From the IMG/VR virus record IMGVR_UViG_3300026156_000001, positions 1-63,261 of that record: a DNA stretch of 63,261 nt; one strand, 5' to 3'. This stretch comes from a virus. Taxonomy: Duplodnaviria; Caudoviricetes. The position numbers were made by a program, and so were the translations under genes. Within the stretch, counting starts at the first letter, position 1; each line of letters begins with the position of its first letter. Below the pieces are notes generated by a model that worked only from the letters and a program-made list of their open reading frames with translations, was not told where the DNA came from and made no database searches. Below, one piece after another: positions 1 through 63,261 of the stretch.

Positions 1-26
1 ACTAAGCAGGGTTTAGATAGTGAATA

Positions 27-320
27 TCAATTTTTGATTTCTTGGATAATATTGGGGAAACTATTGTTGTAATAATCAATTTGAAAGTGATAATCATTAT
101 CTAAATTATTAACGATCAAAGCATAGTTTTTGATTGATTCAATGCCCTCAAATATTGAACATATAAAATCTAAAGGCTCAAGATTATCCGCTTGGTCAAT
201 CGTTACATTTTTTTTGTTGTTTGATTGAATGAATTTAAGGCGGTTATTTTTATGGTTTGTAGCTGGGAAAAATTTAACTCTTATTTGTAGCGTGTTTTTT
301 AATCTTTTTGGTGTGTTCAT
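27..320 (-). CDS. hypothetical early protein
   Basis: 97-aa ORF directly downstream of a consensus Bacteroidota promoter (399-370). Confidence 0.7.
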   Translation of the reverse strand: MNTPKRLKNTLQIRVKFFPATNHKNNRLKFIQSNNKKNVTIDQADNLEPLDFICSIFEGIESIKNYALIVNNLDNDYHFQIDYYNNSFPNIIQEIKN

Positions 321-329
321 GACTTGTTG

Positions 330-420
330 TTATTTAATTGTTATTAAGTTACGTTTGTTAATTGTTTTGTAAAGGTAAAAAAGTTTTTTAATTATACAAG
401 GAAAAAATATAATTTTTTTT
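330..420 (-). repeat. promoter/leader cassette, copy 1
   Basis: Near-identical to 888-978; contains TTG(399-397)-N19-TACCTTTA(377-370) on the minus strand. Confidence 0.85.
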
Positions 421-880
421 ATTTTAAAGTTATTTTATCCGCTTGTCTTTCTGTTATTTCGTCGTTTCTGTGTAGTACGTCTATGTATTCGCAGAAAAGC
501 ACTCTAGTGTCTATACAATATTCATTTTGATCCTGTGGTTTACCATTTTTATACTTTCTTTTTAAATTGTAAAGTTTGAAAAAATTATCGCGGATCTGTT
601 TGAATGTTAGTTTTTTTGATTTTGTGCTCATGACGTTGTTGTTTAGTTTCGTTTTAATTTTCTTTGCTGTGTTTTTAAGGTCACGGGAACCAATAACAAA
701 ACCGCCTCCGAACCATTTACCCCTATATATCTTAGCTCCCATACTCAATGCTTTTTTGTGAGCTTTGTTGTAGTCTGTATCTAATTCTAAAAAATGGAAT
801 ACATAGCGAGGATTCATGTTTGTGTCGTTGTTGACTCTGTAAAAATCAATATTTGAAATTGTTTCTTTTCTTGTGTGCAT
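419..880 (-). CDS. hypothetical early protein
   Basis: 153-aa ORF with its own promoter cassette upstream. Confidence 0.7.
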   Translation of the reverse strand: MHTRKETISNIDFYRVNNDTNMNPRYVFHFLELDTDYNKAHKKALSMGAKIYRGKWFGGGFVIGSRDLKNTAKKIKTKLNNNVMSTKSKKLTFKQIRDNFFKLYNLKRKYKNGKPQDQNEYCIDTRVLFCEYIDVLHRNDEITERQADKITLK

Positions 881-887
881 GATTATT

Positions 888-978
888 TTATTTAATTGTT
901 ATTATTTAGTTTCGTTTCTTAATTGTTTTGTAAAGGTAAAAAAGTTTTTTGATTGTGCAAGGAAAAAATAAATTTTTT
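888..978 (-). repeat. promoter/leader cassette, copy 2
   Basis: TTG(960-958)-N19-TACCTTTA(938-931); shares TTAATTGTTTTGTAAAGGTAAAAAAGTTTTTT with copy 1. Confidence 0.85.
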
Positions 979-1438
979 ATCCTGTTTTAAATAAATTTTC
1001 TAAAGTGTTGAACATGCTGGAGTTGTAAGGGCTATCAATATGCATGGCGTTAATGATAAACTTATAAAAACCACTTATACCGTTTTTGGATTTTATTTGA
1101 GTTTTTTGGATTTTATATGTGTATTCGAAGCTCTCAACTATTTTGATTTTTTTGCTGTTCTCTGTACTAATTGTGTTTTTTTCAAAATCAAAATACAAAT
1201 ACATGTATTTCGTTGGTATTCCATAAATGTTATAAAATACATACAAAATTTTTTCAAATTCGTTAAATTGTTCATTTTCTTCACAATTTTGTGAACATGT
1301 TAGATTTCTGTTTTTCTCTCTCAATGTTGTGCTTATATCGGAACGTATGTCTTTTTGACTTTTTGCAACAAAAGTTAAATAATCTTCGCCGAATGTCTCT
1401 GAAAATTTTACATATTCCCCAATTCTTGATATTTTCAT
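977..1438 (-). CDS. hypothetical protein
   Basis: 153-aa ORF in the leftward cluster with an A-rich leader. Confidence 0.65.
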   Translation of the reverse strand: MKISRIGEYVKFSETFGEDYLTFVAKSQKDIRSDISTTLREKNRNLTCSQNCEENEQFNEFEKILYVFYNIYGIPTKYMYLYFDFEKNTISTENSKKIKIVESFEYTYKIQKTQIKSKNGISGFYKFIINAMHIDSPYNSSMFNTLENLFKTG

Positions 1439-1461
1439 AGTATTATTATTAGTTAAGTTTG

Positions 1462-1779
1462 TTAATTTAGTTTATTACCCTGTAAAAGTTTGTTATTTTC
1501 ATCGTATATGAATTCAAAGCCGTTAGAATCTTTGTACGTTCTTGTGTTGTTGTTTTTGTGATAAGTGTAATTGAATGAGAATCCAGTTGAGGATTTTAAA
1601 CTCAAGGGTTTACCATTTTTGTGGTATTTGATTTCGTAAAATAAGCCGTCAGAATCTTTATAGGTTAAAGTTTCACCGTTTTCGTTAAAACTTTCTTCAT
1701 ATATAACGCCTTCTTCTTCATACTTATGAAAAGAAACTATGTTTGAGTGTTTGTGATAAGTTTTTAGTATTGTGTTCAT
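1462..1779 (-). CDS. beta-hairpin (YD/MORN-like) repeat protein, paralog of 55143-55529
   Basis: Repeats ENGETLTYKDSDG / KNGKPLSLKSSTG / KNNNTRTYKDSNG; start moved to [10 protein letters not shown] because the promoter overlaps the longer ORF start. Confidence 0.7.
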   Translation of the reverse strand: MNTILKTYHKHSNIVSFHKYEEEGVIYEESFNENGETLTYKDSDGLFYEIKYHKNGKPLSLKSSTGFSFNYTYHKNNNTRTYKDSNGFEFIYDENNKLLQGNKLN

Positions 1780-1815
1780 TTTGTTATTAGTTACGTTTGT
1801 TAATTGTTTATATTG

Positions 1816-1846
1816 CAAACATACGGTAAGAATTTACACTTGTCAA
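1816..1846 (-). promoter_or_regulatory. Bacteroidota sigma-A promoter
   Basis: TTG(1846-1844)-N20-TATGTTTG(1823-1816). Confidence 0.75.
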
Positions 1847-1972
1847 CTGACAATTTGTCAGGTTGTAGCTAAAGTGTTGATAATTATAAGGGTAAAGCAT
1901 GAAAAAAATTTAAATTTATTTTGAACCTGACATTTTGTCATGCTTTAAGTAACTATTTGGTACATTTTGTCA
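1847..1972. promoter_or_regulatory. three TGACA-N3-TGTCA palindromic operator-like boxes
   Basis: CTGACAATTTGTCAG 1847-1861, TGACATTTTGTCA 1928-1940, GTACATTTTGTCA 1960-1972. Confidence 0.55.
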
Positions 1973-2783
1973 TCTATGCAAACAAAGTTTGTATAAGTTT
2001 TTGCTATACAGACCTTAACGTGGTAAAGTTTGGGGGTAAAAGTATTTTTTTCTTTTGTATGAGTAGCAGGAGAAAGATTGGCGTCTGAATATCGTGTACG
2101 TTAATCGTTACGCTATACAAACGACCAACCAACAAACGAAACACTTTTCTTTTATTGGTTGAAAATCAATACGTTAAGGTGTGTCTATTATACTAGATTG
2201 CTGGAGTGCTTACAGAATTAACGCCGACCAAATAAAAGTTGAAAAGTATTTGACAAAAAGAAAAACACAGACCCCCCTCCCCCAAATTCAAAACCCGTTT
2301 CCTTTTTGCCTGATTACTAATATATTATACATAGACCCTACTCCCTGAATTTTTGACAAAATTTTTTATAAGCTCATAGAGTACCCTTTTTTCAATTAAA
2401 ATGACACGAGTGGTATCAATATACCAAAAAACAAAAAGAGTTGAAAAAAACCACCTCTATGGGGCTAGAAACAGCATTGTAGCAATATATTAATTACCTA
2501 TCTCGCACCGCCGCCCCCAGATTGTACTTAAAAGATCGAAAACCCTCCTTACGTCGGTTTCCTATCGATTTACTAACTCTTGATTTAATAATTTATTCTC
2601 AATTCTAATTGAAGTTCAGTGAGGGTTACTAAATCCTTTTCTCACTCCAGTGCTGAATACCTCAATTTTGAGCGTTTTTTTACAATTTTTCGTTTTTGCA
2701 CAATTACTTTTTTATAGATATATATTAATTAGATTTATTTAATAACTATACTGAACGTATATACCCTCTTAGAACTACATAAT

Positions 2784-2856
2784 ATCTAAAAGACATTAAT
2801 CTAAAAGACATTATTTCTATTAGACATTAAACGAGTTAGACTTAACCATTAAGACT
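2784..2856. repeat. 15-16-bp tandem repeats (iteron-like)
   Basis: ATCTAAAAGACATTA twice exactly (2784-2813), followed by degenerate AGAC(A)TTA units. Confidence 0.6.
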
Positions 2857-3121
2857 AATATTATTATACATAAACTATTATTAATATTAACCTCTATTAT
2901 ATAATTATTTATTATATAAATAAATGTATATTAAGGTTTCTATTAAGAAAAAATACACTTTTTTTACAAACTACCAAATTGAATCAAAAAACTAACTTTC
3001 AACAACTTAATAAACCACCTCATCATAAAAAATTACCAAACCATCCAAAAAATAACGAGGTAACCCCTAAATCAACACCATCTCTAAAACACTTAAAAAC
3101 CCAGTACTTTTATGCAAAATA

Positions 3122-3152
3122 TTGACATAACCAAACTAATAAATTATCTTTG
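3122..3152 (+). promoter_or_regulatory. Bacteroidota sigma-A promoter
   Basis: TTG(3122)-N20-TATCTTTG(3145-3152). Confidence 0.75.
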
Positions 3153-3168
3153 TAAAAAACCAAAACAA

Positions 3169-3594
3169 ATGACAGTTTTAGAAACAGTAAATAACCTACC
3201 ATACTCCGATAAGTTCGACTTATGGATGCAGTACTACATCTCACAATTAGAAGTAAAATACCACAACGTGTACGTCAGGATTTATGATCAATTTGATGAT
3301 TTAGAAATAAAATATTTAGGGAATCAACTTTCATATAGCACTAGTCCTGTAGATAAACTGTGTAAAACAGTAAGTAGTCTAAACGGCTGGGGGAACACAC
3401 CTTACACTCAAACGTATGGTTTAAGAATATATGAAGTCGGTAGGAATATACCAATCCTATCATTCGAAGAGTTCTATAAAGTTAATGAATCAATAGATCG
3501 GGGAGAAAACTGGAAAGAGAAAGGTTTTGCACAAAGACACTCTGTACCTTTCTCAGAAGCATCAAATTATTACAATAGATTTACTCTTGTATAA
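3169..3594 (+). CDS. hypothetical protein
   Basis: Start moved to the ATG at 3169, downstream of the promoter. Confidence 0.7.
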   Translation: MTVLETVNNLPYSDKFDLWMQYYISQLEVKYHNVYVRIYDQFDDLEIKYLGNQLSYSTSPVDKLCKTVSSLNGWGNTPYTQTYGLRIYEVGRNIPILSFEEFYKVNESIDRGENWKEKGFAQRHSVPFSEASNYYNRFTLV

Positions 3595-3617
3595 TTAAAA
3601 AATTCATTTTATATTTG
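3587..3617 (+). promoter_or_regulatory. Bacteroidota sigma-A promoter
   Basis: TTG(3587)-N20-TATATTTG(3610-3617). Confidence 0.75.
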
Positions 3618-3650
3618 TACACATATAACAATTTTAAAACAAAACATATT

Positions 3651-4355
3651 ATGAACAATTACGTAGGATACTACAGAGTATCAACAGAAGAACAAGGTAA
3701 TTCGGGGTTGGGTTTACACGCACAGAAAGCATCAGTTTTAGATTTTGCATCTAAAAATGGTTCTTTATTATCAGAGTATCGTGATGTAGAATCAGGATTA
3801 TCCGAATCAAGAAAAGGTATAGAGAAAGCAATTCAAGATTGTAAAATGTACGGCGCTACTCTTTTAGTAAAAGAATTATCTCGTATAACCCGAGGTGGGT
3901 TCAAGTACAGACAGATGTTAGAACAAGAAAAAATCAACTACATCGAGGTTAATTCCCCACATGATCCACAGTTAGTAAAAGAAATTAAATTTTCTTTAGC
4001 TAAAGAAGAAAGAGATAAGATTAGTGCTAGAACTAAAGACGCTCTTGGTCAGATCAAATCGAAATTAAAAAGAGGGGAGAGACATGTATCAAAAGCAGGG
4101 AACGTTATTAAATCATTAGGTACACCCTCTAACCTAACAGATGAATCCAGAAAGCGTGCTATCGAAGTAAGAAAGAGAAATGCAATGACTAACACTAACA
4201 ACATGAAAGCTGGTAAGTATATTGTTGCATTAAGAAAGTTAGGTAAAACATTTGACGAAATTACTAAAGAGTTAAACGACGCAGGGTTTAAAAGTAGTAG
4301 AGGAGGTAGTTTTAACAAAGGGCAAACATTCAGACTATATAAAACATATAATTAA
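3651..4355 (+). CDS. serine recombinase (resolvase/invertase family)
   Basis: YYRVSTEEQ catalytic Ser motif, DVESG, LLVKELSRITR, EERDKISART; short C-terminal DNA-binding domain. Confidence 0.9.
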   Translation: MNNYVGYYRVSTEEQGNSGLGLHAQKASVLDFASKNGSLLSEYRDVESGLSESRKGIEKAIQDCKMYGATLLVKELSRITRGGFKYRQMLEQEKINYIEVNSPHDPQLVKEIKFSLAKEERDKISARTKDALGQIKSKLKRGERHVSKAGNVIKSLGTPSNLTDESRKRAIEVRKRNAMTNTNNMKAGKYIVALRKLGKTFDEITKELNDAGFKSSRGGSFNKGQTFRLYKTYN

Positions 4356-4361
4356 AAATAA

Positions 4362-4811
4362 ATGATAATTCAACACAAAGAAAACGAAGATGGTTTAATA
4401 GAGGGTGTATCTTTTAAAAACGGAGTTTTAGAAACGTACGGAAATATGTACATATTTGGAGAAAACCTAGAGAACTTATACTCCTTGTTAAAGGATTACT
4501 ACATCCGAATGGAATCATTAAAAGAGTTAGAAAAACAAGTATGTTTAGACGATTATGATTTTGAAGAAGGATATAACACAATAGAAAAAGAAGTTAAAAC
4601 ATCATATGGTTTATTGAGAGTTACTTTAGTAGTACATTATAACTTTACAGGAACACCTTTTACAGATGACGATAACAGTTCAATAACACACCTAGAGGAC
4701 GTTACTAAAATTGAGTTTTATGATGCAGATGGAAGGATGATGAAAACAGATATAACAAAAGATGATGTAGCGTTTGTATTAGGTGATATAATTAATAAAA
4801 GACTTTTTTAA
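4362..4811 (+). CDS. hypothetical protein
   Basis: 149-aa ORF tightly packed in the operon. Confidence 0.7.
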   Translation: MIIQHKENEDGLIEGVSFKNGVLETYGNMYIFGENLENLYSLLKDYYIRMESLKELEKQVCLDDYDFEEGYNTIEKEVKTSYGLLRVTLVVHYNFTGTPFTDDDNSSITHLEDVTKIEFYDADGRMMKTDITKDDVAFVLGDIINKRLF

Positions 4812-4815
4812 GACA

Positions 4816-5940
4816 ATGGCACAAATAGATAAAACATACCACAAACTAGTAAATAAAATACTAAAAGAAGGGTTTTCATATGAAGACCCTAACCGTAAAG
4901 GTGTTAAAAGACTACAGATACCTAGCTATACTTTTAAACACGAATTTAAAGATGGATTTCCAGCCATCACAACTAAAAAGTTATATTGGAAAGGGATAGT
5001 AGGAGAGTTACTATGGTTTTTAAAAGGGGATACTAATATTAAATATTTGGTAGACAATGGTATTAATATTTGGAATAAGGATGCTTATAATTACTATTTA
5101 AATATAGCAAAAATACACAAAAACGAACGCAATCTTTTTTCATTACGTGAATTTTCAACCTATATAAAAGACCCAAGAACATTGCCAGTAGAAGGAAGAA
5201 TTTCAAATCAAAATCCAGATTACAAATTAGGAGACCTTGGCAAAGTATATGGTGCTCAATGGAGAAGATGGAGTTCTTTTAAAGAAGAAGATAATGGATT
5301 ACTTGGTGTAATTAATTATGAAAAATATTCAGATCAGCTATCTAATCTTATTAAAGGATTAAAAGAAACTCCTATGGGTACAAGGCATATTGTTACAGCT
5401 TGGAATCCTGCCGAATTAGATGATATGGCTTTACCACCTTGCCATTGGAGTTTTGAGATATTGGTTGAGCCTTTGAATAGATTAAAATATTGTAAAGAAA
5501 ACAATATCGAATTACCAGAACTTGAAGCAGGATTAGAAAACGCTGGAGACTGTCTAAACTCTTATGAGATACCAAAATACCAATTTACTTTAAAATGGCA
5601 TCAGCGTTCAGTAGATACATTCTTAGGTCTTCCATTTAATATAGCATCTTACGCCTTATTAGCCCACATACTAGGTAAAATGACCAACATGATACCTAAA
5701 GCTATCGTAGGTGATTTATCTAATGTACATATCTATGAACCTCATTTAGACGCTGTTAAAGAGCAATTAAGTAAAGATGTTAATAAGTATGGTAGTTGTG
5801 AGTTAGATATGAATAATAAGTTAGTTTATCAGGAATCTGTTAATAAGTGTATAGACCTAATGAAAATATCAGATTTTAGACTAAAGAACTATGAATCATA
5901 CCCGAGTATAAATGCCGAAATGTTAGCGTATAATAAATAA
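4816..5940 (+). CDS. thyA: thymidylate synthase
   Basis: FPAITTKK, ELLWFLKG, LGKVYGAQWR, MALPPCH, QRSVDTFLGLPFNIASY, HIYEPH. Confidence 0.97.
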   Translation: MAQIDKTYHKLVNKILKEGFSYEDPNRKGVKRLQIPSYTFKHEFKDGFPAITTKKLYWKGIVGELLWFLKGDTNIKYLVDNGINIWNKDAYNYYLNIAKIHKNERNLFSLREFSTYIKDPRTLPVEGRISNQNPDYKLGDLGKVYGAQWRRWSSFKEEDNGLLGVINYEKYSDQLSNLIKGLKETPMGTRHIVTAWNPAELDDMALPPCHWSFEILVEPLNRLKYCKENNIELPELEAGLENAGDCLNSYEIPKYQFTLKWHQRSVDTFLGLPFNIASYALLAHILGKMTNMIPKAIVGDLSNVHIYEPHLDAVKEQLSKDVNKYGSCELDMNNKLVYQESVNKCIDLMKISDFRLKNYESYPSINAEMLAYNK

Positions 5941-5945
5941 TAGAT

Positions 5946-6182
5946 ATGATTAAAAGCAGTGTTGAAAAACTATCCGAGACTATCGGATTTGAAATAGGAA
6001 CTAGCGATGATGTAACACAAGCATTATTAATTAATGGATTTTGCAGAGGGTTAAATAACTCTATACTACAAAAAACAAATTTAGATATGCAGTTATGTCA
6101 CATAGCAGATAAATTAAACGAAAAGAGTGAAAAAATTTTGATCGAATTAGTAGAATTTATTAAACTAAAAAATGAAAAATAA
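5946..6182 (+). CDS. hypothetical protein
   Basis: 78-aa ORF in the operon. Confidence 0.65.
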   Translation: MIKSSVEKLSETIGFEIGTSDDVTQALLINGFCRGLNNSILQKTNLDMQLCHIADKLNEKSEKILIELVEFIKLKNEK

Positions 6183-6291
6183 AATGAAACAAGAAAAAAC
6201 AATAGAAGAGATAAAAAAGAGTTATTTGATGATTTTAAATCAAATAAGAACAACTCAGAAAATAGTAGAACATATAGAATCTAATAAATAA
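6172..6291 (+). CDS. small hypothetical protein
   Basis: 39-aa ORF (MKNKMKQEKTIEEIKK...) filling the gap between neighbours; absent from the supplied track. Confidence 0.4.
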   Translation: MKNKMKQEKTIEEIKKSYLMILNQIRTTQKIVEHIESNK

Positions 6292-6296
6292 AAACC

Positions 6297-6626
6297 ATGA
6301 GCGGAGGACATTTCGAATATAATCAATATAGAATCAATGATGTAGTTGACTCTATAGAAGAACTGATACAAAAAAACGGTAGATTAAAAACAAAAGAAGA
6401 AAAAAAAGACGAGGGGTGGTATGACCCAGACTTCTATGAAAAATACCCCGAAGAAAATTACCATACAAAATATTCTGATAAAGTAATAGAAGAATTTAAA
6501 AAAGCTGTTTTTTATTTAAAAAAGGCTAGTATCTACACACAAAGAATAGATTGGTTTATTAGTGGTGATGATTCAGAAGAAAGTTTTCACGAAAGATTAA
6601 AAGAAGATTTAGAAAATGAAAAATAA
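6297..6626 (+). CDS. phage hypothetical protein (MSGGHF-type)
   Basis: MSGGHFEY...IDWFISGDDSEESF, a pattern recalled from many phages. Confidence 0.75.
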   Translation: MSGGHFEYNQYRINDVVDSIEELIQKNGRLKTKEEKKDEGWYDPDFYEKYPEENYHTKYSDKVIEEFKKAVFYLKKASIYTQRIDWFISGDDSEESFHERLKEDLENEK

Positions 6627-7179
6627 TCTAATAGGTATTTCAGGACGTATTGGTTCAGGTAAAGACACTGTAGGTTATATTATTCAATCTTTACACCCCG
6701 ATTATCAAATCAAAAAGTTTGCTGATAAACTCAAACAAAGAATAGCTTTAACATGGGGTATAGACAGAATAAAACTAGAAGATAGAGGATTTAAAAACTC
6801 AATAATACCTCAATTAGGAATCACTTGGAGAAAACTAATGCAGTTAGAAGGAGAGAAGATGAGGGAAATTAATAAAGATTATTGGGTTAACGCTTTATTT
6901 TCCGATTACTCTGATTTTTACAACAGTATGTTTTCAGTTAGAAACGGTTATAAAGAACCTAAAAACAAATGGATAATTACTGACGTTAGATTCCCTAATG
7001 AAGTCAAAGCTATTAAAGATAGAGGTGGTATTGTGATCAGGGTTAATAGAAACACTAGTGAACTTAGTAACCACGAATCAGAAACAGCTCTAGATAATGC
7101 TAAATTTGATTATATTATTGACAATAATTCTGATATTCGATCTCTTATAGAAAAAGTAAAAAATTTGGATATTATATAA
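6616..7179 (+). CDS. deoxynucleoside monophosphate kinase
   Basis: GISGRIGSGKDT P-loop, FADKLK, IITDVRFPNE, HESE. Confidence 0.92.
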   Translation: MKNNLIGISGRIGSGKDTVGYIIQSLHPDYQIKKFADKLKQRIALTWGIDRIKLEDRGFKNSIIPQLGITWRKLMQLEGEKMREINKDYWVNALFSDYSDFYNSMFSVRNGYKEPKNKWIITDVRFPNEVKAIKDRGGIVIRVNRNTSELSNHESETALDNAKFDYIIDNNSDIRSLIEKVKNLDII

Positions 7180-7195
7180 TATTTAATTATCTTTA
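7165..7195 (+). promoter_or_regulatory. Bacteroidota sigma-A promoter
   Basis: TTG(7165)-N20-TATCTTTA(7188-7195). Confidence 0.65.
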
Positions 7196-7311
7196 CAATC
7201 AAGATTTAACGATAATACTATAAATCAAATAGTTACACACTCGTTTTATAACATATTAAAGGAAAACTTACTTTTGTGGGTAAGTTTAACATCCTTTAAA
7301 AATTTTATAAA

Positions 7312-7599
7312 ATGGGAAAAGTACAAAGAGCTATAAGCGAGTTCAGAAATGTTGTAGTAAACAACAACGTAGCACAAATATCAGCACCTATTGATGCTCA
7401 TGCGGCTATCTTAGGTATGGTAGAAGATTTTGAAAGCGACTACTTCAAAGATCCAAGTATCGCTAATTTAGCAGCAGCTACTGTTTTAAGAACAGGAAGA
7501 CAGAATAGTCAAATTCATGTTTTCACAGTAACTACTACTTTCGCTACAGGAACGTATTCAATTCAATACGTTGAAACAAAACCTAACGCAAAATCTTAA
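7312..7599 (+). CDS. hypothetical protein (monocistronic, possibly virion-associated)
   Basis: 95-aa ORF with its own promoter and terminator. Confidence 0.7.
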   Translation: MGKVQRAISEFRNVVVNNNVAQISAPIDAHAAILGMVEDFESDYFKDPSIANLAAATVLRTGRQNSQIHVFTVTTTFATGTYSIQYVETKPNAKS

Positions 7600-7683
7600 C
7601 GAGTTTGTGTAAAAATTTCCAGTTATGTTTTAGATCACGCCCGTGATCGTTTTTTCATAGTTGTAGTTTTTTAATTGTTATGT

Positions 7684-7722
7684 AAAACCCCTTGCTTCTG
7701 TGAGGGGTTTTTTTTATATTTG
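7684..7722 (+). terminator. intrinsic terminator overlapping the next promoter
   Basis: AAAACCCCTT/GAGGGGTTTT stem plus T-run; TTG(7692)-N20-TATATTTG(7715-7722). Confidence 0.8.
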
Positions 7723-7738
7723 TTAAAAATATAATAAG

Positions 7739-8398
7739 ATGGATGAAAAAACTATAAAATGGCACGAACAACAAATCCGTATAAAGAAGTTAGCCAACAG
7801 AGGTAAGTTAGACTCTCTTGAAGGTCAAGATAAGATAGATGCGTTAAAATATGCGAAGAGGTACAAGTCAAAGGCTAATAGAACACTAAGACCAATTAAT
7901 AGATATTACCGTGTAGATAAACAACCAAGAGCTTATTCTATAAGTAGAGAATATGATTTTTTGAAATATTTACCATTGGTTTTTTCATGGGCACTCAAAC
8001 AAAAACCAGATTTAGGAAGACTTGATTTAGAGGCATTAATATACCTATACGGTCATGGTCATTTTTTAGTTGAAGAATTTAAACTATTTATTAAGGCTTT
8101 TAGAGGTACTACTCCAAGTTGTGATAAGATGCTACAAAGTTTAGTAGATAGAGGTTATGTAAGGTTAGTTAGGAAAAAAACATACAGCACTAAAGAAATT
8201 TATGGATTAACAGACTCATGTAGTCTTTTTATAGGTAAAATTCACAAGTACTGCTGCGGTGTTGAAAAAATACCAAGACAGGACATGACATTTAATAGAA
8301 GAGTTGAAAGACAGAAAACCACCTATGCGAAAAACAAAAACCGAAAATTATTGAATCTAATTGCACGCATGGATAAAGATATAGACAATAGAGATTAA
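7739..8398 (+). CDS. putative winged-helix DNA-binding protein
   Basis: LGRLDLEALIYLY...LQSLVDRGYVRLVR...YGLTD resembles a MarR-type wHTH; very basic. Confidence 0.5.
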   Translation: MDEKTIKWHEQQIRIKKLANRGKLDSLEGQDKIDALKYAKRYKSKANRTLRPINRYYRVDKQPRAYSISREYDFLKYLPLVFSWALKQKPDLGRLDLEALIYLYGHGHFLVEEFKLFIKAFRGTTPSCDKMLQSLVDRGYVRLVRKKTYSTKEIYGLTDSCSLFIGKIHKYCCGVEKIPRQDMTFNRRVERQKTTYAKNKNRKLLNLIARMDKDIDNRD

Positions 8399-8634
8399 CG
8401 ATTCCCTTCTCCTCTTCTACCACGATTGGTAGAACTTTTAACAAACCTTTTGGTTGCGTGATCGTAGTCTTTACCTGCTATGCTTTTACCGTTCTTTTTA
8501 GCTTCCTTACGCTTTCTACCACATTCTGTTCTTTTTTTTATTTGTTCAGGACGTGCGTTAATCTTTTTATCTGTTTGAGCCTTTTTCTTACGAGCCTTAG
8601 GATTCTCCTGATAATATTTAGTACTTTTACCCAT
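8395..8634 (-). CDS. small basic protein with HNH-like remnant
   Basis: GKDYDH...STNRGR; K/R rich; fills the gap antisense to its neighbours. Confidence 0.6.
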   Translation of the reverse strand: MGKSTKYYQENPKARKKKAQTDKKINARPEQIKKRTECGRKRKEAKKNGKSIAGKDYDHATKRFVKSSTNRGRRGEGNR

Positions 8635-8700
8635 TTCATTTTTATCTAAAAAGTGATCAATGATCTTTGTATTTATATTTGTAAATATAAAGATTATTCA

Positions 8701-9768
8701 ATGACTTATAAATTTGAAATATTGAATGACTGTATATTAGTCATCACCAATACAGATACCGGAGAGATAGTCTTAGACAAACCTAAGAGACTTGTTTACT
8801 ATAACGAAAAGTATTTAACCAACGAAAATAGGATCGTACTACACGACACACAACTCCCTCATAGAAACATCATAGATGAGAATATTAGGATTGAGTTTGC
8901 TGTTGATAGCACAGATACACCTTTTACAGTAAACTCTTTTCAAACATTCGCTAGAGAAAATCTAGGGATTGAGTGCGGAGGTGCTGAATGGGGAGGTATT
9001 GCAGGAGATATAGCAACACAAAGCGATTTAACCTTACAGAATGTATCTGATATAGGTAACACGACTACTAATGATATAAGTATAGGTAGCCCTGACACCC
9101 CCACCGCTAAACTTTCAGTAATAGGTACAAGCCCGGGGCAGGATTTGTTTGATGTAACGGATGATGCGGGTAATGAAATTGTTAGAACTAATAGTAACGG
9201 AACAACTTTTTTAAAAAGTTACACCTCCTCTGCTGCATTACTCGCAGAAAACACTCTTGGATTTGGTCAAGTCATTCAAATTTGGAGAGCAGGAGGGGTT
9301 GAAATAGCAAGATTAGACGGATCTGGCGTTTTTGATATGAAAGGTGGGTTTGGAGCTATTAGAGGACAACGTCTACAGTTTAATCAAATAGGTAGCCCAT
9401 TTTTTCCTAATATTTCACTAGGAGTTTCTGCTGGAGCTCCTAATATTTATTTCACAAGCGGTAATAATATTGGTTTTAGTAAAAATTCAATACAACAAGT
9501 TTTAATTAATGAGTTTGGTTTAGGTATTGGCAGAAAACAAACAGGAACAACTGGGGGTGGAGACCCTATTTTTTCTTTTGCATCAGCGACCGCTAACACA
9601 GCGTTTGTAGTTGAAAGCGATGATAAAGGAGCAAGACCAAGACCAAGAATGACCGAAGCTCAAAGACTTGCAATAGCAAGCCCAGAAATAGGAGACGAAG
9701 TATATCAAACAGACGGTACAGAGGGGGTTTATGTAAACAAATCAACAGGGTGGGTTCTCGCATATTAA
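8701..9768 (+). CDS. putative tail fibre/virion protein
   Basis: WGGIAGDIATQSDL, LQNVSDIGNTTTN, PRMTEAQRLAIASP..G..VYQTD motifs; start at 8701 after TATATTTG (8674-8681). Confidence 0.65.
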   Translation: MTYKFEILNDCILVITNTDTGEIVLDKPKRLVYYNEKYLTNENRIVLHDTQLPHRNIIDENIRIEFAVDSTDTPFTVNSFQTFARENLGIECGGAEWGGIAGDIATQSDLTLQNVSDIGNTTTNDISIGSPDTPTAKLSVIGTSPGQDLFDVTDDAGNEIVRTNSNGTTFLKSYTSSAALLAENTLGFGQVIQIWRAGGVEIARLDGSGVFDMKGGFGAIRGQRLQFNQIGSPFFPNISLGVSAGAPNIYFTSGNNIGFSKNSIQQVLINEFGLGIGRKQTGTTGGGDPIFSFASATANTAFVVESDDKGARPRPRMTEAQRLAIASPEIGDEVYQTDGTEGVYVNKSTGWVLAY

Positions 9769-9790
9769 TAAACAAATAAATCAATAAAAA

Positions 9791-10180
9791 ATGTTAGCAT
9801 CAATTATAACAGACAATGAACATGCTTTTAACTCACTTGAAAACAAAAATACAAGGTTTGTAAGGGCAATTAAAAACGAAGGGTATAGACCAACTTCCAA
9901 AGGTGCTATTGTGTATGTTTATACTTACGCATTAGTAGTAGATGAGGAAGGGAATGAAAGTCTAGTTTTAGCAAAAGATCACATGAGTACAGTTCCCTTG
10001 TTTTATACAAATGCAGAGCTTGATGCTTTTTTCTCAAGTTTTAACGACCCTATTGAGCCATCGGAAAGTTACACAGCGGAGTTCAAAAAAATACTAGAAG
10101 CGGTGCTCCTTCAAGACACTATTTCTAAAGGTTATTTTAGTGGTGATACTTGCCAGCCATATAACTATACAGGTAATTAA
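9791..10180 (+). CDS. hypothetical protein (possible fibre chaperone)
   Basis: 129 aa, directly after the fibre-like gene. Confidence 0.55.
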   Translation: MLASIITDNEHAFNSLENKNTRFVRAIKNEGYRPTSKGAIVYVYTYALVVDEEGNESLVLAKDHMSTVPLFYTNAELDAFFSSFNDPIEPSESYTAEFKKILEAVLLQDTISKGYFSGDTCQPYNYTGN

Positions 10181-10186
10181 AACACC

Positions 10187-10450
10187 ATGACTTATAAGTT
10201 CGAAATAGAAAATAATTCACTTCTCATAACAGAAGGTTCAAATCTTGTTTTGGATAGACCTAAACAACATATTTACTACAATAGTAAATATTTGTCTAAT
10301 GATATTGTAGTACTACACGATTTACAATACCCAGATAAAAACATTGTTTTATTCAAATCGGATTTAGAACACTGTGTGGATTCAACTAACACACCATTCA
10401 CTAAAAATGGATTTGTTAGTTTCGTTAGGGAAAATCTAGGGAGAAAGTAA
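10187..10450 (+). CDS. standalone paralog of the N-terminal domain of 8701-9768
   Basis: MTYKFEI...VLD.PK...YYN.KYL.N...VLHD.Q.P..NI...VDST.TPFT.N.F..F.RENLG in both. Confidence 0.75.
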   Translation: MTYKFEIENNSLLITEGSNLVLDRPKQHIYYNSKYLSNDIVVLHDLQYPDKNIVLFKSDLEHCVDSTNTPFTKNGFVSFVRENLGRK

Positions 10451-10473
10451 ATAATAACATAAAAATAATAAAC

Positions 10474-10755
10474 ATGAAAAATTTACCAATTGATAAAAAA
10501 CTACACGCAATAGTAGGATCTTATATAGGTCTGATAACCTACTTAATTATTAAAGATTTAGGTGGAATACAAGACTTATACGTAGGTGCATCGGTAGTAT
10601 TAGTTTTCCTAGCAGGTGTGGGGAAAGAACTATATGATAAAATATCTAAAAAAGGTACTCCTGATAGAAAAGACGCAGCTTACACTATTTACACTGGATG
10701 GGCTTCGATTTTACTATATCATGGATTTACAATATTAAAACAGTGGATTTTTTAA
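10474..10755 (+). CDS. small membrane protein
   Basis: DKKLH...GKELYD...D..YT pattern; about 3 hydrophobic segments. Confidence 0.65.
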   Translation: MKNLPIDKKLHAIVGSYIGLITYLIIKDLGGIQDLYVGASVVLVFLAGVGKELYDKISKKGTPDRKDAAYTIYTGWASILLYHGFTILKQWIF

Positions 10756-11189
10756 AAATAATACTGACCTTTATAATTAATGTTTTGTTATTATATATAG
10801 CAATCATTATATTACGTTTCCTTCTTTTACCTTCTATTGTAGTTGTTTTATTCGTAGCTTTTTTCAGGAGGAAATTCTCACAAGCGGTTACTAACATCGG
10901 TAACTACCTATTTAAGATCGCTTATTCAATAGATCAGCTAGGAAACGTTGTCTGCTCCGAGTTATTTAACTTAACACTCATAAAGTACAAAAAAAACTCT
11001 TATAAATTCGGTAATCCAGATGAAACCATATCTAGTGTTTTAGGCAAAAACAAACAACGAAAAACCCTCACAACACTAGGAAAATGGTTGTCGAAATTCT
11101 TGAATTTCTTGGATCGAAATCATGTAATAAAATCGATAGAAGAAGATGAAAAGGACGATAAAAATTTAAAATTAATCATCAAAAAATAA
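10698..11189 (+). CDS. membrane-anchored phage protein
   Basis: N-terminal hydrophobic helices, SIDQLGNV...FGNPDETISSVLGKN; exact start uncertain. Confidence 0.65.
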   Translation: MGFDFTISWIYNIKTVDFLKIILTFIINVLLLYIAIIILRFLLLPSIVVVLFVAFFRRKFSQAVTNIGNYLFKIAYSIDQLGNVVCSELFNLTLIKYKKNSYKFGNPDETISSVLGKNKQRKTLTTLGKWLSKFLNFLDRNHVIKSIEEDEKDDKNLKLIIKK

Positions 11190-11195
11190 AAACAA

Positions 11196-11309
11196 ATGAA
11201 ACATTCAAAACCATCAAAATCAACTACTTACCCAAAATCAAAAACAGGTGTAACACCACCAAAAAAGTCTGCGACTAAAAAAAGCAGATGTTCCTCTAAG
11301 AGGAAATAA
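11196..11309 (+). CDS. small basic peptide
   Basis: 37-aa K/S/T-rich ORF coupled by TAATG to the next gene. Confidence 0.45.
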   Translation: MKHSKPSKSTTYPKSKTGVTPPKKSATKKSRCSSKRK

Positions 11310-11677
11310 TGAACAAAAAACTTCTAATAACGGTACTAAAATTCGTTTTTTTCGTGCCGTTATTCCTCTCTTTATTCTCCGACATATTAACACATTCCAT
11401 TTCAGAAGATAGTTATTTTTATCTTTTCTTTGTTCTGAATTATACCGACATACTCATTAAAGAAGTCGGTTTTTTCATATACGCACATATCTTAAAACTC
11501 TGTAGATTAACTAAATACACTATAGGTTTGGTGTGTATAAAGACATCCCTTTTGTTAATGTGGTCTATATTTGGTTATTGTGATGAATATTTAGACGTAA
11601 CTATAGGGTATTTTAACCTCGTAATTATATCTATAATCATATATTCATTAACCAAATCTTTTAAAAATGGAAATTAA
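11309..11677 (+). CDS. multi-pass membrane protein
   Basis: About 4 hydrophobic segments. Confidence 0.6.
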   Translation: MNKKLLITVLKFVFFVPLFLSLFSDILTHSISEDSYFYLFFVLNYTDILIKEVGFFIYAHILKLCRLTKYTIGLVCIKTSLLLMWSIFGYCDEYLDVTIGYFNLVIISIIIYSLTKSFKNGN

Positions 11678-11879
11678 AGTTTTTTTATCCTGTGTTTTTT
11701 TGTTATCTCTTATCGTAATCATACTCAAAAAGGTATATAACTTGTTTAAGAGTATATTTGTATTCATAAATAAAATGGATAAGTTGTATAATTTGTTTTT
11801 TCCAAATGGTATTAGCAGTGAAGGCGAATGTATTAATAATCTTAAAAATACCCTAGAGAAACAATCAGTGAAAAATTAG
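11667..11879 (+). CDS. small membrane protein
   Basis: N-terminal TM segment. Confidence 0.5.
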   Translation: MEIKVFLSCVFLLSLIVIILKKVYNLFKSIFVFINKMDKLYNLFFPNGISSEGECINNLKNTLEKQSVKN

Positions 11880-11880
11880 T

Positions 11881-12225
11881 ATGTTACAACTAAAGGAATT
11901 TTTCGATACTATTTTTGAATTTTTAAAACCCTATGTTATTTATATTTCTGGAGGTTCTATGGGTGCTATAATGAGGGTTTTTAGGTTTAAAATGAGTTTT
12001 AAAGAAATCATCGGATCTGTTATCATTTCTATTTTTGTAGGTTTTAGTTTTGGGATATTAGCCGAAGAATACTTTAAGATAGATAAACCAGAAGTCATAT
12101 ATATTATATGCAGTATATCTGGGACGTTTAGTAAAATTATTCTCGACGAATTAGAAGAAATCATAAAAGGGTTATCTGACTTTGTTAGATCCTATTTAGA
12201 CACCAAATTTAAAATAAAAAAATGA
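11881..12225 (+). CDS. putative holin
   Basis: 3 TM-like segments, charged C-terminus, overlaps the endolysin start. Confidence 0.6.
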   Translation: MLQLKEFFDTIFEFLKPYVIYISGGSMGAIMRVFRFKMSFKEIIGSVIISIFVGFSFGILAEEYFKIDKPEVIYIICSISGTFSKIILDELEEIIKGLSDFVRSYLDTKFKIKK

Positions 12226-12644
12226 AGTACGAAACAAGACTCACAGAAAATTTTAAACTTTCTGAGTTTTTATACTCTCGTTTTTATGATGACGTTTCAC
12301 AACAGCGTGTTTTAGAAGAGTTTGAGAGAAATAAAGAATGGTTACTACCTAATATTATAGGGTTAGCTAAAAACCTTCAAATGTTAAGTTATTATATATG
12401 TTTTCCGATTATTATAAACATAGGGTATCGACCAACATTTTGGGAGATAATGCAAGGCAGAACAGGTAATAGTTTTCATGTTTTGGGTAAGGCTGCGGAT
12501 TTTCACATAGAGGAAGTATCAACAAACGATATTAAGGAAGCTATCGAGTTTTTAATTGATCAAGATTCTATGACAGAAGGAGGTTTAGGGGTGTATTCAA
12601 ACTTTGTTCATTACGATAATAGAAAAGTCAAAAAGAGATGGTAA
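12222..12644 (+). CDS. endolysin, peptidase M15 family
   Basis: LTENFKLSEF, IGYR, SFHVLGKAADF, FVHYDNR zinc-ligand pattern. Confidence 0.88.
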   Translation: MKYETRLTENFKLSEFLYSRFYDDVSQQRVLEEFERNKEWLLPNIIGLAKNLQMLSYYICFPIIINIGYRPTFWEIMQGRTGNSFHVLGKAADFHIEEVSTNDIKEAIEFLIDQDSMTEGGLGVYSNFVHYDNRKVKKRW

Positions 12645-13264
12645 ATCTAAAAAAGTTAAACAGTACGAGTATTTTTTTGTTTGTTATTTTTTCTATACTG
12701 TTATGGGACAAGTTCATAAAACCTTCTTTCGAAGAAGAGGTCGAAGAAAAAACAATTACCATAGAAGAAAAACAAGGTAGTACAGGTAAAGAGATAGTTA
12801 AAGAATATATCCCTTACCCTGTTTATTCTCATGATAAAAAAGAACAATATACAGTAGATAAAAAATTAAAAGAGGAATATGAAAAATTAAACGATTCCTT
12901 AGCTAAATACAAAAAATACTTAGAAGCGATAAAGATTAACAAATACGAGAAAACGCTAGTAGATAACGACACCATAAATATAAAAGGTAAAGCTACTACA
13001 CAAGGTAAATTACTAGACTACTCTGTCGATTACAAGATAAAATCTTTTGATTTTGAATACAAACCAGAGGTAGTTAAACGATTACCAACATTATCATTAG
13101 GTTTAGGACTAGAGACATCTATACCTACACCTACAAGCAATCAATTAATCTTTAAACCAGAATTATCTATAACCAATAGAAAAGGACACGAAATAAGTAT
13201 TGCTTATGACACAGATAACAGAGTATGGTTAGGATACACCAAACATTTCAAAATCATTAAATAA
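12638..13264 (+). CDS. membrane-anchored lysis accessory (spanin-like) protein
   Basis: N-terminal TM, coiled coil, C-terminal amphipathic beta strands; follows the endolysin. Confidence 0.5.
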   Translation: MVNLKKLNSTSIFLFVIFSILLWDKFIKPSFEEEVEEKTITIEEKQGSTGKEIVKEYIPYPVYSHDKKEQYTVDKKLKEEYEKLNDSLAKYKKYLEAIKINKYEKTLVDNDTINIKGKATTQGKLLDYSVDYKIKSFDFEYKPEVVKRLPTLSLGLGLETSIPTPTSNQLIFKPELSITNRKGHEISIAYDTDNRVWLGYTKHFKIIK

Positions 13265-15042
13265 TGGCAAGAATAAATAACACGAATAGATACCCTTTTG
13301 ATACTAACGTAACAGTAGAAGACTTCTTAATCGGTTCTGATGCAGAGATTAGTCCAGATGGAAAGTATCTAAAAACTAAGAATTATAAGATCGGAGATAT
13401 AATTTCTCTCGTTCCGACTGAAAATACAGATTCTTTTAACTATGGTTACAGATACAGTAACACTGTTGACGTAAATACCAACCCCGCTTACTTTACAATA
13501 ACGGGATCAGATGAACAAATAGAAAACATTACTTCACTAACCTTTAATAAAGTAAACAGTGAAGGTAAAGACATCTCTGATTTTTTTACTTCTATTACAG
13601 GTAATGAAAGCAATATCGTTTTTAACATTACCGACGGAACAGAAGATAACTTTGGATTTTTCAAACCTGTAGCAGTAACTAATCCCACCACCGACACGTT
13701 TAACGTAACAGTAACACCCATAGGTTCACTTCAAAAAGGATCTTTAACAGAAGGTCAAATATACACCTCTACTTTCGCAGTAAACGGTGCTTCTGGTGCT
13801 GGATCAACTGACTATGTTTCTAATGTAGCTTTTGATGGTAGTAATTTGAACTTTACAGGAGTTGGTAATGCTTTTGGGTCATCTGTCGATTTGAGTTCTT
13901 TAGATAACAACAACTATATATCCAATGTAAATTTTAATACCTCTACGAATAACCTTGAATTCACAGGAGTAGGTAGCGGATTTAATGGAAACGAAAGTTT
14001 AGCATCTCTATTAAACCCTTGGGATAATATCGACGGAACACCCGCTAATCAATCTAGTACAGATATTAATCATAACGGGGGTAACGTAGGGATTGGTTTA
14101 GCTGTTTCTACAACTCCAGACGCAGATCTCCATATTAAGTCTAATAGCGTAACTGTTACCGATTTAATTCTTCAAACAGAATTACAAACAGGAGAAATTT
14201 CTCTAAAGGTTGATAATAACGGTAGTGTTTGGAATAGTGGTAAAACAGGAACCGTAGGTAATACTTTCTTTGGTTTTGATTCTGGTACACCTACAAGTTT
14301 TAGTTGTAGTTTTTTTGGATTCAGGACAGGTGTAGTAAATAGTACAGGGAATAATAACTCTTTCTTTGGTACTAGCTCAGGAAGCGATAATACTACAGGA
14401 AGTGGTAATAGTTTTTTTGGTGATTTATCGGGAACTAATAACACAATAGGAAACAATAATAGTTTTTTTGGAAGTAAAGCAGGTAAGGATAATATAGGTG
14501 GTTTTTTTAACTCTTTTTATGGTTATTTTTCAGGTTCTAGTAATACATCGGGACAGTTTAATACTTTTTATGGAGGTAATTCTGGATTAAATAATGTAGA
14601 TGGTAATAATAATACCTTTTTAGGTTTTCAATCCTCAGACTTTTTTACAACTGGTAGTAATAACATAAGTATAGGTGCTAATGCTGCTCGTCAAGATAGT
14701 TTGTTAGTAAACTTAACTAGCGCTAACCAATCAATATTCCTAGGTAATAACACCAAACCATTAGCTAACGGAGGAACTAACGAAGTAGTTATCGGATACA
14801 ACGCAGTAGGGAACGGCTCTAACACAATTACTTTAGGTAATACATCAAACGTAAGAACTTATAATAAAGGTGTAAACAACGTATCAAACGCATATACAGT
14901 AACGACACTACCAACAGGAGTACGTGGAGATGTTGCATACGTAACAGATGCTAATTTTATCTCATATAGAGCAACAGCTTCTGGCGGTGGATCTGACACA
15001 GCTTTAGTTTTCTTTGACGGAACGAATTGGATATATCATTAA
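13264..15042 (+). CDS. tail fibre / receptor-binding protein
   Basis: About nine 14-aa N(S/T)F(F/Y)G repeats (YadA-head-like beta roll); G/N/S/T rich; C-terminal DGTNW. Confidence 0.75.
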   Translation: MARINNTNRYPFDTNVTVEDFLIGSDAEISPDGKYLKTKNYKIGDIISLVPTENTDSFNYGYRYSNTVDVNTNPAYFTITGSDEQIENITSLTFNKVNSEGKDISDFFTSITGNESNIVFNITDGTEDNFGFFKPVAVTNPTTDTFNVTVTPIGSLQKGSLTEGQIYTSTFAVNGASGAGSTDYVSNVAFDGSNLNFTGVGNAFGSSVDLSSLDNNNYISNVNFNTSTNNLEFTGVGSGFNGNESLASLLNPWDNIDGTPANQSSTDINHNGGNVGIGLAVSTTPDADLHIKSNSVTVTDLILQTELQTGEISLKVDNNGSVWNSGKTGTVGNTFFGFDSGTPTSFSCSFFGFRTGVVNSTGNNNSFFGTSSGSDNTTGSGNSFFGDLSGTNNTIGNNNSFFGSKAGKDNIGGFFNSFYGYFSGSSNTSGQFNTFYGGNSGLNNVDGNNNTFLGFQSSDFFTTGSNNISIGANAARQDSLLVNLTSANQSIFLGNNTKPLANGGTNEVVIGYNAVGNGSNTITLGNTSNVRTYNKGVNNVSNAYTVTTLPTGVRGDVAYVTDANFISYRATASGGGSDTALVFFDGTNWIYH

Positions 15043-15073
15043 AAATAAATATAAACTTTAAATTAAATAAATC

Positions 15074-15262
15074 ATGATTACATTAAAAGATCTTATCGTT
15101 ACAGCTCTTGCTGTACTAGGAGGAATTAGCGACATTAATTGGATAGACGTACCTTATTGGGTTTATGCCGTGTTGTTCGCAACATACACTATTAGTAGAG
15201 TATCAGGAAGAACAAAGAAGATCAAAGACATCAAAGGGGACACTTTACTAGGTTCTAAGTAG
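15074..15262 (+). CDS. small membrane protein
   Basis: 62 aa, two hydrophobic segments. Confidence 0.55.
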   Translation: MITLKDLIVTALAVLGGISDINWIDVPYWVYAVLFATYTISRVSGRTKKIKDIKGDTLLGSK

Positions 15263-15286
15263 ATCATAAACCATAAATCAAATAAA

Positions 15287-15535
15287 ATGAACGATATAAG
15301 AAAAATATCGGTTGGTAAAGACTACCCTAATAGTTCTATACACTTCCAAGTAGGTAAAAAAATAAGGTTACAGTACAAAGAATACACCGTCCACGAGATA
15401 TCTATCAATGAAGATTTACTGAAAGAAGGCTCATACGCTTATGATATTTACTTACGCGATGAAGATGCAGTTGTGTTCTGGAAGACTATCAAAGATATGC
15501 CTGTTGTTATTGAAAATAATATAAATTTTGAATGA
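15287..15535 (+). CDS. hypothetical protein
   Basis: IRKISVGKDY...WK...MPVVIE pattern, recalled upstream of GroES-like/terminase genes in related phages. Confidence 0.7.
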   Translation: MNDIRKISVGKDYPNSSIHFQVGKKIRLQYKEYTVHEISINEDLLKEGSYAYDIYLRDEDAVVFWKTIKDMPVVIENNINFE

Positions 15536-16107
15536 GAAGTATAAATTATATTATCGTAGAATTAGACACACCTTATTTAAACGAAGTAGAATTATCAGAT
15601 GGTAGTTCTTTTATAGTAAACTCTACGATAGAAAACGTGGATTATATTAATCGTGTAGCTACCGTTGCAGAAGCACCAGATTATACGATACTAAAAAAAG
15701 GTGATAAAATAATAGCTCATCATAATATTTTCAGATTAAGAAACGGAATCAAAGGTGAAAGATTAGATAGTAATTTTTTCATAGAAAACAATAAATACTT
15801 TGTACCATTAACTGAAATATTCATGTATGATTCAGGTAATGGTTGGGAAGCTATTGATCCTTTTTGTTTTGTAAAACCAATTAAAAAAGAATTAGAAGGT
15901 GAGTTTCAATTATCACTTTCCGAATGTAGTTATAAAGGTAATGTAAATCAACAAGGTATTTTGTGGTTTACTAACAATAGTCTTAGAGAACAAGGTGTTA
16001 AAAAGGGAGATAGGGTATTTTTTCGTAAGTATAGCGAGTATGAGTTTACTATAGATGGAGACATGTACTATAAAATGAAAACAACAGATATATTAGTGAA
16101 GAAATGA
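15532..16107 (+). CDS. tandem GroES-like co-chaperonin
   Basis: Two GroES-like units: ATVAEAP..LKKGDKII and FVKPI...GIL...VKKGDRVFF.KYSEYEFTIDGDMYYKMKTTDI. Confidence 0.7.
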   Translation: MRSINYIIVELDTPYLNEVELSDGSSFIVNSTIENVDYINRVATVAEAPDYTILKKGDKIIAHHNIFRLRNGIKGERLDSNFFIENNKYFVPLTEIFMYDSGNGWEAIDPFCFVKPIKKELEGEFQLSLSECSYKGNVNQQGILWFTNNSLREQGVKKGDRVFFRKYSEYEFTIDGDMYYKMKTTDILVKK

Positions 16108-18797
16108 AAGGATTATCAAAAGAAATAGAGTTAGCATTAAATACTATTATTGAAGGTCTTAATTATAATTTCTTTTCTTCTGATGGAACTAATAAATCTC
16201 AAAAGGCTTCTGATATAGCAGACTATGTAAAAGAATTAGAACCAGAGAAGATGAAAAAGATTATGGAATCTAAAACATCTTCTTTTAATTCTGCTAAGAA
16301 AATACTAGACAAATGGATAGGATCTCCCAATGCCCCTAGTAAAGAAACTATTCGTAAATACATCAACAGTGTTATTAAAGCAGGAGAATCAGCACTTAAA
16401 ACATTAAGAATAGCATTATCTGTAAATATAGATTTTGATGAGTTAGACGCACATAAACATGACGCTGCAATCAAAGCAAAACCTATTATCTTAGAATCTA
16501 TATTTGATTTATCCTCTTCTATAGATGAATTAAAAGGAAAAATAGAATCTGACGACCTTACGTTTACAGAATCGGAGTTTGAAGTAGGTTTCCCTGAAAA
16601 ATTTGCCAGAGGTGAACTTATCCCTTTAAATGATTATCATAAAAATTGGTACAATGAAGAAAAAGACGCCGTGAGAATATGTCCTTTTTCTACAAAAGGT
16701 AATATAATCACCATTCATAATTTAAACATTCAACTACCCACATTACCTAAAAAGAAATCAGATATTCTTTTTTATAAAAAACCAAAAGAGAAACAGTTTT
16801 GGCAAAGACTAGAAGTACCTAAGATAAGTAATGATAACAAAGAGCAATGGATTGATTACATAAAAGAAGAGTATAGAAGAAGAAAAGAAGGTGTTTGGTT
16901 TTATAATAACGGAGAACCTGTTTACCTAACTGGTAATCATTACTTTGCATTACAATGGTGCAAGATGTTAGATACAGGTACGTACATGGATTTCAGATAC
17001 GCACAACTGAATATGTTTTACCACCTAGAAGCCTGTATTGTCGATAGTAGGTGTCTAGGACAACTATTTGTCAAATCCAGACGTACAGGGTTTACTTTTT
17101 CAGTTCTCGCTATCATGCTGAATAGTTCTACGTCCACTAGGAATAACAACTTCGGAATGACTTCTAAGTCCAATACCGATGCATCCAAAGCGTTTTTAAA
17201 GTATAGGTATATGTTATTAAACCTACCATTCTTTTTTCTCCCTTTGATCAAAGGTAAGTTAGATTCTCCTAACATGTTTGAGTTTTCTATGCCTGCCGAT
17301 AGCTCAAAAGAAGCTAAGAAAAAAAGAGAGAGTAATACTGACTTGTTCCTTAATAATTTAGTTGATTATCAGCCAACTACTAACGATTCTTATGATGGTC
17401 AAGCCATGTTTATGTATCTTGGGGATGAAGCTGGAAAATGGGAAAAGCCACATGATTACCTAAGTCACTTGGGTCAAATAACTCCTACTATGTTACAAGG
17501 AGGTAACGTTGTAGGAAAAGCATTCATTGGTTCTACGGTAGGGGGTATGAAAAAAGGAGGAGAACAATTTAAAGAAATATATGAATCATCTAATGTAAGA
17601 GAAAGAAATAAAATTACACAAATGACAAGTTCGGGTTTGTATAGTTATTTTTTACCTGCTCAGGACAATATGGAAGCATATACAGATATATATGGTGTTT
17701 GTCATAAAACCAAACCTAAGAACAAAACACTTAACGCAAAAGGTGTAGAAATAAAATCTGGCTCTGTTGATCATCTTTTATCAGAGGAAAAACAAAAGAA
17801 AAAACAAAATGACATATCTCTAAATGAACAATTTAGAGCGTATCCTAGAACTATCGAACACGCATTCAGAGATGAAGCAAGCAACAGTCCTTTTAATATT
17901 ACTAAAATATACGAACAATTAGAATATAATAAATCTTTACCAGATACAGAGAAATATACAGTTGGTAATTTTGATTGGTCTGATGGTATAGATTCAGACG
18001 TGGTATTTCACCCCAATAGTTCGGGTAGGTTTAAAATATCATGGTTACCTTCCGAAGTAGATGGTACACTACACTTTAGAAACAACGTTAGAGAACACAA
18101 TGGTTATTTTTATCCAAATAACAAAGATTTAGTAAGGTTTGGTGCCGACCCGTTTTCGTACAAATCAACACACGGTAAAGGTTCAAAAGGGGGCATACAC
18201 GGTAAAACATTACTTTTGTCAGAAGGTAATGCACCTAATAATAAGTTTGTTGTGGAGTATATAGCAAGACCCCCAGACGAAACAATATTTTTTGAAGATG
18301 CAATCAAGTGTGTTAGGTTTTATGGATCACCTATTCTTGTGGAAAGCAACAAGAAAGATTTACTAAGACATATGCTTAATAGAGGTTATAGAGGTTTTTG
18401 TATGAATAGGTTAGACAGACCAAAACATAAATTAAACCCTGACGAAATAAAGTATGGTGGACAAATGATGGCAGGTAAAGATATACTAGACTCTCATATA
18501 TCTGCTATAGGTACATGGATTCAAAATTATGTTGGTGTTTATAATGACGACATTAATAAAGTTAGAAATAACGGAGACATGGGTGATATGCCTTTTGAAG
18601 AAACATTAAAAGATTGGCTAGCTTTCGATCCAGACAAAAGAACAGATTTTGACGCTACTATATCTAGTGGTTTAGCAATTATGGCTTGTATGGAGTTTAA
18701 GTATAAAGGAGATAAAGAAAAACATAAGAAGAAGATAGATATTAGCTCTTATATTAAAAAGTACGATAACACAGGTAATATCGGTAGATTAATATGA
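16104..18797 (+). CDS. terL: terminase large subunit with long N-terminal extension
   Basis: VKSRRTGFT Walker A, YLGDEAGKW Walker B, GST motif III, FGADPF and LVESNK nuclease motifs. Confidence 0.9.
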   Translation: MKGLSKEIELALNTIIEGLNYNFFSSDGTNKSQKASDIADYVKELEPEKMKKIMESKTSSFNSAKKILDKWIGSPNAPSKETIRKYINSVIKAGESALKTLRIALSVNIDFDELDAHKHDAAIKAKPIILESIFDLSSSIDELKGKIESDDLTFTESEFEVGFPEKFARGELIPLNDYHKNWYNEEKDAVRICPFSTKGNIITIHNLNIQLPTLPKKKSDILFYKKPKEKQFWQRLEVPKISNDNKEQWIDYIKEEYRRRKEGVWFYNNGEPVYLTGNHYFALQWCKMLDTGTYMDFRYAQLNMFYHLEACIVDSRCLGQLFVKSRRTGFTFSVLAIMLNSSTSTRNNNFGMTSKSNTDASKAFLKYRYMLLNLPFFFLPLIKGKLDSPNMFEFSMPADSSKEAKKKRESNTDLFLNNLVDYQPTTNDSYDGQAMFMYLGDEAGKWEKPHDYLSHLGQITPTMLQGGNVVGKAFIGSTVGGMKKGGEQFKEIYESSNVRERNKITQMTSSGLYSYFLPAQDNMEAYTDIYGVCHKTKPKNKTLNAKGVEIKSGSVDHLLSEEKQKKKQNDISLNEQFRAYPRTIEHAFRDEASNSPFNITKIYEQLEYNKSLPDTEKYTVGNFDWSDGIDSDVVFHPNSSGRFKISWLPSEVDGTLHFRNNVREHNGYFYPNNKDLVRFGADPFSYKSTHGKGSKGGIHGKTLLLSEGNAPNNKFVVEYIARPPDETIFFEDAIKCVRFYGSPILVESNKKDLLRHMLNRGYRGFCMNRLDRPKHKLNPDEIKYGGQMMAGKDILDSHISAIGTWIQNYVGVYNDDINKVRNNGDMGDMPFEETLKDWLAFDPDKRTDFDATISSGLAIMACMEFKYKGDKEKHKKKIDISSYIKKYDNTGNIGRLI

Positions 18798-19240
18798 CGT
18801 GTGTTTATCAACATAGGCGATTAGATACAGGTAATATATTTTACGTAGGTATTGGTCAACTTAAAAATAGATCTATATCAACCAAAAGTAGAAACCCTTA
18901 TTGGAGGAACATTGTCAGAAAAACAACAGTTGTTGTAGAAATTATTGGCACTTTTGAAAAAAGAGAAGACGCTTGCTTACTAGAAAAAAAATTAATTAAG
19001 CAATATAAAAAAATTTCAGAGGGGGGAACACTTTGTAATATAACAGACGGAGGAGATGGAGGGGTTATACCGAGACTATGTAAAAAGGTAGAATGTTTTG
19101 ATCGAAATATCTCTTATATAAATACTTACGATACTATAAGATTAGCGTCAAGAATAAAAGGAGTAGATCATAGTCATATAATAGATGTTTGTAAAGGAAG
19201 ACGAAAGACAGCAGGCGGATATATTTGGAAATATAAATGA
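18794..19240 (+). CDS. free-standing GIY-YIG-like homing endonuclease with NUMOD1 domain
   Basis: VYQH...FYVGIG..R, LEKKLI, LCNITDGG; C-terminal VCKGRRKTAGGYIWKY. Confidence 0.8.
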   Translation: MTCVYQHRRLDTGNIFYVGIGQLKNRSISTKSRNPYWRNIVRKTTVVVEIIGTFEKREDACLLEKKLIKQYKKISEGGTLCNITDGGDGGVIPRLCKKVECFDRNISYINTYDTIRLASRIKGVDHSHIIDVCKGRRKTAGGYIWKYK

Positions 19241-19249
19241 TAAAATAAT

Positions 19250-21706
19250 ATGTCATTAAAAAAAGAAGACATTTTTTCATTCGGAGGACTACCAGATCCT
19301 TTAGCATCAGATGAAGAAAAAAACAAAGAATCCTACGGATTACAAATGGGTAAATACATTGAGCAGGAATGGTTTTATAGACCAGAAAGTTCTAGTGCAG
19401 GAAAGTGTTTGTATTACGACAAAAGGGATCGTTACCACAACCTAAGGTTATACGGTAGAGGAGAACAAAGCACTCAACCATACAGAGACTTACTTAATAT
19501 TGGAGAAAATACATCATATACAAACTATGATTTGAGACCTATTCAAGTAATTCCTAAGTTTGTTAATCTGATTGTAAATCAAATGAGCGAGAGATTGTTT
19601 GATATAAAAGCAGAAGCTACAGATAAATTTTCAACCGATTTAAAAAACAAACAAAAAGAAAAACTAGAAGATTTAGTTTACTCACGACCTATTACAGACT
19701 TAGTTAAAAAAGAACTAGGTGTAGATTTACAACCTATTGGTTTTGAAGACTATCCTCAAACACAGGAGGAGATCGATCTACACATGAAGCTGAAATACAA
19801 ACCAGCTATTGAAATAGCGACAGAAGAAGCATTGAGTTTCACGCTGGAATGTAACGACTATTCAGACATACAGAGTGACGTTATTAAGGATATAACCGAA
19901 ATAGGGTTAGGTGCTATAAAACACAAAACAGATAGGTCTAAAGGCATATGTATAGAATATGTTGACCCAGCAAACACAGTATATTCTTATCCTTTACATA
20001 GAGACTTCAAAGATGTCCATTACTACGGTGAGGTTAAGAGAATGACCATCATGGAGTTACAACGAATATCTAATAACAAGTTTACCAAAGATGAGCTTGA
20101 AGACATGGCTAAAATGACTTCGAGCTGGAACAGTTATCATAGATCTAATACATCGAACAATAGCTTCGAAGATGATGATTTATCTAACTTCATAGTGGAT
20201 GTACTATTCTTTAATTTTAAAAGTACCAACGCACTTTCTTACAAGAAAAAATATACTAAGAATGGTGGGTACAAAATGACAAAGAAACAGAGCACATTTG
20301 AAAAAAAGAATAAAGAATACGATGGATATGAAGCGGTAAAGAAAATGATTGATGTATGGTATGAAGGAGCATTGGTGTTAGGAACAAATAAAATATTCAA
20401 TTATAAGTTATGTGAAAACATGATTAGACCAAAAGGTTTATTGAATAAAACAATGCCTAATTATTTGTTTTTCGCTCCTGAACTATATCAAAACAGAACA
20501 AAGAGCTTACTAGAACGTATTATACCTTATGTGGATCAAATGCAACAGATTCATATAAAAATACAACAAATTGTAGCTAAAGCAAGACCTAACGGTGTTT
20601 ACATCGATGTAGCAGGACTTAATGAAATCACAATAGGTGATTCTGGATCATTAGACCCTATGGAAATTATGAGGATTTATGATGAGACAGGTAATGTACT
20701 AGGTAGTTCAGTTACACAGGAAGGTGACTTTAATCATGGAAGACAACCCATACAAGAACTTAAAAATGGTGTAGTAGATGGCTTAGATAGACTAATTAAC
20801 CTTTATAACCACTACATGAATCTTGTAAGAGACTCTATAGGTATTCCACAAGGTGCTGATGCGAGTATGCCACACCCTGACACGTTGGTGGGCGTACAAG
20901 AACAAGTAGCGTTAAACTCAAATACAGCCACTAGACATATTTTAGATGGTATGTTAAATATCACCGAAAGACTAGGGGAAGCACTTAGTCTAAGATTATC
21001 TGATATATTTGAGTATTCTGAACTCAAAGAAATTTACACCAATGCTGTAGGTAAGATTAACATGAGGAGCTTAGAAGCTTTGAAAAAATACCATCTACAT
21101 GACATAGGTGTAAACATAATACTTAAACCAGACACACAAGAAAAACAATATTTAGAGTCAAATATTAATCAAGCACTAGCTAAAGATTTAATAACATTAG
21201 ATGATGCAATTGATGTTAGAAATATCAATAACACAAAATTAGCGAATGAGCTTTTGAAAACTAGGAGAATAAGAAGAGAGAAATCAAGAAAAGAAGAAGC
21301 AATGCAGATGGAGCAAATGAAAGCAGAAACACAAGAAAGATCGATAATGGCTTCTGCACAAGCAGAACAACAAAAAGCACAGATCAAAATACAATCCGAT
21401 TTAGCAGTTGTTAAAGCCAAGTCAGATGCAAAGATGGCAGAGTTAGAGAAAGAAGCCCAAGTTAAGTCTCAATTAATGGAGAAAGAGTTTAACTATAATA
21501 TGGCTCTACAAGGTCAAATGAAATTAAAAGACGTAGAAAAAGAAAAATATAAAGAAGACCGTAAAGATAAAAGACAAGCTGATAATAACTCACAAGCATC
21601 TAAAATGATTGAGCAAAGAAATTATAACTTACCAGCTCAAAAGTTCGAATCATCAGAAGATACGATTACCGGAGGAGCTGACTTAGGAGATTTTGAACCT
21701 AGTTGA
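19250..21706 (+). CDS. portal protein
   Basis: 818 aa after terL; PIQVIPKFVNLIVN motif, C-terminal Q/A/K coiled coil. Confidence 0.82.
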   Translation: MSLKKEDIFSFGGLPDPLASDEEKNKESYGLQMGKYIEQEWFYRPESSSAGKCLYYDKRDRYHNLRLYGRGEQSTQPYRDLLNIGENTSYTNYDLRPIQVIPKFVNLIVNQMSERLFDIKAEATDKFSTDLKNKQKEKLEDLVYSRPITDLVKKELGVDLQPIGFEDYPQTQEEIDLHMKLKYKPAIEIATEEALSFTLECNDYSDIQSDVIKDITEIGLGAIKHKTDRSKGICIEYVDPANTVYSYPLHRDFKDVHYYGEVKRMTIMELQRISNNKFTKDELEDMAKMTSSWNSYHRSNTSNNSFEDDDLSNFIVDVLFFNFKSTNALSYKKKYTKNGGYKMTKKQSTFEKKNKEYDGYEAVKKMIDVWYEGALVLGTNKIFNYKLCENMIRPKGLLNKTMPNYLFFAPELYQNRTKSLLERIIPYVDQMQQIHIKIQQIVAKARPNGVYIDVAGLNEITIGDSGSLDPMEIMRIYDETGNVLGSSVTQEGDFNHGRQPIQELKNGVVDGLDRLINLYNHYMNLVRDSIGIPQGADASMPHPDTLVGVQEQVALNSNTATRHILDGMLNITERLGEALSLRLSDIFEYSELKEIYTNAVGKINMRSLEALKKYHLHDIGVNIILKPDTQEKQYLESNINQALAKDLITLDDAIDVRNINNTKLANELLKTRRIRREKSRKEEAMQMEQMKAETQERSIMASAQAEQQKAQIKIQSDLAVVKAKSDAKMAELEKEAQVKSQLMEKEFNYNMALQGQMKLKDVEKEKYKEDRKDKRQADNNSQASKMIEQRNYNLPAQKFESSEDTITGGADLGDFEPS

Positions 21707-21764
21707 TACAAATAGTAATATAATTTCGATAATTATCTAAAAACGCACGTACTTATATTAACTA

Positions 21765-21772
21765 TATATTTG
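21765..21772 (+). promoter_or_regulatory. -7 promoter element upstream of scaffold/capsid genes
   Basis: TATATTTG 28 nt before the ATG; no TTG at the -33 position. Confidence 0.55.
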
Positions 21773-21800
21773 CAAAATAGATAATTAAAATATAAATAAA

Positions 21801-22961
21801 ATGCAATTGAAAGTTAGATCGTTCGCAAAAGAAAATAACGAACAAACAGACAATGTACCAAATGCTAACGCAGATGCTACAAATGTAGAACAAAATATTG
21901 AAACAAACAAAGAAGTTTCTGAAAATACTACAGAAATTCCTGTTGAACCTAGTGAGAGTATTACTAAACAAACAGAACCACAAGTAGTTACAGAAACAAA
22001 AACAGAACCAGAAAGTTCTTTGACATCCGAATCGGTTAACCAAGTTACTCAACCACAATCTTTCAACCCAAAGGAAGAAGAACTATTAAAACACCTAAGC
22101 GATAAGCTAGGAATGGAATTAAATAGTTTGGAAGACTTGAAACCTAAAGAGGTAAATATTGACCCACAGGTAAAGGCGTTGAATGAATGGAAAGAAAAAA
22201 CAGGGAGACCGATTGAAGATTTTTTCAAGTTTAACAAGGACTACTCTAGTGTAAGCGATATTGATATTGCGAGAGAGGCTCTCAAATTAGAATATCCGAC
22301 TTTATCTAAAGAAGACATCGAGCTAGAACTATCAACTAAATTCATTTCAGACGAAGATGATTTAGATATAGAAGTAGCTAGAAAAAACCTAGAACTGAAA
22401 AAATATGCTACTAAAGGTCGCCAAGCACTAGAACAGATGAAAGGAGACTTAGGGAAACCTAACGAAAATATTTTATCTCCAGAAATCAAAGAGCAAGTAG
22501 AATTTGCTAAAGAAATAAAAAAGCAGATTCAAGCAAATAAAGAGCATCAAGAAAACTACACTAAAGGTATCGTTAACGCTACCAACACTGTAGAATCTCT
22601 CTCTTTAAGTTTAGCAGATGATTTTAAAATCGACTACAAAGTATCTCCAGAGGATAGAAAAACATTACCTGATTTTATTCAGGAAATGCCACACTGGATA
22701 AACCAAGATGGTAGTACAAATCATCAAGAAGTTGTGAAAGACTCTATTAAGATTAAGAACTTTGACAATATTGTTAAACTAGCTTATGAACAAGGACTTA
22801 GTGCAGGTAAAGACCAAGTAATAAAAGATGCAAAGAATACTACTATAGATCAGAGTAATAATATGAATGCTCAACAAAGCACAGGCAAGAAGAAACCGAT
22901 TTACGAAAACGAACCAAAAGGTTTGGGCGGATCAAGAATGTCTGTAAAGTTTAACAAATAA
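21801..22961 (+). CDS. putative capsid scaffolding protein
   Basis: Acidic low-complexity N-terminus, helical, AYEQG motif; between portal and capsid genes. Confidence 0.7.
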   Translation: MQLKVRSFAKENNEQTDNVPNANADATNVEQNIETNKEVSENTTEIPVEPSESITKQTEPQVVTETKTEPESSLTSESVNQVTQPQSFNPKEEELLKHLSDKLGMELNSLEDLKPKEVNIDPQVKALNEWKEKTGRPIEDFFKFNKDYSSVSDIDIAREALKLEYPTLSKEDIELELSTKFISDEDDLDIEVARKNLELKKYATKGRQALEQMKGDLGKPNENILSPEIKEQVEFAKEIKKQIQANKEHQENYTKGIVNATNTVESLSLSLADDFKIDYKVSPEDRKTLPDFIQEMPHWINQDGSTNHQEVVKDSIKIKNFDNIVKLAYEQGLSAGKDQVIKDAKNTTIDQSNNMNAQQSTGKKKPIYENEPKGLGGSRMSVKFNK

Positions 22962-22974
22962 ATAATTTTTTAAA

Positions 22975-24336
22975 ATGCCTTTAAACGCAACACCAACCTA
23001 TAACGTGCAGCCTTCTTCACAGAAAGTTCCGTTAGCAACTAACTACATCTCCGAATTTGATTATTCAAATCAGTACGATGCAGAAAAACACGATGAACTA
23101 AAGAGAATCTATGGTTCACAATCCATTGCTGGTATGCTATATATGCTACAAGCAGAATCCTCTATGGCTTCAGATAAATTTATCTGGTCAGAAGAAGGAA
23201 GACTACACACTGTTTACACAGATGTAACTAGAGTAAACAATGTATTTACTAAAGCCAATCACGTATTTAGAGTTGGTGAAACTGTTCATTTGTCTGGTAC
23301 AGGTGCGGCAGCCGCTATCAAAAGACGTGGTGTGATTTCAGCTGTTGATGCTAATACTTTTACAGTAGAAGCTTACAAAAACGCAGGTTTTGCTGCATTG
23401 GGTGCTGCTGATATTGTAGCATTTGTGGACGGTTCTGAATTTGGAAAAGGTAGTGATGAAATGAACGGTAGTCTTTCTACAGATTTTACAATCTTAGAAA
23501 ACAAACCAATCATTTTGAGAGATACCTTTAAGGTAAATGGTTCTGATACCGCACAAATATGCTGGATAAATCACCCAGATGGTGGTTACCTATGGTTTTT
23601 ACATGACCAAAGAAACACACGAAGACGTTGGGAAGACCGAATGGAACTTTCAATGTTGAACGGAGAAGCAGCAGAAACTGGATCAGCAGCAGAGGCTAAT
23701 GGTACTACGGGTACAGAAGGTCTTTTTGAAGCTATTAAAACGAGAGGTAACTCTTTCCAAGGTCTTGCTGATGATATTACTGACTTTGATGATATCGTTA
23801 GACGATTCGACGCACAAGGTAAGATCCAAGATTATATGTTCTACGTAGATAGAGATCAGTCCTTGGCTATTGATAATATGTTAGGTGCTTTGAATGCTGG
23901 TTACAGTGGAGGTATTTCTTACGGTATTTTTGATAACGATAAGGATATGTCTGTAAATCTAGGATTTAAAGGATTTACTAGAGGAACTTATAACTTCTTC
24001 AAAACAGATTCAAAATTGTTTAACGATCCTACTACTATGGGTGCTGTAGATCCTGCATCTAAAATTAGAGGTGTACTTATTCCTGTTGGAACTAAAGAAG
24101 TTTACGAAGGTTCATATAACGGTAACGGAGCAGGTAGCAAAATCACTACTCCTTTCTTACAATGTATGTATCGTGCATCAGAGGTAGAAAACAGAAAATA
24201 CAAAACTTGGATCACAGGTTCTGTTTACGGTGGAACACCTACTGATGGAAGTGATGTAATGAAAGAACACCACTTATCCGAAAGAATGCTTAACACTGTA
24301 GGTGCTAACAACTTTATGCTTTTTGAAGGAGCATAA
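22975..24336 (+). CDS. major capsid protein
   Basis: 453 aa after the scaffold; WSEEGRLH, GSEFGKG, GTEGLFEAI motifs; followed by a terminator. Confidence 0.82.
   Translation: MPLNATPTYNVQPSSQKVPLATNYISEFDYSNQYDAEKHDELKRIYGSQSIAGMLYMLQAESSMASDKFIWSEEGRLHTVYTDVTRVNNVFTKANHVFRVGETVHLSGTGAAAAIKRRGVISAVDANTFTVEAYKNAGFAALGAADIVAFVDGSEFGKGSDEMNGSLSTDFTILENKPIILRDTFKVNGSDTAQICWINHPDGGYLWFLHDQRNTRRRWEDRMELSMLNGEAAETGSAAEANGTTGTEGLFEAIKTRGNSFQGLADDITDFDDIVRRFDAQGKIQDYMFYVDRDQSLAIDNMLGALNAGYSGGISYGIFDNDKDMSVNLGFKGFTRGTYNFFKTDSKLFNDPTTMGAVDPASKIRGVLIPVGTKEVYEGSYNGNGAGSKITTPFLQCMYRASEVENRKYKTWITGSVYGGTPTDGSDVMKEHHLSERMLNTVGANNFMLFEGA
23911..23968 (+). repeat. 58-bp segment of the capsid gene duplicated (inverted) at 51882-51939
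   Basis: GGTATTTCTTACGGTATTTTTGATAACGATAAGGATATGTCTGTAAATCTAGGATTTA, 58/58 identical. Confidence 0.95.
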
Positions 24337-24356
24337 TAACTTTCAAATAAAACACT

Positions 24357-24387
24357 GAATGGGAGCATGAAACCTCCCATTCTTTTT
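24357..24387 (+). terminator. intrinsic terminator
   Basis: GAATGGGAG/CTCCCATTC stem plus TTTTT. Confidence 0.8.
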
Positions 24388-24417
24388 ACACATTAATTAA
24401 AATTAAATATTATTAAA

Positions 24418-25209
24418 ATGACCAAGTTAAAAAAAGTTTGGACGGCTAAAACTTACCGTCTTAAAGACAACAGATCAGGTGAAACATTCACCATCAAAGT
24501 AGGAAAAAAAGGAAACCTTATTTACACAAATGAAAAAGAGCAAGTAAGTAGAGCAATTCGTCATTGTCCTAACCAACGATCTATTTTCGTGGATGAACAA
24601 GATAACTTCGCACTAGTTGAAACAATTGTGTTTAGAAAAGGTTATTTAGAAGTACCTGCTCATAGACAAATTACACAAGAGTTTTTAGACCATCACCCTT
24701 CAAATGGTTTATTGTTTGAGGAAGTAAACGATGAGATGGAAGCTAAAGAAAGTATGGAGAATGAAGAGTTGGTAATGGATGCCAAAGTTGCTGTTAGAGA
24801 AACTTCTAAAGATAAAAATGGTATTCATAAACTCAAAGCTGTTGTATCTGTACTAAAAGGTTCTGTTGAGCAAGCTAATAAAATGGGTATTGAAGAGTTA
24901 AAGTCTGTACTATACAACGAAATCGAATACGATGTAAGCAGGTTTGTTGATGAAAATGGACACGTAACTATGTTTGAAGATGACTACATTTTAACTAAAT
25001 ATCAAATACTTAGAGCATTGAGAGAGGGAGTTATTAGAAAAAGCCCTAATGGAAAATCAATATTGTGGAGTAAAGATAAAACAGTTATCGCAACAGCACC
25101 AAGAAGCATAGACGTAGTAGAGTTCTTCACAGAATACCTTACTACAGACGATGGTTTACTAGTAGCAGAGGAAATCACTAGACGACTAACTACAAAAAAA
25201 ACCAAATAA
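24418..25209 (+). CDS. hypothetical protein of the head module
   Basis: 263 aa after the capsid gene; NQRSIFVDEQ, FLDHHP. Confidence 0.7.
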   Translation: MTKLKKVWTAKTYRLKDNRSGETFTIKVGKKGNLIYTNEKEQVSRAIRHCPNQRSIFVDEQDNFALVETIVFRKGYLEVPAHRQITQEFLDHHPSNGLLFEEVNDEMEAKESMENEELVMDAKVAVRETSKDKNGIHKLKAVVSVLKGSVEQANKMGIEELKSVLYNEIEYDVSRFVDENGHVTMFEDDYILTKYQILRALREGVIRKSPNGKSILWSKDKTVIATAPRSIDVVEFFTEYLTTDDGLLVAEEITRRLTTKKTK

Positions 25210-25229
25210 ACTTAGTTAGTAGATAAACT

Positions 25230-25260
25230 AAACCCTTAGATTTATTTCTAGGGGTTTTTT
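25230..25260 (+). terminator. intrinsic terminator
   Basis: AAACCCTTAGA/TCTAGGGGTTT stem plus T-run. Confidence 0.8.
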
Positions 25261-25328
25261 ATTTAAAATCGTTATAATCAGTCAATCGTATTTATTTAGT
25301 ATATTTGTATTTACTAAATAATAGATAA

Positions 25329-26063
25329 ATGTTAGATACTATATACAAAACATTACTAACAATTATAAACAAGGAAAATCAAGGTTATATTAACCCTACT
25401 GAATTTAACTTGGTGGCTAATAATGTTCAGCAAGAAATATTTAGAGGGTATTTTGGAGATGAGAACAAAGATAAACTAAAGAAAAACAGTAACTCTACAA
25501 GTAGAGGATATAGTAACCTAGCATTCAATGAACGCCAAAGGATCAATCAGTTTTCAGAGATAGCTACAATAATTAAAACAGGTAATTCTTTTTTACTACC
25601 AGAAAATCTTTTCTTTTTGGAGGACGACGGTGTTACATCAATAAGTTCTACAGAAACTAATGGATTAGTAAACAGAGTTATAGAAGAAGTAGAAAGAAGT
25701 CAAATGGCTTATTTATCTATATCAGAAGCAGGAAGTACAGAACAATTCCCTATTTACGAAAGATACTCTAATAATATTTTAGTATCACCAGATACTATTG
25801 ACGAAATACAAATAAGATATATAAGAACACCGAAACAACCCAATTGGACTTATTTTGAGTTAAGTAGCGGAGACCCTGTTTTTAACCCAGCAAACCCTAG
25901 TTATCAAGATTTTGAACTACACGAATCAGAATTTACAAATATAGTTCTGAGAATGTTATCATATTTCGGAATAAACCTAAGGGAAGCCGATGTCATTAAC
26001 GTAGCAGAAACTTTAAAAGACAAGATGACAAGGAAAGATCAAATTAACGGTAGAGACGCATGA
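25329..26063 (+). CDS. putative tail ring/adaptor protein
   Basis: NKENQGYINPTEFN, YIRTPKQPNW, DFELHESE; preceded by TATATTTG (25300-25307). Confidence 0.6.
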   Translation: MLDTIYKTLLTIINKENQGYINPTEFNLVANNVQQEIFRGYFGDENKDKLKKNSNSTSRGYSNLAFNERQRINQFSEIATIIKTGNSFLLPENLFFLEDDGVTSISSTETNGLVNRVIEEVERSQMAYLSISEAGSTEQFPIYERYSNNILVSPDTIDEIQIRYIRTPKQPNWTYFELSSGDPVFNPANPSYQDFELHESEFTNIVLRMLSYFGINLREADVINVAETLKDKMTRKDQINGRDA

Positions 26064-26938
26064 AACTAAACAACCAAGATTTACTAAAACCATCTATCGA
26101 TTATTACGAAAACAGAGAGGTACATGGTGATTATCAATACATTACATTAGAGGAAATAGTTAATAACTACATGATGTCTCGTGATGACGATGACTACACA
26201 GCTAATGTTCCTAGATTCAAAGTTTTATATCACGCAAGGAGAGGATTTAGAGAATTGTATTATGATGTTATAAGAGAAATACGACACATATCTTTAGAGT
26301 TATCCCCCACACTTCAGGTTACTTTACCTCCTGACTTTGTTAACTATGTTAGGATTTGTTGGATTGACGATATGGGTCAATTACACCCTATGGCTATAGA
26401 TAAAAGAATGGATATATCTAGAGAGTATTTACAAGATCATCAATATGAATTTTTATATAATGATGAAGGGAATATATTGATAGGAGATAGAACTAACAAA
26501 GATTACCATCCTAATGTTTTAGGTTGTAATTATAGAAAATATTCCATCTGTAACACAGGCTTTAATCCTAATGTAGATGCTAGTAGGCTTTTTGCAAACG
26601 GTAGGTACAACATTAACAAAACAGAAGGTATTATTCAGTTTGGTTCAGAGGTAAACGGTAGAGAAATATCACTAGAATATATTTCAGACGGTTTATTTAC
26701 TGGAAGTGAAGGAATACCAGAAAAAGAAATAAGGATTCATAAATTTGCCGAAGACACTATTATAAATTACATTTCTTACGAATTAATCAAGAATCGTAGG
26801 AACATTCCAGCGAATCAAAAAATGATGTCTAGGAAAGAATATTACAATAGTAGAAGACTATGTAAACTAAGAATCAACACGTTAAGAAAAGACGAACTGT
26901 TACAGTCTTTCAGAAAATCGACCATGTGGATTAAGTAA
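26060..26938 (+). CDS. putative tail ring/tube structural protein
   Basis: YQYITLEEIVNNY, LPPDFVNYVRI, LEYISDGL. Confidence 0.6.
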   Translation: MKLNNQDLLKPSIDYYENREVHGDYQYITLEEIVNNYMMSRDDDDYTANVPRFKVLYHARRGFRELYYDVIREIRHISLELSPTLQVTLPPDFVNYVRICWIDDMGQLHPMAIDKRMDISREYLQDHQYEFLYNDEGNILIGDRTNKDYHPNVLGCNYRKYSICNTGFNPNVDASRLFANGRYNINKTEGIIQFGSEVNGREISLEYISDGLFTGSEGIPEKEIRIHKFAEDTIINYISYELIKNRRNIPANQKMMSRKEYYNSRRLCKLRINTLRKDELLQSFRKSTMWIK

Positions 26939-26956
26939 TAAATTAAATATAATATA

Positions 26957-27178
26957 ATGCAACCGTTAAACAATTACATTGTCTGTAAAGACTTACAAAA
27001 ACAAAAAAGCGAAGGGTTTGTCATAAAAACCAATAATAGATTCGTAGAATTAGAAGTGGTATCTTCATCACAGGACAATGTCAAAGTAGGCGATATTGTT
27101 AAAGTTTCAGCGAACGCTGGGGAGAAGGATGAGGATTACACCATTATTAGATCAACCGATATAATTTATATACTATGA
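26957..27178 (+). CDS. single-domain GroES-like co-chaperonin
   Basis: MQPLNNYIV...EGFVI...EVVS....VKVGDIV....YTIIRSTDIIYIL follows the Cpn10 pattern. Confidence 0.75.
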   Translation: MQPLNNYIVCKDLQKQKSEGFVIKTNNRFVELEVVSSSQDNVKVGDIVKVSANAGEKDEDYTIIRSTDIIYIL

Positions 27179-27348
27179 AAGGTGAGTCAATAGAACCAAA
27201 AATACAAATGGTTAGACAGTATATATATGACAAAAAGGGCGTTGATATAAAAAACATCATCGTAAAAACACATGATGATTTAATGAAGTTAAATCATTGT
27301 TATAACGTAGCTAAAGATTTTTACTTCAAACAAATGGGTTTCGTATAA
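27175..27348 (+). CDS. small hypothetical protein
   Basis: 57-aa ORF (MKGESIEPK...) overlapping the previous stop (ATGA). Confidence 0.55.
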   Translation: MKGESIEPKIQMVRQYIYDKKGVDIKNIIVKTHDDLMKLNHCYNVAKDFYFKQMGFV

Positions 27349-27366
27349 ATCCAAAAAGAATACCAA

Positions 27367-30300
27367 ATGAAACTTAAAAATACCTTTATAGACAGCAAGA
27401 TGAATAAAGACGTAGATGAACGTCTTGTGCCTAAAGGTCAGTATCCGCACGCAGAAAATATAAGGGTTTCTAATAGCGATGGTTCGGATGCAGGTTCAGT
27501 TGAGAATATAAAAGGTAATGAACAATTAACAAATTTAGGACTTACTAACGCTAAATGTATTGGTGCTATTGGTGATAACTCAAATAGAAAAATATATTGG
27601 TTTGTAACTTCTGATGAAAAAGATTTAGTATTAGAGTACGATAAAACAAAAGACATTGACCCTTTAACAACACTACTAGAATCTACAAACCCTAATGGTG
27701 TATTAAACTTTAGTAAAGATTTCTTAATTACGGGTGTTAATAAGTTAATAAACGACGACTCAAACGATGATCTGTTATTTTGGACAGATAACCGAAACCC
27801 ACCAAGAGTAATTAATATAGAACGCTTCAAAGGCTCTTTACCTGATTCGTTCGCAGAAGCAGATATATCGGTGATCAAAGCACCACCCCTAAAAGCACCA
27901 GAGTTTACTTTTTCACTAACTCTTGAATCATCTATTGATTCGTTAGATGATAAATTCCTAGCGTTTGCATATCGATACAAATACTTAGATGGGGAGTATA
28001 GTGCTTTATCGTCTTTTACAAACTATGCGTTTTCACCTAGTGGATTAGACATTGACTTCGACACCCTTGAAAACAGAGGGATGCGTAATTCATTCAACGC
28101 GTTGAATATAACTTTAAATTCTGGAGGTAAGAATGTATCAGAGGTTCAGCTTTGTGTGAAAGAATCTAATTCTAATAATGTTTACATTGTGGAAGACTTT
28201 ATTAAGGATGAGGATAATATAGTTGATAATAGTAATATAGTGTATAATTTTATCAACGATAAAACACTAAGGGTTTTACCTGACGATGAATTATTAAGAG
28301 CTTATGACAACGTACCCAGACTAGCCAAAGCACAGGACATAATTGGTAACAGATTAATGTATGCTAATTACGAAGAGGGTTTTGATGTTGGTAAGGTTGA
28401 TTTTAGTTGTGATATTGTTTCTAACAGTATAGAAGGTGAGGAGTTACCTATAAGGTTAGTTAATTCAGATGCAAATATCGAGATTGATTTAGCTAATTTA
28501 CCGTTGGTTAAGAATACTAGGTTAGATATAGGAATCACTATGTTAGGTAAATTACCTAGTAATGTTGATGATCAGGGTTCTGCTTCAAATTTCGCATACA
28601 CATTTTCTTTTATTTTAGAAAGAGACTACACTGATTTAACAGATTTAACTTCTAGTACAGAGTTTTTTAATTTCATAACAGGTACTCCTCCTTTAGACCC
28701 TGGTGTAATGGTTAGGGTTTTCGATTCTATTGAAAATTCAGAACCTCCTGTTGGTACAGATTCTACTGCCCGTAATCCTTTTACTTATTTTTTATCTGGT
28801 ACGATATTAACTATAAACTCACCTTCGCAAGAACATACAGACAGTACAATACCACAGACTATTGTTTATAATTGGGAATTTTCGGAATCTACCGACGCTA
28901 GTTTTTTATTAGAGGCATCCACAGCTTCTTTAAAGACCAATCGAAACCTAGAAGTAGGATTAATATATTTAGACGATTATGGTAGAAAATCAACAGTTTT
29001 ATTATCAAACACAAATACTGTTGATATACCACAGTCTCTTTCAGAATTACAAAATAAATTAAGAGTTACCATACCACAAGGAATATTAGCTCCAGAAGAA
29101 GCTAATAACTATAAATTTGTAGTAAAACAAAATAAGGGGTTTTATGATAACATTATTACCACTAAATTTTTTATAGATGGTAACTTTGTTTGGTATAAGT
29201 TAGAACAATCAACCAAAGATAAAATAAGAGAGGGAGATACATTATATGTAAAAAGAGATGTCAATGGAACATTACCGATTCCGATTAAAGTAACCGTTTT
29301 AGAAATCTCCAATAAAGAACAAAATTTCATAGATGGTAATTTCTTTGATCAGACAACGGGTCAAATAACAGAGGGTCCAGAAAATTTACCAAATGTTGTA
29401 GAGATAATTGAACCAGCAGGGACTTACTTTAAAGTTAAACCATTAGGTTTCGCAGCCACATTTAGCCCTGATGCGTTTTTTATTAGAAAGTATTCCGCCA
29501 GAAGAGATAGTAGAGGAAGACAACCCGTAGCTACTGTTACAGGTTTGAGAAATGACACAGAATATTTTCCTATTAATCAAGGTGGTAAAGTCACAATAGA
29601 AATATTCGGACTGAGAAAAAGAGCAGAAGGCGGAGGTTTATTTGGAGGAGCTAGTGATGCTATATACACGGCAAAAAATACTTACCCTGTTTCAGAGGAT
29701 TATCAGAATCTATATGATTTTTATGAGAAAGAGGTGGGTTTTGGTAATATCGAGTCTGATTTTAAGAATGACGCTGCGGACATTTTTTTCAATGCGGGTA
29801 TAACAGAAGTCACAGGTGATAACATAACAAAAACGTTGTCTTTTGAAAGCCCTATGGGGGGAGGAGGTGTAGGTAGTAGAAGATCAGTTATAGACGTTAC
29901 AGTAACCATTGAAAACTCTAACGGTCTAACCGTATTTGAAACAATACCAGAAACAAACCTATCAGAAATATACTACGAAACATCAGAGACATTTGATATA
30001 ATAAATGGTTATCATATTGGTAAAGAACAATCTCAAACACCAACACAAGACGCTATTCACACATTAGATTTTTATAATTGTTATGCTATGGGGGAAGGTG
30101 TAGAATCCATATCTTTCCTAGATGTATTTAATAAACCAAATCTAAATATTGATCTAAGACCTTCGTCAACATCGGTAGAAAAGTTTAGAAAAATAAGAAG
30201 AAGAGCAGATATTACTTATAGTGAGGTATATAACGAGAACTCTAATATCAACGGACTAAACGAATTTAATTTAGCTAGAGCAAACTTCAAAGAAGATATT

Positions 30301-31446
30301 ACCAAAGAATTTGGATCAATACAAAGAATTTATTCAAGAGACACAGACCTAGTAGTATTTCAAGAAGATAAAGTATCTAAAGTACTCTATGGTAAAGACT
30401 TATTGTTAAACGCAGATGGAACATCAAATGTGTCATCTATACAATCTGTATTAGGGCAACAAGTTCCGTACACAGGCGAATATGGAATTAGCTCTAACCC
30501 TGAAAGTTTTGCGTTTAATGGCAATAACATCTACTTCACAGACGTTAAAAGAGGTTGTGTTATGAGACTAGGTTTGAACGGATTAACTGAAATATCTAAA
30601 TACGGAATGCGAAGGTATTTTATTGATAGCTCACGAGACAACTTTACTTTACCTAAATTAGGAGTATTTAACCCTTACGATGATGAGTACGTATTAAACA
30701 CAGGTGTAAAAACATTGTCTTTTAATAACCCTAATCAAGGATGGGTTTCATTCTATTCGTATCAACCTGATTACATGATAGGTATGAATAATAATCTTTA
30801 TTCTTTTTATCAAGGAGATCTGTATTTGCACGATAGTGATAACGTTAATCGTAATACTTTTTATGGTGTACAATACCCTTCTCGTATTAGTCTTATGGTG
30901 AACGATAGCCCCTCTGAAATTAAATTACTACAGTCTGTATCGTTAGAGGGTAATTATCAATGGGATACATCAATTAAGGCATATATAGATATGACTACAA
31001 ATTCTATAAATAGCTCTATATTTGAATCTGAATATTTACAAAAAGAAGGTGTTTGGTTTGCTTACGCCAGACGTAACGAAGATACACGACATTTTGATTC
31101 TAAATCTACTTATGGTATCGGTGAAATAACATCTATAACACCTACAAGTATTGTGGTTAATGGGTTTAGTAACTCTTTAACAGCAGATGACAAAATTATT
31201 CAAGGTTCTTCTGAAAACATCATAGGTACAATTCAAAACTCCTCTACTGTAATGTGGGTTACTACAATAACCATGGATACTACAGCAGGATTAAATATAG
31301 GGGATTTCATATTAGGATATAAAAACCCCAGATACGAAGGAGGTAACCTAAGAGGATATACTATGAGAATGGACTTAAACGTTACTAAAAACGATAAAGT
31401 AGAGTTATTTGCAGTAAACTCTGATATAATAAAGAGTTACCCTTAA
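27367..31446 (+). CDS. tail stabilization/nozzle protein
   Basis: 1359 aa; MNKDVDERL, LFWTDNRNPPR.IN, FAYRYKY.DGEYS, YGISSNPESFA, GWVSFYSY.P motifs. Confidence 0.78.
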   Translation: MKLKNTFIDSKMNKDVDERLVPKGQYPHAENIRVSNSDGSDAGSVENIKGNEQLTNLGLTNAKCIGAIGDNSNRKIYWFVTSDEKDLVLEYDKTKDIDPLTTLLESTNPNGVLNFSKDFLITGVNKLINDDSNDDLLFWTDNRNPPRVINIERFKGSLPDSFAEADISVIKAPPLKAPEFTFSLTLESSIDSLDDKFLAFAYRYKYLDGEYSALSSFTNYAFSPSGLDIDFDTLENRGMRNSFNALNITLNSGGKNVSEVQLCVKESNSNNVYIVEDFIKDEDNIVDNSNIVYNFINDKTLRVLPDDELLRAYDNVPRLAKAQDIIGNRLMYANYEEGFDVGKVDFSCDIVSNSIEGEELPIRLVNSDANIEIDLANLPLVKNTRLDIGITMLGKLPSNVDDQGSASNFAYTFSFILERDYTDLTDLTSSTEFFNFITGTPPLDPGVMVRVFDSIENSEPPVGTDSTARNPFTYFLSGTILTINSPSQEHTDSTIPQTIVYNWEFSESTDASFLLEASTASLKTNRNLEVGLIYLDDYGRKSTVLLSNTNTVDIPQSLSELQNKLRVTIPQGILAPEEANNYKFVVKQNKGFYDNIITTKFFIDGNFVWYKLEQSTKDKIREGDTLYVKRDVNGTLPIPIKVTVLEISNKEQNFIDGNFFDQTTGQITEGPENLPNVVEIIEPAGTYFKVKPLGFAATFSPDAFFIRKYSARRDSRGRQPVATVTGLRNDTEYFPINQGGKVTIEIFGLRKRAEGGGLFGGASDAIYTAKNTYPVSEDYQNLYDFYEKEVGFGNIESDFKNDAADIFFNAGITEVTGDNITKTLSFESPMGGGGVGSRRSVIDVTVTIENSNGLTVFETIPETNLSEIYYETSETFDIINGYHIGKEQSQTPTQDAIHTLDFYNCYAMGEGVESISFLDVFNKPNLNIDLRPSSTSVEKFRKIRRRADITYSEVYNENSNINGLNEFNLARANFKEDITKEFGSIQRIYSRDTDLVVFQEDKVSKVLYGKDLLLNADGTSNVSSIQSVLGQQVPYTGEYGISSNPESFAFNGNNIYFTDVKRGCVMRLGLNGLTEISKYGMRRYFIDSSRDNFTLPKLGVFNPYDDEYVLNTGVKTLSFNNPNQGWVSFYSYQPDYMIGMNNNLYSFYQGDLYLHDSDNVNRNTFYGVQYPSRISLMVNDSPSEIKLLQSVSLEGNYQWDTSIKAYIDMTTNSINSSIFESEYLQKEGVWFAYARRNEDTRHFDSKSTYGIGEITSITPTSIVVNGFSNSLTADDKIIQGSSENIIGTIQNSSTVMWVTTITMDTTAGLNIGDFILGYKNPRYEGGNLRGYTMRMDLNVTKNDKVELFAVNSDIIKSYP

Positions 31447-31492
31447 TTTTCTGTATATTTACATATATAATCAATTCATAAAATAATCTAAT

Positions 31493-32104
31493 ATGTTAGG
31501 AATAATTTCTGGCGGAATAAGTGCTATATCAGGTGCAGCTAAGTTCTTTGAAGGTCGTAGGATGAAAAGAAAAGAACAAGAAGCAATGTCTCAATTTGAA
31601 TGGCAAGAATTAGAAAACCCTTACGAATCTTTACAAGTTAGTACTTTAGGTGCAGATCTAGCAAGAGAAGAAATGAGTAGAACAACAGCTACAAGTGTAG
31701 ATGCTCTAAGAGAAGCAGGTACTAGAGGTCTTGTAGGAGGTTTAGGTAGGGTACAAAGAGAGAACACATTAATGAATCGTGAGATTGGTGCTGACTTAGA
31801 TATGCAACAAAGACGTATTGATGAAATGAGAGCAGGTCAAGATGTGATGAATCAGAATATGTTTGAACAAAGACAAACTACTGAACTACAAGGTTTAGGT
31901 AAGATGATGGATACTGGTATTGATATGAAGTATGGAGGTTTTGCAGATATAGCTACTGGTCTTGAATCCGCTGCAGCAGGAATAGGTGGTTTAAAAAAAG
32001 ACAATAACCCAACGATCTCAAAAAAAGGTGGTTTTTCTTATGAAAAAACTAAACCGTTACCTACAGCAGGACAGATGTACGGAGGTTTAACATGGAATAA
32101 TTAA
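31493..32104 (+). CDS. putative ejected/internal virion protein
   Basis: Gly/Ala-rich hydrophobic N-terminus and Q/M-rich coiled coil after the nozzle gene. Confidence 0.6.
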   Translation: MLGIISGGISAISGAAKFFEGRRMKRKEQEAMSQFEWQELENPYESLQVSTLGADLAREEMSRTTATSVDALREAGTRGLVGGLGRVQRENTLMNREIGADLDMQQRRIDEMRAGQDVMNQNMFEQRQTTELQGLGKMMDTGIDMKYGGFADIATGLESAAAGIGGLKKDNNPTISKKGGFSYEKTKPLPTAGQMYGGLTWNN

Positions 32105-32121
32105 TAAAGTTTAAAATAATC

Positions 32122-33738
32122 ATGGCAAAAGTAGGTACTGGTGCAGCTGGTTTACAGTTATCATATAACGACAGTAAGATGCCTCAAATCACTCAATATT
32201 GGGGTGGTAAAGGTCTTGAAGAACAAGCTAGAAAAAAAGCAGGTAAAGCAGCAAAACAAGCAGCTAAAGCTAAGAAGATAGACGAATGGAGTAAGAAATT
32301 TAAACCAGAGGATATAGCTGTTGAGTTTTCAAAATATGGAGATTATGACAACGCTATATACGGTTTTGGTGAAAAAGTAGCTAACGAATACGCTAGAGTA
32401 CACAGGTCTGCCATGTACGGTTCAGAAGAAGATAAAGCGGATGCTAGGTTGAAAATGAATAAATTAAAACGAGCTGTTAACTTAGTTAATTCTGGAACAG
32501 AGTTACTAGGTACTAAATTTGCAGAATACCAAAAGGCTGACGACGCGGGTAAAGTTTCAGGAGCTGATAGATTTGGTAGAATTTTAAAACCTATTACAGT
32601 AGATGGAAAAATAGTCATAGAACTTGATGAAAATTATGAACCTGTTGGGTTAACAGAAGACGAAGAAGGTAATAGATTTAATATGCCTTATGTGGGTCTT
32701 ATAGATGGTAGTTTTTCACCTATGGAAAGTAACGATATGCTGAAAGATACTAACGAGATATTGGATTTAGTTGGTACAAACGTAAGCGGATTAGTAAACG
32801 ATGATAAATCCATAGAGTCAAAACAATGGGGAGAAAGACAAAGAGAACAAGCTAATAGACTTATTGATATAAAATTAGATAATGACGAAATCATGTCTGA
32901 TTATTTATATCAAATTACCATGAAGACCGGAGAACCTATTGTTAAATACGGCGGTTTTACCGATGATGAACGCAAATTAGTTCGTGAAACGTTATATAAT
33001 AGTGTAAAAGGAGGATATGATAAATACTTCAAAGAAAAATCTTTACCTAAAGACGATAGAACTTATGGATTTGGTTATAGTAAGGACGGCGGTACACTGA
33101 TTTCCCCTATTTTCGATGAAGAAACAGGAATGTTATATGTAGAAACATTCGATGTTCAAACAGACACAAAGCACCAAATGAACACTGCTACAGGAAAACT
33201 AGAAGAAATACCTGTTAAGAATACAATACAAGGTTTGTCTTTAAAACTATCCCCTACTATATTAAACAAAACCAAAGATATTTTAGACTTAGAACCCAAG
33301 TCTAAAGTTTCAGATTTAATAAGAGGTAACAACGGAGATTGGTATGCTAAGATTGTTGAACAAGGAGCAGGTAGTAGAGATGTAGATGGTGCAGAAGAAG
33401 GTACAAAAAATGTTGCAGGATCATTTACAACAAGAAAACCCGTAAAAAAACTAACAGAATACAGAAAGTTAAACAAAAGTAATTTAACTGGTATATCTAT
33501 GATACTCGGTGGAGAAACATCTGTAGATTTAGAAAACTATGCTGTTAATGAATTTAGTCAATATAAGCTACCCGATGTTTATAACGCTAGTCCTCAATCT
33601 ACAGTATACGCTCCAGAAAAATATCAAGGAGATTTAACACAGAAGCAAATACAAATGGCTAGGGATGAACCTGATCGAAAAGCACAACAAAGATCAACCC
33701 CGAATATACCAGATGAATATATAAACTCTTTAGATTAA
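32122..33738 (+). CDS. putative internal virion protein
   Basis: 538 aa in the ejection-protein position. Confidence 0.55.
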   Translation: MAKVGTGAAGLQLSYNDSKMPQITQYWGGKGLEEQARKKAGKAAKQAAKAKKIDEWSKKFKPEDIAVEFSKYGDYDNAIYGFGEKVANEYARVHRSAMYGSEEDKADARLKMNKLKRAVNLVNSGTELLGTKFAEYQKADDAGKVSGADRFGRILKPITVDGKIVIELDENYEPVGLTEDEEGNRFNMPYVGLIDGSFSPMESNDMLKDTNEILDLVGTNVSGLVNDDKSIESKQWGERQREQANRLIDIKLDNDEIMSDYLYQITMKTGEPIVKYGGFTDDERKLVRETLYNSVKGGYDKYFKEKSLPKDDRTYGFGYSKDGGTLISPIFDEETGMLYVETFDVQTDTKHQMNTATGKLEEIPVKNTIQGLSLKLSPTILNKTKDILDLEPKSKVSDLIRGNNGDWYAKIVEQGAGSRDVDGAEEGTKNVAGSFTTRKPVKKLTEYRKLNKSNLTGISMILGGETSVDLENYAVNEFSQYKLPDVYNASPQSTVYAPEKYQGDLTQKQIQMARDEPDRKAQQRSTPNIPDEYINSLD

Positions 33739-33747
33739 TAATACGAC

Positions 33748-36700
33748 ATGGATGAATTTGAAAAACTATATAACGTAGTTAGTGAAACTAAATTATACAG
33801 TAAATCTTTTGATGAATTTAAAGAGAAGTACTCGAACGAAGAAAACATAAATAAACTATATAACGTAGTTAGTGAAACTAAATTATACAGTAAATCTTTT
33901 GATGAATTTAAAGATAAATACTTTAATCAACAATCATTAACACCCCCTGTGTCAAAAAAAGCACAAGCCGTACCGAGTGGGGGATCAGAATCAGTATCGG
34001 CAAATATTACTTCTTCATCGGAGTCCGTAGATCCCAACAACGCTATAAAACTACAAGAAAGAGCGACTAAAGAAATCATTCAAGAGTATGAGAAACAAGG
34101 TGTAAAAAACTATAACATTACACCAGAAGAAGTCAATGAAAGAGCGACCGTAATACAGCTCAAAGATCAAACTACACCTGTATTCGATAGAAACTCATTA
34201 AACCTACCAGACAAAGATTATCAAGGTTTGGCTGCTTATGAAGCAACACAAAAACCAGACTATGAGAAATTTACTGTAGAAAAACAGAAAAAGAATTTTG
34301 AAGAATTAGCTAATAGAGATACTTTTAAGTACAAGAAAAGTATTATAAACGAACCTATAGATTACGAAAATACGGTTTTGAACTTTACTGATCAACAGAA
34401 AGAAGATATAGGTGTTCAAAAACCAGAAACCGTTAGTAAAATATATGGAGGTGATTTAGATCAATACGGTATAGATTTTGAAGATTTTAATGGTTATATA
34501 GAAGGTGGTAATAACAGAATCAAAAAATTGTACAAAGATGGTTATTTCACAGATGACACAACAGATTTTTTCAAATCTGAATCAGATGAAAAACTAATTA
34601 GAGAGGTTGCTAAAAACAATACTTTATCAGGATATGTTAAAGATAGGGTGGATTACTTAAACGGTAAATACCTAGGGTTAATCAATACAAACAATTTAGA
34701 AGGTGCTAGAAAAGTAGAAGACGAAATTAAAAAAATTACCAAAGGTTATCAACAATATGTTAATGATAAACTACCCACTTATAAAAAAGCAATCGACGAT
34801 AAGTTAGTAAAAGAATATGACGAATACAAAAACCAAAAGACACTAGGTGGTATTAAGAAAGAGAGAGGAATTACTGACTTACACAAAAAACTAGGTGATA
34901 TTACATTCGGTAATTTCTTCGGGGGTATTGGTAAAGCAACAAGTAACATAACCTCTTTCGCTTTAGACTTAGTAGGTTCAGAAGGGGAAGCGGAATATCA
35001 AAGAATGATACAAGAAACCAACGATGAGTTAGACCATAATTCATTAACCTATGGTGTTGTATCTGGTAAAAAAGTAAATCATAAAGGTAAAAACTTAATT
35101 GTTAGTAGTAAAGGTAGAATAATAGATACTGACGAAAGTAAAGATATTACATCAATTGCTGATAAAATAGGGATTGACAGAGATACTGTTTTAGAAAAAG
35201 CAAAACAATCAGAAGAGGAAGGTACTACATATAGCCTCATGGGGTTAATTAGTATGGGTGCTTCTACACTTGGTGATTTAGCAGTTCAACTAGCTACCAC
35301 TAAAGGTTTGTTAGGAGGAGCTAATAAAGTTAGTAAACTTAAAGCGTTAGGTACATCTATGGCTGTTCAGTCAGGTATGGTTACGTCATCTGTTTATGAA
35401 GACACATTATCACAACTTAGAAAAGCCAATATAAACGACGAAAAAGCTATAGGGGAAGCACTAGATTTGTCTTTTAATGCTGGGTTATTAACAGCAGGAT
35501 TATCTATTATATCCCCTGATACGAAAGCGTTAGGCGTGTCTTTAAAAGGTGTCGATAAAAAATTCTCAAAAGAATTAGCAGAATCCTATGTTAAGTTTGG
35601 TAAAGAAGGGTTTAAAAGAACGTTTGCTAAAAAAGCAGCAGAGAAAGGTATAGACTTGACATCAGAAGGTGGTAAGCAAGTATTAGAAGAATTAGGAGAA
35701 AATATAGGACAAAAAAAACTAAACGAAGGTGTCAATGAAGAAGTCGGAAAAGACGTATTAGACACCAAAATTACAAAAGGGGAAATCATCGAAACAGGAT
35801 TACTTTCTTTTTCTACTATTGGTTTAGTAACAGCTTTGAATAGTAAGTCTCCAAGCATCAATAAAGATAGGTTCGGAATGCTTGAATACTTTGCACAAGA
35901 TGTAGAGACTTCTAAAGAATTTATCAATAACTTCAAAGAAGAAGGTGCTATATCTGAAAGTAGTGCAAACGATATTATTAAAGATATCGAAACCTACGCT
36001 AAGTATTCAAACAAAATACCAGAGGATACACCTATAGAGAAACTAGACCCTTTACTAAAGGCTGTAGATAAACGTAACGAACTAGAGCTAAAGAAGAAAA
36101 ATCAAGATAAGGCTTTTCATAAAGAAATTAATGAAGAGATTGAAAAAGTAGATGAGGAAATAGCTGAAATAAGAAGTAGTAAAGTAGATGAAGAAATTAC
36201 TAAAGATCAAGAAACAGATGTAGATAATAAAACAGAAGATGTTTTATCGGATCAGGAGTACGAAAAAATGTTGGATGATTATAATACTGCAGTTGAGATT
36301 GGCGCTATTGACGAAAGTGCCATTACTGAATTGGAGTTAGCCGACCGCCGTAACGCAGAAGAGGGAGAACTTTTACAGGAAGAGTTAGAACTTTTAGACT
36401 CTACTGAAAAACAAACAGGAGATAAGTACGCGTTTATCCACAAAAACTTGAGAGGAATCAGATCTCAAGATTATGGAGGTATTGCTGGAGATAATAACCT
36501 AAGGAAAGATAATAAAAGTTTCAATATTTTATACGCCAATAAAAAAGCAATACCTTTGGATGGACAAGCACAGGTAATGTCCCAAAAATTTGGTGATGAG
36601 ATAACACCACAAGATATAATTGATTACGTGGAAGACAGGGAAAGAAACCCAGAAAAATATAAAACATCTAAAGACAAAAGAAAAAAATTAGAAAAAGCCA

Positions 36701-39700
36701 TTGAGATAAATTTTGATTTAGAATCTTCTACAGACGCATACAAAAGATATATGAATTTAGATGATTCTAAAGAATCTTTTGAAGCACTTGATAAATTAGA
36801 AGATAAGGTTTTAACAAATGAGCAAATCAGTATAATAAAAAAATATTTAAAACAAAAAGGAGATGTTAAAAAACAACTTAAAACCAACAAAACAACAAGT
36901 AGAGGTGTACAACAACTTGATGAGACTACTCAAAGAAGCGAGAGAAGAAATGAAGGAAAAGAAGAAAACAAAGGAGTAGAGAAAGTAGCTGGAACATCGG
37001 GTACTAAGACAAAAAATATAAAAGGTTTATATGATGTAAACCGAAAGATATTTAATCTAAATAGAGTTCAAGCATTAGCATCATCCGTTATTCAAGATAG
37101 AATGATTGGACAGATGGCTAAACGCGCAGGTATTTCTAAAGAAAAAATGTATGATAAGATTGAGTTTAAGAAAGGGGATAAAAACACTTTAAAAGATTTA
37201 CCAAAAGGTATTAAGTTTCAAATAGACGCTTTTCATGGAAGTCCTTATCAGTTTGATAAGTTCCAATTATCTAAAATAGGCACAGGAGAAGGTTTACAAG
37301 CATTTGGGTGGGGTTTGTACTTTACTGATTTAGAATCCATTGCAAGACATTATGCAAATGTTTTGTCAGAATACTCATTTTATATAAACGGTAAAAACGT
37401 AGATAATGTTAAGAAAGAATATCCATCTATTTATGTTGTTGGATTTGATTTACTTGGAGCAAAATCAAAACAAGATGCAATAAATGCAGTCAAAAACAGC
37501 AAGATAGCATCTAATAAACAAAAATCAAAAGCTATTGAATTATTAAACTCATTAGAGAGTTTTAGTTCCAAAAAAGATAGTCGGTTTTTATATGAAGTAA
37601 CCCTTTTTAAAGGTAAAACACCTGACCAATACACTTGGTTGGAGTGGGATAAGGAGTTAACAAAAGAACAAAAGCAAAAAATAGCAGAGCAAGCAATTAA
37701 AGAAGGTCTTACCAAAGTTGCTTACACAAATGAAAGTGGAGTGAATGTTTTAAACACTTCAAATAACATAACTGGTGAAACTTATTACAAAGAATTACAA
37801 AAATCTTTTTTACTTGGAAGCGACAAAGAAGTATCTTTATTTCTTTTAAGAGCAGGCATCGATGGCATAAAATACCCTGCCGAAAGCATATCAAGAGGAG
37901 CGACAAGTGATACGGCAAGAGGATTCAACTATGTTGTATTTGATGAAAATGCTGTAAGTATAGAAGAGGTAATCAAGTTTCAAAAGGATGCCGAAAAAAC
38001 TAGAGGTGCTGCTATGGTTAACATGGATGGAACAGCTATCATCTACGCTTTAACAGACCCTAACGTATCTACGCCACTTCACGAAATGGCACACGTTTAC
38101 GAGCATTATTTAAACGAATCAGAAAAAACAGCTATTAAACAATGGGCTAAAACTAAAGAGTGGACTACGGAAACATCAGAGAAATTCGCTAGAGGTTTTG
38201 AAAAATATTTAGCAGATGGTAAAGCACCTACTTCTGATTTAAGAAAAATGTTTGAGAGATTTAAAAAATGGTTAACTGATATTTATAATGGTATTAAAGA
38301 TAGTGAAATAGATCTTAAACTTAATGATGAAATGAAGACCATATACGATAAGATGTTAGGAGGAGATCAAGTAGAAAAACAGTCAGGATTAATAGAAAAA
38401 CAGTCAGGATTAACTAAAACAAAAAAACCAACTAAAAAAACAAAAACTTCTATTGATGAATCGAAAATAGAAGATGTAGATTTTGAAGAAGTCGATGGTA
38501 AAAAAGAAAAACCAAAAGATAAAGTAAGACCCGAAAAAGTTATTCATGAAGAGTATGTAGATAACGACGGTAACGAGTTAATTGCTACCACGACTAAAGA
38601 CGGAACTAAAACTTTCTACTACAAACAAAAAGGTAAATCATTTAGTTTTGGTACAGGTAAAAAGAAAACAGCTACACAACAAGAATTAGTCGATAACGGT
38701 ATTCTTTCAACTTCTACAACCCCTATTAAGTCTTACACTAGTTTGGATGCAGGTAAAGGTAAATCTTTTGAAAACGATTTAAAACAATTACTACAAGATA
38801 GAATTAAAGAGATCAAAACTCAAATAAAAGAAGAGAAGAAAGAATCGAAGAGATCTGTACTAATAGAAGAATTAAACAACAAAAAGAAACAGTTATCATC
38901 TTTAAACAAGGACACGACTAGAACAAACATGAGTCAAGAGTTAGATGAACAACTAGACGAGGTTATTGAAGAAATTAGTAAAAAAGAATCTGAAAAAGAA
39001 ACAAAACTCACTCAATTACAAAAACTTAATAAGTTTATATCTGGGGGTAGAAAAAGGGTATTTGGTTTTGTTAATAAAACCACATTACCTATAGTTTCTG
39101 AAATAGAGTTAATAGGTTCTAAGTTGTCTGAATTACAGATGATTTCAAAAGAGAATGCTAAAAAGTATAAGACCACATATAAAAAAGCATTAGAAAATTA
39201 CATTTTCAAAAGTAAATTAGACAAAGAAACAGCTAAGGTTAATCTAACAGGGATGGTTAAAGACCTAATGACACCTGTTGATAGGAATACAAATTCTAAA
39301 GATGCGTATGACCAACTTAGTAAAGTATCTAAAGATTTAGCCGATACAGTAATCGGACTAAGATCACACATCGATTCCTTCTCTAAAATAGTTACCGAAG
39401 ACCCTGCTTTTGAAAGAATGTCAGAAGAATCTAAACAAAACATATTAGACAATTTAGGGGATTATGTACATCAGACATATCTGTATTTTAAAGAAAAAGA
39501 TTACAACCCCTCAGAAGGTTTAATCAACGAAGCAATACGAGAAGAAGCTAAACAAATAATGATCGATGAAGGTATCGGTTATAAAAAAGCAATAGACAAA
39601 GCTACTAAAACAGTAAACGATTTACTAGAGAAATGGGACGATATTAGAAATCCTAAAAATACTTATTCTAGTATCAACACCTCTACAAACACTTTGTCCA

Positions 39701-41802
39701 TGAGTGATGATTCACTTAAAGCTAAGGTACGGAAAGCTAAAAACAAAAAACTATGGGATCAAGCAGTAAAAGAAGCATCTGAAAAATACCCTAAGTTTAA
39801 GAAAAACCACAAAATGGTTTTAGATGAAGCTATTTCTATTTATGAAGGTTTAGGTGGTTTATTTCAACCAATGCCCGACCATATTAAAAAGTTACTAGGG
39901 GATATTAAATTACCAGAAGATCAGTACTTATCTACAATGATGGCTGTTGGTAAAATGGTTTATAAAGCACAAGCGTTAAAAACAATAAACGATAGATTTT
40001 TTGGTGAGTTTATATTCAATGAAAAACCTACAAAAAACGCTAAAGAATACGTTCAGGTAAATGATAAATCTAGTCCGCTGCACGGTAAGTGGGTTAATGA
40101 GTTTATAGCTAAGGAGTTTGAACAAGAGCCTATCTATAAAGCTAATACTACAGTAGGTCAAATTTACTTCAATGCTTTGACAGCAATGCGTAAGTCTAAA
40201 ATCCTACCTACTTCGAGTACATGGTTTAAAAACATAACTGGTTTAGCTGTATTTGGTCAAATATTGAATGGTAACTTTATTCTTTTAGAAGACCCTAAGG
40301 CATTTTTTCAATCTGTTGCAGGTAGAGGTAAGATGATGTTTACTGGAAACAGAACCGATTTCACAAAACAAATATTTGCAGACGCAGCAGAAGCAGGTGT
40401 ATTATCTACAGATATAAACCTAATTACTATGGGTTATATAGATGATATGTACAAACAAATGAGTTTAGGGAATGAATCAGCAGCAATAAATAAATTCGAT
40501 AAACTACAGAAAACAATTAGAAGAGGAGCTGGAAAGTTAGATAAAGAACTCGGTCAGAGATATGCACAAGTAGATGATTATGGTAAAGCTATGGCTGTTT
40601 ACGCACAAAAAGGATCAATGGCTAAAAAACTATATGGTAAAGAATATAAGGATTTAACAGAAACAGAAAGGATCGATGTACTACGTCAAACAGGAAACGA
40701 TGTTAAGTTAGGAAACCCTACTTTTTCAAGATTACCTAGTTGGTTTAAAGACGTAGCTAGATTCCCTACAGGTGATTACGTTTCTTTTCAAATAGAAGCT
40801 ACTAGATCGTTTGTAGGTGCTATTGCGATAGCGTACAATGATATTAAAACAGTTTCTACAGGTGTTGATTTTAGAGGGAATAAGATCAACGATGTTCAGA
40901 GAAAAGCCTATTTAAAATCTTTCGGTAAAAGGTCAGCAGGAATTAGTCTAATTGTAGGGTTCAATTTACTACTGAAACATAGCATAGAATCTATTTATAG
41001 ATATTTTTCTGATGACGACGAAGAGGAAATAATATTGAAAAAAGAAGCCGTTAACCTAAGACCTTTTTGGGTTGATGATAATCTGATTATAGAAAATATA
41101 GATGAGAAAGGTAATGCTAAATTCATAGATTATTCTGGTCAAGACCCTTACGCTAAAACAATAGGTATGATGCATTTGGATTATAGTAGTGTCAAAGGAT
41201 TATTTGAGCCAAATATGCTAATAAGTTTAATACGTGAAGCGTATGGAGGTAAAACAGATTTTGGTCAGCAATTATACACTAAAGAAGAACACCCTTTCTT
41301 TAAATTTTTAAAAGGAGTAAAACATATATTGGTAGGAGGTTACACCCCTCCACAAGCAGTATCTATGATATACGGTGCTAAAAAAGCGAAAAAAGAAGAT
41401 GAGAATTGGGGGTCTGTTGGGGATTGGTCAAGATTAGCGGCGAGTAGAGCGGCTTTTAGAAAGTATGACTTTAATATCTACGCAAGCGCAACTAGTTTGG
41501 TATGGGATGTTACAGATGATGATTCTGCACCAAAATTAGGGTATAGTAAAAATGAAAGCCAAATGATATTTAGAATACAGAATATTAAAAAGGTAAGGGA
41601 TGCGGTTAACGTACTCAATATGCACTACTATAAGAACAAAAATAAAAATACCAACGAAGGTGTTTCTAAATTTCAGAATGCCTTAGTTAGAAATTTTAGC
41701 TCATGGGAGAGAAACAATTTAATCAGTGTTTCAGAAGAGGAGTTTATAAGACAAGTTGAAGACCTAAAAAAGAATCCACAAAAAGCAATAAAACAAAAAT
41801 AA
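33748..41802 (+). CDS. giant polyvalent virion protein with ADP-ribosyltransferase-like and zincin metallopeptidase-like domains
   Basis: 2684 aa; AFHGS..FDKF...IGTGEG.QAFGWGLYFT...GIDGIKY...NYVVFD; TPLHEMAH...SEKFARGFEKYL. Confidence 0.75.
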   Translation: MDEFEKLYNVVSETKLYSKSFDEFKEKYSNEENINKLYNVVSETKLYSKSFDEFKDKYFNQQSLTPPVSKKAQAVPSGGSESVSANITSSSESVDPNNAIKLQERATKEIIQEYEKQGVKNYNITPEEVNERATVIQLKDQTTPVFDRNSLNLPDKDYQGLAAYEATQKPDYEKFTVEKQKKNFEELANRDTFKYKKSIINEPIDYENTVLNFTDQQKEDIGVQKPETVSKIYGGDLDQYGIDFEDFNGYIEGGNNRIKKLYKDGYFTDDTTDFFKSESDEKLIREVAKNNTLSGYVKDRVDYLNGKYLGLINTNNLEGARKVEDEIKKITKGYQQYVNDKLPTYKKAIDDKLVKEYDEYKNQKTLGGIKKERGITDLHKKLGDITFGNFFGGIGKATSNITSFALDLVGSEGEAEYQRMIQETNDELDHNSLTYGVVSGKKVNHKGKNLIVSSKGRIIDTDESKDITSIADKIGIDRDTVLEKAKQSEEEGTTYSLMGLISMGASTLGDLAVQLATTKGLLGGANKVSKLKALGTSMAVQSGMVTSSVYEDTLSQLRKANINDEKAIGEALDLSFNAGLLTAGLSIISPDTKALGVSLKGVDKKFSKELAESYVKFGKEGFKRTFAKKAAEKGIDLTSEGGKQVLEELGENIGQKKLNEGVNEEVGKDVLDTKITKGEIIETGLLSFSTIGLVTALNSKSPSINKDRFGMLEYFAQDVETSKEFINNFKEEGAISESSANDIIKDIETYAKYSNKIPEDTPIEKLDPLLKAVDKRNELELKKKNQDKAFHKEINEEIEKVDEEIAEIRSSKVDEEITKDQETDVDNKTEDVLSDQEYEKMLDDYNTAVEIGAIDESAITELELADRRNAEEGELLQEELELLDSTEKQTGDKYAFIHKNLRGIRSQDYGGIAGDNNLRKDNKSFNILYANKKAIPLDGQAQVMSQKFGDEITPQDIIDYVEDRERNPEKYKTSKDKRKKLEKAIEINFDLESSTDAYKRYMNLDDSKESFEALDKLEDKVLTNEQISIIKKYLKQKGDVKKQLKTNKTTSRGVQQLDETTQRSERRNEGKEENKGVEKVAGTSGTKTKNIKGLYDVNRKIFNLNRVQALASSVIQDRMIGQMAKRAGISKEKMYDKIEFKKGDKNTLKDLPKGIKFQIDAFHGSPYQFDKFQLSKIGTGEGLQAFGWGLYFTDLESIARHYANVLSEYSFYINGKNVDNVKKEYPSIYVVGFDLLGAKSKQDAINAVKNSKIASNKQKSKAIELLNSLESFSSKKDSRFLYEVTLFKGKTPDQYTWLEWDKELTKEQKQKIAEQAIKEGLTKVAYTNESGVNVLNTSNNITGETYYKELQKSFLLGSDKEVSLFLLRAGIDGIKYPAESISRGATSDTARGFNYVVFDENAVSIEEVIKFQKDAEKTRGAAMVNMDGTAIIYALTDPNVSTPLHEMAHVYEHYLNESEKTAIKQWAKTKEWTTETSEKFARGFEKYLADGKAPTSDLRKMFERFKKWLTDIYNGIKDSEIDLKLNDEMKTIYDKMLGGDQVEKQSGLIEKQSGLTKTKKPTKKTKTSIDESKIEDVDFEEVDGKKEKPKDKVRPEKVIHEEYVDNDGNELIATTTKDGTKTFYYKQKGKSFSFGTGKKKTATQQELVDNGILSTSTTPIKSYTSLDAGKGKSFENDLKQLLQDRIKEIKTQIKEEKKESKRSVLIEELNNKKKQLSSLNKDTTRTNMSQELDEQLDEVIEEISKKESEKETKLTQLQKLNKFISGGRKRVFGFVNKTTLPIVSEIELIGSKLSELQMISKENAKKYKTTYKKALENYIFKSKLDKETAKVNLTGMVKDLMTPVDRNTNSKDAYDQLSKVSKDLADTVIGLRSHIDSFSKIVTEDPAFERMSEESKQNILDNLGDYVHQTYLYFKEKDYNPSEGLINEAIREEAKQIMIDEGIGYKKAIDKATKTVNDLLEKWDDIRNPKNTYSSINTSTNTLSMSDDSLKAKVRKAKNKKLWDQAVKEASEKYPKFKKNHKMVLDEAISIYEGLGGLFQPMPDHIKKLLGDIKLPEDQYLSTMMAVGKMVYKAQALKTINDRFFGEFIFNEKPTKNAKEYVQVNDKSSPLHGKWVNEFIAKEFEQEPIYKANTTVGQIYFNALTAMRKSKILPTSSTWFKNITGLAVFGQILNGNFILLEDPKAFFQSVAGRGKMMFTGNRTDFTKQIFADAAEAGVLSTDINLITMGYIDDMYKQMSLGNESAAINKFDKLQKTIRRGAGKLDKELGQRYAQVDDYGKAMAVYAQKGSMAKKLYGKEYKDLTETERIDVLRQTGNDVKLGNPTFSRLPSWFKDVARFPTGDYVSFQIEATRSFVGAIAIAYNDIKTVSTGVDFRGNKINDVQRKAYLKSFGKRSAGISLIVGFNLLLKHSIESIYRYFSDDDEEEIILKKEAVNLRPFWVDDNLIIENIDEKGNAKFIDYSGQDPYAKTIGMMHLDYSSVKGLFEPNMLISLIREAYGGKTDFGQQLYTKEEHPFFKFLKGVKHILVGGYTPPQAVSMIYGAKKAKKEDENWGSVGDWSRLAASRAAFRKYDFNIYASATSLVWDVTDDDSAPKLGYSKNESQMIFRIQNIKKVRDAVNVLNMHYYKNKNKNTNEGVSKFQNALVRNFSSWERNNLISVSEEEFIRQVEDLKKNPQKAIKQK
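33763..33914 (+). repeat. exact 62-bp direct repeat, 90-bp period
   Basis: 33763-33824 = 33853-33914, encoding KLYNVVSETKLYSKSFDEFK twice. Confidence 0.95.
38372..38413 (+). repeat. exact 21-bp tandem duplication
   Basis: TAGAAAAACAGTCAGGATTAA twice. Confidence 0.9.
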
Positions 41803-41993
41803 TGCCAACAAAGAAAACACCACCGAGTAAAAAGTACGCTAACGGTACTAAATACACTGATCCAGACGGTAAGACAAGGACTAGAAAGTCATACCCAAAA
41901 GGACACCCTAAACAAAAAGCATATTGTGCTAGGAGTGCTAAACAAAAACAAACAGAGAAAGTAAAGGTTAGACGTAAAGCATGGAAATGTTAA
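41802..41993 (+). CDS. small basic protein
   Basis: 63 aa with AYCARS...RRKAWKC pattern; coupled to the previous stop. Confidence 0.65.
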   Translation: MPTKKTPPSKKYANGTKYTDPDGKTRTRKSYPKGHPKQKAYCARSAKQKQTEKVKVRRKAWKC

Positions 41994-42004
41994 ATTAATC
42001 AATC

Positions 42005-42109
42005 ATGAAAAAAGCAACACAAAAATCCTGTTGGAAAGGATACGAAAAGAAAGGTACTAAAATAAAATCAGGTAAGAGAGTGAATAACTGTGTTAAAAAG
42101 AAAAAATAG
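42005..42109 (+). CDS. small basic peptide (CWKGY...NCV type)
   Basis: MKKATQKSCWKGYEKKGTKIKSGKRVNNCVKKKK; absent from the supplied track. Confidence 0.6.
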   Translation: MKKATQKSCWKGYEKKGTKIKSGKRVNNCVKKKK

Positions 42110-42143
42110 TTTTATATTTGTTGTTAATTCAAAATTCAATATT

Positions 42144-42398
42144 ATGAAAAAACTATTATTTATCGGATTACTAACACTAGGAATCTCAACATCGGTACAA
42201 GCACAATCACATAAAATGAAGATGTATTGTACAGGTTTTACAACAGGGTTTTATGATGGTTTTTGCTATACACAAGCACCATGTTATGAGCCAGTAGTTC
42301 CTGTATGTCCTACACCACATCGTCCAGATTTTACTTACATGGATGGATATCAAAGAGGTTTTACGCAAGGTAGAACAAAAGCTATTTATACGTTTTAA
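42144..42398 (+). CDS. small secreted Cys-containing protein
   Basis: Sec signal MKKLLFIGLLTLGISTSVQA|Q, 4 Cys, GF..GF..GF and GY..GF..G repeats; TATATTTG at 42113-42120. Confidence 0.7.
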   Translation: MKKLLFIGLLTLGISTSVQAQSHKMKMYCTGFTTGFYDGFCYTQAPCYEPVVPVCPTPHRPDFTYMDGYQRGFTQGRTKAIYTF

Positions 42399-42403
42399 TT
42401 TTG

Positions 42404-42411
42404 TATCTTTG
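42404..42411 (+). promoter_or_regulatory. -7 promoter element driving a non-coding region
   Basis: TATCTTTG with no sizeable ORF downstream. Confidence 0.6.
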
Positions 42412-42417
42412 ATTTAA

Positions 42418-42760
42418 CAGTACCTACTATGCCTCTGATCCGTAATAAACAAGCATACTAGAGTAGGTCTTTTAAGGTAATCGATCTTTACGGGGAGAGA
42501 TAAAACCTTTCAAGTTAGGTGAGAAGACGTTCAAGCAAACCTTGATAAATTTTTTAAATAGAAATTAAATAGTTAATTAGCAGGTCAATATTACATTAAA
42601 AATGTATAACTAGCTATAGCAAGGAGAAATGATGTTGACCAACAACCTTGTGTGCGTCCTGAGTTGGAAGACTATTTTTTATATAGGTTTTTATAGGTCT
42701 TATAACTCGCACCAAGCGGGGGTTTCCAGTATTGGAACGGGACTTATAAGAACTTTTTTT
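42418..42760 (+). ncRNA. putative ~340-nt structured RNA with pseudoknots and a tRNA-Leu-like acceptor element
   Basis: Many complementary segments found by eye, several with G-U pairs on the + strand; promoter upstream and T-run at 42754-42760; family unknown. Confidence 0.7.
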
Positions 42761-42769
42761 ATTTATGAC

Positions 42770-44020
42770 TTATTTAGTTATAATGTTCGGCATATATATC
42801 TCTAGTAATTTATAGAGTTTGTCTTTAAGTTCGATCTTTAGTTTTTTAGATCTATTTTGTTTTAATAAGATCATAAAGGAGCTAACTACTTTGTTGAATT
42901 TGAAAGACTCTGTATAAGAAAAAATCATTTTTTCAAAACTATCATAATCAATAGAATCTTCACCAGTTTCTGTAAGCCAATTGTTCCAACCCCTGATAAA
43001 TCTTTCAATACCTTTTATGTTTTTATCACTCCAACTCCCACCATCAAAATAATGTCCTATGAACATTAAATAGAATCGGACTACATCACTATCGTAGTTA
43101 TCAAGACTGACAACATTTCCTTTACTCTTACTCATTTTTTCACCATTGTTTAAAATCATCCCTTGATGAATTACTTTTTTAAATGGTTCTTCAAAATCTA
43201 TAAAACCAATATCGTTAAGAAACATAGTTATAAACCTTGAATAAATTAAGTGCATACAAGCGTGTTCTTTTCCACCAACGTATAAGTCAACAGGCTTAGG
43301 TTTAATTCCTTTTTTTAAGCAGTAAATAATAGTATAAATACTACTATCTACAAAAGTATCCATTGTATCATTTTCACCATCCAAAGGTATTTTACAACCC
43401 CAATTTCTTTGCCGACTAACGCACCAATCGTGTTGATTTTCTAACCAGTTTCTTTGAGCGTTAATGGTGCTTTTGGGGTAATCGATGGTATCAAGATTTT
43501 TAATCAATCTTTCTTTATAATCTGTTATTTTAAAATACCATTGATTAAGTGTTTTTTTAGTAGTAATATTTCCGCATCTCTCACATCTTTTTTCTTTGAT
43601 TTGTTCACGAGCCAAAACAGTATCGCACTCATTACAAAAATCTACTTCTGCATTTTTTTTGTACGCTAATCCATTTTTATAAAGTTGGGTAAAAAGCCAT
43701 TTTGAATGTTTTTGATAATCCTCATCGGAAGTGATAAGTAATTCTTCAAATTCAGTATTCATTTGTCTTATCTGAACTCTAAATTTATCAATGTTTTCAT
43801 AAGTAACATCTTTAGGATTTCTCCCTACTTTCTTCGCATAATTTTCAGCAGGTAATCCAAAAGAATCATACCCAAAAGGCTGGAAAACTTCATTACCTAT
43901 AAATCTTTGGTATCTACAATAACTATCTATTAACGCATAGTTATACCAATGTCCACAATGTAATCCGTTACCAGACGGATAAGGGAACATCGCTGTTATG
44001 TATTTATAATCCTTATTCAT
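42770..44020 (-). CDS. leuS: minimal leucyl-tRNA synthetase-like protein lacking the CP1 editing domain
   Basis: AMFPYPSG.GLHCGH, GYDSFGLPAEN, CxxC...CxxC, DWCVSRQRNWG, DTMDTFVDSS, DLYVGGKEHA..HL.Y.RF, KMSKSKGN; only 416 aa. Confidence 0.92.
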   Translation of the reverse strand: MNKDYKYITAMFPYPSGNGLHCGHWYNYALIDSYCRYQRFIGNEVFQPFGYDSFGLPAENYAKKVGRNPKDVTYENIDKFRVQIRQMNTEFEELLITSDEDYQKHSKWLFTQLYKNGLAYKKNAEVDFCNECDTVLAREQIKEKRCERCGNITTKKTLNQWYFKITDYKERLIKNLDTIDYPKSTINAQRNWLENQHDWCVSRQRNWGCKIPLDGENDTMDTFVDSSIYTIIYCLKKGIKPKPVDLYVGGKEHACMHLIYSRFITMFLNDIGFIDFEEPFKKVIHQGMILNNGEKMSKSKGNVVSLDNYDSDVVRFYLMFIGHYFDGGSWSDKNIKGIERFIRGWNNWLTETGEDSIDYDSFEKMIFSYTESFKFNKVVSSFMILLKQNRSKKLKIELKDKLYKLLEIYMPNIITK

Positions 44021-44023
44021 AAC

Positions 44024-44662
44024 TCATATTATATTCAATTTCAAAAACACTTCGTAATGATCACTAATTTCTTTAGCTGTATCATCAACCATTTTAACAA
44101 CTTCTTTAATTTTCTTTTTAGTAATCTTCTTGTCAATTGATAAGAACTTATCACCTAAAACCAACTTCTCTCTTTTAAAAAGATTCCCTTTCCTTTCTAT
44201 TAATATAACAGATGCTTTCTTGGGTAATACACCCAACTCTTGTTCTAAAGCAGCAGCGTAGATATATAGTTGAGAATACTCCTCAGAAATATAAACATCT
44301 TCTTTATTCATGTCTCCTGTTTTGTAGTCGATAATCTTTTCGATCTTACCATCTTTTGAGGTGTTGGTATCGATATAACCGATCACGTAGAAGTCTTTAC
44401 GGATGAGTCTCACCTCTCTTTCAAAAACATCATGGCGAGGGATACTCCTAAGTAACTCTTGTTCTTTATCGGAAAAGGTACTAAAGTCATTCTTCTCTAA
44501 TGCTTCTCCAATACGTTTACCAAACTCTGTATAACCATTACCTTCAAACTTTTCTTTGAGGAAATATTGCCTAATGTAGTCTCTACGATTCTTTAGAAAA
44601 CTACTTATTTGTGAGTAGGATAGGTATTGATTACCCTGTTTATCTTTTTTTGGGAGGATCAT
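44024..44662 (-). CDS. PD-(D/E)XK (Cas4/RecB-like) nuclease
   Basis: LSYSQI, E...GYID...IIDYKTG...QLYIY. Confidence 0.85.
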   Translation of the reverse strand: MILPKKDKQGNQYLSYSQISSFLKNRRDYIRQYFLKEKFEGNGYTEFGKRIGEALEKNDFSTFSDKEQELLRSIPRHDVFEREVRLIRKDFYVIGYIDTNTSKDGKIEKIIDYKTGDMNKEDVYISEEYSQLYIYAAALEQELGVLPKKASVILIERKGNLFKREKLVLGDKFLSIDKKITKKKIKEVVKMVDDTAKEISDHYEVFLKLNII

Positions 44663-44717
44663 TATGATGTTTTAACAAGTTATTCATTATGGATTAACTA
44701 TTACAGTTTATATGTAA

Positions 44718-44762
44718 TTAGATTGTAAGTTATTGGTAACTAAGCATTGTCGTTTTATTAAG
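44718..44762 (-). promoter_or_regulatory. conserved intergenic motif, copy 1 (copy 2 at 54548-54591)
   Basis: Both share TAAGTTATT.GTAA...ATT.TCGTTTTATTAAG on the + strand. Confidence 0.55.
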
Positions 44763-44778
44763 GGGGTTGTGTGTAATG

Positions 44779-44952
44779 CTACTTATCTCGCCAAGTCCAT
44801 CCTAAACACCATTTGCAAAACAATCGGTTTATTAACTTAGGTTTTTTTGTAAAAGCAAATTCAATAGTATTTACTTTTGTTCCTGTAATTTCGTAACTAC
44901 CTACAACTTTAGGTGTTTTAATTTGATTTGATATAAATGTGTTATTTTCCAT
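44779..44952 (-). CDS. small hypothetical protein
   Basis: MENNTFISN...KPKLINRLFCKWCLGWTWRDK; start moved to 44952 to avoid overlap with rtcB. Confidence 0.6.
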   Translation of the reverse strand: MENNTFISNQIKTPKVVGSYEITGTKVNTIEFAFTKKPKLINRLFCKWCLGWTWRDK

Positions 44953-44968
44953 TTTAATTAAGTTTGTG

Positions 44969-46354
<1,386 letters not shown>

Positions 46355-46358
46355 CTAC

Positions 46359-46454
46359 CGCCAACAACGGCTAAAATTAATAGCCTTATGATTCTTAGTT
46401 TTTTAATTGATTAGTTCATTACTTAGGCTACTAATCTTAGCCAAACCGTTAACA
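46359..46454. mobile_element. attC-like imperfect palindromic site
   Basis: GCCAAC-aac-GGCTAAaATTAaTAGCCT...AGGCTAcTAATcTTAGCC-aaacc-GTTAACA; abuts the stop codon of 46455-46856. Confidence 0.6.
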
Positions 46455-46856
46455 TTAATAGTACTCAGAATCAACATCAAGCAATATAAAATCTACTGAT
46501 TCAGAGTAGTATCCGTTACTTTCACCAAACCATCTAATATCTACATATCCTTTAATTGTTGCGAACTTATAGTAAGTCCAAGTACAAGAACCCCAATCTT
46601 CTAATTCTCTGGTTCGTTCAACATCTTCTTCTGAAGTTGGTTCGTAATTAGAAACCTCTTCCGCTTTTAATATTGGGCTTCCAACCAAGTCTTGTAAGTC
46701 ACCAACTATATCTTCAATAGTTACACTTTCGCAACATTCTTGTACGTGATACATTTTATATTGTTTTTCATCTTCACAAGTAAATATTATCTCGTCATTG
46801 TCGTTTTTTTCTACTTTAGTAAGTGTTTTACCAATCAATTCTTTTAATCTATTCAT
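46455..46856 (-). CDS. phage hypothetical protein
   Basis: [52 protein letters not shown]. Confidence 0.8.
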
Positions 46857-46882
46857 TTTATTTAAGTTTTGTATTTATAATT

Positions 46883-46939
46883 CCGTACTAATGCTAACAA
46901 CGCCTATCGTCAGCACTTCGTATATACTCAACGTTGCAA
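46883..46939. mobile_element. degenerate or internally deleted attC-like site
   Basis: CCGTACTAATGCTAACAACG matches CCGTACTACCGCCAACAACG at 46350 (17/20); ends in CGTTGCAA; arms no longer pair well. Confidence 0.45.
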
Positions 46940-47163
46940 TACTTACGTATCAGTTTAAAAGTTTCATTTATATCTGTGAAACAAAAAGACTTATCTATAC
47001 GTACAGGTAAAAATGCTATTGTAAATCCGTGTTCGGATTTGTATCGTTCTTTTACTAATTGTCCGTTAATCTTGTATAAGTATACCCAAGGGAAGTTTGC
47101 CACAAACTGAACTCCTATTCCTATTTTATCAAGCCTTCTCCCTAGTGTCTCTAATTGTTCCAT
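46894..47163 (-). CDS. hypothetical protein
   Basis: MEQLETLGRRL.KIGI...NFPWVYL..ING..V.E...SEHGFTIAF; C-terminus reads through the degenerate site. Confidence 0.7.
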   Translation of the reverse strand: MEQLETLGRRLDKIGIGVQFVANFPWVYLYKINGQLVKERYKSEHGFTIAFLPVRIDKSFCFTDINETFKLIRKYCNVEYIRSADDRRC

Positions 47164-47170
47164 ATTTTGT

Positions 47171-48127
47171 TTAACCCACCTCATTTTTCAACTCTTTCAA
47201 ATGAGCCTTAGTAAACTTAGTTACTTTACCTTTAGCTGTAGATGTAACAGCACTAAGGATTGTAAATGCTTTTTCTTTTTCGTCTTTTGTCATCTTAGAA
47301 ATCCTATCCACTAACTCTTTTTTAATTTTTATGGTGTATCTCCCACCATTCATAAGAGCTTCTAACAATCCTTTATCTATATTTTCTTTTTTCTCAATAC
47401 TACCTCTTATAGAAAACCTATTAACAACAGGTGCGTTGTTTGATTTAGGGTGAGGTTCTAAGGTCTTTAGTTTATCAAATACTTGATAAGTAGCGAAAAC
47501 ATCTCTTTCACAATACCTAGTTATTTGATCGATATTTTTTTCAGGGTCTTCCCAAAAGAATTTAGGGACGTTTGAGCCTTGTAAATCTTCTTTGGGTGAT
47601 TTAATACCTAGTGTTGTACAAAGACTTAATAAAGATGATGAGTTGAAGGAAGTACCCCTCCATAAATCTTTAGTATCTAGTATATGATCTAACTCCCATG
47701 GCTTAAGTCCAGATGTATCCAATAACTTATGTGGTGTTAACCCAAAAGAGTAACCTCTTTGTATGATATAAGGTATATCGAATTGTTTAATAGAATGCCC
47801 GCAAACAGAACCATCGTGTCGATCTAAACAATTATAAAAATCTATAAGTAATTGTTTTTCATCTAAATTATTGAACGTTTGTGTTATGAAGTTATCTTTT
47901 ACAAGTTTACCAACAGTGATACATACAATTCTACCAAATTCTGAATACAACGCCGCTTCTTTAGAATACGTTTCGATTAATTGATTATTAATTAAATCAT
48001 CTTTTTTCTTCTTGTATTCCCATGCGTCAAACAAAGGAGTGTCTAGTTCTAATTCTTTTACTCGTGTTGACGTTTCTATATCTAGGAATAGAATATCTTC
48101 AATGTTAATGTTTTTTAGTAGTCTCAT
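47171..48127 (-). CDS. standalone DEDD 3'-5' exonuclease (PolB-exo-like)
   Basis: LFLDIET, GHSIKQFDIP, LDTKDLW, YCERDV. Confidence 0.87.
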   Translation of the reverse strand: MRLLKNINIEDILFLDIETSTRVKELELDTPLFDAWEYKKKKDDLINNQLIETYSKEAALYSEFGRIVCITVGKLVKDNFITQTFNNLDEKQLLIDFYNCLDRHDGSVCGHSIKQFDIPYIIQRGYSFGLTPHKLLDTSGLKPWELDHILDTKDLWRGTSFNSSSLLSLCTTLGIKSPKEDLQGSNVPKFFWEDPEKNIDQITRYCERDVFATYQVFDKLKTLEPHPKSNNAPVVNRFSIRGSIEKKENIDKGLLEALMNGGRYTIKIKKELVDRISKMTKDEKEKAFTILSAVTSTAKGKVTKFTKAHLKELKNEVG

Positions 48128-49031
48128 TTTTTAAATTTTTGAATATGTGTGCAATTACATCTACTGTCCAGCTATCCCCTAGCACGCAAGCAGCTTCATT
48201 TTGTGTTAAGTTGTCTGTGTAACCCTTTGGTATATTTTGACAAGATTCACGCTCTCTGTTGTTCATATATCTAACACCTTCGTAAAGGCTCAAATCCATC
48301 CCTTCAACTAATTGGTTAATTTCTTTAGCGTTCTTGCCTTTGAAGTTTTTATTAAAGTGTTCTTTTATTTTATCGAAATGATCTTTATTTTTGAAAATCA
48401 AAGTAGTAAATCCTGTGTTAAAATATCTATGACACATTTTTATAGGTGTGCTTAATGGTCTTGAATCACTTTCTAATAAAGTACGTGCCTTTTTCCTATC
48501 AGAATATCCATCAATAAGGAAATCGTTTAGTTCCAATTTTAAATCATTTGGTTGTTTTATATTTGGGATATTAGTCCAATAAAGTCTGTGTCTTAAATGA
48601 GGTGCCACTTTTTCCGAATTTATAACAATAGGGTCAAATTTTAAAACATTACTAATGAAATCCTGATGTTTTTTCTTCATCCTAACATTTTCAAGTAAAA
48701 ACCACTTAGGTTTCGTTTCCTGTAATAACCTAATATATTCAAAAAACAAGTTACTTTTTACACCGTATAGACCTAATCTTTCTTTATTAGCTGCACTAAA
48801 ATCTTGACAAGGACTACCACCAATTAATAAGTCAATTTTAGGTAAATCTGTGGATTTTATTTTTGTTATGTCTCCTAATCTATTATGGGTATCTTGTGGG
48901 TAATTTTTATTTGCTACTTTGATAGCTGAATTTTTTATTTCACTACTGTAATAATTAGTAACCGGTATATCGGCTTTTTGTAAAGCTATTCTACCACAAC
49001 TCATACCGTCAAATAAACTTAATACATTCAT
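48105..49031 (-). CDS. DNA cytosine-C5 methyltransferase
   Basis: LSLFDGMSCG, GGSPCQD, LLENV, R.RLYW, LGDSW. Confidence 0.93.
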   Translation of the reverse strand: MNVLSLFDGMSCGRIALQKADIPVTNYYSSEIKNSAIKVANKNYPQDTHNRLGDITKIKSTDLPKIDLLIGGSPCQDFSAANKERLGLYGVKSNLFFEYIRLLQETKPKWFLLENVRMKKKHQDFISNVLKFDPIVINSEKVAPHLRHRLYWTNIPNIKQPNDLKLELNDFLIDGYSDRKKARTLLESDSRPLSTPIKMCHRYFNTGFTTLIFKNKDHFDKIKEHFNKNFKGKNAKEINQLVEGMDLSLYEGVRYMNNRERESCQNIPKGYTDNLTQNEAACVLGDSWTVDVIAHIFKNLKNETTKKH

Positions 49032-49033
49032 AA

Positions 49034-49204
49034 CTACAACCCTGTATCGTTTCTAATTATTCTTATTTGTTTACCTAACTCTTTCAATGTTGTTGTAACA
49101 TCTTCGTCTATATCATCCATCATATTTTCAAACAAATCATTTACTAAATCGTGTAGTAAGTTTGTTTTTTCGTTTGTGTAATTGATTCTCTCTTGTGTTA
49201 ACAT
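49034..49204 (-). CDS. small hypothetical protein
   Basis: 56-aa ORF MLTQERINY... filling the gap. Confidence 0.5.
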   Translation of the reverse strand: MLTQERINYTNEKTNLLHDLVNDLFENMMDDIDEDVTTTLKELGKQIRIIRNDTGL

Positions 49205-49206
49205 AC

Positions 49207-49650
49207 TTATTTTAATTTATTTTTAATCAATATTTCAATAACTTGATCGCAATCTTTTTGATTTCTAGGCATGAATACCGCTGGAGGGTTTTTCATTTCA
49301 GACAAAAGTTTTAAAAACATTTTCCAACGTAAAGGAAACGATTCATTTGCTCTACCTTTGCATTCAATAACCCACTTAGGATTTTTTCTTTTATCATTAA
49401 AATCTATAGTGTATGATATTTTTCTAATATCTCTTTTATCTTTTAGTGTTAAACTTCTTTTTTGAGATCTGATATAACAAGGGAAATTTAATTTAATAGG
49501 TGGGTGAATTTCGTAAGTAATCCCCCCCCTTTCAAATTTAAAACCGTTGTTCTTTAGTTGTTTATACATATAAACCTCTAACCCAGAATCAAATTTTATT
49601 CCATCGTAAATCTGTTTTTTTGACCTTACTATTTGTCGTCCTTTTCTCAT
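49207..49650 (-). CDS. PD-(D/E)XK endonuclease (T7 endo I/DUF1064-like, possible junction resolvase)
   Basis: YDGIKFDSGLE, YTIDF, VIECKG. Confidence 0.78.
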   Translation of the reverse strand: MRKGRQIVRSKKQIYDGIKFDSGLEVYMYKQLKNNGFKFERGGITYEIHPPIKLNFPCYIRSQKRSLTLKDKRDIRKISYTIDFNDKRKNPKWVIECKGRANESFPLRWKMFLKLLSEMKNPPAVFMPRNQKDCDQVIEILIKNKLK

Positions 49651-49793
49651 AAAACTTTAATTGTTAACATGATCATAAACAAGACCAATACAATAAGAAA
49701 AACATTTAAGAACAATAGACCTTTATCTGTTATTTCCCAAATCTCTTTTATTGTCATTTTTTTAAGGATTCTAAGAAATTCTTTATTTGTCAT
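49647..49793 (-). CDS. small membrane protein
   Basis: 48-aa ORF with a C-terminal hydrophobic helix; ATGA overlap with the next gene. Confidence 0.45.
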   Translation of the reverse strand: MTNKEFLRILKKMTIKEIWEITDKGLLFLNVFLIVLVLFMIMLTIKVL

Positions 49794-49795
49794 TA

Positions 49796-51880
49796 TTAAT
49801 TGATCTTAACTTTAGGATTACCATATTTCTCAACCAACCAATCCTTAACATACATATCATATTGTTTTTGTGTTGGTTGTTTCATAATACAGAATTTAAT
49901 AAACTTCTCTTCTTGTTTTTCAATCTTCTCTTTTTCTTTCTTCTCTTTGGATTCTCTAGCTAACCTTTCCTTTGTACCATCTATTTTGTGTATGATTTTA
50001 TAACACTCCGCAATATAGTAATTATAATCGACTTTATAATCAGAAAATGAGTCTTTTTTTACATATTTGTTTAATAACTTGACTTTATTGCCTCCTGCTT
50101 CAACTTCAATAATTCTATGTCCGTATTTTTCACCTACATGATGCTTACGTAATGTTAGTCCTTCTGTAGCTATATAGTATCTATTTGTTTTTTGTGTGGG
50201 TATAGATTCATCTATTTCAGAAGAGTACAAATCACAATACCAATCCCCAATCGCTCTAAATGTTTTACAAAAATCATAAATGTTTGTACACTGTTTTATA
50301 GTGTCCTCTACGGGTATGTTTTCTAAGAAGTATTTGTGTAATGCTTCCGTTACTATTGTTTGAGATAGTGATTTATGATACTCCTCGTCTCTAATGGTTT
50401 CGGCGTAAGTTTTAAAAGCACCTTTTGATTTTACTTTACCATCTGTATCAAGAGCGATGTAATTATTCACATCTCTGATAATCATTTTTTTGTATAGTGC
50501 GTATTCTAATGTTAATCCTGTTTTATTCTCCCACTGCTTACAAAGCTCGTACAGTTTGTTTTTTTGATCTTTGGGTATTTTTACAGTTAGACCATCTGTG
50601 TTAATTTGTAGCATGGTTAAATCATTCATGTTACTCATTAACATTTCAGACAACATACATAGTGATAGCTGACCAGCTAAAGTGGTTTTCAATGTGTACA
50701 AAGGATCGTACAACCAACTGTACTCTGAATTACTTTTGCCATAAACGCTGTTCAAGGATAGCTTAAACCCAGTGTTCATTACTTTATCTCCGTTTTTCTT
50801 AGCTTCTAATCTAGGTTTTAATAATCCATATTCGTACACATCTAAAAACTCTTTACCTAAGTGTTTTGGGTAAAGCTTATTAACAATAGCTAAACTAGGG
50901 TATAAACTAGCGACATCAACATCTACAAGAATATGTGTATCTGTAGATTCGTACACCCCAGATTTAATACTACCGTGAATACCTCCTGTACCTAAATCGA
51001 ATATAAAACCTTTATAATTAAAACTATATTTGAAACTACCTTTTAATTCTGTTACTTTAATGGATGATAAATAACTAAGTAAGTCCTTAAAATTGTCTGT
51101 GGTAAAATTTATATACTTCGGAATACATTCTGAAAAATTAAATTCTTTTCTATGTGTTCTTTTTTTTCTAATAATTTTCTCATCAACCCCTAATTCACTA
51201 CAATATAACTTTAACGTTAAATCTTCTCCAATCTTACTATCTGGGAAATTCATACAGTTCAATCCGTATTTTTTGTGAATACCTCTTCTTAGTTCTATTT
51301 TACCTGTGGTTTTCAAGTAAAAATCTAGGGTGGAATCAACATCGTTAAGGTTATAGTCCAGTATCTCTTGAACTTGTTGTTGTGTAGTTATTGTATCCGT
51401 ATGCTTGTATGGCATATCTTGAACATTGTCATAACGCAGGGCGATCTGTAACTTCTTCAAGGAAGTCATTCTAGCGTAATTATCGTAGTGCCATATTTTG
51501 AATAAATCTAATTGTGGGATTTTAACATATTGATCTTTAATAGATGACCATTCTTCTTTGATGACAGATTGTGCTTTTTCGTAGATCGAATCGACCATTT
51601 CGTCAACAGTAAAACACTCCCATTCTGTGTATTCGTTTAATATATAATGTAATACAGGATAATCAAAATCTAAATTGTTAACACCTACCTGACCCCTGAC
51701 GGATTTTAAATGTTTTACTAAATCCTCTATATCGTTCCTTTCATCCTCAAGACTATAATACCAAATGACGTACTGAACTAATTCTTTTGTATCTATGTTT
51801 CGTGCAGTGTAAGTAAAACAGTTACTAAGTGTTTCGATGTCATACACCCATATTTGTCTGTTATTCATAATTAATTTCAT
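49796..51880 (-). CDS. family B DNA polymerase
   Basis: Exo YDIET, NNLDFD, YNLNDV; polymerase DVDVASLYPS, KLSLNSVYGK, QINTDG. Confidence 0.93.
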   Translation of the reverse strand: MKLIMNNRQIWVYDIETLSNCFTYTARNIDTKELVQYVIWYYSLEDERNDIEDLVKHLKSVRGQVGVNNLDFDYPVLHYILNEYTEWECFTVDEMVDSIYEKAQSVIKEEWSSIKDQYVKIPQLDLFKIWHYDNYARMTSLKKLQIALRYDNVQDMPYKHTDTITTQQQVQEILDYNLNDVDSTLDFYLKTTGKIELRRGIHKKYGLNCMNFPDSKIGEDLTLKLYCSELGVDEKIIRKKRTHRKEFNFSECIPKYINFTTDNFKDLLSYLSSIKVTELKGSFKYSFNYKGFIFDLGTGGIHGSIKSGVYESTDTHILVDVDVASLYPSLAIVNKLYPKHLGKEFLDVYEYGLLKPRLEAKKNGDKVMNTGFKLSLNSVYGKSNSEYSWLYDPLYTLKTTLAGQLSLCMLSEMLMSNMNDLTMLQINTDGLTVKIPKDQKNKLYELCKQWENKTGLTLEYALYKKMIIRDVNNYIALDTDGKVKSKGAFKTYAETIRDEEYHKSLSQTIVTEALHKYFLENIPVEDTIKQCTNIYDFCKTFRAIGDWYCDLYSSEIDESIPTQKTNRYYIATEGLTLRKHHVGEKYGHRIIEVEAGGNKVKLLNKYVKKDSFSDYKVDYNYYIAECYKIIHKIDGTKERLARESKEKKEKEKIEKQEEKFIKFCIMKQPTQKQYDMYVKDWLVEKYGNPKVKIN

Positions 51881-52209
51881 ATAAATCCTAGATTTACAGA
51901 CATATCCTTATCGTTATCAAAAATACCGTAAGAAATACCCCCATTTAGTTTAGTAGAATTACTGTCACCTGTTATCATAGGTGTAGAACAAGCATTCAAC
52001 TTGGTTATTTCATTGTCACCGTTGAAAATAATATTAACTCTTAACTCTTTATTGTCTATGTATTTTATGATACTGACCCATGAAGCACTTCCATCACTAA
52101 AACCATCCGATTCTACTTTATATTCTGATTTAGACAACGATTGTTCTATTAAAGACCTCATTGTTACCTCTTCTGACTCTCCTTTTTTATTTTTAATGTA
52201 TATTTTCAT
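51877..52209 (-). CDS. hypothetical protein ending in a 20-aa capsid-derived peptide
   Basis: C-terminal GGISYGIFDNDKDMSVNLGF is identical to the capsid protein; coupled to groEL and polB. Confidence 0.75.
   Translation of the reverse strand: MKIYIKNKKGESEEVTMRSLIEQSLSKSEYKVESDGFSDGSASWVSIIKYIDNKELRVNIIFNGDNEITKLNACSTPMITGDSNSTKLNGGISYGIFDNDKDMSVNLGFI
51882..51939 (-). repeat. inverted copy of capsid gene 23911-23968
   Basis: Reverse complement is 58/58 identical. Confidence 0.95.
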
Positions 52210-53816
52210 TATTTATCTTTAAAATCAGAGACAGTAGCCTCTGTGGTTAATATCATTGTTGCAATAGAAGCTGCGGATTCTAATGCGACTCTAGTAACTT
52301 TTTTAGGGTCTATCACACCAGCTTTCAATAAGTTTTCGTAATTATCTGTTTTGAGGTTATAACCTAAAGGATAAGAAGCGAAAGGTATATTCTTTAATAT
52401 TTTAGATGGTTTTAATCCAGCATTACTTAAAATCTTATCGATAGGGGACTTTAGAGATTTCAATAGAATATTCATCCCTTTCTTTATGTCTTTATTCTCC
52501 TCTTCCGTTATCGCATCGAACTCTAAAACAATAGACGCATCTAGTAATGCTATACCTCCTCCTGCGACAACACCTTCTTCTATAGCTGCTTTTGTTGCTG
52601 ATAATGCATCATCTATTCTATCTTTCTTTTCGTTCATCTCCACCTCTGTATTTGCACCAACATATATTACGGCTACACCTCCAACTAATTTGGCTATACG
52701 ATCTCTTAGGTCTTTTTCATCTACTTCGTGTTTGCAGTTTTCTGCTTGTTGTGTTAAATCATCAATTTGTTTTTTGATTAGTGTACTGTCCCCACCACCT
52801 TTTATGAGAGTGGTTCTTTCAGAATCAACTACAATTTTCTCTACCGAACCAAACATTGATTGATTAAATTTATCTACAGTATTCCCAGTATTCTCTGATA
52901 CTAATGTACTCCCTGTTAATACACATAGATCATTGACAAAATTAGTTCTTTTGTCTTGATAGGAAGGTGCTTTTATAGGTATAATCCTAGAGTTCCCTTT
53001 TAATTTATTATGTACTAGAGTTCCGATCACCTCTCCTTCAAAATCATGTGCTACAATTACTAGTGGTCTCTTTAGTTCTATAGATGCGTTTATGATAGGT
53101 AATATATCTTTTGCACTTGCTACCTTACCATCATAAAATATAATTAGTGGATTCTCATATTCTGCTGTTAATTTCTTAGGGTTTGTTACAAAATATGGTG
53201 ATAACAATCCATTGATGAATTGGGTTCCTTCTACCAATTCTACATAGGTTTTAGTATCTTTAGATTCTTCGACTCTGATTACCCCTTCTTTACCGACCTT
53301 ATCAAATGCTTTAGAGATAATCTCTCCTATGTACTCATCTCCGTTTGCTGAAATACAAGCTATGTTTTTCAAATCGTCTTTATCGGTTACTTTTTCAGAA
53401 ACAAAATCTAGTTCTTTTACTACGATATCCACAGCTTTATCGATGCCTCTTTTTAAATCCATAAGATTTACATGGCGAAAAAATGGTAGTTTAGATCTGT
53501 TGATTACTTTAATACCCTCATTAACAATACTTTTTGCTAGTACACAAGTGGTTGTTGTTCCATCCCCTGCTAGATCAACTGTTTTACTAGCTCCTTCGAT
53601 GAGTAATTGCCCACCCATGTTTTCTACAAAATCTGGTAGGGATATGCTCCTAGCTACAGTAACACCATCTTTAGTTACATGAGGATTACCGTAATTGTTT
53701 TGTAGTATTACGTTCCTACCTTTTGCACCAAGAGTTACTCCCACAGCATCGGCTACTTTATTAAGTCCTGTTTGTAGTTTTTTCCTAGATTCTTTGTTGA
53801 ATTTAATTTCTTTCAT
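52209..53816 (-). CDS. groEL: chaperonin GroEL (phage-encoded)
   Basis: VTLGAKGRNV, TKDGVTVA, GDGTTT, GGVAVIYVG, EEGVVAGGG, GVIDPKKVTR; no GGM tail. Confidence 0.96.
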   Translation of the reverse strand: MKEIKFNKESRKKLQTGLNKVADAVGVTLGAKGRNVILQNNYGNPHVTKDGVTVARSISLPDFVENMGGQLLIEGASKTVDLAGDGTTTTCVLAKSIVNEGIKVINRSKLPFFRHVNLMDLKRGIDKAVDIVVKELDFVSEKVTDKDDLKNIACISANGDEYIGEIISKAFDKVGKEGVIRVEESKDTKTYVELVEGTQFINGLLSPYFVTNPKKLTAEYENPLIIFYDGKVASAKDILPIINASIELKRPLVIVAHDFEGEVIGTLVHNKLKGNSRIIPIKAPSYQDKRTNFVNDLCVLTGSTLVSENTGNTVDKFNQSMFGSVEKIVVDSERTTLIKGGGDSTLIKKQIDDLTQQAENCKHEVDEKDLRDRIAKLVGGVAVIYVGANTEVEMNEKKDRIDDALSATKAAIEEGVVAGGGIALLDASIVLEFDAITEEENKDIKKGMNILLKSLKSPIDKILSNAGLKPSKILKNIPFASYPLGYNLKTDNYENLLKAGVIDPKKVTRVALESAASIATMILTTEATVSDFKDK

Positions 53817-53879
53817 TTTTGTTTAAATTTTTGATTTTTAATGATGGTTGTTTTATAAAGAAGTTGTAAAGAATTAATA

Positions 53880-54197
53880 CTACTTTCTGCGTATTAAATC
53901 ACTTTCGATTCTCAATTCTTTCATAAACTCATACATCTTGTCCTTATCGTTCTTCTCATATATTTCTGTAAGTTTCTGCCAATTGTCAATATAGGGTTTC
54001 CAATACGGTAGATCTCTTGATATTTTTTGCAAATCTTGTTCTGTAATATTACACAGCTTTACAAATTTGTAACATCTACTAAAATCGTCAGGGTCATAAG
54101 GTTTATCTCCTGTATAATCAATCCCTTGTAATACCGCCCACATTGTTTTTGAGCTAATTCCAACACTACCGTTTAATATCCATTCATTTAAAGTCAT
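53880..54197 (-). CDS. hypothetical protein
   Basis: W...G.VGISSKT...PYDPDDFSRC pattern. Confidence 0.72.
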   Translation of the reverse strand: MTLNEWILNGSVGISSKTMWAVLQGIDYTGDKPYDPDDFSRCYKFVKLCNITEQDLQKISRDLPYWKPYIDNWQKLTEIYEKNDKDKMYEFMKELRIESDLIRRK

Positions 54198-54286
54198 TTT
54201 TTATTATATTTTCAGGGGGGTTATTTATTGTAGATTATGTATTGTAGTTTAATCGCAGTATTTATATACCTATTCGTTGTGTATAA

Positions 54287-54514
54287 TTAAACAACATTAT
54301 TAAAGTCATCTACACTTCTAATAACTCTATCAAAACATTGTTCGTCTTCATCTACTTCGTCTAGTTCATCGTACACGATGTAATTTCTAAAGTAACTTTC
54401 TTCAAAGTCAAGTAATATACTTGCTAGTTGTTCGTTTGTACATCTATAAACTTTACTTACGATTACCTCTAGTGCAGTTTCTCTATCTATGTCATAAGTG
54501 CTTTTTATTCCCAT
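54287..54514 (-). CDS. hypothetical protein
   Basis: 75-aa ORF whose stop abuts an attC-like half site (54255-54287). Confidence 0.65.
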   Translation of the reverse strand: MGIKSTYDIDRETALEVIVSKVYRCTNEQLASILLDFEESYFRNYIVYDELDEVDEDEQCFDRVIRSVDDFNNVV

Positions 54515-54605
54515 GTTGTGTTTATTTAAAAGGTTATTAATTGTTAATTAGTTATAAGTTATTCGTAAACAAAGATTTTCGTTTTATTAAGAAATCATAA
54601 GTAAT

Positions 54606-54702
54606 TGAAAGTTGTGGTTGGAGTTCATCCCAACGTACCTCCGTCCCACGGGTTGGTTACCGTGCTAGGTGCTCCTATACTTTCTGAGCTACACAACTTT
54701 CA
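54606..54702 (-). ncRNA. tRNA-like RNA with aberrant anticodon arm and no CCA
   Basis: Minus strand: TGAAAGTTGTG-TA-GCTC(11-nt loop)GAGC-ACCT-AG-CACGG(TAACCAAC)CCGTG-GGACGG-AGGT-AC-GTTGG(GATGAACT)CCAAC-CACAACTTTCA. Confidence 0.7.
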
Positions 54703-54730
54703 TAACTACTTATTTATATATTTTGAGTTT

Positions 54731-55162
54731 TTATTTACCTGTAGAACCAAAACCACCAGCACCTCTGTCTGTTTCTTCAAGCATTTCCACTTGATTCCAG
54801 CTGATTTTTTCGTGTTTGGCTATCACCATTTGAGCGATTCTGTCTCCATCGTTTATGGTAAACGGCTCATTGGAAAGGTTTACCAAAATGACTGCAATCT
54901 CACCACGGTAGTCTGCATCTATTGTGCCAGGAGCGTTAAGCACAGTAATCCCTTTTTTGGCAGCGAGTCCGCTTCTTGGACGAACCTGTGCCTCTGTTCC
55001 TATGGGTAGTGCTACAAACAATCCTGTTTTTACAAAGGTTCTTTCTAGCGGTTTGATAGTCAAAGACTCCTCTAAATTTGCTCTTAAGTCCATGCCTGCA
55101 GCTGCAATGGTTTCATAGCTTGGCAATTCGTGCTTTGATTTGTTAATGACTTGGATTTTCAT
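54731..55162 (-). CDS. dut: dUTPase
   Basis: [42 protein letters not shown]. Confidence 0.97.
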
Positions 55163-55529
55163 TTTTTGTTATTTCAACTTTTATATCTTCAAGATTTACA
55201 GAGTTTAACTGACTTATAAAATCTTCATATTCTTCTTTTGAAACTTTTTTACCTTTTACCTTATAATAACCATCTGAATCTTTATAAGCTATTTGATAAC
55301 CATTTTTGTCTAGGGTATATTTATATGAAAAACCATCTGAATTTTCATAAGTTAAAAGATGACCTCTTTCATCTCGGGTGCATTCGTATGAATAACCATC
55401 TGAATTTTGAAAATTTAAAGGTTTACCATTTTCATCGTAATTTTCTTCACATAAAACACCTCTAAGTTCATACTTATGATAAGCTACTACGTCTGATTGT
55501 TTGTGGTAAGTTTTGAGTATTGTTTTCAT
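55143..55529 (-). CDS. beta-hairpin repeat protein, paralog of 1462-1779
   Basis: [10 protein letters not shown]; [14 protein letters not shown] / [14 protein letters not shown] / [14 protein letters not shown]. Confidence 0.72.
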
Positions 55530-55560
55530 TTTGATTTTATTTATTTTAATTGTTGTACTG

Positions 55561-55599
55561 CAAATATATTAAAGAATATTAACAAAACAAAGATTTTTT
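55561..55599 (-). promoter_or_regulatory. Bacteroidota promoter, duplicated at 55931-55969
   Basis: TTG(55590-55588)-N19-TATATTTG(55568-55561); about 38 bp near-identical to the second copy. Confidence 0.78.
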
Positions 55600-55624
55600 C
55601 ATTTTTTGTTTTTTATTTTCATTA

Positions 55625-55903
55625 TTAAACCAAACGATCAATTCCTTTTTCAAGGCTTTCTACGCTCCATGCCCAAACTCCAAAGTCTTTTGATTTAGGA
55701 TATACTTCTTTTTTATCAGTTTCGCTGTATATGCGATTTTCAAAGTCTATACAAATTGGTGTTTCTTTTCTATAAAAGGCTTCAAAGTGGTTTCCATTAT
55801 CAACACTGTAAACATATCCGTTCTCATTTTCAAAAACCTTAGTAAATAGAGAGCCTTTTACATCTCCTTTGCCTTTAATTCTATTTGGAAGTTTTGTAAT
55901 CAT
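55625..55903 (-). CDS. hypothetical protein
   Basis: 92 aa, YPKSKDFGVWAW. Confidence 0.7.
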   Translation of the reverse strand: MITKLPNRIKGKGDVKGSLFTKVFENENGYVYSVDNGNHFEAFYRKETPICIDFENRIYSETDKKEVYPKSKDFGVWAWSVESLEKGIDRLV

Positions 55904-55930
55904 AGATAATATTGTTTTAAATTATTAATG

Positions 55931-55969
55931 TAAATATATTAAACAATATTAACAAAACAAAGATTTTTT
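55931..55969 (-). promoter_or_regulatory. Bacteroidota promoter, second copy
   Basis: TTG(55960-55958)-N19-TATATTTA(55938-55931). Confidence 0.72.
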
Positions 55970-56199
55970 TATTTTTTAATAAAAAAAATTCTACCATTGG
56001 AACACCTGAATTTATTAGCAGAGATATGAAAGTAATACTTATCTACCCCTCCATGATCCCTACAATAATATTCAGATTCGTTAATATCTTCTGTATCAAC
56101 ATAAATAAAATTATTTATTAGTATCAAAGATATAACTACAGATAATAGTATTAATAATACTGTATCCGATAAGCCTTTTGGTTTTGTTTCATTACCCAA
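55969..56199 (-). CDS. small membrane-anchored protein
   Basis: TM segment then C.DHGGV...CSNG; non-ATG start uncertain. Confidence 0.5.
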   Translation of the reverse strand: MGNETKPKGLSDTVLLILLSVVISLILINNFIYVDTEDINESEYYCRDHGGVDKYYFHISANKFRCSNGRIFFIKK

Positions 56200-56214
56200 A
56201 ACAAGGTTTATTAT

Positions 56215-57861
56215 TTAGCTTTCGCAACTATTGCAATTTACTAGGTTGGTTATGAACTCTTTAGAAACACTCTGACTTCTTTGGTAATAAAGTGTTTTTA
56301 TACCTAGTTTCCAAGCCTCAATCAACAATTTATTAACTTCTTTTATTGGTAGGTTGGATGGAATGTTAATGTTTAAACTTTGTGATTGATCTATGAATTT
56401 TTGTCTTATAGATGCTTGTTGTATGATTTCTAATTGGTTTATTTCTTTGAATGTTTTGAATACTAGTTTTTCTTCGTTTGTTAAACTAGTCAAATGTTGT
56501 ACGCTCCCGTGATTAAGCATTATACTACGCCATGTTTCGTCGTTGTTAATACCTTTATCTTCTAACAAATTAGTTAAGTATTTGTTCTTCCTCATGAAGT
56601 TCCCCTTAGCTAAACCTGCCTTATAGTAATTACTACTAAATGGCTCAATCCCTGGTGATGATTGACCTAATATTGCTGATGATGATGTTGTAGGGGCGAT
56701 AGCTAATAATGTGGTATTTCTTAGTCCGTATCCTTCTAACAATTTAGGTTCTCCATATATGCTAGCTAATTCTTTAGTAGCTTCGTCTGCTTTACATTTA
56801 ATGTCGGAGAATATACTGTGTGTTAATTGTTTAGCTTCCATACCCTCGAAAGGTATCATATTTTTTTGTAGATATGAGTGCCAGCCTAATACACCTAAAC
56901 CTAATGCTCTGTGGTTTCTTGCAAACCTATGAGCGGATTGAAGATAGTGATTGTTTTTGGTTTTATTAATAAACTCTTGCATTACCGCATCTAAAAAATA
57001 AGTGGCGGTTTTTACAGCATCTGTGTCCTTCCATTCGTCATATAATTCCAAATTCATTGATGATAAACAACAAACAAAAGATTCTTGTTCGTTTGAGGGT
57101 AAACATATTTCTGAACAAAGGTTACTAGCATTTATAGACATTGATTCATCTTTATATACTTGTGGTTTATTCTTATTCACATTATCTGTAAAAAAGATAT
57201 AAGGTAAGCCCTTTTCTTGTCTGCTTTCGAGTACCTTTGCCCAAACCTCTCTTTTGTTGTTATCCCCATCGATCATTTCTTTCATCCAATAATCTGGAAT
57301 ACAAACACCAAAGAATAAATTTTGTAATTTACTACCTATGTCTTTTATAGTTAAAAACTCTAAAATATCTGGGTGATCTATATCTAAATACGCCGCAAAG
57401 GCACCTCTTCTCACGCCACCTTGCGAGATGGTATCCATAGTAGTATCAAAAAGTTTCATAAAGGAAACAGCTCCACTACTTCTACCATTATCGGTTACTG
57501 TAGTTCCTCTACCTCTTAACTCTCCAAAATATCCTGAGGTTCCCCCTCCGATCTTAGTTTGCATGATTACCTCGCCGAGCTTGTGTGTAATCCCTTCTAT
57601 TGTGTCAGGAACATGAACATTAAAACAGGAGATAGGTAATCCTCTTTCTGTTCCCATGTTTGCCCAAACAGGTGAACTTAAACTCATCCAACCGTTTTCT
57701 ATTAGCTCGATGAATGAGTCTTTTAGTTCGGGTTTGAATAATCTTTTAGATGCTGCTGTAGCTACTCGCTCTATTGCACCTTGTACTGTTTCTCCATTTA
57801 GTAAGTAACCACGATTAAGCATTTGCTCACTTTCGTCATTAAACCACCATAACTTTTTCAT
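56215..57861 (-). CDS. nrdA: class I ribonucleotide reductase alpha subunit (no ATP cone)
   Basis: LPISCF, GGGTS, QGGVRRG, SNLCSEI, AIAPT, DQSQSLN, KTLYYQR, C-terminal CxxC. Confidence 0.95.
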   Translation of the reverse strand: MKKLWWFNDESEQMLNRGYLLNGETVQGAIERVATAASKRLFKPELKDSFIELIENGWMSLSSPVWANMGTERGLPISCFNVHVPDTIEGITHKLGEVIMQTKIGGGTSGYFGELRGRGTTVTDNGRSSGAVSFMKLFDTTMDTISQGGVRRGAFAAYLDIDHPDILEFLTIKDIGSKLQNLFFGVCIPDYWMKEMIDGDNNKREVWAKVLESRQEKGLPYIFFTDNVNKNKPQVYKDESMSINASNLCSEICLPSNEQESFVCCLSSMNLELYDEWKDTDAVKTATYFLDAVMQEFINKTKNNHYLQSAHRFARNHRALGLGVLGWHSYLQKNMIPFEGMEAKQLTHSIFSDIKCKADEATKELASIYGEPKLLEGYGLRNTTLLAIAPTTSSSAILGQSSPGIEPFSSNYYKAGLAKGNFMRKNKYLTNLLEDKGINNDETWRSIMLNHGSVQHLTSLTNEEKLVFKTFKEINQLEIIQQASIRQKFIDQSQSLNINIPSNLPIKEVNKLLIEAWKLGIKTLYYQRSQSVSKEFITNLVNCNSCES

Positions 57862-57881
57862 ATTTTTTATTTTATTTGATT

Positions 57882-59843
57882 TTAGAATAAATCGTTTGCA
57901 GTAATACTTTTGTCGTGTTTTGTGTACTCCACAGGTCTCTTAGCAAAAAAGTCATCAAGGGAATTAGCAAACACCTCTTCTTCAAACCATTGCATAGGTT
58001 TATATTCTTCCGAAGTAATATTAAATATTTTGTCTAATCCTATATTAGTTAAACTCTCATCTGCTCTAAACTTCATAAAATTTACTAAGTCTTTTTTACT
58101 AATACATTCAATTTCCCCTTTTTCAAAGATCCAATCCAAGATTTCTGATTCCACAGAAATGGAGTACTCTATAAGGTTAGAAATTTCTTGTTTGATGTTT
58201 TCATCAAAAAAATCAGGATTTTCATTCTTTATTTGGTTGATGATGTAGATGCCCGCATTGGCATGCACTTGCTCATCTACTGAAGTCCAAGCAATGATGT
58301 TGCTCACGTTTTTCATATAACCTTTGAAACGAGTAAATGATAGTACAATACCGAACTGGCTAAAAAGTGAAACATTCTCAATCAAAATAGAGAACAGAAT
58401 CAGTGAAAACACATATTTTTTAGGATCATCGGAATTACTGTGCTGTAATGCCTTGTTTAAATACTCTATTCTTTTTTTAATAACAGGCTCTTCCACCAAG
58501 TTTCTAAATTCGTCATCGTAACCCAATACAGATAATAATTGTGAGTATGCTTCTGAATGACGAAATTCACAATTACCAGATATTAAAACTTTGTTATTCA
58601 ACCTTGTAACTATACAACCTGTGGGAACGGTTACACAATGAATAGTTCCTTCATATTGCTCTTCGGTTATGTCAGATACGGTAGATGAAAAATTATCTCG
58701 TTTTAAAAAATTAACTTTATAAATATCATTATAAGTCTCTTTTCTTTTGTCTTCGTGTACTGTTAGATTCGATCTGTATGCTGCGAACATACCAATAGCT
58801 TGAACAATATCTGCGTTTTCTTTACTTGTGGTAGAATAAGAACCTGTACAAGTTTTATTATTATGTTTACCTATAAGATTATGTCCATCCCATTTCAAGA
58901 GTTCTTCAATAAATTCATTACACCAAACATGAGATTTATTTTCTAAATCTACCCACTCAAAAGACTTGTGAGAGTAGTCGGATTTAGGCATATCTACTTC
59001 AAATCTGGTAAGTTCTTTTTCTGATATATTGTATTCTCTATATGTAACACCTGTGTTTTTTAGTAACTCTCTTAACCTTTCTATTTTCTTTTCTTTTTTG
59101 AAAGTTAGTTCGTATGTGTTACAACCTGTACTAAGTCCTCTATTAATTCTTGTACCTTTTTTATTTCTCCAGAATCTTTCACATCCATCTGCTTGGATAG
59201 CTATCTTCAACCTATCCAAATCAGAAAGATTATCTACTTCTCCTGTTTTTCTACCGATATATGGTAACTTCATAGAGCTTGTTAGACTCTTTATGTCTTT
59301 GATTTTACGTTCTCTGATTATACCATGTAGGGTTTTATATATTATTCGGTGATTTGGAGTTAACATTGCAAAGTTACTACCGTTATCTATTTTGTAGATA
59401 GTACCTGTGTATTTCTCATTAACTATATTTGATGGAACTACTGTGCTATACTCACAAGTTTTAGTATCATATTGAATAACGCGATCTCCTTGTTTTAAAT
59501 CTCTAAAATCTAACCATCCTTCTGGTGTTAGTATTTCTGTTCCTTCTACATGACACTCTGCAAAAGTACTCCCTAGTCCATTAAATTCAGGCTTTGGGAG
59601 GTGTTTATATAGATCTCCCCAAAAAGACTTTACTGCTACTTCTATTTGTGCGATAGGTAGTAAACTTCTTTTGATGGCTTCTTTCTCGTGTGGTTCTAAA
59701 TGAGCATGAAAATCTTGAATGTCTGCTGTAAAATCTAGTTCAGAATGTACCCAAAAAGATTTGTTGATCATATCGGTAAACTTACTGATTTCTGGGTACT
59801 CGAAAGGTTTGTAGTTGGTTCTTTTTTTAAAAATATCTGGCAT
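57882..59843 (-). CDS. nrdB: class I ribonucleotide reductase beta subunit, intein-containing
   Basis: YKPFEYP, QIEVAVK, E..HSEAY, IENVSLFSQF, DEQVH, DFFAKRPVEY; 325 aa after intein removal. Confidence 0.93.
   Translation of the reverse strand: MPDIFKKRTNYKPFEYPEISKFTDMINKSFWVHSELDFTADIQDFHAHLEPHEKEAIKRSLLPIAQIEVAVKSFWGDLYKHLPKPEFNGLGSTFAECHVEGTEILTPEGWLDFRDLKQGDRVIQYDTKTCEYSTVVPSNIVNEKYTGTIYKIDNGSNFAMLTPNHRIIYKTLHGIIRERKIKDIKSLTSSMKLPYIGRKTGEVDNLSDLDRLKIAIQADGCERFWRNKKGTRINRGLSTGCNTYELTFKKEKKIERLRELLKNTGVTYREYNISEKELTRFEVDMPKSDYSHKSFEWVDLENKSHVWCNEFIEELLKWDGHNLIGKHNNKTCTGSYSTTSKENADIVQAIGMFAAYRSNLTVHEDKRKETYNDIYKVNFLKRDNFSSTVSDITEEQYEGTIHCVTVPTGCIVTRLNNKVLISGNCEFRHSEAYSQLLSVLGYDDEFRNLVEEPVIKKRIEYLNKALQHSNSDDPKKYVFSLILFSILIENVSLFSQFGIVLSFTRFKGYMKNVSNIIAWTSVDEQVHANAGIYIINQIKNENPDFFDENIKQEISNLIEYSISVESEILDWIFEKGEIECISKKDLVNFMKFRADESLTNIGLDKIFNITSEEYKPMQWFEEEVFANSLDDFFAKRPVEYTKHDKSITANDLF
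58572..59555 (-). mobile_element. intein (328 aa) with LAGLIDADG-type endonuclease
   Basis: TFAE|CHVEGTEILT...LTPNH...IAIQADG...LLKWDG...HCVTVPTG...ISGN|CEFRH. Confidence 0.92.
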
Positions 59844-59926
59844 GGTTTTGTTTTTTAGATTGAGCGTAAAGGTAATGAATATAAGTTCAAATCCAGTAAC
59901 AATTTAAGTGCTTAGTTACTAAATTT

Positions 59927-60613
59927 TTATACCTTCTCCAATTGTTTTTCGTTAAATATATGTAGCATACCAGCACTATTTTCTCTTTGGCTTCTTTCGT
60001 GTTCTACAACCAGTCTCACGTCTCCTTGTGAGTTGGTAAATACAGAAACTACCTCTCCTACAAACGCATAACCGTTAATTTTTTCTACCTTATCTCCTAT
60101 CTTAAATTTATAATCTGTTGTAGTTTTTGGTTCAGAACTTTTTCTATATTCTAACTCTTCTTTGAAAAGTTTTTTTAGTGATAGGAGACCTTCAACATAA
60201 CCATTATTTAGAATATTTTCAATATGGTCTGTCTCTAAGTCTTTTATTAATGTATATTTTGTTTCGGGTAACTTATTCATGTTTTTGTCATAATTTACCC
60301 CCCAAAAATAAATATCTCTAGGTTCAATAAATCCTTTTTCTATCAACCATTCTGTTTCTTCTTTATGAAACCAAAATCCAAGTTTGTTTTCGAATATGTT
60401 AAAATACAGTAGTACTTGTGTTAATCTTAAGTCTGGATGATTTAACCAAAACTTTTCTATCTCTTCCTCTTCAAAATATGTTAGAAACTCAGAACCACAA
60501 AATAAAATCTTACTCCGTAAGTTCGATTGATTACAATCCTCGTAAAACGCCATCCTAACTTCTGGTTTTCTAAATTGTTCTAATACAATAGGTATTCTTT
60601 CTTTTAATCTCAT
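59927..60613 (-). CDS. multi-domain protein with C-terminal SH3/DfrB-like domain
   Basis: W..HPDLRLTQ, WGVNYDK..LETDHI, then FKIGDKVEKINGYAFVGEVV...VVE...GMLHIFNEKQLEKV. Confidence 0.65.
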   Translation of the reverse strand: MRLKERIPIVLEQFRKPEVRMAFYEDCNQSNLRSKILFCGSEFLTYFEEEEIEKFWLNHPDLRLTQVLLYFNIFENKLGFWFHKEETEWLIEKGFIEPRDIYFWGVNYDKNMNKLPETKYTLIKDLETDHIENILNNGYVEGLLSLKKLFKEELEYRKSSEPKTTTDYKFKIGDKVEKINGYAFVGEVVSVFTNSQGDVRLVVEHERSQRENSAGMLHIFNEKQLEKV

Positions 60614-60655
60614 GTTTAAATTTTATTTATTTGTTCAAATATACAATGTTTTTTT

Positions 60656-62563
60656 CTAAAAAACGTCCTCTGGTTTCATTTTTTTTATCTGTACTAATTC
60701 TTTCGAAACATCTAGTTTTGCTACCTTAGCACGATACATAGGGTTATCTCCATTTTCGTCAAAATAACCTCTAAACCCTTCCCTTGTTTCGTAAGTTAAA
60801 GCAGTGTAGTCTCCATCTACGTGTACATTACCACCTGTCTCCCTCTCTTTTATTTTCTCCATCTTTATTTGCATTTGTGTTCTGACACTTCTTTCTGGAT
60901 GATTTATGATTCTATGCATGATGAAGAAGTCATCTACTCTATATGGAAAATCTGCACCCCCCTGAACATCATATTTACTAGGTGCTTTTTTAAACCCTTC
61001 ATTGTTATTAGGTTGTCTTGATGCTTGTGTCCCGGGATGACCTATTAAATAAACAGAACAATATTTTTCAGTGAATACTCTTAGTTCAGATAATATTTCG
61101 TTATTATGAGCGTGAGAGTTTGGTGAAGTAACCTTGAAGAAGTTATAAGGATCTACTAATAAAGCGTTTATACCATATATCTCATATAATTTCCTTCCTA
61201 TTTCGATAACTTCTTTTACCGTATAGTGTTTCTTATTCGCTATGATCTTAAAATTATCTCTAGATCTATCAATATATTTTTTAAGTAGGTCTGGTTTATC
61301 TTTAAAATATGTGATGTCTCTACCTGTTTCAACTTCTATCAACCTCCTTCTGTTGAGTTGGTTTCTGTTTTCGGGCATCATCATTCCCCACCTCCATCCA
61401 TGAAGAATATTAGTTGATTGAGCCATGGTCAAAGTGAATATAGATTTACCTATGTTGTCGTAACCTATCCCCATATTTAAAGAGTTTGGTTTGGCTCTAA
61501 AGTATTTATCTAGTTCTCTAAACCCCCAAGTAAGTCCTTGTGGGATATTATTTAGTCTAGCTTGATCTAGGTATTTGTTTTCTTCTAGTTCATCAGATAA
61601 AAACGATAGTGTTTCTACATCTGATTTCCATTCTTTTTTTTCTGATTCTTCCTCTGGTAATTCCTCAATATCTACACCATAACCCATTTCATAGAGTTTA
61701 GCATACGCTTTTGGGTAATTACCTTCGTGTTCTAACTCTGCATATATTGCGTGGTTATTATAAGGTCTACCTGTTTCAAATGTAGATTGAGAGGTACTAA
61801 ACACATTTAAAAATAGCCCTTCTTTATGGTAACCTGCGTGGTTATCTCCTGACTTTGTGTTAGGTCTAGTAAAGCTAATCCATTGAGGATCTTCACGATT
61901 TAGTTTTTTCCATCCATGTTTTTCTAGTAGCTCGATAGCTATTTGAGGATCGTTGTTGTAAGTTGGAAACTTATTAAACGCTATCAATTCTGATTTAGAG
62001 AATCTTTTTTTAGTATCTTTTATAATACATTGATCTAACTTTTGTGATTCTAAAAATAACTCAAACCTTTCTTCTTCTGTGATGTAAGGAATGTTTTCTA
62101 AACTACCTTGTACTATTTCATAACCGTATGATGGGGATACTATAACATATCCTCCTTCCCCTCGTGTTTCTATAATAGCCTGACCATCAGAATTTCTAGC
62201 TAAATGTTTTGATGCCGATATATTCAAACATCTGTACATTAGATGATAACCTCCGCTAGATGTTTTTTGAATTACTAACTTCTTTAATAATTTCTTTGGT
62301 AATCGGGATTTAAAATCTTTGATGAACGATTTTTTATCTTTCGATTTATAAATGTCTAAATCTATTACTTCTAAATTTTTAGATATATAACCTGTAGAAA
62401 TAGCTATAGCTTTAAAATCAAAAACGTTAATCTTTTCTTCTGTTGTTTTTTCTTTTGTGAATTGAGTGAAACCCTTGTCTGGGTTCTTAGTTCCTTGTGT
62501 AATAGAGATAGGGTTTAAATCTAAAGAGAGGTATTTTTTAGCTATTTCTTTGTAGTTAGTCAT
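60656..62563 (-). CDS. Prim-Pol primase fused to DnaB-like (SF4) helicase
   Basis: N-terminal VIDLD, TSSGGYH, ETRGEGGYVIVSPS; C-terminal GYDNIGKS, LLVDPYN, IGHP. Confidence 0.88.
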   Translation of the reverse strand: MTNYKEIAKKYLSLDLNPISITQGTKNPDKGFTQFTKEKTTEEKINVFDFKAIAISTGYISKNLEVIDLDIYKSKDKKSFIKDFKSRLPKKLLKKLVIQKTSSGGYHLMYRCLNISASKHLARNSDGQAIIETRGEGGYVIVSPSYGYEIVQGSLENIPYITEEERFELFLESQKLDQCIIKDTKKRFSKSELIAFNKFPTYNNDPQIAIELLEKHGWKKLNREDPQWISFTRPNTKSGDNHAGYHKEGLFLNVFSTSQSTFETGRPYNNHAIYAELEHEGNYPKAYAKLYEMGYGVDIEELPEEESEKKEWKSDVETLSFLSDELEENKYLDQARLNNIPQGLTWGFRELDKYFRAKPNSLNMGIGYDNIGKSIFTLTMAQSTNILHGWRWGMMMPENRNQLNRRRLIEVETGRDITYFKDKPDLLKKYIDRSRDNFKIIANKKHYTVKEVIEIGRKLYEIYGINALLVDPYNFFKVTSPNSHAHNNEILSELRVFTEKYCSVYLIGHPGTQASRQPNNNEGFKKAPSKYDVQGGADFPYRVDDFFIMHRIINHPERSVRTQMQIKMEKIKERETGGNVHVDGDYTALTYETREGFRGYFDENGDNPMYRAKVAKLDVSKELVQIKKMKPEDVF

Positions 62564-62641
62564 TGTTATGATTGTTATTGTTATAGAATAAGGGGTAAAT
62601 GTTTCATTTTTTGTAACGGAATAGGGGTTATTTTGTAGCCT

Positions 62642-62932
62642 TTAAAAACTCAATGTGAATTTTTTATCTGTTTTTTCATAAGTGTATCCGAAGTGCTTAC
62701 AAATTCCACTTACTCCATTTCTTGGACTGTATGATTGACATTCTTTACCGCATTCTCCACGTTCACCAGATTGTAGAAAATGCTTACAAAAAAATTGATC
62801 GCTTCTTACTTCACTTTTTGCTAGATATACATCCATTTCTTGGATATTATTTTCTTTCATATACTGCAAGTGGTATTCTAAATTGTAGCAATACTCATCA
62901 TCTTTTTGAAAGTATAGTTTTTTATTTTTCAT
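62642..62932 (-). CDS. Cys-rich hypothetical protein
   Basis: FFC...CGKEC..YSPRNG.SG.C. Confidence 0.7.
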   Translation of the reverse strand: MKNKKLYFQKDDEYCYNLEYHLQYMKENNIQEMDVYLAKSEVRSDQFFCKHFLQSGERGECGKECQSYSPRNGVSGICKHFGYTYEKTDKKFTLSF

Positions 62933-62933
62933 T

Positions 62934-63260
62934 TTATGATTGATTTATTTTATTGAAATGATTTTTTAATAGTACATCATTCACCATATCTTTATTATAT
63001 GGTTTTCCATTCCTCCATCCTGTAGGTTGTATAACATCACCTTTTTCATTAAGGATATGAAACATCTCGAATCCTTCTGGTGCGTCAGTAAACGTTTTTA
63101 GCTTCTTAGCCTTCTTTGACCAAACAGACCTCAACTTACCTTTCCAATCTAGTATTTTAGTCCCTCTACTATCCACCCATTCGTCTATATATCCAAAGTC
63201 ATTTGATACTGTGTCGTAGTATCTTACAAATTCATTACCGTCCACCACATAACCTATAGA
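62934..63260 (-). CDS. partial CDS (5' end beyond window)
   Basis: Frame stays open to the window edge (SIGYVVDGNEF...WKGKLRSVW). Confidence 0.6.
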   Translation of the reverse strand, partial: SIGYVVDGNEFVRYYDTVSNDFGYIDEWVDSRGTKILDWKGKLRSVWSKKAKKLKTFTDAPEGFEMFHILNEKGDVIQPTGWRNGKPYNKDMVNDVLLKNHFNKINQS

Positions 63261-63261
63261 T

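Follow-up and report, generated by a model that had tools for sequence, protein, structure and literature searches.

What lies between the two converging gene blocks of this phage, one structured RNA or several separate elements, is the question raised by this locus. The window, meaning the whole stretch of DNA that was analysed, is a viral contig of 63,261 bp with a completeness estimate of 86% and a G+C content of 32%. In a preliminary description, positions 42418-42760 had been read as one pseudoknotted RNA of about 340 nt with a permuted tRNA-Leu-like 3' domain. An RNA of this kind, encoded beside a minimal LeuRS and RtcB, would be a striking new class, if true; the tests reported here removed that reading. 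We give slightly better than even odds to the reading that several separate elements make up the gap, as a composite region where the + and - blocks converge.

Gene layout around the gap

The window encodes terminase, portal, DNA polymerase, GroEL and ribonucleotide reductase, and in its capsid protein it shares 56% identity with Cellulophaga phages phi38:1/phi40:1 and 40% with the Flavobacterium elemo phages. The phage is a Bacteroidota-type podophage, kin to Cellulophaga phage phi38:1. The pattern of TAnnTTTG motifs across the window was that expected for a Bacteroidota host, and an SD-like motif was found in just 2 of 46 window genes. The + strand block, which holds the structural genes, extends from 3112 to 42398, and the - strand block, with the replication and accessory genes, from 42770 to 62932; the 371-nt gap 42399-42769 is therefore the convergence point of the blocks. 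The corresponding convergent junction in phi38:1 is about 43 nt and the elemoE record stops 44 nt past the giant gene, and the long gap is therefore lineage-specific and no family trait. Raised G+C was not found in the gap, and its G+C skew carries on that of the + genes. The features of the gap are collected in Table 1.

Table 1. Position and composition of the features in and beside the gap
Feature	Coordinates	Strand	Description
Left neighbours of the gap			2684-aa protein, 63-aa protein, 84-aa protein (signal-peptide-like start)
Promoter-like box	42396-42411	+	Two overlapping TAnnTTTG: TAATTTTG (42396-403) and TATCTTTG (42404-411)
Variable leader	42412-42566	+	5' pseudoknot domain of the preliminary description; missing in L050 and the X6 contig
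Helix 1	42422-32 with 42453-68	+	ACCTACT-ATGC with GCAT..AGTAGGT
5' pseudoknot pairing	42439-45 with 42488-94	+	TCCGTAA with TTACGGG, one G-U; AAGGT/ACCTT alongside
Core	42567-42682	+	P0 (42567-74 with 42670-77), P1, T-run (42674-79)
P1	42583-93 with 42630-40	+	11 bp, GGTCAATATTA with TGATGTTGACC, two G-U
Possible core pseudoknot	42620-24 with 42646-50	+	CAAGG with CCTTG
Y element	42686-42760	+	Three-way junction: 16-bp basal stem (42686-701 with 42739-754), two hairpins, T7 (42754-60)
3' hairpins	42706-20; 42724-37	+	CTCGC-ACCAA-GCGGG; TTCCA-GTAT-TGGAA
Stem before the T-run, as first drawn		+	TCTTATAA with TTATAAGA, present
Right neighbours of the gap			416-aa LeuRS-like protein, then PD-(D/E)XK nuclease, then RtcB

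The LeuRS-like protein next to the gap (42770-44020, - strand) is reduced to the catalytic core of a bacterial LeuRS and lacks the CP1 editing, anticodon-binding and C-terminal domains. It scored 341 bits against TIGR00396, under the cut-off of 548, and its best PDB matches were LeuRS. Twenty-nine relatives of about 410-487 aa were found on viral contigs (loci L002-L030) at 56-77% identity, and their flanks were unrelated to those in the window. The RtcB gene (44969-46321, - strand) has relatives at 63-91% identity overall, also with unrelated flanks. Those at 87-91% protein identity (contigs L041-L044) had nothing but RtcB in common with the window within the flanks compared, and RtcB therefore appears to travel as a single-gene cassette. 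Judged from these flanks, both the LeuRS-like and the RtcB gene appear to be mobile. Nothing on the gap element was found in the literature on phage aaRS.

On five jumbo-phage contigs (L017, L023 and L026-L028), the LeuRS-like gene was located directly downstream of arrays of tRNA-Leu genes. ARAGORN found no tRNA gene in the window itself.

Pairings in the gap compared with shuffled sequences

All the pairings named in the preliminary description could be read directly in the letters (Table 1). Their abundance was compared with that in shuffled sequences. The stretch 42418-42760 contained 16 uninterrupted helices of at least 7 bp with no more than one G-U, where 100 dinucleotide shuffles gave 15.2 ± 3.8, and 54 Watson-Crick helices of 5 bp against 45.3 ± 6.8, a level which 14 of 100 shuffles reached. 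An 11-bp helix with two G-U pairs arose in 31 of 100 dinucleotide shuffles. The folding energy of the whole gap was unremarkable, with z of -0.69 on the + strand and -0.23 on the - strand (the whole-region range was -0.7 to -1.1). By part, the 5' domain gave z of -0.3 to -0.7 and the middle domain -1.7; the outlying values belonged to the 3' element 42692-42756 (-2.8 on the + strand, -3.4 on the - strand) and to the 5-bp hairpin 42531-45 (-3.6). Among the pairings first described, only the two 3' hairpins and the basal stem exceed chance.

Searches for tRNA, tmRNA and described RNA families

The Infernal search against Rfam that had been proposed with the preliminary description matched no described family at gathering score in the whole window (Rfam 15, 0 matches). 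At E <= 10, two unrelated matches were obtained in 42100-43000, neither in the gap proper. The best sub-threshold matches in 42100-43000, and in 600-900 of the phage contig L050 that is described below, were unrelated and lay 30-80 bits below threshold.

ARAGORN called 0 tRNA and 0 tmRNA in the window, and 0 also at the -ps setting; at lowered thresholds it gave implausible calls only, with introns of 21-202 nt. Permuted forms were searched by joining each sub-stretch of 68-130 nt to its own copy and scanning it, with the whole gap covered at step 2. All 6383 circular permutations (2015 from 42640-42769 and 4368 from the whole gap) were without a call, and the Rfam tRNA model had no match in the gap at E <= 10. 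The tRNA-Leu and tmRNA readings are rejected.

The model behind these readings was a single pseudoknotted RNA of about 340 nt, in which a 3' permuted tRNA-Leu mimic, a possible substrate of the LeuRS-like protein or RtcB, was combined with a tmRNA-like tag frame. In its favour are the minimal LeuRS core and RtcB encoded near the gap, the position of the LeuRS-like gene behind tRNA-Leu arrays in jumbo-phage relatives, and the resemblance to a tRNA of two short hairpins at a junction and of a 7-bp helix followed by ACCA, which can be drawn here (fold a). However, the gap has no cloverleaf, no T loop and no detector call, and it had no match by blastn or nhmmer at any of the 29 LeuRS-like loci or the 8 RtcB loci. 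Fold (a) is disfavoured because its "ACCA end" is the loop of the first hairpin, CTCGC/GCGGG, which a natural G>A strengthens. The absence of a canonical T loop had been noted from the start and holds: the candidate stem TTCCA/TGGAA carries the 4-nt loop GTAT, against a 7-nt loop on a 5-bp stem in a T arm. Fold (b), which reads like a tRNA-Leu with its 3' half placed first, stood in its two hairpins, which natural variation supports, but the long-range helix CGGGA/TCCTG gained no support. In addition, the three parts of the model occur apart in nature, as described below. The tRNA-Leu mimic is largely refuted already, and we give it next to no credence.

A tmRNA shares with the gap a short open frame after a paired region, but neither ARAGORN nor Rfam made a tmRNA call, and the frame (42521-42568) is located in the leader, which appears dispensable and is missing from L050. 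Both substitutions within this putative tag frame were non-synonymous. Bacterial Y RNA-like tRNA mimics (YrlA) are encoded near rsr and rtcB. The non-coding stretch of the gap likewise lies about 2.2 kb from the RtcB gene; unlike YrlA, it is accompanied by neither a TROVE/Rsr gene in the window, where a search with positive controls that responded in 2 genomes found none, nor an Rfam match, and the RtcB relatives at 87-91% have no similar flank.

Two further candidates were tried and rejected. A ribozyme was dismissed for lack of any Rfam ribozyme match, and a CRISPR-repeat mimic was represented by a sole CRISPR-DR match in the T-run region of L050, at 21 bits against a threshold of 50.

Natural variation within the phage lineage

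DNA nearly identical to the locus was found in several soil-metagenome runs, none of them RNA, and contigs of four runs were aligned to 42000-43200, parts of which were without contig cover in some runs. Left out were 30 rows at 43040-43160, one diverged contig (X4 record 5) representing a different LeuRS-like relative; X5 record 9 has one further, unplaced difference outside these tallies. The listed differences in the same-lineage contigs were 10 substitutions (at 42413, 42427, 42456, 42483, 42533, 42559, 42701, 42719, 42725 and 42736), together with small insertions within 42555-42561 and the loss of one T at 42675. In X4 record 1, which covers 42000-42668, all 6 differences were at or beyond 42413, and in X6 record 14, which covers 42574-42902, all 4 substitutions were within 42701-42736.

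The data showed that the listed substitutions and indels were all in the gap, and that the coding flanks 42000-42398 (399 nt) and 42770-42902 (133 nt) had none. The chance that all 10 substitutions would fall in the gap is (371/903)^10, or about 1e-4. No listed substitution was found in 42560-42674, for which (256/371)^10 gives about 0.02 with a stretch chosen post hoc. These alignments show three regimes in the gap: a freely drifting leader, an invariant core, and a probable terminator that changes fast but keeps its pairs.

The Y-shaped element at the end of the + block

The Y element is the most stable structure preceding any intergenic T-run in the window (-26.2 kcal/mol). Among its strain substitutions, 42701 T>C turns a U.G into a C-G and 42719 G>A turns a U.G into a U-A, while the paired changes 42725 T>G and 42736 A>C replace a U-A by a G-C. 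When the four natural substitutions were placed on the window sequence, the predicted + strand fold was unchanged and its energy fell from -26.1 to -31.4 kcal/mol. Of 2000 random sets of four substitutions, just 0.2% did as well as the natural set on the + strand, compared with 13% on the - strand, where the natural substitutions alter the predicted structure. Of the structures in the gap, the Y element is the best supported, and it is strand-specific. The stem drawn in the preliminary description, TCTTATAA/TTATAAGA, is present as a pairing, but its register did not hold: 42701 T>C makes a C.A in it, and the shifted 16-bp register gains a pair. The broader claim of structure at the RNA level was borne out as far as the + strand is concerned, since a promoter-like box stands at the start coordinate first given, T-runs occur on this strand only and the 3' substitutions keep the fold; the single unit of about 340 nt was not.

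The modelled structure is most likely an intrinsic terminator that closes the + gene block. As in intrinsic terminators, a stable stem runs straight into a U-run, its 3' strand entering T7 at the end of the gene block, and the letters drift while pairing is kept. Where a typical intrinsic terminator has a single GC-rich hairpin, this element is a three-way junction in which two 5-bp GC hairpins stand on a 16-bp basal stem. Such a branched form is unusual for a terminator, the basal stem, which adjoins the T-run, is AU/GU-rich, and a simple terminator consensus scan made no call on the element. The phage does use hairpin-plus-T termination: at four other + block sites in the window (7650, 7708, 24383 and 25255), the terminators are simple GC hairpins with a T-run behind them.

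An unrelated 4.5-kb viral contig (L031, 388-429) carries a plain terminator, CCCTCGC-ACCAA-GCGGGGG then T7, that shares 19 letters with hairpin 1 of the Y element. In a collection of this size, chance predicts one match of this kind.

A conserved core in a distantly related phage contig

L050, 2048 nt long and of 31% G+C, was the one contig found when prokaryote genome assemblies were searched with a 20-nt pattern taken from the middle domain. L050 is a phage fragment with an Amidase_2 gene followed by small membrane-protein genes; three of its ORFs matched window proteins (58%, 41% and 42% identity) and the other three had no match. It had been binned in a Candidatus Absconditabacterales genome. 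Given its phage lysis genes and its match to the window phage, composition is the probable reason why this low-G+C phage fragment was binned there.

L050 688-816 was 93.8% identical to window 42567-42692. Within the core, 111 of 116 columns were identical to L050 688-803, compared with only 41-58% identity at the protein level for the common ORFs. The order in L050 is a canonical terminator (AAACCCAG...CTGGGTTTTTTT), then TTTTGTATCTTTA, 15 nt and the core, with the Amidase_2 gene converging downstream. TTTTGTATCTTTA matched window 42399-42411 at 12 of 13 positions. The two sequences were unrelated past the T-run, so L050 is without the Y element. On an X6 contig, the 30 loose letters before 42567 were identical to L050 658-687, and the L050 arrangement therefore occurs in an independent data set. 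The genes that flank the module are unrelated between the window phage and L050; in both phages the module follows a small exported-protein gene and faces a convergent gene. The single unit first described is thereby dissolved, as its 5' part of about 155 nt is absent from the related element in L050 and in the X6 contig, and its 3' element is absent from L050.

We also analysed the pairing within the core. P0 runs into the T-run, and 2 of the 5 differences from L050 form a compensatory P0 pair, U-A to C-G, which is compatible with either strand. This was the 1 of 27 core pairs that changed on both sides, the other 26 being invariant; with two sequences compared, 242 of 500 shuffles reached the observed value. 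Because P1 and the CAAGG/CCTTG pairing are without variation, the comparison speaks neither for nor against them. The core fold was no better than shuffles (z -0.6 and -0.1 on the + strand, -1.6 and -1.7 on the - strand), and the substitution energy test gave p of about 0.11-0.13.

Further copies were sought in several collections. There was no second core copy in the window, no match to the core in Rfam, none in GenBank phages by blastn (the phage-database check proposed earlier, in which the gap too was without a match), and none in 400 further genomes of the phylum of L050. A DNA search of 38 whole viral records with LeuRS-like or RtcB relatives gave T-run matches only, and the covariance model R1 found no core in 21 records that included phi38:1 and elemoE. 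Four DNA-pattern scans of viral contigs returned chance matches only. Nothing useful was obtained from GenBank phages by tblastn with the C-terminus of the giant protein, or from viral contigs scanned with the 84-aa protein and that C-terminus.

The promoter-like box and the variable leader

TAnnTTTG, a -7 promoter motif, is named as Bacteroidetes-specific in PMC10309648. Of the 18 intergenic matches to it in the window, 9 were at 17-36 nt upstream of a correctly oriented ORF start and one more was at 37 nt. The two matches that make up the box at the left edge of the gap have no + strand ORF behind them. TTTTGTATCTTT (42399-42410) is kept in L050, where 661-670 and the preceding Ts give the same 12 letters; the last base of the L050 box departs from the TAnnTTTG consensus. 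In a Bacteroidota sigma-A-type promoter, a -33 TTG is expected about 19 nt upstream. None stands at the usual spacing in the window, and in L050 a TTG is located 15 nt upstream of TATCTTTA. The box may act as a promoter.

The leader contains a small hairpin (42531-45) followed by T6 (42550-55), and the ATG-less "tag" frame. In L050, 15 nt stand in its place, and window 42412 to about 42555 has no counterpart there. The leader carries all six left-half strain substitutions, of which 42413 falls on its second base, and all the insertions. Helix 1 loses two pairs without compensation, one to 42427 C>A and one to 42456 T>C. The 5' variant with these two changes and 42483 G>A was 4.2 kcal/mol worse, adopted another structure and was worse than 96% of random sets. 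The 5' helix and pseudoknot proposed earlier are not supported. The leader appears to be dispensable and poorly constrained in the sequences compared.

The nature of the core

The core product is most likely a small non-coding RNA, which would be about 125 nt long in the L050 form and about 265 nt with the leader in the window. Box and core are conserved and the spacer is not, which argues for constraint on each over one recent transfer; the core is at the same time known from only two independent instances, so the high identity could reflect recent transfer.

The conserved stretch could also be the 5' part of a small-protein "moron". A frame that opens with ATGATG (42629), 5 nt after an SD-like AAGGAG, would encode a short hydrophobic peptide (MMLTNNLVCVLSW...), the start of which would be masked by P1 and the pseudoknot. 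The window and L050 have the start codons and the AAGGAG/AAGGGG motif in common, the frame is open in all three versions, and the first 13 residues, and 15 of the first 17, are identical. However, homology stops in the T-run at about codon 17, and the tails beyond it are wholly unlike: the window has one of 58 aa and L050 one of 41 aa, and that of the strain variant, which is one T shorter, has 18 aa. These tails are hydrophobic because the terminator sequence is T-rich. In the common part both substitutions are non-synonymous, conservation over the 62 nt before the ATG equals that of the frame, and the SD-like motif occurs in only 2 of the 46 phage genes. The divergence of the frame tails at the T-run and the few SD-like genes of the phage favour a small non-coding RNA, and we regard the peptide reading as rather improbable.

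An unlikely reading, which nevertheless deserves somewhat more weight, is that the core works at the DNA level, as a protein-binding or recombination site or as a miniature element bounded by inverted repeats of 8 bp (AAATAGTT/GACTATTT), which moves between phages, the rest of the gap being only a terminator zone. The sharp homology borders at 42567 and about 42680, the differing context of the core in L050, the palindromes in the core (GCTAATTAGC in L050, CTAGCTATAG in both) and a core fold no better than shuffles are all consistent with it. Against this, the box is co-conserved with the core across a non-conserved spacer, and in the window as in L050 the core is followed by a T-run. The inverted repeats carry a compensatory change, a better fit to a hairpin than to two independent binding sites, and no more copies were found in the window or in the 38 and 21 related records searched.

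We attach little probability to a further reading, in which the core belongs to the - strand and serves the genes that converge on it, the LeuRS-like gene in the window and the amidase gene in L050, as a 3' UTR element. The core is downstream of a - strand gene in both contexts, and the - strand values of z given above are the better ones. But no T-run follows the core on the - strand, the gap holds no - strand TAnnTTTG box, and in the window the Y element and 90 nt lie between the core and the gene. The G+C skew, which continues that of the + genes, also opposes this reading, as do the Y substitutions, which fit the + strand only.

Among the closest parallels of the core are phage "morons" and phage-encoded small RNAs, which lie between gene modules as autonomous units of promoter, gene and terminator. 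The unit of box, core and T-run is likewise compact, has sharp borders, is located at a module junction and is common to otherwise differing phages. Unlike those units, the core is without a homologue in Rfam or GenBank phages, and it is a putative RNA known from its sequence. We tentatively raise the possibility, which we rate well below an even chance, that the box and the 116-nt core are a new mobile small-RNA gene family of soil Bacteroidota phages. Such an autonomous cassette, with its own promoter, RNA and terminator, would stand at convergent junctions and be kept nearly unchanged between phages whose proteins have diverged to 41-58% identity, and its invariant loops, including the AAGGAG-like stretch, exposed or masked, might act on a host or phage target. 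The host phylum in this proposal is one that hardly uses Shine-Dalgarno pairing.

A proposed composite intergenic region

The gap is divided by visible borders into modules, of which the box and core are conserved and the Y element changes on the + strand with its structure preserved. The box and core also occur at another convergent junction, in the distantly related phage contig L050, without the leader or the Y element. Transcription and termination in the gap may proceed as follows. A + transcript would start from the Bacteroidota-type box near 42415-42420, pass through the poorly constrained 155-nt leader, and then through the 116-nt core, which would be folded back by its closing helix and end in a weak T-run. 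The box and core would form a self-contained small transcription unit. Read-through from the core, from the upstream 84-aa gene and from the late operon would be stopped by the 70-nt Y hairpin and T7, and termination there would shield the convergent LeuRS-like gene from antisense transcription.

The gap is a modest but real example of a phage intergenic region built from separately evolving modules, namely a probable branched terminator with natural compensatory changes and an orphan small-RNA-like cassette common to distant phages. To our knowledge, the small RNAs of Bacteroidota phages have hardly been described, and the cassette, if expressed, would be a useful first handle on them.

Other features of the window

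The divergence point of the two gene blocks (1780-3111) was also inspected. It comprises 1332 nt without a long ORF, with runs of G and runs of C (GGGGGAGGGGGG / CCCCCCTCCCCC near 2255-2300) as well as several strong hairpins, and is probably an early control or origin region. Two paralogous small window proteins (1462-1779 and 55143-55529) share a repeated YxYDxNGN-like motif, and a 58%-identical relative of the two is encoded at L050 3-281, adjoining the module.

What the first reader, a model, noticed from the sequence alone, without database searches (positions are those of the whole stretch)
42770..44020. Half-size phage LeuRS without editing domain
Seen: intact HIGH-like (HCGH), Zn-knuckle and KMSKS motifs. 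QRNW runs almost directly into DWCVSRQR (no CP1 editing domain), the Leu-specific insertion is absent, and only about 115 aa follow KMSKS. Known: bacterial LeuRS is typically over 800 aa, CP1 loss is known in some Mycoplasma, and aaRS genes are mostly found in giant viruses and jumbo phages. Inference: clean in-frame domain deletions suggest selection for a minimal enzyme with relaxed fidelity or a non-standard substrate.
Basis: partly seen in the sequence, partly recalled or inferred. Interest (0 to 1): 0.72.

Follow-up and report, generated by a model that had tools for sequence, protein, structure and literature searches.

The report
Minimal phage leucyl-tRNA synthetase family
This phage gene encodes a half-size leucyl-tRNA synthetase that keeps the full leucine-activating core but has lost the proofreading and tRNA-elbow-binding domains, and it belongs to a conserved phage family that seems not to have been described.

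Summary
ORF 42770..44020 (-) encodes 416 aa whose best family match is bacterial LeuRS (TIGR00396, E 1e-101, below the curated cut-off). HCGH, a four-Cys hairpin and KMSKS are intact.

Against the nearest full-length relatives it lacks four parts:
- the N-terminal 26-30 aa;
- the CP1 editing domain (199-226 aa);
- a 52-aa insertion after residue 213;
- the last 88-89 aa (distal anticodon-binding bundle plus C-terminal domain).

It is not a relic. At least 119 further 90%-identity clusters of 406-450 aa exist. 28 of 29 viral loci carry intact ORFs, 125 columns are invariant among 40 members, and dN/dS is 0.03-0.24. The AlphaFold model (pLDDT 92.7) matches Mycoplasma mobile LeuRS (TM 0.92).

The window is an about 86%-complete tailed phage with no tRNA gene. 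The family also occurs in 200-500 kb phages. There it is the only LeuRS homologue, and in three of four whole genomes it sits beside the tRNA-Leu cluster.

Best reading (about 0.6): an editing-free minimal LeuRS that charges tRNA-Leu. The main doubt is the missing C-terminal domain, which E. coli and T. thermophilus LeuRS need. Seven literature searches found no description. It is a new variant of a known kind.

The parts
42770..44020 (-). Complete ORF (416 aa plus stop) of the minimal LeuRS
   Evidence: TIGR00396 E 9.8e-102. AlphaFold2 pLDDT 92.7, pTM 0.91. Foldseek best match 3ziu, TM 0.92 normalised to the query.
43949..43960 (-). HxGH signature (HCGH, residues 21-24)
   Evidence: H21, G23 and H24 are invariant in 40 family members.
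43574..43636 (-). Four-Cys hairpin (C129, C132, C146, C149; called ZN1 or the CP1 hairpin). It carries E139 and R148, which align with N. gonorrhoeae LeuRS E169 and R178.
   Evidence: Role of E169/R178 from PMC9424281 passages.
43397..43456 (-). Junction where CP1 is missing: QRNW LENQH DWCVSRQRNWG. The 199-226 aa editing domain of full-length relatives would sit after residue 195.
43382..43384 (-). Codon of residue 213. After it, full-length and CP1-less relatives carry a 45-70 aa insertion. By its order along the sequence this is the Zn2 insertion of the N. gonorrhoeae LeuRS nomenclature. It is absent here.
   Evidence: Domain order from PMC9424281, Fig. 1 legend passage. The assignment to Zn2 is inferred.
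43124..43138 (-). KMSKS signature (residues 295-299)
   Evidence: K295, M296 and K298 are invariant.
42773..42988 (-). Residues 345-416: remnant of the helical anticodon-binding bundle with the invariant FKFN.VVS..M motif. The protein ends where relatives continue for 79-109 aa.
44024..44662 (-). Upstream neighbour (context only): PD-(D/E)XK exonuclease. Its stop lies 3 nt before the LeuRS ATG.
44969..46321 (-). Context only: RtcB-type RNA ligase two genes upstream. It was not found beside the family member in the other 34 loci.

Best explanation
The gene encodes a catalytically competent, editing-free minimal LeuRS. It makes leucyl-adenylate in a fully conserved class Ia active site and transfers leucine to tRNA-Leu. 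In this roughly 73-kb phage the substrate would be host tRNA-Leu. In the huge phages it would be both host tRNA-Leu and the phage's own.

Recognition would rest on the acceptor end and discriminator only, because the tRNA-elbow-binding C-terminal domain is gone. Without CP1 there is no post-transfer proofreading.

For the phage it is an accessory gene that keeps or boosts the supply of Leu-tRNA-Leu during infection.

Shown here: architecture, conservation, purifying selection, fold and genomic linkage to tRNA-Leu. Inferred: adenylate formation, tRNA charging, lower fidelity and the benefit to the phage.
For: Active site:
- 80 positions are at least 93% conserved across 60 minimal, CP1-less and full-length LeuRS.
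- These include HxGH, KMSKS, D52, the DT.DTF motif and EHA..H..Y.
- They also include E139, R148, W192 and Y260, which align with N. gonorrhoeae LeuRS E169, R178, W223 and Y554.

Selection:
- dN/dS is 0.034-0.241 in the 40 printed of 68 unsaturated pairs, out of 378 pairs.
- 28 of 29 viral loci are intact.

Fold:
- pLDDT 92.7. TM 0.92 to M. mobile LeuRS and 0.83-0.88 to the N. gonorrhoeae, T. thermophilus and E. coli enzymes.

Only LeuRS in huge phages:
- In 5 huge-phage records (4 at least 97% complete) the minimal form is the only LeuRS-like gene. None scores above the family cut-off.

tRNA linkage, counting tRNAs within 2 kb of the gene:
- G010: 5 of 6 are Leu (6 Leu of 62 genome-wide; P 5e-6).
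- G009: 7 of 8 (9 of 67; P 3e-7).
- G011: 4 of 8 (4 of 55; P 2e-4).
- In L033 a tRNA-Leu ends 15 nt before the ATG.

Compact synthetases in the same phages:
- Two of these huge phages carry MetRS of 462 and 468 aa.
Against: - The score is below the TIGR00396 equivalog cut-off (341.5 against 548.4).
- The C-terminal domain is absent. Its deletion abolished aminoacylation in T. thermophilus and E. coli LeuRS (PMC3561953, Introduction).
- No replacement for that domain was found in the window or in 1.63 Mb of huge-phage DNA. tblastn has limited sensitivity.
- The window has no tRNA gene.
- 20 of 29 loci have no tRNA within 6 kb.
- The linkage is not significant in G008 (1 of 2; P 0.27).
- The hypergeometric tests treat tRNAs as independent, yet isoacceptors cluster by duplication and the genomes are related. 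The linkage may amount to one to a few events.
- An archaeal LeuRS paralogue, LeuRS-I, binds tRNA-Leu and makes Leu-AMP but does not aminoacylate (PMC9437257 passage).
- There are no biochemical data.
Confidence: 0.6

Rival explanations
1. It is a leucine-activating, aaRS-like enzyme that does not charge tRNA-Leu for translation. It would make Leu-AMP and pass leucine to another acceptor (a small molecule, a protein, or a nucleotide within a tRNA). Alternatively it binds tRNA-Leu as a regulator or protector. Known truncated aaRS paralogues behave this way.
For: - Three tRNA-handling elements are missing: CP1, half of the anticodon-binding bundle and the C-terminal domain.
- Deleting the C-terminal domain abolishes charging in two bacterial LeuRS.
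- LeuRS-I is a precedent. Truncated GluRS-like YadB and MshC are listed among aaRS paralogues in the reference list and table of the same review.
- The gene occurs in two phage records of about 63-64 kb (CheckV 86% and 89% complete) that have no tRNA genes.
Against: - It is the only LeuRS homologue in complete huge-phage genomes, two of which were checked and also carry a compact MetRS.
- It is tightly linked to tRNA-Leu clusters in 3 of 4 whole genomes.
- The whole acceptor-end channel (DWxxSRQRxWG, KMSKS) is as conserved as in true LeuRS.
- There is no conserved neighbouring gene that could supply another acceptor or pathway.
Confidence: 0.2
2. It is a true LeuRS core that works only with a partner supplied in trans. 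The partner could be a host or phage tRNA-binding protein, or host LeuRS itself, replacing the lost C-terminal domain. Aquifex LeuRS, made of two subunits, is a precedent.
For: - The C-terminal domain is needed in studied bacterial LeuRS, and the Aquifex beta subunit binds tRNA-Leu (PMC3561953, Introduction).
- The ORF ends cleanly at the same point in the whole family and in the 530-aa sister form P0122.
Against: - No gene is conserved next to it across the 34 loci beyond one closely related subgroup.
- No C-terminal-domain-like or CP1-like ORF was found in the window, the flanks or 1.63 Mb of huge-phage DNA.
- The one marginal hit, in L028 (E 0.021), is not repeated elsewhere.
Confidence: 0.15
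3. It is a decaying fragment of a captured host leuS gene, or an assembly artefact, with no function.
For: It is below the family cut-off. In one run a short contig of a related variant joins 42757 to 44013, so that variant lacks the gene and the gene is dispensable for it.
Against: - dN/dS is far below 1.
- 125 columns are invariant.
- 119 further clusters share the same length.
- Contigs from a run of another study are identical over the whole gene.
- Identity to a Flavobacterium-type LeuRS is only 33% over the N-terminal alignment.
Confidence: 0.02

Closest known systems
Mycoplasma mobile LeuRS (PDB 3ziu; 637 aa, naturally without CP1)
   Same: - Bacterial-type LeuRS core with the CP1 editing domain missing.
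- Best sequence hit (E 3.6e-71) and best structural hit (TM 0.92).
- HxGH, KMSKS and the acceptor-channel motif align.
   Different: - The M. mobile enzyme keeps about 80 residues where this protein has 16 (chain 275-355 against query 226-241).
- It continues well beyond the point where this protein ends (chain 637 aa; query 388 aligns with chain 520).
- It is a cellular housekeeping enzyme. This one is a phage accessory gene, 221 aa shorter.
- That M. mobile LeuRS mischarges is recalled from Li et al. 2011. The paper was not held.
Canonical bacterial LeuRS (TIGR00396; T. thermophilus, E. coli, N. gonorrhoeae structures)
   Same: - The same catalytic residues, CP1 hairpin, CP2 helices and SC-fold.
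- 80 positions at least 93% conserved.
- TM 0.83-0.88 over the query.
   Different: - Lacks the N-terminal 26-30 aa, CP1 (199-226 aa), the 52-aa insertion after residue 213 and the last 88-89 aa.
- Lacks the Leu-specific domain of the T. thermophilus and N. gonorrhoeae type.
- Scores 341.5 bits against a cut-off of 548.4.
CP1-less metagenomic LeuRS of 530-706 aa (e.g. P0124, P0128, P0131, P0134) and the 530-aa form P0122
   Same: - Loss of CP1 recurs in this part of the LeuRS tree. Starred branches force at least 7 changes of that label.
- P0122 shares the same C-terminal end and lacks the 52-aa insertion.
- P0122 groups with the minimal family (SH-aLRT 100).
   Different: - The 569-706 aa forms keep the 45-54 aa insertion and the C-terminal 79-93 aa, including a Pfam Anticodon_1 hit.
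- P0122 keeps a 115-aa CP1 remnant (PF13603, E 1.3e-20).
Archaeal LeuRS-I (Sulfolobaceae) and engineered LeuRS urzymes
   Same: These are LeuRS derivatives with lost or disrupted CP1 and tRNA-binding parts that still activate leucine. Sources: PMC9437257 passage; abstracts of PMC10450160 and bioRxiv 2025.04.05.647346, seen in search listings only.
   Different: - LeuRS-I is archaeal-type and full-size, and does not aminoacylate.
- Urzymes are laboratory constructs.
- Neither is a natural, conserved, roughly 420-aa bacterial-type enzyme carried by phages.

Membership tests
Bacterial LeuRS (NCBIfam TIGR00396 equivalog) | Whole-protein score at or above the curated cut-off (548.4 bits) | tested here: not met
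   341.5 bits, E 9.8e-102, in 3 stretches. The five huge-phage homologues are also all below the cut-off.
Bacterial LeuRS (NCBIfam TIGR00396 equivalog) | Class I signatures HxGH and KMSKS | tested here: met
   HCGH at 21-24 and KMSKS at 295-299. Invariant in the family.
   They align with M11, F12, Y14, D52, F223, Y229, H253 and H257. Seven are invariant in 40 members; M11 is conserved in at least 90%.
Bacterial LeuRS (NCBIfam TIGR00396 equivalog) | CP1 editing domain (Pfam PF13603) | tested here: not met
   No hit at E <= 0.01. A 199-226 aa gap after residue 195 against P0125, P0129 and P0130.
Bacterial LeuRS (NCBIfam TIGR00396 equivalog) | Complete anticodon-binding helical bundle (Pfam PF08264) and C-terminal tRNA-elbow-binding domain | tested here: not met
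   No PF08264 hit. The protein ends 88-89 aa before P0125 and P0129. Three helices (359-407) remain in the model.
Bacterial LeuRS (NCBIfam TIGR00396 equivalog) | Leucylation of tRNA-Leu | not testable with these tools
   Indirect only: linkage to tRNA-Leu genes.
Naturally CP1-less LeuRS (M. mobile type) | CP1 absent while the insertion after the SRQRxWG motif, the anticodon-binding domain and the C-terminal domain are kept | tested here: not met
   CP1 is absent (met). The region matching chain 275-355 of 3ziu is reduced to 16 aa, and the C-terminal roughly 90 aa are absent.
Phage auxiliary translation genes (aaRS of huge phages, Al-Shayeb et al. 2020) | aaRS homologue encoded in a phage genome, distinct from the host enzyme | tested here: met
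   - Phage hallmark genes in the window.
- 29 viral loci.
- 66.5% identity to a 634,780-bp uncultured phage record, LR745206.1.
- Only 33% identity (N-terminal alignment) to a Flavobacterium-type LeuRS.
- In the passages I read, the paper reports up to 15 synthetases per huge phage and says nothing about truncation. Its supplements could not be seen.

The most novel reading that the evidence does not exclude
The family is the smallest natural LeuRS, and it charges tRNA without reading the elbow or the long variable arm. That freed huge phages to evolve their own tRNA-Leu species with a short variable arm. These 73-75 nt tRNAs keep A73 and lie in the clusters next to the gene.

Together the enzyme and these tRNAs would form a phage-private, editing-free leucine-decoding channel. 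In effect this would be a natural candidate for an orthogonal LeuRS:tRNA pair.
Probability: 0.2. Interest if true: 0.8.

Novelty: new variant of a known kind. Interest (0 to 1): 0.64.

Why it matters
LeuRS has served as a model for how editing and tRNA-binding domains were added to a class I catalytic core. In E. coli and T. thermophilus LeuRS, removing the C-terminal domain abolishes charging.

A natural 416-aa LeuRS that is abundant and strongly conserved would matter in several ways if it is active:
- It would define the minimal working LeuRS.
- It would show that leucylation can proceed without elbow recognition or proofreading.
- It would give a compact scaffold for engineering.

For phage biology, it shows that a synthetase gene is not confined to huge phages. 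A phage of roughly 73 kb with no tRNA genes carries one. This raises the question of why leucine charging in particular limits infection.

Tried and rejected
- Conserved partner gene. BLASTP of the ORFs of 34 loci against window proteins, and clustering of the loci's ORFs among themselves, found only the LeuRS itself, antisense shadow ORFs within it, and families limited to one closely related subgroup. RtcB and the exonuclease are not conserved neighbours.
- Domains supplied in trans. tblastn with C-terminal, CP1 and 52-aa pieces of relatives found nothing in the window at E <= 1. It found nothing at E <= 0.1 in 1.63 Mb of huge-phage DNA.
- Recent capture from the host. Rejected: 33% identity over the N-terminal alignment to the LeuRS of a Flavobacterium MAG, against 48% to P0125.
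- Expression. No RNA holder was listed among 17 runs. This is no evidence either way.
- Promoter and terminator scan of 41900-46500. Not above the shuffled expectation.
- Earlier findings of this scan were not open. The cluster-member look-up, for names and taxa of relatives, was switched off.
- Li et al. 2011 on M. mobile LeuRS is not held.
- The careful tree search did not finish. The quick IQ-TREE tree was used instead.
- Literature. Seven searches found no description of a roughly 420-aa phage LeuRS. Supplementary tables of Al-Shayeb et al. 2020 may list such genes and could not be seen.

Full report
**The observation**

ORF 42770..44020 on the minus strand is intact and encodes 416 aa. 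Translating the window coordinates gives these motifs:
- HCGH at residues 21-24.
- A CNEC...CERC four-Cys hairpin at 129-149.
- QRNWLENQHDWCVSRQRNWG at 189-208.
- KMSKS at 295-299, with 117 aa after it.

The best NCBIfam family is bacterial LeuRS (TIGR00396, E 9.8e-102). The match falls in three stretches and scores 341.5 bits against a cut-off of 548.4. Pfam finds only class I catalytic-core families. It finds no editing domain and no Anticodon_1. The best solved relative is the naturally CP1-less Mycoplasma mobile LeuRS (E 3.6e-71), followed by the T. thermophilus, N. gonorrhoeae and E. coli enzymes.

**What is missing**

I aligned 60 sequences: 28 minimal forms, 14 forms of 530-706 aa and 18 full-length forms. 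Against the nearest full-length representatives (P0125, 835 aa; P0129, 827 aa) the protein lacks four parts:
- the N-terminal 26-30 aa;
- 199-226 aa after residue 195, which those proteins show as Pfam PF13603, the editing domain;
- 52 aa after residue 213;
- the last 88-89 aa.

By its order along the sequence, the 52-aa piece corresponds to the Zn2 insertion in the domain scheme of N. gonorrhoeae LeuRS. I read that scheme in passages of PMC9424281, and the assignment is my inference.

The Leu-specific domain of the T. thermophilus type (residues 580-636) also has no counterpart. The nearest full-length relatives lack an insertion of that size too, so that absence is not peculiar to this gene.

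**What is kept**

80 positions are at least 93% conserved across all 60 sequences. Residues M11, F12, Y14, D52, F223, Y229, H253 and H257 align with T. thermophilus M40, F41, Y43, D80, F501, Y507, H541 and H545.

E139, R148, W192, M256 and Y260 align with N. gonorrhoeae E169, R178, W223, L550 and Y554 (chain index minus one). The paper implicates those residues in closing the hairpin over ATP.

Only seven positions set the minimal family apart from the other LeuRS: F49, K169, L193, E194, I259, H323 and V378. I see no sign of a changed amino-acid specificity.

**Fold**

AlphaFold2, run on the 60-sequence alignment, gives mean pLDDT 92.7 and pTM 0.91. The model is one compact body. After KMSKS come an SC-fold-like beta-alpha unit and three helices at 359-407. 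Foldseek places it on M. mobile LeuRS with a query-normalised TM of 0.92, and on other bacterial LeuRS with 0.83-0.88.

**It is a family, not a relic**

- The word-indexed protein search scored 8000 candidates of 228-728 aa. The best 120 rows, the query included, are all 406-450 aa and 73-100% identical.
- In the library clustered at 50% identity, the family collapses to one full-size representative (P0121, 429 aa), some fragments, and a 530-aa sister form, P0122.
- A scan of viral contigs returned 29 loci on contigs of 13 to 519 kb. 28 of them carry an intact ORF of 410-487 aa. L035 is cut at 263 aa.
- Among 40 members, 125 columns are invariant.
- Nei-Gojobori estimates on 28 coding sequences gave 68 of 378 pairs with dS between 0.05 and 1.5. 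The 40 with the lowest dS have dN/dS of 0.034-0.241. All pairs involving the window are at or beyond dS 1.5.
- In a run of another study, two contigs are identical to the window over the whole gene.
- A quick maximum-likelihood tree puts the 28 minimal rows on one side of a branch (SH-aLRT 92). With P0122 they lie behind a long, fully supported branch. CP1-less forms of 530-706 aa are scattered among full-length ones. The careful search did not finish.

**Where it lives**

The window is a whole IMG/VR record with a CheckV completeness of 86%. It carries these genes:
- terminase, portal and virion proteins;
- DNA polymerase and primase-polymerase;
- both ribonucleotide reductase subunits;
- GroEL and RtcB.

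ARAGORN finds no tRNA in it. A second record of 63.9 kb (89% complete) with a 66%-identical homologue also has no tRNA match.

Most other carriers are huge phages or fragments of them. The closest hit in the GenBank phage collection is a 634,780-bp uncultured phage, at 66.5% identity over residues 1-411. In the species-genome collection there are only 5 loci. All lie on MAG contigs of 1.6-34.6 kb. Four of these MAGs are labelled Bacteroidetes, Bacteroidota, Flavobacteriaceae or Flavobacterium, and one of the contigs is also an IMG/VR record. The host phylum is therefore a weak inference.

The gene is not a recent copy of such a host's leuS. Identity to a Flavobacterium-type LeuRS is 33% over the N-terminal alignment, against 48% to P0125.

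No neighbouring gene is conserved across loci. In one run, a 195-nt contig of a related variant joins 42757 to 44013 and so skips the gene. This fits an accessory gene that is gained and lost.

**Link to tRNA-Leu**

Nine of the 29 loci have tRNA genes within 6 kb. Seven of these have tRNAs upstream, or six distinct ones, because L031 and L032 are the same sequence. The nearest upstream tRNA is tRNA-Leu in six of the seven (five of the six distinct).

I then read four whole huge-phage records piece by piece. Counts of tRNAs within 2 kb of the gene, with hypergeometric P values:

| Record | Leu of tRNAs within 2 kb | Leu of all tRNAs | P |
|---|---|---|---|
| G010 | 5 of 6 | 6 of 62 | 5e-6 |
| G009 | 7 of 8 | 9 of 67 | 3e-7 |
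| G011 | 4 of 8 | 4 of 55 | 2e-4 |
| G008 | 1 of 2 | 6 of 41 | 0.27 |

These tests treat tRNAs as independent. Isoacceptors cluster by duplication and the genomes are related, so the linkage may reflect only a few events.

In five huge-phage records, four of them at least 97% complete, the minimal form is the only LeuRS-like gene. Two of them also carry a compact MetRS of 462 or 468 aa.

**Mechanism**

I think the protein most likely activates leucine and charges tRNA-Leu without proofreading (confidence 0.6). The active site, the selection on it and the tRNA-Leu linkage argue for this.

The main argument against is the missing C-terminal domain. According to the Introduction of PMC3561953, it contacts the tRNA elbow and the long variable arm, and its deletion abolishes aminoacylation in T. 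thermophilus and E. coli LeuRS.

The rivals are:
- a leucine-activating enzyme with another acceptor, or a tRNA-binding role (0.2; precedent LeuRS-I);
- a core that needs a partner in trans (0.15; no candidate found);
- a functionless relic (0.02).

**Novelty**

Al-Shayeb et al. 2020 report up to 15 synthetases per huge phage. In the passages I read they say nothing about truncated forms, and their supplements could not be seen. Seven full-text searches found no description of a roughly 420-aa LeuRS.

I file it as a new variant of a known kind. It works like a LeuRS core but fails three architectural tests for membership of the canonical family.

Noticed in passing
G010 269566-270271 and 284848-284920; G009 169169-169543; G008 40849-40922 and 83561-83634 (also L028 4806-5180, L031 3937-4642, L022 4797-4870): Huge phages that carry the minimal LeuRS encode tRNAs with Leu anticodons (CAA, TAA, TAG) that are only 73-75 nt long, so they lack the long variable arm. 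They keep A before the 3' end. Six of the nine in the three whole genomes sit in the tRNA-Leu cluster next to the gene. One (G010 269566) is 80-81% identical to long-arm tRNA-Leu genes of the same genome.
   Followed up: partly
window 42757/44013 (run X4): A 195-nt contig of a related variant (about 92-97% alike) joins the two flanks and skips 1255 bases, which is the whole minimal LeuRS gene. This suggests presence/absence polymorphism of the gene.
   Followed up: partly
window 57882-59843 (-): The ribonucleotide reductase small subunit is 653 aa. It has a weak intein-splicing-domain hit, below the Pfam cut-off (PF14890, residues 117-407), splitting the PF00268 match.
   Followed up: no
window 33748-41802 (+): A 2684-aa ORF lies at the end of the structural module. 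It has only a weak PHROG match of unknown function (phrog_9880, E 7e-16) and contains an HEMAH-type zincin-like motif.
   Followed up: no
window 52209-53816 (-) and 44969-46321 (-): The phage encodes a GroEL-type chaperonin (535 aa) and an RtcB RNA ligase (450 aa). RtcB lies two genes upstream of the LeuRS, but this arrangement is not conserved in the other loci.
   Followed up: partly
L079 1438-2844 (G011) and L102 4835-6223 (G008): Two of these huge phages carry compact MetRS genes of 468 and 462 aa. They cover profile positions 5-482 of a 648-position MetRS model and score below its cut-off.
   Followed up: partly
L029 5983-7254: One family member has lost all four Cys of the hairpin (WDPIDQT...ADRSG). 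N. gonorrhoeae LeuRS has a similar Cys-free hairpin.
   Followed up: no
phage records LR756501.1 / LR756503.1, 192060-193463 (-): The 735-kb uncultured phage has a one-piece match of 1404 nt (33.5% identity, query residues 7-383). This looks like another short, CP1-less LeuRS form more distant from this family.
   Followed up: no
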